DNA of 5,768 bases from a virus, in IMG/VR virus record IMGVR_UViG_3300029495_000075, positions 1 through 5,768 of that record, one strand, 5' to 3'. Below the pieces are notes generated by a model. It saw nothing but the letters and a program-made list of their open reading frames with translations, did no database searches and was not told the origin of the DNA. Made by a program: the position numbers and the translations under genes. Of the stretch, positions 1 through 5,768 are shown piece after piece. How positions within the stretch are numbered: the first letter of the stretch is position 1; the number at the start of each line of letters is the position of its first letter.

Positions 1-123
1 GGACATGATAGCGGCGGGCATCAATCCAATACTAGCGGCAAACAACGGCGCTACAGCAACACCAAGCGGAGCAAGTGCAAGCATCGGAACACAGCATTAC
101 AACCAGCAGAGCGCACAAGCGGC
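1..123. repeat. Left copy of the direct terminal repeat (identical to 5646..5768); assembly overlap of a circular genome
   Basis: Base-by-base comparison of 1..123 with 5646..5768 shows identity. The repeat lies inside a continuous ORF (VP2). Confidence 0.95.
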
Positions 124-502
124 GGCAGTGTCAGCGATGTATGAATACGGTAACAATACCGCAGAGTTAGCAAACAGATACCTGGAACTGGCAAAAAAAA
201 GCACAAGCGCGAAACAGTACCATTCTGCAAAAAGCTTTAAAGAAGCAGCAAGCAGTTTAGCACAGTCAAGCGCAAAACAGGTCAGCAATTACAACTATGC
301 GGCAAACAACTTACTCAACGAGTTGGGAGACGCAGGAGACAAGCTAAAAGACGCAGGAGAAAAGGCGGCCGAATCAGCAAAAGGCGCAGGAAGAAAAGCA
401 GCATCGGCCTTTAAAGACAGTTGGGAAAAAGGCGGGAAAAACATCACACCATACACGTCAATCAATCCTAACCAGATAATGGGCGCGTATAGAGGAGATT
501 AA
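1..502 (+). CDS. VP2: VP2 minor capsid / DNA pilot protein, C-terminal part. It continues the ORF that starts at 5257; the whole gene is 891 nt (296 aa) on the circle.
   Basis: The frame is continuous across the junction (codon at 5650 = codon at 5). The motif AERAFAKEMRGTAYQDTVKDMIAAGINPILAA matches the conserved gokushovirus VP2 core (..NTAYQR.V.D...AG.NP.L). The rest is Ala/Ser/Gln/Asn-rich. Stop TAA at 500..502. Confidence 0.8.
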   Translation, partial: DMIAAGINPILAANNGATATPSGASASIGTQHYNQQSAQAAAVSAMYEYGNNTAELANRYLELAKKSTSAKQYHSAKSFKEAASSLAQSSAKQVSNYNYAANNLLNELGDAGDKLKDAGEKAAESAKGAGRKAASAFKDSWEKGGKNITPYTSINPNQIMGAYRGD

Positions 503-680
503 GTTTTCAACAGTTTCAACAGTTTCAACAGGTTTTCAACAAAGAAATACACAAAAAAAATTGGCAATTTAACGAACTTTCAACAATTCAACAAGTTTTA
601 AACAAAAATTTCAACAAGAAAGAAGGCGATAAATATGCGTATCAACGCTAAAAATTAGACTTTTCAACAGTTTCAACAGA
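503..680 (+). repeat. Iteron-like array of the heptamer TTCAACA (often TTTCAACAG), all in one orientation
   Basis: Exact copies start at 506, 515, 524, 535, 579, 587, 610, 663 and 672. Degenerate copies are TTAAACA 598..604, ATCAACG 641..647 and GTCAACT 734..740. The first block has 9,9,11-nt spacing. The region is non-coding. Confidence 0.85.
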
Positions 681-682
681 CC

Positions 683-697
683 CTACTACTACTACTA
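683..697. repeat. Trinucleotide microsatellite (CTA)5
   Basis: ccCTACTACTACTACTAcaaaa read directly, in the intergenic region. Confidence 0.9.
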
Positions 698-739
698 CAA
701 AAAGTAATATATAAAGAAAAAAGAAAGAGAGGTGTCAAC

Positions 740-770
740 TGGCGCAAGATAGACAAGTAATCTTGCGCCA
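740..770 (+). promoter_or_regulatory. Perfect hairpin (11-bp stem, 9-nt loop AGACAAGTA) 5 nt upstream of the rep start. Candidate replication-origin stem-loop and/or translation-control element.
   Basis: TGGCGCAAGAT (740..750) pairs with ATCTTGCGCCA (760..770) with no mismatch. An SD-like GAGGTG at 729..734 lies 5 nt upstream of the stem, and an iteron-like TCAACT abuts the stem base. Confidence 0.6.
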
Positions 771-775
771 AACCT

Positions 776-1771
776 ATGCCATGTACAAACCCGAATGTTT
801 TCCAGATGAACACGAAAAAGCCAACCATGTGGGGAAGTCTAAACTACCTAAAGAAACAGGACCTAGAACAAACCATCATGGACGGCGTAAAAAAAGGAAA
901 CCTCGCATTATTGCCATGCGGAAAATGTGAATACTGCCGAAAACAGATGGCAGACCAATGGGCAACGAGAATAGAACTAGAGGCCCAAAAATGGAAAGAT
1001 GTGATTTTCGTTACAATGACCTACGATGAAGAACATGTTCCATACGGCGAAATTCTAAAAGGCTACCAAAGTATTCAATCTCAAACAGTAAGCAAAAGAG
1101 ACGTGCAGCTTTTTCTAAAGCGTCTCAGAAAAGCATACAAGAAACCGATAAAATACTTCATAGCAGGAGAGTACGGAGACAGAACAAAAAGACCACACTA
1201 CCACGGAATTTTTTTTGGACTAAAACCAGAGGATGGAGTATGGTACAAAAACCAAAAGGGCAACGCATACTTTAAGAGCGAATGGCTAACGAACTTATGG
1301 GGAAAAGGATTTGTAGACTTTTCCCCAGCAGCACCAGGCTCATACGCATATGTGGCACAGTACGTGAATAAAAAAGCAATCGGCGCAGAGCAGAGCACAA
1401 AATACTGGATGCAAGGCCGTGAGCCAGAGTTTAGAATCATGTCAAAAGGCATCGGGGAAAAGTACCTAAAAGAGCACATGAACGAAATACTAGAAACCGA
1501 CAACATCACATGCGCAGGAGGGCGGCAGAAAAGGCCACCAAGGTACTTTGATAAGCTACTTGATAAGGATACCAGCAAAGACACTGAAAACTATTTCAAG
1601 GCCCATTCTGACGAGCTGACAGCAGTGAGAGCCAAAAGACGAAGAAACGCAGTGCTAAGCCTTGTAAACTTAGAGCAAAACACCAGTGTTCCATACTCAA
1701 CATACCTAGAAATACAAAAAGAAAAAGACAAGCAAAAACAAAAGTGGAGAGAACCGAAAGAAACCTTATAG
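776..1771 (+). CDS. VP4: VP4 replication initiation protein (HUH rolling-circle endonuclease)
   Basis: The N-terminus MPCTNP.. and the Cys cluster PCGKCEYCR are typical of gokushovirus VP4. Motif 1 is FVTMTY. The HUH motif is PHYHGIFFG (HYH at 1196..1204). The catalytic tyrosine pair YVAQY sits at 1349..1351 and 1361..1363, followed by VNKK. Stop TAG at 1769..1771. Confidence 0.92.
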   Translation: MPCTNPNVFQMNTKKPTMWGSLNYLKKQDLEQTIMDGVKKGNLALLPCGKCEYCRKQMADQWATRIELEAQKWKDVIFVTMTYDEEHVPYGEILKGYQSIQSQTVSKRDVQLFLKRLRKAYKKPIKYFIAGEYGDRTKRPHYHGIFFGLKPEDGVWYKNQKGNAYFKSEWLTNLWGKGFVDFSPAAPGSYAYVAQYVNKKAIGAEQSTKYWMQGREPEFRIMSKGIGEKYLKEHMNEILETDNITCAGGRQKRPPRYFDKLLDKDTSKDTENYFKAHSDELTAVRAKRRRNAVLSLVNLEQNTSVPYSTYLEIQKEKDKQKQKWREPKETL

Positions 1772-1851
1772 CCAATAAAACAGGGAAAGCAGCGGCGGCA
1801 AAGTCTGACGGAGCGCGCCGACAATCTGACCTGCAAGCCGGTCTTGTCAAG

Positions 1852-1887
1852 AGGAGCGCCCGCGGGCGAGAGTTTAAAAGCGCTCCT
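1852..1887 (+). other. GC-rich stem-loop (8-bp stem AGGAGCGC/GCGCTCCT, 20-nt loop) overlapping a 10-bp palindrome GCCCGCGGGC (1858..1867)
   Basis: Read directly. It lies in a locally GC-rich non-coding island downstream of VP4. A second GGAGCGC copy at 1810..1816 can pair alternatively with GCGCTCC at 1880..1886. Confidence 0.45.
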
Positions 1888-1922
1888 ATCCTAGGGAAAA
1901 TGGAAAAAACCTCAAAAAAAGG

Positions 1923-1951
1923 TTGACTTTTTACCAAAAAAATGGTATAAT
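1923..1951 (+). promoter_or_regulatory. Near-consensus sigma70/sigmaA promoter P1: TTGACT, 17-nt spacer, TATAAT, with an extended -10 TG
   Basis: TTGACT at 1923..1928, a 17-nt spacer, TG at 1943..1944 and TATAAT at 1946..1951. It lies in a non-coding region 28 nt upstream of the 59-aa ORF start. Confidence 0.75.
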
Positions 1952-1978
1952 ATAATCGCAGAAAGGATGATGTAAACC

Positions 1979-2158
1979 ATGAAACAAAAAGAATATAAGT
2001 TCATTGCCCACATCACGCACAAAGACATGACAACAGAAGATAATATGTTCATCGACTACACCGCGAGCGCACGTTGCAGGGCGAGTAAAACAGCACAAAG
2101 ACAAGACGTAGAATCTGTACACCTTTACCGCATTGACAAAACAGAGATTTTTACATAA
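1979..2158 (+). CDS. Hypothetical 59-aa protein (MKQKEYKFIAHITHKDMTTEDNMFIDYTASARCRASKTAQRQDVESVHLYRIDKTEIFT), below the ORF-track cutoff
   Basis: ATG at 1979 is preceded by AGAAAGGA (1960..1967). The ORF is flanked by promoter P1 and a strong intrinsic terminator. Stop TAA at 2156..2158. I recognise no family. Confidence 0.6.
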   Translation: MKQKEYKFIAHITHKDMTTEDNMFIDYTASARCRASKTAQRQDVESVHLYRIDKTEIFT

Positions 2159-2161
2159 AAT
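2133..2161 (+). promoter_or_regulatory. Second near-consensus promoter P2: TTGACA, 17-nt spacer, TAAAAT
   Basis: TTGACA at 2133..2138, a 17-nt spacer (2139..2155) and TAAAAT at 2156..2161. It overlaps the 3' end of the 59-aa ORF. The predicted start near 2168 falls inside the 5' arm of the terminator stem. Confidence 0.5.
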
Positions 2162-2163
2162 AG

Positions 2164-2200
2164 AGGCAGGAAGCCAAAAAGGTTTCCTGCCTTTTATATT
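2164..2200 (+). terminator. Rho-independent terminator after the 59-aa ORF
   Basis: A 12-bp stem (2164..2175 with 2181..2192, one G-U pair), a 5-nt loop AAAAA, then TTTATATTT. Confidence 0.8.
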
Positions 2201-2220
2201 TAAAAGAAAGGGGGAACACA

Positions 2221-2337
2221 ATGGCACATCGTAGCGGCGCAGGCCGTGGCGACCAGCGGAAGTTTACACAAACCGCAAAGCGGACGAAAAACATCAACGT
2301 CCGACCGAAGGTAAGCCGGGGCGGCATCCGGCTGTAA
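2221..2337 (+). CDS. Small basic DNA-binding/packaging protein, 38 aa (gokushovirus ORF8 type; functional analogue of phiX174 J): MAHRSGAGRGDQRKFTQTAKRTKNINVRPKVSRGGIRL
   Basis: An SD AGAAAGGGGG (2205..2214) lies 6 nt before the ATG. The protein has about 11 Arg/Lys in 38 aa. From memory, the C-terminal RGGIRL resembles the ..MRGGIRF end of chlamydiaphage ORF8. Stop TAA at 2335..2337. Confidence 0.72.
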   Translation: MAHRSGAGRGDQRKFTQTAKRTKNINVRPKVSRGGIRL

Positions 2338-2371
2338 TGTTCCAAACGGAACAATGAAAGGAGGTGAACAA

Positions 2372-2479
2372 ATGGACTTTAATGAAAGCATGAACATTTT
2401 TTTGAAAATCCTCGCAATGCTGGATAAAATTTACCACGCAATTGTGAAGGAAGAGGAAGAGACTGAAGAGGAGGAGTAA
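2372..2479 (+). CDS. 35-aa peptide MDFNESMNIFLKILAMLDKIYHAIVKEEEETEEEE: an amphipathic hydrophobic helix plus a poly-acidic tail. Candidate lysis accessory or membrane-active factor.
   Basis: GAAAGGAGGTGA (2357..2368) is a perfect 12-nt anti-SD complement and lies 3 nt before the ATG at 2372. Its TAA (2477..2479) ends 1 nt before the GTG start of the peptidase gene. The peptidase SD is embedded in its Glu codons. Confidence 0.65.
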   Translation: MDFNESMNIFLKILAMLDKIYHAIVKEEEETEEEE

Positions 2480-2480
2480 G

Positions 2481-2876
2481 GTGGAACGTGAAGAATACAG
2501 CTTATTTAATCAGAGCACCCACCAAATAAGTGAACACTTCAAAGTAAGAGAATTTGCACAAAAAGACTTCCGATGTGACAAGGTAATTGTAGACAGAGAA
2601 CTTATAGACGTTTTGGAAGATATACGCGCACATTTCAACAAACCGGTGATTGTAACATCTGGATACCGGACACCAGAATACAACGCAAAAATCGGCGGTG
2701 TAAAAAACTCACAACACACAAAAGGCGCAGCGGCTGATATCCAAGTATCTGATATTCCGGCAAGATGGATACAAAAGTATCTGAAAGACAAATACCCGGA
2801 TAAATACGGCATCGGAAGTTATTTAACTTTTACACACATCGACGTAAGAACTAAAAAAGCACGTTGGAGGGGCTAA
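2481..2876 (+). CDS. Peptidase_M15 (M15_3/YcbK-like, LAS-fold zinc D,D- or L,D-peptidase): putative peptidoglycan hydrolase / endolysin, 131 aa
   Basis: GTG start with GGAGG (2470..2474) 6 nt upstream. Motifs are FKVREF..C, VTSGYRTPEYNAKIGGVKNSQH, KGAAAD and FTHIDVR. They give the H-x6-D...H zinc triad (H79, D86, H119). No N-terminal signal peptide is visible. Confidence 0.85.
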   Translation: MEREEYSLFNQSTHQISEHFKVREFAQKDFRCDKVIVDRELIDVLEDIRAHFNKPVIVTSGYRTPEYNAKIGGVKNSQHTKGAAADIQVSDIPARWIQKYLKDKYPDKYGIGSYLTFTHIDVRTKKARWRG

Positions 2877-2879
2877 AAA

Positions 2880-3134
2880 ATGACACTGAAATTCTACAGT
2901 TTTCATGATGCAATCACGAATGGATACAGCAGTCCTTTCTTACAGCAGAACAGGGCGCAGGCAATCCGCACTGCAAAGTGGAAAGCAAACGAATCAAAAA
3001 TGCAGGAAATCGAGGACATCAGCCTTATGGAGCTGGGCGACTTCGACACCGAAACCGGCGAAATGTTCGGAGCGAAACCAAACCAGCTGTGCAAACTAGT
3101 AGACCTTAAGGAGACGTACAATGTTAAATCCTAA
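2880..3134 (+). CDS. VP5: Conserved gokushovirus non-structural protein (VP5-like), 84 aa
   Basis: GGAGG (2866..2870) lies 9 nt upstream. The pattern ..SSPF....N.AQAIR......EDISLMELGDFDTETGE....P..L matches the small conserved gokushovirus protein as I remember it (PF...A.R.F...P.D..L...G.FD..TG). Confidence 0.6.
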   Translation: MTLKFYSFHDAITNGYSSPFLQQNRAQAIRTAKWKANESKMQEIEDISLMELGDFDTETGEMFGAKPNQLCKLVDLKETYNVKS

Positions 3135-3540
3135 CGTTCTAGTGCGATACTACGGAATACCAACCGAAAGAGTGACAAGCAAAACCGGCAGCGAAACAGC
3201 ACCAACGTGGAAAGCGGTAAAGCGACCAAACGGCACAACGGACTACATCCGACAACCGGATGAAAATGTCTACGAAAAAATTCAAAAGGCAGGCGAAGGA
3301 TACGACCTCGCAAGCGCAATCGCGAGACTAGAAGCCGGAGATTTTTCCATCAAAGCAAAGAGCACAATCTACACAGAGGGCACGCCACTGGAAAATCTGC
3401 CTAAAGACATTGTGACGATGCACGAAACGGCACAGAGGGCGGCGGAAACGCTGGAAGAGCTGAAACAGAAACAGCAGACCGAACAGCCGAAGCCGGAAGA
3501 AAAAAAGGAAGAGGTGAAGCAGAACGAACCGGAACAGTGA
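3121..3540 (+). CDS. VP3: Putative internal scaffolding protein (VP3-like), 139 aa with a charged KQKQQTEQPKPEEKKEEVKQNEPEQ tail
   Basis: AAGGAG (3108..3113) lies 7 nt upstream. It overlaps the previous ORF by 14 nt. Its position immediately upstream of VP1, its size and the segment Y.EGTPLENLPKD......A..A.E.LEEL loosely resemble gokushovirus VP3. The family call is tentative. Confidence 0.5.
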   Translation: MLNPNVLVRYYGIPTERVTSKTGSETAPTWKAVKRPNGTTDYIRQPDENVYEKIQKAGEGYDLASAIARLEAGDFSIKAKSTIYTEGTPLENLPKDIVTMHETAQRAAETLEELKQKQQTEQPKPEEKKEEVKQNEPEQ

Positions 3541-3543
3541 AAA

Positions 3544-3569
3544 CCATTTCGCGCAAGTGCCGCGAATGG
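3544..3569 (+). promoter_or_regulatory. Hairpin enclosing the VP1 initiation region (9 bp with one bulge, 7-nt loop CAAGTGC)
   Basis: CCATT(T)CGCG (3544..3553) pairs with CGCGAATGG (3561..3569). The GTG at 3557 is in the loop and the ATG at 3566 is in the 3' arm. There is no adjacent SD. Confidence 0.35.
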
Positions 3570-5218
3570 AAAGACCGCGATCAAAATTTGACCGCAGCCA
3601 TCAGCTCTTAACGACCATCAACGAAGGCGAACTGGTACCCATCTACATGGACGAAGTGCTACCAGGTGACACAGCACGGGTACAACTTAACGGGCTTATC
3701 AGAATGAGCACTCCTATCTATCCTATCATGGATAACTGTTACATGGATATATATTTCTTCTTTGTGCCTGCAAGACTTTTGTGGTATCACTTTGAAAATA
3801 TGTTCGGTGAAAATGAAACCGACTACTGGGCAGAAGATACGGAGTATTCAACTCCTAAATGCACCATCGGCGGCACCAGCGGCCTTGCAAATGGTTCCAT
3901 CGGCGACTATTTCGGACTGCCGACACAGGTAACGAACGCGCTGGAAGTGAACGCATTACCTGCACGAGCATACTGCAAAATATACAACGAGTGGTTCAGA
4001 GATGAAAATCTTGAAGCGCCGCTTATGGTGGGATACAAAAAGACGGATGACGGCGCAACAAATGCAGACGCAAGCAAAGTAACCGAAAATGCAAACGCTC
4101 TCGACCAGACGACCAACACCAGCGAAGCAACGTTGTATGCAATGAAACCAGCAAAGGTGAGCAAGTTCCACGATTATTTCACATCTTGCCTTCCTTCACC
4201 GTTGAAAAATGCAGAGCCGGTAACGCTGCCAATAACAGGAGCAGCGGGAATATATGCTTACTCAGACAAAGAACTAAAAAATAAAACAGAACAAAACATA
4301 AACAGCTTTACAAGTCAAACAGACGCCGGAGGAACACAAAAACAAAGACTTTACGACATGATCCTATGGGAAGGAACCCCGGCACAAACATATGTAGGAA
4401 ACGGAACGGAAAAAGAACTAAGCTATCTCGGAGCAGACCTTAGCAGTGTAACCGCAACAACGATTAACGACTTACGGCAGGCCATCGCACTGCAACATAT
4501 CTTCGAAGCAGATGCAAGAAACGGCACGAGGTACAGAGAATTCCTTTCCGGGACGTGGGGCATAACAAGTCCGGACAGCCGGCTGCAAATTCCAGAGTAC
4601 ATTGGCGGGCAGCGAATTGCAATCAATGTGAATCAGGTGGTGCAGACCAGCCAAACAGACACCACGACCGGGCAAGCACTGGGCAACACAGCGGCATACA
4701 GCCTAACGACCTGTTCAAAACAGATGGTAGACTATGCAGCAACAGAGTACGGCTATATCATCGGGCTGGCAGTGGTACGAGTGGAACACAGCTACCAGCA
4801 GGGCCTTGGAACCAAATGGACGCGCGGCGGCCGATTCACGTACTACGACCCGCGATTAGCGGCACTGGGCGAACAGCCAGTATACAACAGAGAAATCTAC
4901 GCAGACGGAAGCGAAAAAGATAGCCAGATTTTTGGCTATCAGGAAGCTTGGGCGGATTACCGCTACAAGCCTTCCTACGTAACCGGAGAAATGAGGTCAA
5001 ACTATCAAACGTCTTTGGATGCATGGCACTATGCAGACGACTATGACAAGCTGCCGACACTATCGGCAGAGTGGATTCAGGAAGGACGTGAAAACATCGA
5101 TAGGACTATTGCGGTAACGTCCGCAGTAAGTCACCAATTCTTGTGTGATTTCTGGTTCAATGAAACGTGGTACAGGGAAATGCCAATCTACAGTATCCCG
5201 GGCATCGAAAGAATCTAA
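3557..5218 (+). CDS. VP1: VP1 major capsid protein (Microviridae F-protein family). The start is GTG 3557 or, perhaps more likely, the in-frame ATG 3566.
   Basis: Hallmark gokushovirus motifs: SKFDRSH, LVPIYMDEVLPGDT, YFFFVPARLLW, HDYFTSCLP, TINDLRQAIALQ..E.DARNGTRY.E, RLQIPEYIGG. Stop TAA at 5216..5218. Confidence 0.95.
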   Translation: MPRMERPRSKFDRSHQLLTTINEGELVPIYMDEVLPGDTARVQLNGLIRMSTPIYPIMDNCYMDIYFFFVPARLLWYHFENMFGENETDYWAEDTEYSTPKCTIGGTSGLANGSIGDYFGLPTQVTNALEVNALPARAYCKIYNEWFRDENLEAPLMVGYKKTDDGATNADASKVTENANALDQTTNTSEATLYAMKPAKVSKFHDYFTSCLPSPLKNAEPVTLPITGAAGIYAYSDKELKNKTEQNINSFTSQTDAGGTQKQRLYDMILWEGTPAQTYVGNGTEKELSYLGADLSSVTATTINDLRQAIALQHIFEADARNGTRYREFLSGTWGITSPDSRLQIPEYIGGQRIAINVNQVVQTSQTDTTTGQALGNTAAYSLTTCSKQMVDYAATEYGYIIGLAVVRVEHSYQQGLGTKWTRGGRFTYYDPRLAALGEQPVYNREIYADGSEKDSQIFGYQEAWADYRYKPSYVTGEMRSNYQTSLDAWHYADDYDKLPTLSAEWIQEGRENIDRTIAVTSAVSHQFLCDFWFNETWYREMPIYSIPGIERI

Positions 5219-5228
5219 GAAAGGAGAA

Positions 5229-5254
5229 AGCCGGGCAAAGACCCGGCTATTTTT
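5229..5254 (+). terminator. Intrinsic terminator/attenuator hairpin between VP1 and VP2
   Basis: A 7-bp GC-rich stem AGCCGGG/CCCGGCT (5229..5235 with 5242..5248), a 6-nt loop, one A, then TTTTT (5250..5254). Confidence 0.6.
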
Positions 5255-5256
5255 AA

Positions 5257-5768
5257 ATGGGTACACTTTTATCATGGATGCCGTACATCATGCAGGGACT
5301 TAGCCTACTGACAAGCGTTGCAATGAGTTCAAACCAGAGCAGTGCAACAAGCAGCCAAAGAGCCGGAGAAGAAACAAGCAGCGGAAGCGAAACAACCACC
5401 GGAAGCCTGACAGCACCGCAACAAATCGGCTCAACACAGATTGGAACACCAACAGGCATCACCACATACAACAATCAGGGCAGCGTAAACATGGCAAACG
5501 GCATGAGCTTTTTAAGCTCTATTATCAGTAATCTGATGAACGCAGGAAGCCAAGCAAGCGCAAAAAAATACAACTCCGCAGAAGCGGCGGCAGAAAGAGC
5601 CTTTGCAAAGGAAATGCGCGGCACAGCATATCAGGACACTGTAAAGGACATGATAGCGGCGGGCATCAATCCAATACTAGCGGCAAACAACGGCGCTACA
5701 GCAACACCAAGCGGAGCAAGTGCAAGCATCGGAACACAGCATTACAACCAGCAGAGCGCACAAGCGGC
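5257..5768 (+). CDS. VP2: VP2 minor capsid / DNA pilot protein, N-terminal part. It runs off the window and continues at position 124 of the circle.
   Basis: The frame is open from ATG 5257, directly after an in-frame TAA at 5254..5256, to the window end, and matches 1..502. Alternative in-frame ATGs are at 5278, 5290 and 5323. The N-terminal region is Ser/Thr/Gly/Gln-rich. Confidence 0.78.
   Translation, partial: MGTLLSWMPYIMQGLSLLTSVAMSSNQSSATSSQRAGEETSSGSETTTGSLTAPQQIGSTQIGTPTGITTYNNQGSVNMANGMSFLSSIISNLMNAGSQASAKKYNSAEAAAERAFAKEMRGTAYQDTVKDMIAAGINPILAANNGATATPSGASASIGTQHYNQQSAQA
5646..5768. repeat. Right copy of the direct terminal repeat (identical to 1..123)
   Basis: Same comparison; offset 5645. 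Confidence 0.95.

Follow-up and report, generated by a model that had tools for sequence, protein, structure and literature searches.

The basal unwinding system of bacterial oriC consists of a DnaA box, usually present as a tandem pair, located 0–16 bp from at least three DnaA-trios (PMC8287927, PMC6669920). Searches for such systems accept a box with at most two mismatches to TTATCCACA, or the species-specific box (PMC8287927). The trio has the form 3′-NAN-5′, with 3′-GAT-5′ as its consensus. An A+T-rich unwinding element follows the trios, and C. difficile oriC2 has three boxes and a GC cluster ahead of its trio sequence, 5′-CACCTACTACTATTACTACTATGA-3′, and the unwinding element behind it (PMC7561715). 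Opposite the trios, the complementary strand contains TnnT repeats, the recognition element that DnaD binds as single-stranded DNA (PMC10201434). Gokushoviruses rank with the most abundant human-gut phages, yet their hosts are mostly unknown and the control of their replication is essentially uncharacterised. The full-text literature, which our search covered incompletely, yielded no paper linking Microviridae or gokushoviruses with DnaA boxes, DnaA, oriC or iterons.

The stretch of DNA analysed here (the window, 5768 nt) represents a circular genome of 5645 nt with a 123-nt terminal overlap. It was assigned to the gokushoviruses and is 93% identical to Gokushovirus WZ-2015a from human faeces (KT264784). 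All genes lie on the plus strand of the circle, and an array of TTCAACA repeats sits in the VP2–VP4 intergenic region (503–775). Genes and intergenic features are as follows.

Wrapping the circle, stop codon 500–502, plus strand: VP2.
504–541, plus strand: box cluster 1, four tandem 9-mers, putative DnaA boxes, kept in relatives (TTTTCAACA at 504–512, GTTTCAACA at 513–521, GTTTCAACA at 522–530 and TTTTCAACA at 533–541).
577–616, plus strand: box cluster 2 (CTTTCAACA at 577–585, AATTCAACA at 585–593, the variant TTTTAAACA at 596–604 and ATTTCAACA at 608–616).
637–648, plus strand: mini-palindrome GCGT-ATCA-ACGC, located between cluster 2 and the third cluster and folded into a hairpin of 4 bp in the centroid structure.
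661–678, plus strand: trio-proximal box pair (TTTTCAACA at 661–669 and GTTTCAACA at 670–678), counterpart of DnaA-boxes #6/#7 of the basal unwinding system.
679–682, plus strand: GC cluster GACC, separating the trios from the last box.
683–697, trios on the minus strand: (CTA)5 on the plus strand, equivalent to five consensus DnaA-trios (3′-GAT-5′).
698–727, no strand: A+T-rich stretch CAAAAAGTAATATATAAAGAAAAAAGAAAG, putative duplex-unwinding element, with 25 of 30 bases A or T (83%).
731–770, plus strand: GGTGTCA and an 11-bp stem (740–750/760–770) with loop AGACAAGTA, from the DNA fold, outside the DnaA-type module.
776–1771, plus strand: VP4, rolling-circle initiator (PF23343), ATG at 776, with the HUH-type motif HYH read from the sequence.
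After VP4 and before the M15 peptidase in the gene list, plus strand: small ORFs.
2481–2876, plus strand: M15 peptidase.
2880–3134, plus strand: VP5.
3121–3540, plus strand: VP3.
3557–5218, plus strand: VP1.

An exact search of the whole window located TTCAACA on the plus strand at 506, 515, 524, 535, 579, 587, 610, 663 and 672, plus a single further copy at 2634, and returned no copy on the minus strand, all of which agrees with the original prediction. By chance a mean of 1.15 copies is expected, and none of 200 dinucleotide-preserving shuffles contained 10 or more. Also borne out were the three imperfect copies, TTAAACA at 598 with one mismatch and ATCAACG (near 642) and GTCAACT (near 733) with two each, and the grouping into three clusters, with centre-to-centre spacings of 9, 9, 11 / 8, 11, 12 / 9. 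The repeat unit is really a 9-mer, NTTTCAACA, or (T/G/C/A)TTTCAACA, with TTTCAACA present in eight of the nine copies; classical DnaA boxes show less variation at positions 1–2 than this 9-mer does. In places, neighbouring boxes touch or overlap (8–9 bp spacing), and simultaneous occupation of all boxes may therefore be impossible. The adjacent (CTA)5 run occurs once in the genome (chance expectation 0.03) and places a T at every third base of both strands, giving repeated TnnT on each. The array had previously been left unlinked to this run and to the A+T stretch, which are parts of the same element.

The build of the region closely follows that of the basal unwinding system. TTTTCAACA has two mismatches to TTATCCACA, the highest-affinity DnaA box, and differs from the relaxed consensus TTWTNCACA at position 6 only; to our knowledge, DnaA binding to TTTTCAACA has been experimentally demonstrated in no organism. 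The last box, GTTTCAACA, ends 4 nt before the trios, five consecutive consensus trios occupy 683–697, and the order box, GC cluster, trios, A+T stretch is the same as in C. difficile oriC2 and in four bacterial dnaA–dnaN spacers described below. The module occupies the VP2–VP4 gap of a 5645-nt microvirus genome and not a chromosome origin, so that it is origin-like in build yet not a chromosomal oriC. We consider it likely that the array is the DnaA-box part of an oriC-like module of ∼225 bp (504–727), which copies the dnaA–dnaN origin of a Clostridia host, most likely from the Oscillospiraceae/Ruminococcaceae. Neither an Rfam search nor a search of a plasmid collection gave a match. A promoter scan found no site within 503–775 and the module is not linked to one gene across lineages, and we accordingly rejected promoter or −35-like repeats.

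In close relatives with VP4 79–99% identical (69 IMG/VR loci and four GenBank genomes), the array is found at fixed distances from the VP4 start, with offsets of −258, −249, −238, −194, −186, −175, −163, −110 and −101 in the largest subclade, and no minus-strand TTCAACA copy occurs in any of these arrays. Close-relative loci that seemingly lack the array are incomplete contigs. Box number and phasing are constant across more than 60 relatives, and this lack of drift in repeat number excludes simple slippage. Against five diverged relatives, identity reaches 88% in the boxes and 91% in the trios but 61% in the spacers, in pairwise comparisons that are non-independent and anchored on the repeats; they were used for conservation because the alignment of 51 distinct intergenic sequences is dominated by one subclade. 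These comparisons show purifying selection on boxes and trios, and the earlier view of the repeats as conserved, binding-type elements of a replication-control region, as opposed to products of slippage, is upheld by the fixed phasing and by the difference between boxes and spacers. Other parts of the module vary in a manner that keeps their character. The variant box at 596–604 is TTTTCAACA in L001, L003, L004 and the 80% clade, the fourth box of cluster 1 is the canonical TTTTCCACA in L041, and the mini-palindrome co-varies, reading ACGT-AGTA-ACGT in L004 and GCGT-GGCA-ACGC in L080. An assembly chimera with host DNA was also rejected: GenBank genomes of French, Irish and Chinese origin contain the module, as do more than 100 contigs from IMG/VR, ENA and Logan, and phage-specific flanks surround it.

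The original prediction had proposed iterons for VP4 (Rep). Such repeats would place the rolling-circle initiator by the nick site of a stem-loop, in the style of CRESS-DNA viruses or the pMV158 bind locus. The short repeats of the window fit this reading in that they all point the same way, lie ∼60 nt from a conserved stem-loop and immediately precede the rep gene. The prediction had looked to relatives for two signs, conserved repeat number and phasing, which were found as described above, and co-variation of the repeat sequence with VP4, which was not. GenBank contains 3810 records of VP4 homologues, only four of them above 60% identity, and six genomes with VP4 35–41% identical have neither a TTCAACA array nor any other repeat array, although the VP4-side stem-loop is present. 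The sole intermediate relative from the large protein collection (L080, VP4 53%) keeps the motif, the three-part layout, (CTA)n and the A+T box. In L041, with VP4 81% identical to that of the window, and in L081 (43%), the entire module is reverse-complemented and lies downstream of VP4. At homologous positions, these two and most inverted lineages have canonical TTTTCCACA instead of TTTTCAACA, including at the box adjoining the CTA run.

A wider search of viral contigs for three tandem boxes gave at least 118 loci. The matches listed include 37 microviruses, most of which have VP4 just 31–45% identical, and the strict box-(CTA)≥3 pattern was found in 24 of these 37 compared to none of the 81 non-microvirus viral contigs listed. 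Altogether, the same 9-mer array is present in more than 100 gokushovirus genomes, with at least 51 distinct box-trio cores over a VP4 identity range of 32–100%. The motif stays constant over this range and thus does not co-vary with VP4. The module is in gene orientation upstream of VP4 at no fewer than 65 loci and inverted downstream of VP4 at no fewer than 26, while the other 11 array loci among those listed are mostly circular-permutation wraps. With two orientations and two sides of VP4, the element is tied to neither strand nor side. Rough neighbour-joining trees of VP1 and VP4 place the array-bearing lineages in four or more deep clades, with array-less lineages in between, and not as a monophyletic group.

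The VP4-side stem-loop behaves differently from the array. It belongs to a family composed of GGTGTCA, a variable but always paired stem and the loop A(T/G)(C/A)CAAG, with 53 distinct versions that include array-less lineages. An explicit inverted-repeat search scored a perfect inverted repeat of at least 7 nt in all 53, and the stem sequence differs between lineages. In L074–L079 the loop reads CTCTTGAT on the coding strand (reverse complement) and resembles the phiX174 cleavage site CAACTTG/ATA. The stem-loop is a general gokushovirus element and the better candidate for the VP4 origin. Array-less gokushoviruses share this hairpin and have a comparable VP4, indicating that not every virus with the hairpin needs the array, and in several genomes with VP4 95–99% identical a 230-nt insert separates array from hairpin. 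Rep iterons change along with their Rep and keep a set position with respect to the nick site, whereas the module is invariant, flips orientation and side, and is absent from some hairpin-bearing lineages; its boxes are moreover identical to those of bacterial dnaA–dnaN origins with no microvirus genes nearby. VP4 iterons are hence a very unlikely explanation for the array. The (CTA)n run was separately considered for its likeness to the pMV158 nick site (TACTACG/AC) and rejected, since the trios explain the run and it is present in host origins.

We scanned 185,579 species genomes for three tandem boxes and obtained at least 120 loci. Among the 120 matches listed, 114 have neither a box-trio unit nor a nearby dnaA, and the unit occurs away from dnaA in two environmental metagenome-assembled genomes (MAGs), from Anaerolineae (L100) and Mesoaciditoga (L199). 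In the remaining four the boxes are in dnaA–dnaN spacers, namely those of L108 and L157 (Oscillospiraceae), L125 (Ruminococcus) and L130 (Clostridiales). These four origins are predicted and come from metagenome-assembled genomes; dnaA was recognized by Pfam in L108, L130 and L125 and dnaN by Pfam in L108 and L130, and tblastn with the L108 and L130 proteins found both genes in L157 and dnaN in L125. The spacers contain 9–24 TTCAACA boxes in both orientations. TTCCACA is mixed with TTCAACA in the L108 and L125 spacers, which carry mixed TTTTCAACA/TTTTCCACA arrays, and does not occur in those of L130 and L157. The spacers end as follows.

L108: AGTTTTCAACAGTTTCAACA-CCCC-CTACTACTACTACTA-aacatatatac.
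L125: TTTTCCACAGTTTCAACA-TACC-(CTA)5.
L157: TTTTCAACAGTTTCAACA-CCCC-CTATTACTACTACTG.
L130: TTTTCAACATTTTCAACA-CCA-CTACTAATACTACTA.

All four thus terminate in a pair of the type found at 661–678, in the pattern box, GTTTCAACA, CCCC/TACC/CCA, (CTA)n and then 73–93% A+T. Positions 659–697 of the window are 94.9% identical to L125 over 39 nt and 94.6% to L108 over 37 nt. The bases that flank TTCAACA on its 5′ side (G/A, then T, then T) are alike in phage and host boxes, and 9- and 11-bp spacings predominate in both. An A+T-rich stretch follows the trios in 51 of 51 phage cores and in the six bacterial loci. None of the host spacers examined contains the flanks specific to the phage copies (CTACAACAAGTTA... 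and the mini-palindrome). Gut Microviridae that target Firmicutes have been documented independently via CRISPR spacers (PMC8530359), and Oscillospirales are a plausible host group for this human-gut virus.

The canonical TTWTNCACA occurs zero times in the spacers of L157 and L130, which have 24 and 9 copies of TTCAACA, respectively; TTCAACA must therefore be their DnaA box. The four host DnaA proteins read RDHSTIVY where those of B. subtilis (PDB 8btg) and Aquifex read DHTTVIH, and have no proline in the place of E. coli P423. These changes coincide with residues listed as base contacts; the base-specific ones include the counterparts of P423, T435 and H439 (PMC7561715). This comparison suggests that the RDHSTIVY changes correlate with a clade-specific box preference and, as far as sequences can tell, the observations suggest that a major clade of gut Clostridia uses TTTTCAACA as its DnaA box, in correlation with the altered recognition helix.

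Boxes shared with host origins could in principle serve another host protein that acts at origins, such as a Spo0A-like regulator, or could provide homology for recombination with the host origin. The Spo0A box TGTCGAA reads TTCGACA on the other strand, one mismatch from TTCAACA, and a related gokushovirus prophage resides in a spore-former; there are also the 37–39 nt of near-identity with host origins. Against these readings, L157 and L130 offer no other type of DnaA box beside their trios, canonical DnaA boxes substitute at identical positions in the phages, and none of the 120 bacterial matches listed, the four origins included, has microvirus genes nearby. We find either version extremely improbable.

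The original prediction had also raised a signal on the packaged single strand, which would be a packaging signal or a complementary-strand origin used by primase, RNA polymerase or for DnaD entry. The strand bias inside this genome is absolute, and 5′-CTA-3′ is a preferred initiation triplet of Firmicute primase. As (CTA)n presents TnnT on both strands and DnaD binds TnnT as single-stranded DNA (PMC10201434), DnaD could enter there. However, in at least 26 genomes the coding strand reads the module in reverse complement. The single-strand DNA fold of 503–775 is not significant (z = −1.5), and its centroid structure leaves the boxes unpaired, unlike the A-site, where the box lies in a hairpin. 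Strand-specificity and stable structure, which mark single-strand origins (sso, G4 oric, the phiX174 primosome assembly site and the A-site), are both absent, and a role on the packaged strand thus seems highly unlikely. Primase initiation at CTA on the viral strand was rejected likewise, as the module is also found inverted. Its presence in both orientations and the unstructured single strand argue for action on duplex DNA.

We return to the copied host origin, for which the following sequence of events can be proposed. The incoming single strand would be converted to the duplex replicative form, on which host DnaA-ATP would bind the ∼10 boxes of 9 bp. The oriented pair at 661–678 would steer the DnaA oligomer onto the trios of the minus strand (683–697), the A+T stretch at 698–727 would melt, and DnaD, DnaB and DnaI would load the replicative helicase in the Firmicutes fashion. 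The pay-off could be opening and replication of the duplex in dependence on the host initiator, as theta-type amplification or plasmid-like maintenance, with DnaA soaked up by the phage boxes as a by-product. Other conceivable pay-offs are DNA opening on behalf of VP4 or titration of DnaA. Help for VP4 is weakened by the 230-nt insert in genomes with VP4 95–99% identical, by L041 and by the flipped configurations.

Titration deserves separate mention, since the boxes might act purely as a DnaA sink that binds host DnaA on many copies of the replicative form without starting phage synthesis, and that blocks or delays host chromosome initiation or reports DnaA status to the phage. With ∼10 boxes per genome multiplied by many replicative-form copies the sink would be sizeable, and the tolerance of position and orientation fits. 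There is precedent in B. subtilis, where the DnaA-box regions of oriC are named incA–C as they inhibit chromosome initiation when on plasmids. A sink requires boxes alone, however, and the oriented pair, GC cluster, at least three consensus trios and A+T stretch are kept together in 51 of 51 distinct cores. In DnaA-titrating loci (datA, B. subtilis inc regions and DnaA-box clusters) a box cluster suffices in the absence of an unwinding unit; the module contains a box cluster, but its conserved trios and A+T stretch exceed what a titrator requires, which weakens pure titration. The trios are as conserved as the boxes, indicating selection for unwinding, and we judge a mere sink to be unlikely.

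Replication of phiX174 is independent of DnaA, and many gokushoviruses are devoid of the module, implying that it is accessory. If these viruses do copy a host origin, they would tap host DnaA, unlike the phiX174 model. More tentatively, they might be dual-mode replicons, in which rolling-circle replication by VP4 is complemented by a duplex that fires as a miniature oriC under host DnaA and persists as a plasmid-like episome in gut Clostridia. Should this possibility hold, it would provide for copying in step with the host cell cycle, a carrier state and a natural 'oriC plasmid' of a ssDNA virus, with exchange of the module among deeply divergent microvirus lineages. The module may account for long-term persistence without an integrase. 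The box variant together with the box-trio unit could also serve as a sequence-based host predictor, given the match to Oscillospiraceae/Ruminococcaceae origins, and the model is directly testable with short oligos and purified proteins.

Among known systems, CRESS-DNA virus and geminivirus iterons and the pMV158 bind locus share with the module short repeats of one orientation in the neighbourhood of a stem-loop and of an HUH-type initiator gene, and differ from it in their dependence on Rep as discussed above. In the DnaA-dependent ABC primosome A-site (pBR322, R6K), a DnaA box is base-paired within a single-strand hairpin. The proposed module resembles it as a small replicon that would use DnaA for DNA synthesis outside oriC, but its boxes have no complementary partner. 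Host DnaA boxes are also found in the origins of plasmids and plasmid-prophages such as P1 oriR, pSC101, F, RK2 and R6K, where, as proposed here, an extrachromosomal replicon with its own initiator recruits host initiation through DnaA boxes. Those replicons of Proteobacteria are of the theta type and have a few boxes, next to Rep iterons, but no trio unit, whereas the module is a complete box-trio-unwinding unit on a rolling-circle ssDNA phage with probable Clostridia hosts. With bacterial oriC (B. subtilis incC, C. difficile oriC2) it shares the order, orientation and spacing of the elements and the upstream box clusters; it differs in being ∼225 bp long, with ∼10 boxes, on a ssDNA phage that encodes its own rolling-circle initiator. 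Judged by its sequence, the module would represent a new form of the known basal unwinding system type, in which a ssDNA phage with rolling-circle replication carries a copy of a host origin.

Between the second and third clusters of TTCAACA boxes lies a mini-palindrome, GCGT-ATCA-ACGC (window 637-648), which is conserved with compensatory changes in relatives that carry the array: L004 has ACGT-AGTA-ACGT at this place, L080 GCGT-GGCA-ACGC. A small palindrome can also be seen by eye ahead of the last box pair in the host dnaA-dnaN spacers. In some genomes whose VP4 is 93-99% identical to that of the window, the A+T box is separated from the hairpin by a GC-rich insert of ~230 nt, in which a tract of alternating CG/CA (GCGCGCACGCGCGCGAAACGCGCACGCGCACGC) accompanies two strong hairpins; in distant lineages this insert adjoins the inverted module. 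Its positions in array-bearing relatives include:

L001, 2800-3030: GC-rich insert
L003, 5230-5460: GC-rich insert
L081 (module inverted), 5010-5150: GC-rich insert

The stem-loop on the VP4 side of the module (window 731-770) is present in some lineages as its reverse complement relative to the genes. On the coding strand upstream of VP4, the loop reads CTCTTGAT in the array-less gokushoviruses L074-L079, in contrast to A(T/G)(C/A)CAAG in the window. Should nicking take place within this loop, different lineages would be nicked on different strands. The only Shine-Dalgarno-like sequence of VP4 is GAGAGG (726-731), 44 nt upstream of its ATG at 776, and the stem-loop at 740-770 lies between the two. 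Folding of this hairpin in the mRNA would juxtapose GAGAGG and the ATG, which suggests a putative dependence of VP4 translation on mRNA structure.

Downstream of VP4, a GC-rich non-coding block with its adjoining promoter (window 1771-1966) is 85-88% identical in megablast to two microviruses from pig faeces, MG945382 and MG945388, while the rest of these genomes gave no further match to the window at megablast level. The block may be a non-coding module passed between microviruses. The promoter itself (1923-1951) is a near-perfect sigma-70 sequence, TTGACT and TATAAT spaced by 17 nt with an extended -10 TG, a type that would fit a Firmicute or Proteobacterial host and not one from the Bacteroidota. 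Hairpins resembling intrinsic terminators follow a 59-aa ORF (2162-2194) and VP1 (5229-5248).

L083 is a contig of 101 kb from a Firmicute that forms spores (GCA_052838085.1), and its positions 3677-9640 are occupied by a gokushovirus prophage with a VP4 of 42% identity. Copies of the direct repeat ATGTTTTCGTAAAAGCTG border the prophage, with an ftsY-like gene on one side and sporulation genes on the other, and the TTCAACA array is absent from it.

Units of the same two boxes, CTA trios and an A+T-rich stretch were also found away from dnaA in an Anaerolineae MAG (L100) and a Mesoaciditoga MAG (L199 2480-2800, flanked by groEL and a phosphoesterase gene). These may be origins using the same TTCAACA-type box variant in unrelated phyla. 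Where TTCAACA boxes occupy the dnaA-dnaN spacer (L108, L125, L130 and L157), the four DnaA proteins share RDHSTIVY in the recognition helix and lack a proline equivalent to E. coli P423. Together these features are a candidate determinant of variant DnaA-box specificity in gut Oscillospirales; the B. subtilis equivalent of RDHSTIVY is DHTTVIH.

Follow-up and report, generated by a model that had tools for sequence, protein, structure and literature searches.

In the window, by which is meant the whole stretch of 5,768 nt that was analysed, the gene of the replication initiator VP4, an HUH endonuclease, occupies positions 776..1771 of the + strand, and it is preceded by a hairpin whose stem pairs a 5′ arm, TGGCGCAAGAT (740..750), with a 3′ arm, ATCTTGCGCCA (760..770), every one of the 11 pairs being complementary. 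The loop between the arms (751..759) reads AGACAAGTA on the + strand and TACTTGTCT on the − strand, where it has a CTTG core similar to that of phiX174 and pC194, and a spacer, AACCT (771–775), leads from the stem to the ATG at 776. On its other side, a variable spacer, AC (738..739; 0–5 nt in relatives), separates the stem from a conserved box (731..737), GGTGTCA on the + strand and TGACACC on the − strand, and this box is overlapped by an SD-like GAGAGGTG (726..734, + strand), the sole SD candidate for VP4 in the window's clade. Further upstream, an iteron array formed by repeats of TTTCAACAG extends over 503–720. The sequence confirms all of the geometry in the original prediction, namely a perfect 11-bp stem, a 9-nt loop and a distance of 5 nt from stem to start codon, and the 5′ flank that it described, GTGTCAACTGG, is found at 732–742.

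Inverted repeats of at least 9 nt within 60 nt are few, four in the whole genome with the hairpin among them, and the 52-mer containing it, folded as ssDNA, reaches −12.6 kcal/mol vs. −3.6 ± 1.6 for shuffled sequences (z = −5.8), with 0 of 200 shuffles as good. The combination of 11 bp and 9 nt is restricted to a small subgroup: in most close relatives positions 749 and 761 form an A.G mismatch, and the hairpin therefore has a 9-bp stem and a 13-nt loop.

The hairpin and its box are the window's copy of a cis element present in nearly all gokushoviruses, which consists of the GGTGTCA box, a covarying stem of free sequence, and a CAAG-bearing loop 16–17 nt from the box. About 130 microvirus loci that encode VP4 contain it, those of SpV4, Chp2 and phiMH2K among them, and it was defined from 69 unique elements as (G)GTGTCA located 0–5 nt before a stem of at least 7 bp, with CAAG in the loop 16–17 nt on; in the window these parts are GGTGTCA at 731–737, a 2-nt spacer, the 11-bp stem, and CAAG at 754–757, 16 nt past A737. 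The covariance model of the element has a single match in the window (729–773, 37.5 bits, E = 2.4e-7), and it also matches SpV4, Chp2 and phiMH2K, with E about 1e-5. Taken as a linear motif, GTGTCA-N16/17-CAAG was counted 57 times across 78 distant loci, where shuffles predict 0.6, and at 52 of these 57 occurrences there is a perfect hairpin of at least 7 bp, vs. 0.9% of random anchor positions.

The block that contains the hairpin, despite being non-coding, is under purifying selection, as 720–764 is the region of lowest variability within 690–1800 in 70 relatives, with a minor-allele fraction of 0.03–0.05 vs. 0.09–0.14 in VP4. The box shows no variation in 65 close relatives, and (G)GTGTCA is kept in almost all of the 69 unique elements, which come from distant clades, while the CAAG of the loop is invariant within the window's clade and is found in nearly all members of the family, two of them having CTAG. 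The stem, for its part, changes by compensation: in the close clade, pair 740–770 is T-A in 8 sequences and C-G in 6, and pair 744–766 is A-T in 7, G-C in 5 and C-G in 2, neither of them ever being broken; the covariation score of this clade (0.242 vs. 0.105 shuffled) was reached by 0 of 500 shuffles; and in 46 diverse elements all 8 of the 8 consensus pairs show compensatory double changes. The comparison that had been proposed along with the original prediction, of stem compensation against loop conservation in relatives, gave a stem that covaries and a loop that keeps its CAAG. Although the stem varies between 7 and 15 bp, the spacer between 0 and 5 nt and the loop between 8 and 18 nt in the unique elements, the distance from box to CAAG is constant, because the length of the spacer offsets that of stem and loop (16 nt in 40/69, 17 nt in 27/69).

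The location of the element with respect to VP4 is, on the other hand, very diverse. It lies near this gene in most lineages and 700–1200 nt away in a few; in some clades it is found 5–26 nt upstream of the VP4 start, in others (L003, L004, L073–L106) 0–89 nt past the VP4 stop, and in other lineages on the other strand, 60–260 nt upstream, whereas in the L081 and L090 clades it precedes a VP4 start which has an SD of its own, placed after the hairpin. The element does not depend on the VP4 start codon.

With regard to the protein, VP4 (331 aa) matches a single Pfam family, PF23343 (E = 2.4e-19), and an SF3 helicase domain was not found in it. It carries the HUH motif as HYH (141–143) and a Y-x-x-x-Y motif within YVAQYVNKK (tyrosines 192 and 196), as phiX174 protein A also carries both motifs, and H141, H143, Y192, Y196, K199 and K200 are invariant in 25 VP4 homologues. 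An in-frame stop at 758–760 makes 776 the earliest possible start, and this start is confirmed by the conserved N-terminus of the homologues, M-x-C-x-x-P.

The role of the element is suggested by the − strand, on which ACTTG is followed, 16 nt on, by TGACACC. The 30-nt ori(+) of phiX174, CAACTTG|ATATTAATAACACTATAGACCAC, is cleaved by the gene A protein at the G4305|A4306 junction, and when AACTTG|ATATTAATAACACTAT-AGACCACC is placed beside TACTTG-TCTATCTTGCGCCAGT-TGACACC of the window, the two correspond in core, in second box and in the 16 nt that separate these; TGACACC, comparable with the AGACCAC box of phiX174, starts 16 nt past the G of CTTG, a spacing kept in 67 of 69 elements. The box at 731–737 is accordingly proposed to correspond to the AGACCACC that closes the 30-nt phiX174 origin. 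This likeness consists of two short motifs and their spacing, spotted post hoc, in an element that has 13/30 identity overall with the phiX174 origin and whose covariance model does not match phiX174; in TTACTTG|TCT of the window vs. CAACTTG|ATA of phiX174, ACTTG is shared and the flanking bases differ on both sides, the base after CTTG being T rather than A in the window's clade, while many relatives read ACTTGAT. Since these motifs match the phiX174 origin in sequence and distance, the most likely reading of hairpin and GGTGTCA box is that of a VP4 nick-site hairpin in the viral-strand (rolling-circle) origin, which we consider probable. By analogy with G4305|A4306 in CAACTTG|ATA, the predicted cleavage site would be 5′-TACTTG|TCT-3′ on the − strand, between the complements of 754 and 753; that VP4 nicks at the hairpin, where precisely it would cut and on which strand are all inferred.

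Under the nick-site reading, a series of events can be proposed: (i) in the supercoiled replicative-form DNA the inverted repeat would extrude, leaving the loop single-stranded; (ii) VP4, as a two-tyrosine HUH endonuclease, would recognise the TGACACC box and the loop on the strand 5′-stem-TACTTG|TCT-stem-GT-TGACACC-3′, and would cleave past CTTG, remaining bound to the 5′ end; (iii) the 3′-OH left by this cut would prime the host DNA polymerase; (iv) and finally, one round on, the regenerated hairpin would be cut and re-joined, releasing a circular single strand for packaging. The strand released would, in the window, be the minus strand, that is, the complement of all the mRNAs.

This polarity can be confronted with the mutational record. 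Cultured gokushoviruses package the coding strand, and to our knowledge the Microviridae have been described solely as positive-sense; in the gut clade of the window, which constitutes one entire side of the VP4 tree, the strand with the phiX-like reading is the non-coding one. Substitution spectra were obtained by tree-based parsimony, polarised and expressed in coding-strand notation as four rate ratios (C>T/G>A, G>T/C>A, T>C/A>G and A>T/T>A), with a phiX174 calibration on 15 natural isolates of known polarity, 14 of them fetched from GenBank because IMG/VR gave only 6 phiX174-relative loci. The ratios of the phiX174 clade were 3.14, 2.18, 2.44 and 1.66, and those of three gokushovirus clades with the usual orientation (L108, L110 and L119) lay between 0.96 and 3.39; those of the window's clade were 0.31, 0.16, 0.77 and 0.35, and in two further clades of the window's orientation every ratio was below 1. 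An analysis of singletons agrees with the tree-based spectra. Mutational strand asymmetry tracks the orientation of the element, an association that amounts to a single phylogenetic contrast, because the orientation flipped essentially once, long ago, L115 and L127 being the two outliers. As a marker of polarity, base composition was suggestive but not clean: the coding strand has a strong excess of A over T (AT skew +0.26 to +0.44) in every clade of the window's orientation, but phiMH2K and some environmental clades of usual orientation are likewise A-rich, and since these blur the skew, it was replaced by the polarised spectra. The phiX-like reading on the non-coding strand and the four ratios, which mirror those of phiX174 and of the usual-orientation clades, support the idea that the large human-gut clade of the window packages the antisense strand, and we lean, by a little, toward regarding it as a negative-sense microvirus lineage with an inverted origin; such an inversion would lead the clade to encapsidate the strand complementary to its mRNAs.

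An alternative explanation is that the element is the origin of the complementary strand, where a hairpin on the packaged strand would recruit host priming (by RNA polymerase, primase or PriA) for the passage from ssDNA to duplex. Hairpins with this task have precedents in G4 oric, in the phiX174 primosome assembly site (PAS) and in the sso of plasmids, and a hairpin that is conserved, loop included, outside the coding sequence is in keeping with them; moreover, the orientation of the element tracks the strand with the ssDNA-type mutational signature, as that of an sso would, so that the coupling of orientation and asymmetry fits both kinds of origin equally and does not distinguish between them. 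A role of this type has also been suggested for the Cap-Rep hairpins of small microviruses (Olo Ndela et al., 2022, PMC9865509). However, loop and box are kept across Spiroplasma, Chlamydia, Bdellovibrio, gut Firmicutes-type and environmental lineages, and their conservation in such different presumed hosts points to a reader encoded by the virus, not to host factors; the motifs and spacing match the phiX174 origin cleaved by Rep, not its primosome site; the element keeps close to VP4 in most lineages; and the loop motifs of plasmid ssoA were not seen. An origin of the complementary strand is, for these reasons, unlikely.

The original prediction had reached the idea of a nick-site stem-loop for the HUH protein VP4 by another path, that of a CRESS-like plus-strand origin, in which VP4 would bind the upstream iterons and nick the + strand in the nonanucleotide loop or in the CAACTGG flank. 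The idea of a nick-site stem-loop in a rolling-circle origin is the best-supported explanation, but the reasons given for it fail. It is true that the window presents the order iterons, hairpin, rep and that its loop has 9 nt; but in most close relatives the loop has 13 nt, and 8–18 nt in the family as a whole, the NANTATTAC motif is absent, and VP4 lacks the SF3 helicase. The iterons, claimed to belong with the hairpin, are a separately mobile module of roughly 220 nt, whose place changes among relatives: 240 nt separate it from the hairpin in L001, it follows VP4 in L003, and in L004 it is inverted and its copies have the sequence of a DnaA box, TTATCCACA; as binding sites of VP4 coupled to the hairpin they were ruled out, given that the module moves independently and its copies resemble DnaA boxes. 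What had been taken for a degenerate iteron copy in the flank shares with the repeats just the TCAAC pentamer, the last base of which varies in relatives. Nor is the supposed phiX-like flank conserved, as CAACTGG is replaced by CAACCGG, CAAACGG, CAATCGG or CACCTAG, and the likeness to phiX174 lies instead on the opposite strand, in the ACTTG, 16 nt, TGACACC described above. Finally, in cultured gokushoviruses GTGTCA/CAAG reads opposite to the strand of the genes, and in the window the mutational signature places the ssDNA strand opposite the + strand, so that a plus-strand origin of this class has very little probability.

Similarly remote as a primary function is the control of VP4 translation, mentioned originally as a competing explanation, by which a hairpin in the mRNA would bring a distant SD to AUG 776, or would throttle VP4; in one version this is a split ribosome-binding site with GAGGTG (729–734) as the SD, as in T4 genes 38 and 25. 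The clade of the window agrees with such a role in that it has no SD from hairpin to ATG, it constantly maintains a purine-rich SD (GAGAGGTG, GCGAGGTG or AAAGGAGGTG) 5 nt 5′ of the stem, the folded hairpin leaves some 10 unpaired nt from SD to AUG, and the RNA fold is stable. But this split-SD geometry is not kept with the gene start in other clades: an element with identical box, spacing and loop sits past the VP4 stop in many of them, in some it is on the non-transcribed-sense strand, and L081 and L090 have a normal SD downstream of the hairpin. That the element can precede or follow VP4, can have a separate SD or none, and can point either way argues against primary translation control, and inversion relative to transcription is incompatible with a function as RNA. 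Furthermore, GGTG belongs to the conserved box wherever the element sits, and hence the SD of the window owes at least part of its sequence to the box. A secondary translational role in this clade is conceivable, if rather doubtful, and clade-specific secondary uses of the element are possible in general, here between the box-overlapping SD and the ATG, and elsewhere past the VP4 stop with a T-rich tail.

This T-rich tail, which often follows the element where it is placed past the VP4 stop, would be the argument for another signal, such as an intrinsic terminator or attenuator, the operator of a regulator, or a known structured RNA. Yet in the window and its clade there is no T run 3′ of the stem, and as the hairpin is also absent from the terminator scan, a terminator was rejected; the search in Rfam gave no known family for the hairpin above noise; terminators do not typically combine a covarying stem with a loop and flank of conserved sequence at constant linear spacing; and the orientation flips relative to transcription, all of which leaves such signals highly improbable. 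Least credible of all is a nick site inside VP4, as in phiX174, with another role for the hairpin, a scenario raised at the outset as fatal to the origin idea, which survives it: the only candidate, CTACTTGATAAGGATACCAGCAAAGACACT at 1556–1585 (+), with ACTTGATA and then GACAC 17 nt past CTTG, is the genome's top ungapped match to the phiX174 30-mer (19/30) and has both motifs with the right spacing on the coding strand, but at least 19/30 was reached by 44 of 200 shuffled genomes, the Leu codon within CTTG accepts any third base in the clade (CTT, CTA, CTC, CTG) when synonymous changes in the origin codons of phiX174 are detrimental, and the motif is absent from VP4 of other clades with the window's orientation, and the candidate was rejected as a match within chance whose CTTG varies synonymously.

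Among the ssDNA phages of gut and environmental viromes, the Gokushovirinae probably outnumber every other group, and a 45-nt element with a predicted cut site makes the question of their origin directly assayable by the nicking of oligonucleotides. The element likewise provides a landmark of orientation and of starting point for thousands of metagenomic microvirus genomes. If the packaging of the antisense strand were true, it would alter the reading of strand-aware ssDNA virome data, the models of mutational bias, and the arguments on codon usage in ssDNA phages; and if the link with phiX174 were true, the 30-nt origin of this phage and the gokushovirus hairpin would be variants of a single ancestral site recognised by Rep.

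No description of a viral-strand origin of the Gokushovirinae was found in the open-access literature, and the terms of comparison come from other systems. In origins of the pC194 type, the nick is located within CTTG|ATA. CTTGATA is the origin core of plasmid pC194 (PMC7072734), and the double-strand origins of the pC194/pUB110 family resemble the element in having an HUH-type Rep and a CTTGAT core that a small inverted repeat places in its loop (TTCTTATCTTGATAATAAGGGTAACTATTGCC in pC194; PMC7072734); they differ in belonging to plasmids rather than to a virus, in a far shorter stem, and in that the TGACAC box at 16–17 nt is not seen in them. In the origins of CRESS-DNA viruses (circoviruses, geminiviruses), an HUH Rep nicks a hairpin loop beside rep, as is predicted for VP4, and there too the loop is conserved and the stem covaries freely. 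The loop, however, is distinct in motif and length, with a NANTATTAC-like nonanucleotide there and AGACAAGTA here; no Rep-specific iterons adjoin the stem of the element, the TTTCAACAG array being at least 240 nt off or across VP4 in relatives; and the nuclease of CRESS viruses is fused to an SF3 helicase, which VP4 lacks, their Rep lineage being unrelated (Kazlauskas et al., 2019, PMC6668415). A further comparison is with the Cap-Rep hairpins of the ‘roodoodoo-’ and ‘reekeekee-’ microviruses, with conserved loops and compensatory stem changes, for which negative-strand initiation was suggested without settling their function (Olo Ndela et al., 2022, PMC9865509). Their loops are identical among themselves and their stems show compensatory substitutions, a likeness to the element that is drawn here from their published description, and their authors made no link to the phiX174 nick motif (PMC9865509).

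The remaining parallel is that of phiX174, a member of the Bullavirinae. Both systems would have in common an (A)CTTG core with A or T as the next base, a second box, (T/A)GAC(C)ACC, 16 nt past the G of the cut site, and homologous two-tyrosine HUH Reps, with H141/H143 and Y192/Y196 in VP4 and H263/H265 and Y343/Y347 in protein A. The differences are of location and form: the phiX174 origin lies within rep whereas the gokushovirus element is intergenic, in the window 5 nt upstream of VP4 and on the strand opposite to the genes; and what in phiX174 is an AT-rich spacer is here the 3′ arm of a covarying hairpin, by which the core comes to be in a loop.

The window contains a circular gokushovirus genome of approximately 5,647 nt (positions 1-121 are the same as 5648-5768), the closest GenBank record being Gokushovirus WZ-2015a from human faeces (93% identity), and all of its genes lie on the plus strand: VP2 (5257 through the junction to 502), VP4, the HUH replication initiator (776-1771), several small ORFs, an M15 peptidase, ORF5, VP3 and VP1. 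The hairpin reported in the original prediction is indeed present, an 11-bp inverted repeat without mismatch (740-750/760-770) with the loop AGACAAGTA, 5 nt from the ATG at 776, and its folding energy as single-stranded DNA is -12.6 kcal/mol, compared with -3.6 +/- 1.6 in shuffled sequences (z = -5.8). This ATG is the true start of VP4, because an in-frame stop occupies 758-760 and the N-terminus, M-x-C-x-x-P, is common to the homologues. Two further hairpins are found at 3548-3566, directly 5′ of the VP1 ATG (3566), and at 5229-5248, between an SD and the VP2 ATG (5257), the latter with a terminator-like score on both strands.

The close relatives comprise 68 IMG/VR loci with VP4 proteins 79-100% identical, and in the 60 of these that keep the VP4 start and its upstream region, aligned together with GenBank KT264784 (locus L001), the stretch from GAGGTGTCAA as far as the 3′ arm is kept while both flanks change: the upstream part differs from subclade to subclade, and the spacer before the ATG is AAACCT, GACAAT or GTAACAAAA. 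Two pairs of the stem covary, 740-770 (T-A or C-G) and 744-766 (G-C, C-G or A-T), with no broken pair at either, and the covariation score of this clade is 0.242 vs 0.105, a value as high being reached in 0 of 500 shuffles. The stretch 720-764 has the lowest variability within 690-1800, below that of the VP4 coding sequence. As to geometry, 9 bp and a 13-nt loop are found in most relatives, and the 11 bp and 9 nt of the window are the variant of a subgroup.

This hairpin belongs to an element of family-wide distribution, formed by a box (GGTGTCA, 731-737, in the window) and a hairpin with CAAG in its loop. A pattern search for GTGTCA followed by such a hairpin located it in most of 75 distant loci (VP4 31-44% identical, obtained with a profile of VP4 homologues) and, with slightly divergent boxes, in three cultured reference gokushoviruses, SpV4 (~510-554), Chp2 (~2903-2951) and phiMH2K (~3297-3343). 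In 257 kb there are 57 occurrences of the linear motif GTGTCA-N16/17-CAAG, where 0.6 would be expected, and 52 of the 57 have a perfect stem of at least 7 bp, as against 0.9% of random anchors. Box and loop are conserved and the bases of the stem are largely unconstrained, apart from the CAGTTAC with which many 5′ arms end; RNAalifold gave, for 46 diverse copies, eight consensus pairs with compensatory changes in all eight. Stem (7-15 bp), spacer (0-5 nt) and loop (8-18 nt) vary in such a way that box and CAAG stay 16 or 17 nt apart in 67 of 69 unique elements. A covariance model of the diverse copies has a single match in the window (729-773, E = 2.4e-7), picks up further copies in loci missed by the pattern search, and has no match in phiX174 or a G4-like genome.

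In the window clade the element lies 5-9 nt 5′ of the ATG with no SD between. Across clades it accompanies VP4 and not the VP4 start codon: in the clades of loci L081 and L090 it is found 25-26 nt 5′ of the ATG, and a normal SD follows the hairpin, in those of L003, L004 and L073-L106 it is 0-89 nt 3′ of the VP4 stop, and in most environmental clades and the cultured phages it is 60-260 nt 5′ of VP4 on the other strand. So varied a position and orientation speaks against translation, or any function at the RNA level, as its primary role, and points to a site working at the DNA level. Where the element comes just after the VP4 stop (L003, 1015-1060; L082, L098, L099, L102 and L114), a T-rich tail follows (TTTGTC, TGTTTTATTG, CGTTTTTTAG, TATTTATTTT), so that it may serve there as the terminator of VP4 too; in the window clade, in contrast, it stands between an SD and the ATG.

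The iterons, which had been counted as part of the hairpin origin, belong instead to a separate module (array 503-720), whose position and orientation vary in relatives: in L001 a gap of 240 nt separates it from the hairpin, in L003 (1201-1417) it comes after VP4, and in L004 (1201-1424), where the copies read TTATCCACA, it is inverted. This non-coding module of ~220 nt, an array of TTTCAACAG with a CTACTACTAC...ACAAGTTAATA tail, is conserved (70-78% DNA identity) among many gut gokushoviruses at differing positions and orientations, and its repeats in L004, TTATCCACA or TTTTCCACA, are DnaA boxes. Alternating purine/pyrimidine GC-rich tracts (e.g. GCGCGCACGCGCGCGAAACGCGCACGCGCACGC) lie near module or hairpin in relatives (L001, 720-755; L003, 1115-1160; L004, 1432-1470), with no counterpart in the window. 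A candidate nick site inside VP4, CTACTTGATAAGGATACCAGCAAAGACACT at 1556-1585 (+), matches phiX174 at 19/30 with both motifs rightly spaced; it was judged a chance match because at least 19/30 was reached by 44 of 200 shuffles, the synonymous position of its CTTG varies freely in the clade, and the motif was not found in other clades.

The phiX-like reading of the element falls on the coding strand in SpV4, Chp2, phiMH2K and the environmental clades, as in phiX174 (the usual orientation), and on the non-coding strand in the window as well as in every gut clade from the same side of the VP4 tree, a tree that needs only three changes of orientation, two of them single long-branch outliers. If the element sets the strand that is nicked, and hence displaced and packaged, the non-coding strand would be exposed as ssDNA in the phages of the window's side. 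Substitution spectra were polarised by tree parsimony as the rate ratios C>T/G>A, G>T/C>A, T>C/A>G and A>T/T>A, and calibrated on 15 natural isolates of the phiX174 clade, whose polarity is known: these gave 3.14, 2.18, 2.44 and 1.66 on the coding (viral) strand, and singletons and doubletons concur (C>T 105/1126 vs G>A 47/1238, p = 5e-8). Three gokushovirus clades of usual orientation go in the same direction (L108: 3.39, 2.23, 3.02, 1.54; L110: 2.27, 1.55, 1.54, 0.98; L119: 1.42, 0.98, 1.57, 0.96), whereas the window clade mirrors them (0.31, 0.16, 0.77, 0.35), with singletons and doubletons of G>A 103/722 vs C>T 45/672 (p = 5e-6) and C>A 42/672 vs G>T 6/722 (p = 1e-8), and C>A 11 vs G>T 0 at four-fold degenerate sites (p = 2e-4); in two further clades with the window orientation all four ratios are below 1. 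This flip is essentially one evolutionary event, and the spectra fit a viral-strand and a complementary-strand origin alike. As causes of the flip, codon selection favouring A endings and another mode of replication in the host keep some residual probability; transcription does not, because gene sense is identical in all these genomes. Packaging of the antisense strand is the reading towards which we lean, by a little, for the window's gut clade. The AT skew at third codon positions (coding strands, L073-L147) divides the clades sharply, gut clades of window orientation lying at +0.36 to +0.56 and clades of usual orientation mostly at -0.2 to -0.67, with some environmental clades and phiMH2K as exceptions.

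Searches of the open-access literature gave no account of a gokushovirus origin or of packaging of the antisense strand, the closest report being of very small microviruses with conserved Cap-Rep hairpins, their function left open there (PMC9865509). By analogy with phiX174 and pC194, and given the motifs of VP4, the family-wide element is probably the rolling-circle, viral-strand origin of gokushoviruses, which would be cut in the loop, 3′ of CTTG. The original prediction, a CRESS-like plus-strand origin, was therefore right in kind, but its supporting details and its strand were wrong. The annotated phiX174 origin is CCCCCAACTTG/ATATTAATAACACTATAGACCACC, cut at 4305/4306, and a 2026 deep-mutagenesis preprint has confirmed the catalytic residues as well as the length (30 nt) and the cut site of the origin. 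Read along the strand complementary to GTGTCA, the sequence of the gokushovirus element is stem-(A)CTTG(A/T)T-stem-TGACAC(C), so that the minus strand of the window, TACTTG-TCTATCTTGCGCCAGT-TGACACC, can be set beside AACTTG-ATATTAATAACACTAT-AGACCACC of phiX174: the two agree in the core, in the 16-nt spacing and in the second box, whereas the remainder of the origin is unlike the element (13/30 identity overall). VP4 shares with protein A of phiX174 the HUH and Y-x-x-x-Y motifs. In the plasmid pC194, whose origin is CTTGATAATAAGGGTAACTATTGCC (PMC7072734 table A2), the core is likewise CTTGATA, and many elements of usual orientation read CTTGATGTAACTGTGC, having in common with that origin CTTGAT and then GTAACT.

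Follow-up and report, generated by a model that had tools for sequence, protein, structure and literature searches.

Few gut phages are as abundant as microviruses. In tailed phages of the lambdoid and HK97 type, accessory units made of a promoter, a gene and a terminator are called morons, a concept reportedly due to Juhala, Hendrix and coworkers. Bacterial acr operons are early anti-defence loci, comparable to those of the archaeal viruses discussed below. At the level of single small proteins, T4 Dmd is a 60-aa antitoxin that inhibits the toxins RnlA and LsoA.

In archaeal viruses, conserved strong regulatory sequences located 5' of variable small genes marked anti-defence genes (PMC11065993). 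Promoter-coupled terminators have been described, in which the stem-loop DNA carries a -35 element, the T-tract serves as spacer and the -10 element is located just downstream (Fletcher et al., bioRxiv 10.64898/2026.08.19.745784). For microviruses, the survey of Kirchberger et al. (2022; PMC9239249) reported small (~65 aa) unannotated proteins that link otherwise unrelated genomes, as well as one peptidase region with raised identity between distant genomes. The same survey considered that such links are possibly spurious, and that microviruses are poorly mosaic with almost no accessory genes (PMC9239249).

The window studied here is the 5,768-nt virus record IMGVR_UViG_3300029495_000075. Between rep and the packaging and structural genes, where a preliminary description of this DNA had placed it, the gene map contains a unit composed of a predicted promoter (P1), a 59-codon gene (ORF59) and a predicted terminator. 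A second putative promoter (P2) is embedded in the 3' end of the gene. Our main reading, to which we give a probability of about 0.55, is that ORF59 is an optional and exchangeable gene, likely host-directed, carried in a high-expression slot after P1 in gut gokushoviruses. The features are as follows.

776-1771: rep/VP4, upstream neighbour of the unit
1771-1894, plus strand: structured non-coding element, rich in GC, that adjoins the rep stop
1895-1922, plus strand: A-tract region upstream of the P1 -35 element, GGAAAATGGAAAAAACCTCAAAAAAAGG, read from the sequence
1923-1951, plus strand: predicted promoter P1; -35 element TTGACT at 1923-1928, 17-nt spacer, -10 element TATAAT at 1946-1951, TG at 1943-1944
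1952-1978, plus strand: 5' leader; RBS GAAAGGA at 1961-1967, two-codon mini-ORF ATGATGTAA at 1968-1976
1979-2158, plus strand: ORF59 (family A), 59 codons; ATG at 1979, TAA at 2156-2158
2133-2161, plus strand: putative promoter P2; TTGACA, 17-nt spacer, TAAAAT (11/12); the -35 element corresponds to the codons Ile-Asp-Lys and the -10 element overlaps the ORF59 stop
2162-2200, plus strand: predicted intrinsic terminator; 14-pair hairpin at 2162-2194 with a 5-nt loop, then a U-rich tail, UUUUAUAUUU
2221-2337, plus strand: J/VP8-like gene, 38 aa, basic, phrog_10695; first gene downstream
2880-3134: VP5 (PF20577), a gene separate from ORF59

The J-like gene is followed, in this order, by the genes of the M15 peptidase, VP5, VP3 and VP1.

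Comparison with described systems

The ORF59 unit resembles morons in its composition, with a near-consensus promoter, a single small gene and a strong intrinsic terminator. As with morons, near-identical genomes differ in whether they have it between the same two neighbours, and it crosses distant backbones. It differs from them in its carrier, a 5.6-kb ssDNA microvirus, in its use of the backbone promoter of the clade plus a restart promoter of its own (P2), and in a base composition that is not distinct from that of the flanking genes. Neither an integrase nor a prophage setting was observed. The autonomous moron-like unit of the preliminary description is therefore retained in part: promoter, coding gene and terminator are all there, but the promoter does not belong to the unit alone and P2 is present as well. 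Since P1 is homologous to the backbone promoter, the unit differs from the classical moron, which is self-contained. Microviruses had also been held to be too compact for such units, a view that does not fit this clade, many members of which have a small ORF behind P1.

The locus also recalls the anti-defence loci of archaeal viruses and the acr operons, in that a conserved, predicted strong promoter and its leader precede small, diverse and exchangeable ORFs that fall in no recognised fold family. Unlike those loci, ORF59 has no Acr or anti-defence homologue. No Aca-type HTH regulator adjoins it, the neighbours being rep and the J-like gene. In contrast with the links reported by Kirchberger et al., exchange of ORF59 is documented with its borders, with selection and with a defined expression slot.

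ORF59 is a small coding gene

The RBS and the 59-aa ORF previously reported are both present. By evolutionary analysis, ORF59 is a real protein-coding gene under purifying selection: dN/dS is 0.02-0.26 over the whole ORF, and its frame is the sole one that stays open in 11 of 11 relatives, the other five gaining stops in at least some of them. An antisense 98-aa ORF (1931-2227, minus strand) was rejected; outside the closest subfamily it does not stay open, with 2-3 stops in L221, L222 and L254. The GC content of ORF59 (0.33-0.48) is inside the range of the remaining window, and its composition is not clearly foreign.

The AF2 model (pLDDT 95) has a beta-beta-alpha-beta topology. ORF59 is thus modelled as a 59-aa domain with a basic helix (SARxRAKKxA) and an invariant C-terminal LYRIxKT motif. 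The RIDKTE motif persists even where synonymous Ile codons abolish the -35 element of P2. Homologues of ORF59 form 44 clusters, whose longest contigs are mostly 4-6 kb, i.e. of microvirus size; the 19 representative hits are all unannotated small ORFs. From these contigs, the family is seen only in microvirus-like contexts. Homologues are encoded in five GenBank records, none of which annotates them.

We define here a superfamily of small ORFs (families A and B, ~56-66 aa) that occupy the slot 3' of a P1-type promoter. ORF59 displays its traits, namely a Y-x-F/L strand, a basic helix and a hydrophobic Y-x-I/V-[DE]-K strand. Profile comparison of the two families gave a probability of 65% and E = 6e-5 over the helix and strand 3. 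Distant homology between families A and B is probable, not proven.

The ORF had been called an unrecognised orphan, and profile and structure searches indeed linked it to no described family or domain and to no solved structure. No informative match was obtained in Pfam, PHROGs, NCBIfam, PADLOC or PDB sequence profiles, and known microvirus small proteins (VP8/J, VP5/ORF5, phiX C/K/E) gave no profile match. Search of BFVD with Foldseek retrieved only uncharacterised phage proteins and one homologue; in the PDB, no match was significant, with T4 Dmd (5hy3_B) as a lead. Dmd is similar to ORF59 in size and in its small fold of a beta-sheet and a helix (TM 0.70/0.72, rmsd 2.2 Å, 49 columns), but E is 1.7, identity is 12% and the sequences are not homologous. 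Its fold is a simple one, often met in uncharacterised phage proteins. The resemblance, statistically insignificant, is a weak lead and not a classification.

P1 is shared with the phage backbone

P1 matches the consensus at 11 of 12 positions and carries an extended -10 element (TGgTATAAT). It is the top-scoring promoter-like site of the window. The full pattern, at most one mismatch being allowed, occurs once in the window and in none of 200 dinucleotide shuffles; the TTGACT-17-TGgTATAAT promoter proposed earlier is thus found at its coordinates. Transcription would start at about 1958-1960. The A-tract region located upstream possibly functions like an UP element, and A-runs also lie immediately 5' of TTGAC in relatives. 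The leader AGAAAGGA is kept across relatives, and the pattern formed by the -10 element and the leader is found in about 30 microvirus-size contigs.

In eight relatives where the slot is empty, a P1-like promoter is located immediately 5' of the J-like gene, with the -35 element and the RBS-proximal leader in common. Because of this position, P1, a predicted near-consensus sigma-70-type promoter, is best described as the shared backbone promoter of the clade and not as cargo of the insert. In several family-B genomes, P1 runs straight into the peptidase gene without a terminator. Two other interpretations of P1 were dropped: a dif/XerCD-like site, the XerD arm of which is a misfit by eye, and a single-strand promoter.

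A predicted terminator and a putative restart promoter

A factor-independent terminator is predicted immediately 3' of ORF59. Its stem includes 7 G-C and some G-U pairs. The hairpin has a folding energy of -23.7 kcal/mol (z = -4.85 to -6.8), and none of 200 shuffles is equally stable. The strong terminator with a T-tract announced by the preliminary description is therefore recovered, with 14 pairs counted in the stem rather than 12. Relatives keep the stem through compensatory changes (GGCAGG/CCTGCC to GACAGA/TCTGTC), and the stem of L002 is wholly different. The hairpins of relatives range from -18.6 to -26.7 kcal/mol, with z from -5.7 to -8.4.

P2 lies within the last codons and the stop of ORF59 and ends one base before the hairpin. 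Its exact pattern occurs in none of 200 shuffles, and it is intact in 10 of 10 loci where the hairpin of the window follows. L256 and L293, deletion variants of the window type, lack P1 and the greater part of ORF59 and keep P2, which argues that P2 probably restarts transcription of the J-like and late genes. P2 had been overlooked in the first reading of the sequence; with it, the unit therefore does not look like a simple dead-end insertion. An intact P2 -35 element (Ile codon ATT, not ATA or ATC) tends to accompany the hairpin in about two lineages. The correlation is weak because ATT is also found without a downstream hairpin.

We infer the activities of the promoters and of the terminator, as well as read-through from P2, from sequence. 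Transcripts from P1 would be about 240 nt long, would comprise a 20-nt leader and ORF59, and would end at the terminator. A short, abundant monocistronic mRNA would result; the preliminary description had proposed that ORF59 is probably transcribed earlier and more strongly than any other gene of the phage. Transcription from P2 is predicted to start within the 5' arm of the hairpin, and the read-through logic that derives from this start is equally a prediction. RNA made from P2 would lack three basal G-C pairs of the stem and would escape termination, and read-through would allow expression of the J-like, lysis and structural genes. RNA beginning at 2168 folds to -11.1 kcal/mol, with GCC between the stem and the U-tract, as compared with the full hairpin given above.

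Some relatives resemble promoter-coupled terminators more closely. The hairpin that follows their small ORF has TTGACA in its loop or stem, then a T-tract as spacer, then a -10 element; by sequence, this architecture is found in L243, L252, L245, L229, L233, L234, L251 and L286. In the window the order is reversed, both hexamers of P2 being located 5' of the hairpin, inside the 3' end of ORF59. The window hairpin has no -35 element in its stem-loop and is followed only by a weak TATATT (2195-2200). As judged from these predicted elements, insulation of this kind recurs in relatives, where various terminators, each coupled to a new promoter, close the small ORF. Such a design (P1, gene, terminator and embedded restart promoter) would keep essential late genes expressed whatever the occupant of the slot.

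An optional and exchangeable slot

The distribution was counted among about 21 genomes with Rep at least 90% identical, searched for small-ORF families A-D. ORF59 is present in three of them (window included), a divergent A2 homologue in one and family B in six; 11 have none of A-D. This is the patchy distribution that had been predicted. The window is 93% identical genome-wide to L008 and L014, and the identity is broken only from ~1967/1990 to 2221, where these two genomes carry family B. Blastn identity resumes exactly at 2221. The J-like gene is 97-100% identical in close relatives, whatever occupies the slot; in these alignments the exchangeable cassette is bounded on its right by this gene.

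A compact empty slot is found in eight close relatives (Rep 90-97%), one of them GenBank KT264784; there, rep and the J-like gene are separated by 154 nt that contain a TTGACT-17-TATAAT promoter of their own. In the independent deletions L256, L293, L294 and L316, the ORF and/or P1 are gone and a promoter before the J-like gene is always left; these variants come from metagenomic contigs, and their genomes may be defective. Further loss events are suggested by ORFs that are fused or truncated (P0041-44, 47, 48, 53, 56, 57 and 59). At the other extreme, ORF59 of L245 is 90% identical to that of the window, with VP1 at 41%, Rep at 43% and DNA alignable only at 1771-2160.

Homologues of ORF59 were found behind at least five types of upstream GC element, which argues that the partner of ORF59 is not a co-inherited phage part. 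A link with the M15 peptidase was considered and dropped, homologues occurring also in genomes where tblastn with the M15 peptidase of the window finds no match. Genome comparison shows ORF59 to be dispensable and horizontally exchanged between close and very distant microviruses. The locus appears as a defined slot, predicted to be highly expressed, where small genes are gained, swapped and lost across such genomes.

Possible role of ORF59

A host-directed role, rather than one in the phage replication or assembly machinery, is most likely and is our best-supported guess. ORF59 would bind a host component stoichiometrically and act as an anti-defence or host-takeover factor. Sequence and structure searches gave no homology with known anti-defence, exclusion or takeover proteins. 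A host-interaction accessory gene, in a family thought nearly devoid of them, would look like ORF59. A wider proposal, which we regard as tentative and rather doubtful, is that the slot after P1 serves gut gokushoviruses for counter-defence or host takeover and is exchanged by recombination. ORF59 and family B would then be the first such effectors known in Microviridae, and an insulated transcript would supply them in bulk. If true, microviruses could be mined for host-interaction genes with the conserved P1 leader as a 'regulatory handle'.

ORF59 might instead serve the phage cycle, as a modulator of replication, packaging or lysis timing overproduced from the main promoter; phiX174 C, K and A* would be analogues of such roles. 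In many relatives the ORF of the slot is the first late-operon cistron, and in several genomes the family-B ORF abuts or overlaps the M15 peptidase gene. Where family-B genomes lack a terminator, as several do, the small ORF simply opens the late operon and in some cases overlaps the peptidase gene, an arrangement that would equally fit a phage-internal or lysis-linked role. Purifying selection is compatible with this idea, and the basic helix makes nucleic-acid binding conceivable. A phage-internal role is nevertheless unlikely in view of the absence of ORF59 from eight otherwise near-identical genomes and of several independent deletions. It also accounts poorly for the free swapping between backbones with VP1 41% identical, for the occurrence of ORF59 without the M15 peptidase and for its association with no single type of GC element.

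Inter-phage competition, for example superinfection exclusion of related microviruses sharing the host, is more improbable still. The patchy distribution and the alternative families in one slot among co-occurring phages would suit it, as would the high predicted expression; many contigs of relatives come from the same IMG sample, 3300045988. However, entry-blocking exclusion proteins are usually membrane-associated, and neither a membrane segment nor a signal peptide is visible by eye in ORF59. No sign was seen that the phage persists as a prophage or carrier. Finally, the ORF could be incidental to a regulatory RNA, a leader or a transcriptional insulator (P1, terminator and P2), and encode a functionless peptide. 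Its C-terminal codons do double as P2, and window-type deletion variants retain the 3' end of the ORF, P2 and the hairpin. This is largely refuted by the low dN/dS across the whole ORF, by a frame open in every full-length homologue when the other five are not, by the RIDKTE motif kept where synonymous Ile codons break the -35 element and by the confident AF2 fold.

The locus offers a testable entry to how 5.6-kb phages handle host defences or physiology. It also gives access to the transcription organisation of ssDNA phages outside phiX174, and ORF59 itself represents a newly identified, unannotated protein family.

A structured element upstream of P1

The GC-rich element that directly follows the rep stop is outside the unit first described. 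It carries the motif AAAGTCTGAC and the following predicted helices.

1810-1816/1880-1886: main helix (GGAGCGC/GCGCTCC)
1828-1833/1838-1843: hairpin A
1857-1860/1865-1868: hairpin B

The element is 88% identical in genomes with VP1 ~43% identical. Single-sequence folding of 1765-1925 is unremarkable (z ~-0.7), and the structure is visible only by comparative analysis: the RNAalifold consensus corresponds to it, with 98.9% of cells paired and three pairs showing compensatory changes. In other genomes, at least five unrelated perfect helices follow the same motif. The element is non-coding, since indels interrupt all of its reading frames. A 60-aa GTG ORF (1744-1926) that covers it was discarded, its frame being broken by indels between relatives. 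Rfam gave nothing credible for the window and eight relatives, and a contig scan with a loose gapped pattern of the element retrieved only chance matches in GC-rich genomes and tailed-phage contigs. Elsewhere in the window, DnaA-box-like repeats are present at 505-678. Together with the covarying GC-rich element, these arrays may constitute the complementary-strand origin of the phages.

ORF59 belongs to a new protein family

The 5,768-nt window is a gokushovirus-type microvirus genome in circularly permuted form, with positions 1-125 repeated at 5644-5768. Its closest GenBank record is Gokushovirus WZ-2015a from human faeces (KT264784, 93% identity). All genes of the window are on the + strand.

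Genes of the window (coordinates, strand, product)
5274 through the junction to 502, +, VP2
776-1771, +, rep/VP4
1979-2158, +, ORF59
2221-2337, +, 38-residue basic J/VP8-like protein
2354-2479, +, 41-residue ORF
2481-2876, +, M15 peptidase
2880-3134, +, VP5
3121-3540, +, VP3
3557-5218, +, VP1

ORF59 is a gene. Among 5.8 billion proteins searched, homologues fell into 44 clusters (67-92% identity), the longest contigs of which are mostly 4-6 kb, with several below 2 kb and one of 14 kb. When 1.84 billion representatives were searched with a profile, only small, more distant relatives were added, with 19 matches in total. Pairwise dN/dS values are 0.02-0.26, and of all frames, only that of ORF59, on the + strand, stays open throughout the 11 full-length relatives examined. 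An antisense frame, also open in the window, is interrupted by two to three stops in the related contigs L221, L222 and L254. AlphaFold2, run with 26 sequences, gave a confident beta-beta-alpha-beta model (pLDDT 95, pTM 0.75). No match to ORF59 was found in Pfam, PHROGs, NCBIfam, PADLOC or a PDB sequence profile, and Foldseek against the PDB returned nothing below E = 0.4. The best PDB superposition was with T4 Dmd (TM 0.70, but E = 1.7), and BFVD yielded one homologue, its other matches being uncharacterised phage proteins. Five GenBank records encode a homologue, and none of them has an annotated feature over it. ORF59 is a member of a new, unannotated protein family.

The 41-residue ORF, directly 5' of the M15 peptidase gene, encodes an amphipathic helix with an acidic tail (EEEETEEEE) and matches phrog_741 weakly; it may be a lysis accessory protein. 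The proteins P0017 and P0019 are in-frame fusions of an ORF59 homologue and a homologue of this ORF.

An exchangeable slot behind a backbone promoter

The preliminary description had presented ORF59 as an autonomous promoter-gene-terminator unit and expected its distribution to be patchy. The elements it listed are all present. The promoter P1 (1923-1951, TTGACT-17-TG-n-TATAAT) is the top promoter-like site of the window, and when up to one mismatch is allowed, its full extended pattern is found once in the window and in none of 200 shuffles. It is followed by a ribosome binding site (GAAAGGA, 1961-1967), 59 codons open from the ATG at 1979, and a 14-pair hairpin at 2162-2194 (-23.7 kcal/mol, z -4.85 to -6.8) with a U-rich tail. 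Between the ribosome binding site and the start codon, the leader contains a two-codon mini-ORF, ATG ATG TAA (1968-1976). Its equivalents in L011 and L224 read ATG GTG/GTA TAA, whereas most relatives have leaders of the AGAAAGGAAGGTGCTAAAA type, which lack it.

The -10 and leader pattern of P1 was found again in about 30 microvirus-size IMG/VR contigs, where the first ORF belongs to one of several families, A (the ORF59 type, including the divergent subtype A2), B, C or D, or is reduced to almost nothing (L003). Family B, with about 20 loci, carries the signature M-x-H-x-YELR...AEPKxAK...YSL...YFTEKE. Profile-profile comparison of A and B (65% probability, E = 6e-5, covering the helix and last strand) suggests that they probably form a single fast-diverging superfamily.

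We also retrieved 60 genomes through the conserved start of the J-like gene, whatever the content of the slot. Patchiness was strongly borne out: among the ca 21 genomes with Rep at least 90% identical to that of the window, ORF59 is present in three (the window, L011 and L224), an A2 homologue in one, family B in six and none of the searched families in 11. Eight of these 11, including KT264784, share a compact 154-nt version with the order rep stop, short hairpin, TTGACT-17-TATAAT, leader and J-like gene. Independent deletions account for the remaining three: L293 lacks the stretch between the P1 -10 and about codon 51 of ORF59, L316 lacks P1 and the B gene, and L294 retains a mere remnant of the ORF. 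In L256, the equivalent of 1895-2049 is missing (A-tract, P1, leader and codons 1-24). All these variants keep a promoter directly 5' of the J-like gene, which in L256 and L293 is the second promoter-like site, P2, with its hairpin. At the DNA level, the window and L008/L014 are about 93% identical genome-wide except at ca 1967/1990-2221, where L008/L014 carry family B. Finally, L245 shares 41% of VP1 and 43% of Rep residues with the window, as against 90% for ORF59, and 1771-2160 is the only stretch that blastn aligns. ORF59 is thus dispensable, swappable and horizontally transferred.

The interpretation in the preliminary description is supported in part: the cassette is optional and exchanged among relatives, but the promoter is not its private cargo. 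Since a P1-like promoter directly precedes the J-like gene in genomes with an empty slot, P1 is, as judged from these comparisons, a backbone promoter.

The 22-base -10 and leader pattern (ATGRTAKAATATAATNNNAGAAAGG) also matches ten large viral contigs of 15-180 kb (L217, L220, L225, L235, L240-L242, L246, L253, L255), and lies upstream of small ORFs in those examined (L220, L235, L240, L246, L253). This suggests either a host-optimal promoter and SD module shared with tailed phages of the same hosts, or exchange of such modules.

Terminator hairpins coupled to putative restart promoters

P2 (2133-2161, TTGACA-17-TAAAAT), unnoticed in the preliminary description, matches consensus at 11 of 12 positions, and its exact pattern occurs in none of 200 shuffles. 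The Ile-Asp-Lys codons of ORF59, together with its stop codon, supply this site, which ends one base 5' of the hairpin. The RIDKTE peptide persists even where synonymous Ile codons (ATA, ATC) abolish the P2 -35, so that conservation at the C-terminus applies to the protein as well as to the promoter.

Terminators 3' of the small ORF are coupled to a new promoter in nearly all cases, in several layouts. In the window type (also L011, L224, L228, L250, L281, L282, L284, L002), both P2 hexamers lie 5' of the hairpin. In L008, L014 and L227, the TTGACA-17-TAAAAT spacer contains the 5' arm, and the 3' arm forms the ribosome binding site of the J gene; the hairpin can thus be formed by upstream (P1) transcripts only. 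In L243, L252, L245, L229, L233, L234, L251, L286, L271 and L288, a GC hairpin has TTGACA in its loop or stem, the T-tract serves as spacer and the -10 follows. This last layout is shared with the promoter-coupled terminators recently described from bacteria (bioRxiv 10.64898/2026.08.19.745784). Compensatory changes maintain the hairpin (e.g. GGCAGG/CCTGCC to GACAGA/TCTGTC), and L002 has an unrelated stem at the same place. Several family-B genomes have no terminator between P1 and the peptidase gene, into which P1 reads.

Transcription from P2 would start about 7 nt past TAAAAT, at ca 2168, within the 5' arm. The computed fold of RNA from this position reaches just -11.1 kcal/mol and has GCC separating the stem from the U-tract, as compared with -23.7 kcal/mol for the full hairpin. 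We infer that P1 RNA would terminate at the hairpin and P2 RNA would continue into the late genes.

Possible role of ORF59

We favor, with a probability of about 0.55, the view that ORF59 is a small accessory protein directed at the host and made from an insulated transcript; in this picture, the architecture is far more secure than the function. The gene is dispensable and moves between backbones with 41% VP1 identity, one slot holds alternative small proteins, and the elements upstream of its homologues are of at least five types, so that the protein is not bound to any phage part inherited along with it. The transcript is probably insulated and abundant. All these features are hallmarks by which anti-defence genes are found elsewhere (PMC11065993). 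Two points argue against a host-directed role: ORF59 has no homology to anything known, and in some relatives the ORF is the plain first cistron of the late operon, beside the lysis gene.

A phage-internal role would fit this last arrangement; given the mobility of ORF59, we consider it unlikely. Exclusion of other phages appears more improbable still, and a non-coding explanation of the unit is essentially excluded. The cassette resembles morons but occurs in a virus family where such cassettes had not been thought to matter. It encodes the new, unannotated protein family and has an interesting, putative restart-promoter design.

Other non-coding elements

The 124 nt from the rep stop to the A-tract (1771-1894, the GC element) are non-coding and conserved above any gene between distant genomes, with 88% identity in MG945382, whose VP1 is 43% identical to that of the window. 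Comparative analysis gives a 7-bp helix (GGAGCGC/GCGCTCC) around two hairpins; within the sequence type of the window, 98.9% of cells are paired, with three compensatory pairs, and the helices covary within and between types. Other genomes have different sequences on the same plan in this slot: an AA[AC]G[CT][CT]..[AG]C motif, a perfect 6-8 bp helix that comes in at least five unrelated versions, a strand rich in pyrimidines and a GC hairpin, whose loop is often ACC(A). In every type, an AAAGTYAC-like motif lies 5' of the main helix. Rfam gave no matching family. Conserved intergenic hairpins with compensatory changes in other small microviruses were proposed as complementary-strand primosome sites (PMC9865509), and our leading guess is that the GC element may likewise serve as a primosome site or as the origin of the complementary strand. 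In L245 (IMG/VR 3300045988_021296), its 3' half (GGGCGGGAGTCTAACGGCGCTCCTATCCTAGAAAAAATCTCAAAAAACTTTAA) is tandemly duplicated 5' of P1.

Ten TTTCAACA repeats occupy 505-678, between VP2 and rep. TTTCAACA is the reverse complement of TGTTGAAA, which resembles a DnaA box, and L218, L219 and L221 have perfect TGTGGATAA copies inside their homologous arrays. Many relatives have the array reversed in orientation and located between rep and the GC element; the arrangement of rep and repeats thus differs between lineages. Immediately 5' of the rep start codon (776), there is an 11-bp perfect hairpin at 740-770 (GGCGCAAGATA...TATCTTGCGCC region), which as DNA folds at -12.6 kcal/mol (z -4.6). It could serve as an operator, in translational control or as the nick-site hairpin for Rep.

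What the first reader, a model, noticed from the sequence alone, without database searches (positions are those of the whole stretch)
2357..2876. Lysis-cassette-like pair in a microvirus: 35-aa amphipathic/acidic peptide abutted to a Peptidase_M15 cell-wall hydrolase
Established background: characterised microviruses lyse without a muralytic enzyme. phiX174 uses protein E, which inhibits MraY, and no lysis gene has been assigned for gokushoviruses. Seen in sequence: a 131-aa ORF carries the full LAS/M15 zinc signature (SGYR...N..GG..SQH..GAAAD, then THID) and has no signal peptide, so it would need help to reach the wall. Directly upstream sits an unannotated 35-aa ORF with the best RBS in the genome (GAAAGGAGGTGA). 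It has a 19-residue helix (MNIFLKILAMLDKIYHAIV) whose few polar residues (N8, K12, K19, H22) fall on one face, followed by EEEETEEEE. Its stop lies 1 nt before the hydrolase GTG, and the hydrolase SD is written inside its Glu codons, which suggests coupled expression. Inference: this is a two-component, holin/endolysin-style or membrane-disruptor/endolysin-style module carried by a 5.6-kb ssDNA phage. From memory, M15-like ORFs have been noted sporadically in metagenomic microviruses but not characterised; I cannot verify that here. An alternative role for the peptide is that its acidic tail chaperones the very basic ORF8-like protein encoded just upstream.
Basis: partly seen in the sequence, partly recalled or inferred. 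Interest (0 to 1): 0.82.

Follow-up and report, generated by a model that had tools for sequence, protein, structure and literature searches.

The report
Known microvirus peptidase beside unrelated small gene
This gut gokushovirus carries a borrowed cell-wall peptidase of a type reported in such phages in 2012, and the small gene next to it is a real, widespread, unannotated gokushovirus gene that also occurs without the peptidase, so the two are not a dedicated lysis pair.

Summary
A 35-aa ORF (2372..2479) has the strongest Shine-Dalgarno site in the genome. One nucleotide after its stop begins a 131-aa Peptidase_M15_3 gene (2481..2876) with intact zinc ligands and a confident LAS fold.

The interpretation as a holin/endolysin-like pair does not hold.
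- M15_3 peptidases in human-gut gokushoviruses were reported and proposed as endolysins by Roux et al. 2012. A 93%-identical genome is in GenBank.
- The small ORF belongs to a large unannotated family (1391 clusters at 90% identity). It is under purifying selection (pN/pS 0.12-0.17).
- It is a single amphipathic heptad-repeat helix with no transmembrane segment. Net charge across the family runs from -8 to +2.
- Its position follows the ORF8 neighbourhood, not the peptidase. In about 40 relatives the peptidase lies upstream of ORF8. At least 19 complete genomes have the small ORF and no peptidase.
- Its last Glu/Lys codons form the Shine-Dalgarno site of whichever gene follows, so the apparent coupling is generic.

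The peptidase is probably a lysis enzyme. How it reaches the wall, and what the small protein does, remain open. Peptidase-less relatives instead carry a 30-38-aa transmembrane ORF after ORF8.

The parts
2221..2337 (+). ORF8/VP8-like basic protein (38 aa), the conserved left-hand neighbour of the small ORF
   Evidence: PHROG 10695 hit at 2.7e-6. It is 84-100% identical in the relatives found through VP5, and the small ORF follows it in both peptidase architectures. That ORF8/VP8 is the J-like DNA-binding protein of gokushoviruses is established knowledge (PMC7062461).
2356..2367 (+). Shine-Dalgarno site of the small ORF (GAAAGGAGGTGA)
   Evidence: Best anti-SD duplex in the window, -15.9 kcal/mol. 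The motif GAAAG(G)AGGTGA is kept even in distant relatives.
2372..2479 (+). Small ORF, 35 aa plus stop. It belongs to an unannotated gokushovirus family of single-helix heptad-repeat proteins.
   Evidence: Family size is 1391 clusters at 90% identity and 55 representatives at 50%. pN/pS is 0.17 and 0.12 in frame against 1.0-2.3 out of frame. AF2 predicts a helix over residues 3-34, pLDDT 86. There is no PHROG or Pfam hit.
2405..2440 (+). Conserved core of the small protein, K-I-L-A-M-L-D-K-I-Y-H-A (residues 12-23)
   Evidence: I13, D18, I20, Y21, H22 and A23 are invariant in 54 family members and L14 is nearly so. Nucleotide variation in the core falls mainly on third codon positions (12 of 12 third positions vary, against 4 and 3 of 12 first and second positions). 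This argues for protein-level rather than DNA-level constraint.
2468..2476 (+). Shine-Dalgarno site of the peptidase (GAGGAGGAG), written in the last Glu codons of the small ORF
   Evidence: Second-best anti-SD duplex in the window, -12.0 kcal/mol. The same dual-coding arrangement precedes VP5, ORF8 or a 75-aa ORF in relatives.
2481..2876 (+). Peptidase_M15_3 (LAS zinc metallopeptidase), 131 aa, GTG start, no signal peptide
   Evidence: Pfam PF08291 at 1.7e-26 and PHROG 894 endolysin at 3e-44. AF2 pLDDT 95. Foldseek top hit is 1LBU, with VanY, Ply500, T5 endolysin and ChiX also listed. It is 52-55% identical to annotated endolysins of K1E/SP6-like phages. Relatives use ATG at the same position.
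2715..2738 (+). H79...D86 (SQHTKGAAAD), first two zinc ligands
   Evidence: Aligned to the matching His and Asp of 1LBU. Both are invariant in 32 homologues.
2835..2843 (+). H119-I-D121 (THID), third zinc ligand and catalytic Asp region
   Evidence: H119 is at least 90% conserved and D121 is invariant.
2880..3134 (+). VP5 (Phage_ORF5), right-hand boundary of the peptidase insertion
   Evidence: Pfam PF20577 at 1.9e-13. In architecture B the small ORF abuts VP5 directly, with no peptidase between them.

Best explanation
Two independent things lie side by side.

(1) The 131-aa gene is a horizontally acquired LAS/M15_3 cell-wall peptidase of the kind tailed phages use as an endolysin. In this clade it was inserted between the small ORF and VP5. 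It most likely contributes to host lysis (inferred).

(2) The 35-aa gene is a lineage-wide gokushovirus gene that goes with the ORF8-side block. It encodes a soluble single alpha-helix with a continuous heptad hydrophobic seam and an invariant L-D-x-I-Y-H-A motif. It most likely acts by helix-helix binding, either to itself or to a viral or host partner, in the cytoplasm (inferred). It is not a membrane-hole former dedicated to the peptidase.

Its C-terminal Glu/Lys codons (GAGGAG or AAGGAG) double as the ribosome-binding site of whatever gene lies downstream. That explains both the acidic end and the apparent translational coupling. How the signal-less peptidase reaches the wall is unresolved, because no TM protein is encoded on the + strand of this genome.
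For: Peptidase identity:
- Its closest non-microvirus relatives are annotated endolysins of K1E/SP6-like phages, at 52-55% identity.
- Related proteins on tailed-phage contigs are flanked by TM or lipobox proteins.

Independent acquisition:
- The window-type peptidase is only 40-44% identical to the type found upstream of ORF8 in relatives, although ORF8 in those relatives is 84-100% identical.
- Roux 2012 (PMC3394797) inferred at least two horizontal transfers.

Small ORF is real:
- It is intact in every relative fetched through VP5 whose region is complete.
- pN/pS is 0.17 and 0.12, against 0.28-0.30 for the peptidase.
- Variation in the core falls mainly on third codon positions.

Independence from the peptidase:
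- Four gene orders exist.
- An M15 HMM finds nothing in 24 loci that carry the small ORF, at least 14 of them complete contigs.
- It also finds nothing in KT264790, KT264788, PV067914, KX513873 and MG945138.
- The small-ORF family gave 1391 clusters and the peptidase search 266, but the two searches used different thresholds.

Not a membrane protein:
- Hydropathy is below TM range.
- AF2 gives a single helix.
- Heptad a/d positions are all hydrophobic over about four heptads in five divergent members, and net charge runs from -8 to +2.

Generic SD at the 3' end.

Weak support for a lysis role of the peptidase: a 30-38-aa TM ORF directly after ORF8 occurs in 16 of 32 peptidase-less loci and in 0 of 71 peptidase-bearing loci.
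Against: - All genomes of the window's own clade and its sister clade carry both genes. Within these clades co-occurrence cannot be broken, and a secondary functional link is not excluded.
- The peptidase has no export signal and no TM partner is encoded. Something must give it access to the wall, and the amphipathic peptide is the only uncharacterised product nearby.
- No experiment exists for either protein.
- The proposed protein-binding role of the helix rests only on sequence pattern and gene neighbourhood.
- The loci are phylogenetically non-independent, so the counts overstate the number of independent events.
Confidence: 0.7

Rival explanations
1. The 35-aa amphipathic peptide permeabilises the cytoplasmic membrane as a holin substitute and releases the cytoplasmic M15 peptidase. 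The two are translationally coupled as a two-component lysis module.
For: - The two genes abut with one nucleotide between them, and the genome's two strongest SD sites precede them.
- The peptidase lacks a signal peptide and no TM ORF exists on the + strand.
- The peptide is amphipathic, with muH 0.52.
- Both genes are present in all of the roughly 70 genomes of the two closest clades.
Against: - There is no TM segment, and charged residues sit inside the helix.
- The peptide is strongly anionic here (-8), unlike known membrane-disrupting phage peptides, and its charge is not conserved.
- Adjacency is lost in about 40 relatives.
- The family is present in at least 19 complete genomes that lack any M15.
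- The SD-in-tail arrangement is generic.
- A relative with a genuine TM ORF overlapping its peptidase start (L082 2775..2942) still also carries the small ORF as a separate gene.
Confidence: 0.1
2. The small acidic protein chaperones or neutralises the very basic ORF8/VP8 DNA-binding protein until packaging.
For: - The small ORF is always within zero or one gene of ORF8, on either side.
- In the window it carries net charge -8. By my count from the sequence, ORF8 carries about +10.
Against: - The acidic character is not a family trait. Net charge is -1, +1, +2 and 0 in other subfamilies.
- The invariant part is the hydrophobic helix core, not the tail.
- The terminal Glu/Lys codons are explained by the downstream SD.
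- In a 5.6-kb genome every gene is near every other gene.
Confidence: 0.12
3. The peptidase never leaves the cytoplasm. Like VanX/VanY-type M15 enzymes, it would cleave cytoplasmic peptidoglycan precursors (UDP-MurNAc-peptide or lipid II on the inner face). Lysis would then follow from blocked wall synthesis, as with phiX174 E, and no holin would be needed.
For: - There is no signal peptide and no TM partner is encoded.
- The LAS fold is shared with VanY.
- It fits the established microvirus and levivirus habit of lysing by blocking wall synthesis (general knowledge; PMC3394797 summarises E).
Against: - The nearest characterised-type relatives are endolysins that sit in canonical cassettes with membrane proteins.
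- From general knowledge, cytoplasmic accumulation of such endolysins in tailed phages is harmless until the holin fires.
- There is no direct evidence.
Confidence: 0.06

Closest known systems
M15_3 peptidases of human-gut Gokushovirinae and Alpavirinae (Roux et al. 2012, PMC3394797); GenBank KX513864.1 'peptidase M15'; KT264784.1
   Same: - Same Pfam family and the same type of virus and habitat.
- KT264784.1 is 93% identical in nucleotides over 93% of the window, and its unannotated peptidase is 92% identical in protein.
- Roux already proposed horizontal acquisition and an endolysin role. They also noted unknown ORFs next to some of these peptidase genes, and one gokushovirus peptidase whose closest relative was in Providencia.
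   Different: Nothing essential differs for the peptidase. New here is the mapping of two insertion sites either side of the ORF8-small-ORF block.
Endolysins of K1E/SP6-like coliphages (e.g. K1E gp43) and other PHROG 894 endolysins
   Same: 52-55% identity over about 88% of the length, with the same single-domain architecture of about 115-130 aa.
   Different: Related peptidases on the two tailed-phage contigs examined (L113, L114) sit among membrane-protein genes: a lipobox ORF and single- or multi-TMD proteins. The window encodes no TM protein.
Holin-endolysin cassettes
   Same: A small gene abuts a muralytic gene, with close translational spacing.
   Different: The small protein has no TMD, is anionic, and is conserved without the enzyme.
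phiX174 protein E and other single-gene lysis proteins
   Same: A small protein of a microvirus with no assigned function, in a subfamily where no lysis gene is known (PMC7062461).
   Different: From general knowledge, E works through an N-terminal TMD that binds MraY. The small ORF has none. The better E-like candidates are the 30-38-aa TM ORFs after ORF8 in peptidase-less relatives.
Ebor Gp7 (Tainavirinae microvirus peptidoglycan hydrolase, PMC11980548)
   Same: An accessory muralytic enzyme in a microvirus. That genome also encodes a 45-aa predicted membrane protein.
   Different: It comes from a different microvirus lineage. Sequence relatedness to the window's peptidase was not tested. 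Its activity was verified on a zymogram, and nothing has been verified here.

Membership tests
Peptidase_M15_3 / LAS zinc metallopeptidases (clan MD) | Significant match to the family profile above the curated threshold | tested here: met
   PF08291 at 92.9 bits against a cut-off of 23.2, E=1.7e-26, covering 107 of 108 profile positions.
Peptidase_M15_3 / LAS zinc metallopeptidases (clan MD) | Zinc ligands H-x6-D plus a downstream H (with the conserved Asp of the H-x-D motif) | tested here: met
   H79 and D86 align with the matching His and Asp of 1LBU. H79, D86 and D121 are invariant and H119 is at least 90% conserved in 32 homologues.
Peptidase_M15_3 / LAS zinc metallopeptidases (clan MD) | LAS fold | tested here: met
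   AF2 mean pLDDT is 95. The best Foldseek PDB hit is 1LBU (E=7.8e-4, rmsd 2.4 A over 90 columns). Hedgehog-N, VanY, Ply500, T5 endolysin and ChiX are also in the list.
Peptidase_M15_3 / LAS zinc metallopeptidases (clan MD) | Peptidoglycan-peptide hydrolysis | not testable with these tools
   Needs a zymogram or muropeptide analysis.
Holin-endolysin two-component lysis cassette | The small partner is an integral membrane protein with at least one TMD | tested here: not met
   Maximum KD over 17 aa is 1.54, with K12, D18 and K19 inside the stretch. Homologues give 1.02 and 0.64. AF2 predicts one amphipathic helix.
Holin-endolysin two-component lysis cassette | The two genes are inherited and positioned as a unit | tested here: not met
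   Four gene orders are seen. The small ORF occurs in at least 19 complete genomes without M15.
Holin-endolysin two-component lysis cassette | Lysis requires both products | not testable with these tools
   Needs an expression experiment.
Cationic amphipathic membrane-disrupting phage peptides | Net positive charge on an amphipathic helix | tested here: not met
   Net charge is -8 in the window and -1 to +2 in other subfamilies. muH is 0.52-0.71.
Protein E-type single-gene lysis protein | N-terminal TMD | tested here: not met
   No TM stretch in the small ORF or in any + strand ORF of the window.
Unnamed gokushovirus small-helix family (defined here) | A 30-45-aa protein with the core [KRQ]-[KNRQ]-I-L-x-x-[LV]-D-[KE]-I-Y-H-A, lying next to or one gene from ORF8 | tested here: met
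   The window sequence matches the core. The family was defined from 100+ loci and 1391 protein clusters.

The most novel reading that the evidence does not exclude
The conserved 35-aa helix could be a lineage-wide, non-transmembrane effector of the still unknown gokushovirus lysis pathway. It might bind and disable a conserved host envelope or cell-wall-synthesis protein, or open the membrane as an oligomeric helix bundle. Accessory modules would then plug into this pathway: the M15 peptidase here, and a 30-38-aa TM peptide in relatives. Its unusually strong conservation could fit a conserved host target. The core stays about 70% identical in genomes whose VP4 is only about 33% identical to the window's.
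Probability: 0.07. Interest if true: 0.8.

Novelty: already known. Interest (0 to 1): 0.3.

Why it matters
The peptidase adds nothing new. M15_3 genes in gut gokushoviruses, and the idea that they serve as endolysins, have been in the literature since 2012.

Three by-products are worth keeping.
- A very common, strongly conserved, never-annotated small protein family exists in human, pig and monkey gut gokushoviruses.
- Two peptidase lineages were inserted at two sites either side of the ORF8-small-ORF block.
- In this sample the peptidase and a tiny TM ORF after ORF8 never occur together. This gives concrete candidates for the unassigned gokushovirus lysis function.

Tried and rejected
- DNA-level constraint. 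I asked whether conservation of the small-ORF core reflects an origin, packaging signal or promoter. I rejected this because variation falls mainly on third codon positions while the amino acids stay fixed. The promoter-like match inside the ORF (2402..2430) is altered by synonymous changes in most relatives.
- Known family for the small ORF. Pfam gave nothing and PHROGs gave only E of 0.03 or worse. Motif strings gave no literature hit.
- Rosetta-stone fusions. Longer database proteins that contain the motif are upstream read-through calls or assembly artefacts.
- Any TM ORF in the window that could act as a holin. None was found on the + strand.
- Rfam scan of the window. No match.
- A first homologous-protein run failed because the 35-aa query was too short. 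I re-ran it with a 44-aa member placed first.
- The pN/pS for the 12-codon core is circular, because the sequences were picked by the motif. I rely instead on the full-length estimate from the set found through VP5.

Full report
**What the window is.** It is a complete gokushovirus genome of 5645 nt with a 123-nt terminal redundancy. All genes lie on the + strand: VP2, VP4 (776..1771), a 59-aa ORF (1979..2158), ORF8-like (2221..2337), the small ORF (2372..2479), an M15_3 peptidase (2481..2876), VP5 (2880..3134), VP3 (3121..3540) and VP1 (3557..5218). The closest GenBank record is Gokushovirus WZ-2015a, KT264784.1, from human faeces. It is 93% identical over 93% of the window, and ORF8, the small ORF, the peptidase and VP3 are not annotated in it.

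**Observation check.** Every sequence statement in the finding is correct.
- The 35-aa ORF starts at ATG 2372, behind GAAAGGAGGTGA. That site is the strongest anti-SD match in the genome, at -15.9 kcal/mol. The second strongest, at -12.0, is the GAGGAGGAG in the peptide's last Glu codons, ahead of the peptidase GTG at 2481. One base separates the stop from that GTG.
- The 131-aa protein matches PF08291 at E=1.7e-26 and PHROG 894 'endolysin' at 3e-44.
- H79 and D86 align with the matching His and Asp of 1LBU. H79, D86 and D121 are invariant and H119 is nearly so in 32 homologues.
- AlphaFold2 gives pLDDT 95. Foldseek then recovers LAS enzymes: 1LBU, VanY, Ply500, T5 endolysin and ChiX.

**The peptidase is already known.** Roux et al. 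2012 (PMC3394797) reported M15_3 peptidases in five human-gut gokushoviruses and six alpaviruses. They inferred at least two horizontal acquisitions and proposed an endolysin role. They also remarked on unknown ORFs next to some of these genes, and one gokushovirus peptidase had its closest relative in Providencia. Later work repeats the point (PMC7062461 and PMC9239249; PMC11499846). A microvirus peptidoglycan hydrolase, Ebor Gp7, has been verified biochemically (PMC11980548). GenBank KX513864.1 annotates the homologue as 'peptidase M15'. In the protein database more than 100 clusters at 65% identity or more sit mostly on 5.4-5.9-kb contigs. Identity then drops to about 55% for proteins on longer contigs. 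The best phage-record matches outside microviruses are annotated endolysins of K1E/SP6-like phages, at 52-55%.

**The small ORF is a real gene.**
- I fetched 60 relatives through VP5, which does not bias towards the small ORF. Every locus with the region intact has the ORF open, with a start codon behind the same SD.
- Full-length pN/pS is 0.17 for the window type (20 unique sequences) and 0.12 for the sister type (38 unique). The two off-frames give 1.0-2.3. For comparison, ORF8 is 0.15, the peptidase 0.28-0.30 and VP5 0.25.
- In the core K-I-L-A-M-L-D-K-I-Y-H-A, nucleotide variation falls mainly on third codon positions. The constraint is therefore on the protein, not on a DNA element.
- A profile search finds 1391 clusters at 90% identity and 55 representatives at 50%. 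All are short 'hypothetical' proteins, mostly on contigs of about 5.5 kb. None of the 25 GenBank records with a match annotates it.

**What kind of protein it is.** AF2 predicts one helix over residues 3-34, confident through the core and weaker in the tail. In five divergent subfamilies the heptad a/d positions are hydrophobic without interruption for about four heptads, for example F-M-F-L-L-Y-I in the window. Hydropathy is below TM range. The 17-aa maximum is 1.54 here, with K12, D18 and K19 inside the stretch, and 1.02 and 0.64 in homologues. Net charge runs from -8 in the window to +2, so the poly-Glu tail is a clade feature and not a family feature.

**It is not tied to the peptidase.** Four gene orders occur.
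- A: ORF8 -> small -> peptidase -> VP5. This is the window clade.
- B: peptidase -> ORF8 -> small -> VP5. This occurs in about 40 loci, and their peptidase is only 40-46% identical to the window's.
- C: peptidase -> small -> ORF8 in L099, and peptidase -> small -> 87-aa ORF -> ORF8 in L082.
- D: small ORF with no peptidase at all.

An HMM built from five microvirus peptidases finds nothing in 24 loci that carry the small ORF, at least 14 of them complete contigs. It also finds nothing, even at E up to 10, in the complete GenBank genomes KT264790.1, KT264788.1, PV067914.1, KX513873.1 and MG945138.1. The small ORF stays next to ORF8 or one gene away, while the peptidase has been dropped in on either side of that block. 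That pattern fits separate acquisitions. The A-type enzyme is closer to tailed-phage endolysins (52-55%) than to the B type (40-44%).

**The 'coupling' is generic.** In nearly every member examined, the last two or three codons of the small ORF are GAG GAG, AAG GAG or similar. The next start codon follows 1-11 nt after the TAA, whichever gene comes next: peptidase, VP5, ORF8 or a 75-aa ORF. The terminal Glu/Lys residues are therefore at least partly the translation of the downstream SD.

**How the peptidase could work.** In the two tailed-phage contigs I examined, related peptidases sit among membrane-protein genes. These include a lipobox ORF and a TMD protein overlapping its stop in L113, and XkdX plus single- and multi-TMD proteins in L114. 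The window encodes no TM ORF on the + strand, so the route to the wall is unknown. One relative, L082, has a 55-aa TM ORF overlapping the peptidase start. It shows what a true pair looks like, and it still keeps the small ORF as a separate gene. Peptidase-less relatives often carry a 30-38-aa TM ORF whose GTG overlaps the ORF8 stop. This is seen in 16 of 32 peptidase-less loci and in 0 of 71 peptidase-bearing loci. That mutual exclusion is weak, phylogenetically non-independent support for the idea that both are lysis accessories.

**Verdict.** The 'lysis-cassette pair' is not supported. The small ORF is an uncharacterised, widespread gokushovirus helix protein whose function I cannot determine. 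My best guess is a cytoplasmic helix-helix interaction role in the ORF8/VP5 (packaging) neighbourhood. Residual probabilities are about 0.1 each for the membrane-disruptor and ORF8-chaperone readings.

Noticed in passing
L083 3824..3922; L090 3770..3868; L109 (KT264788.1) 4756..4872; L111 (KX513873.1) 1841..1933; L106 5366..5482: Peptidase-less relatives carry a 30-38-aa ORF with one TMD and, in most, a conserved IDI[IV]K-x-W motif (e.g. MSAVYAGVTMACLAAGFVFIIFSIDIIKNWFK). Its GTG start overlaps the ORF8 stop. It is present in 16 of 32 peptidase-less loci and 0 of 71 peptidase-bearing loci. It is a candidate E-like or holin-like lysis gene for gokushoviruses.
   Followed up: partly
L082 2775..2942: A 55-aa ORF with a strong TMD (MQSRKEVKNMETLAAVGIIIAIIGMTAATASLIILMVQMVKDMKGESKKWKSNHM) overlaps the start of that genome's M15 peptidase. 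It looks like a genuine holin-like plus peptidase pair in a gokushovirus, and it is separate from the small ORF that follows at 3317..3430.
   Followed up: partly
L083 3382..3492 and 13 similar loci (L084-L092, L098, L101, L102): In this subfamily the small ORF has no ATG, GTG or TTG start upstream of its conserved N-terminal residues. The frame opens right after the TGA of the SD (GAAAGAGGTGA), and a conserved CTG lies 6 nt downstream. This suggests a CTG start codon.
   Followed up: partly
window 2162..2194 (with promoter-like sites 1923..1951 and 2133..2161): A 14-bp GC-rich hairpin followed by a T-run lies just upstream of ORF8. It folds at -12.7 kcal/mol as ssDNA, z=-4.0 against shuffles. 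Two 11-of-12 sigma-70-like promoter matches precede it. It could be a terminator, a complementary-strand origin or a packaging hairpin.
   Followed up: partly
window 1..123 and 5646..5768: The window has an exact 123-nt terminal redundancy. The genome unit is 5645 nt, as expected for a circular assembly.
   Followed up: yes
window 1979..2158: A 59-aa ORF between VP4 and ORF8 has no Pfam or PHROG hit. It is 95-97% identical in a few close relatives (L016, L070, L071) and partly recognisable in architecture-B genomes just upstream of their peptidase.
   Followed up: no
L083 3494..3724; L105 796..1023; L082 3436..3699: A conserved 75-87-aa ORF (consensus ...WNVRDQTD.NLM.ELT..YK.ID.AY...) sits between the small ORF and ORF8 in the more distant subfamilies. 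Its function is unknown.
   Followed up: no
L001 (KT264784.1) 4201..4317, 4352..4459, 4461..4856: The closest GenBank genome annotates only VP1, VP2, VP4 and VP5. ORF8, the small ORF, the peptidase and VP3 are all unannotated there.
   Followed up: yes
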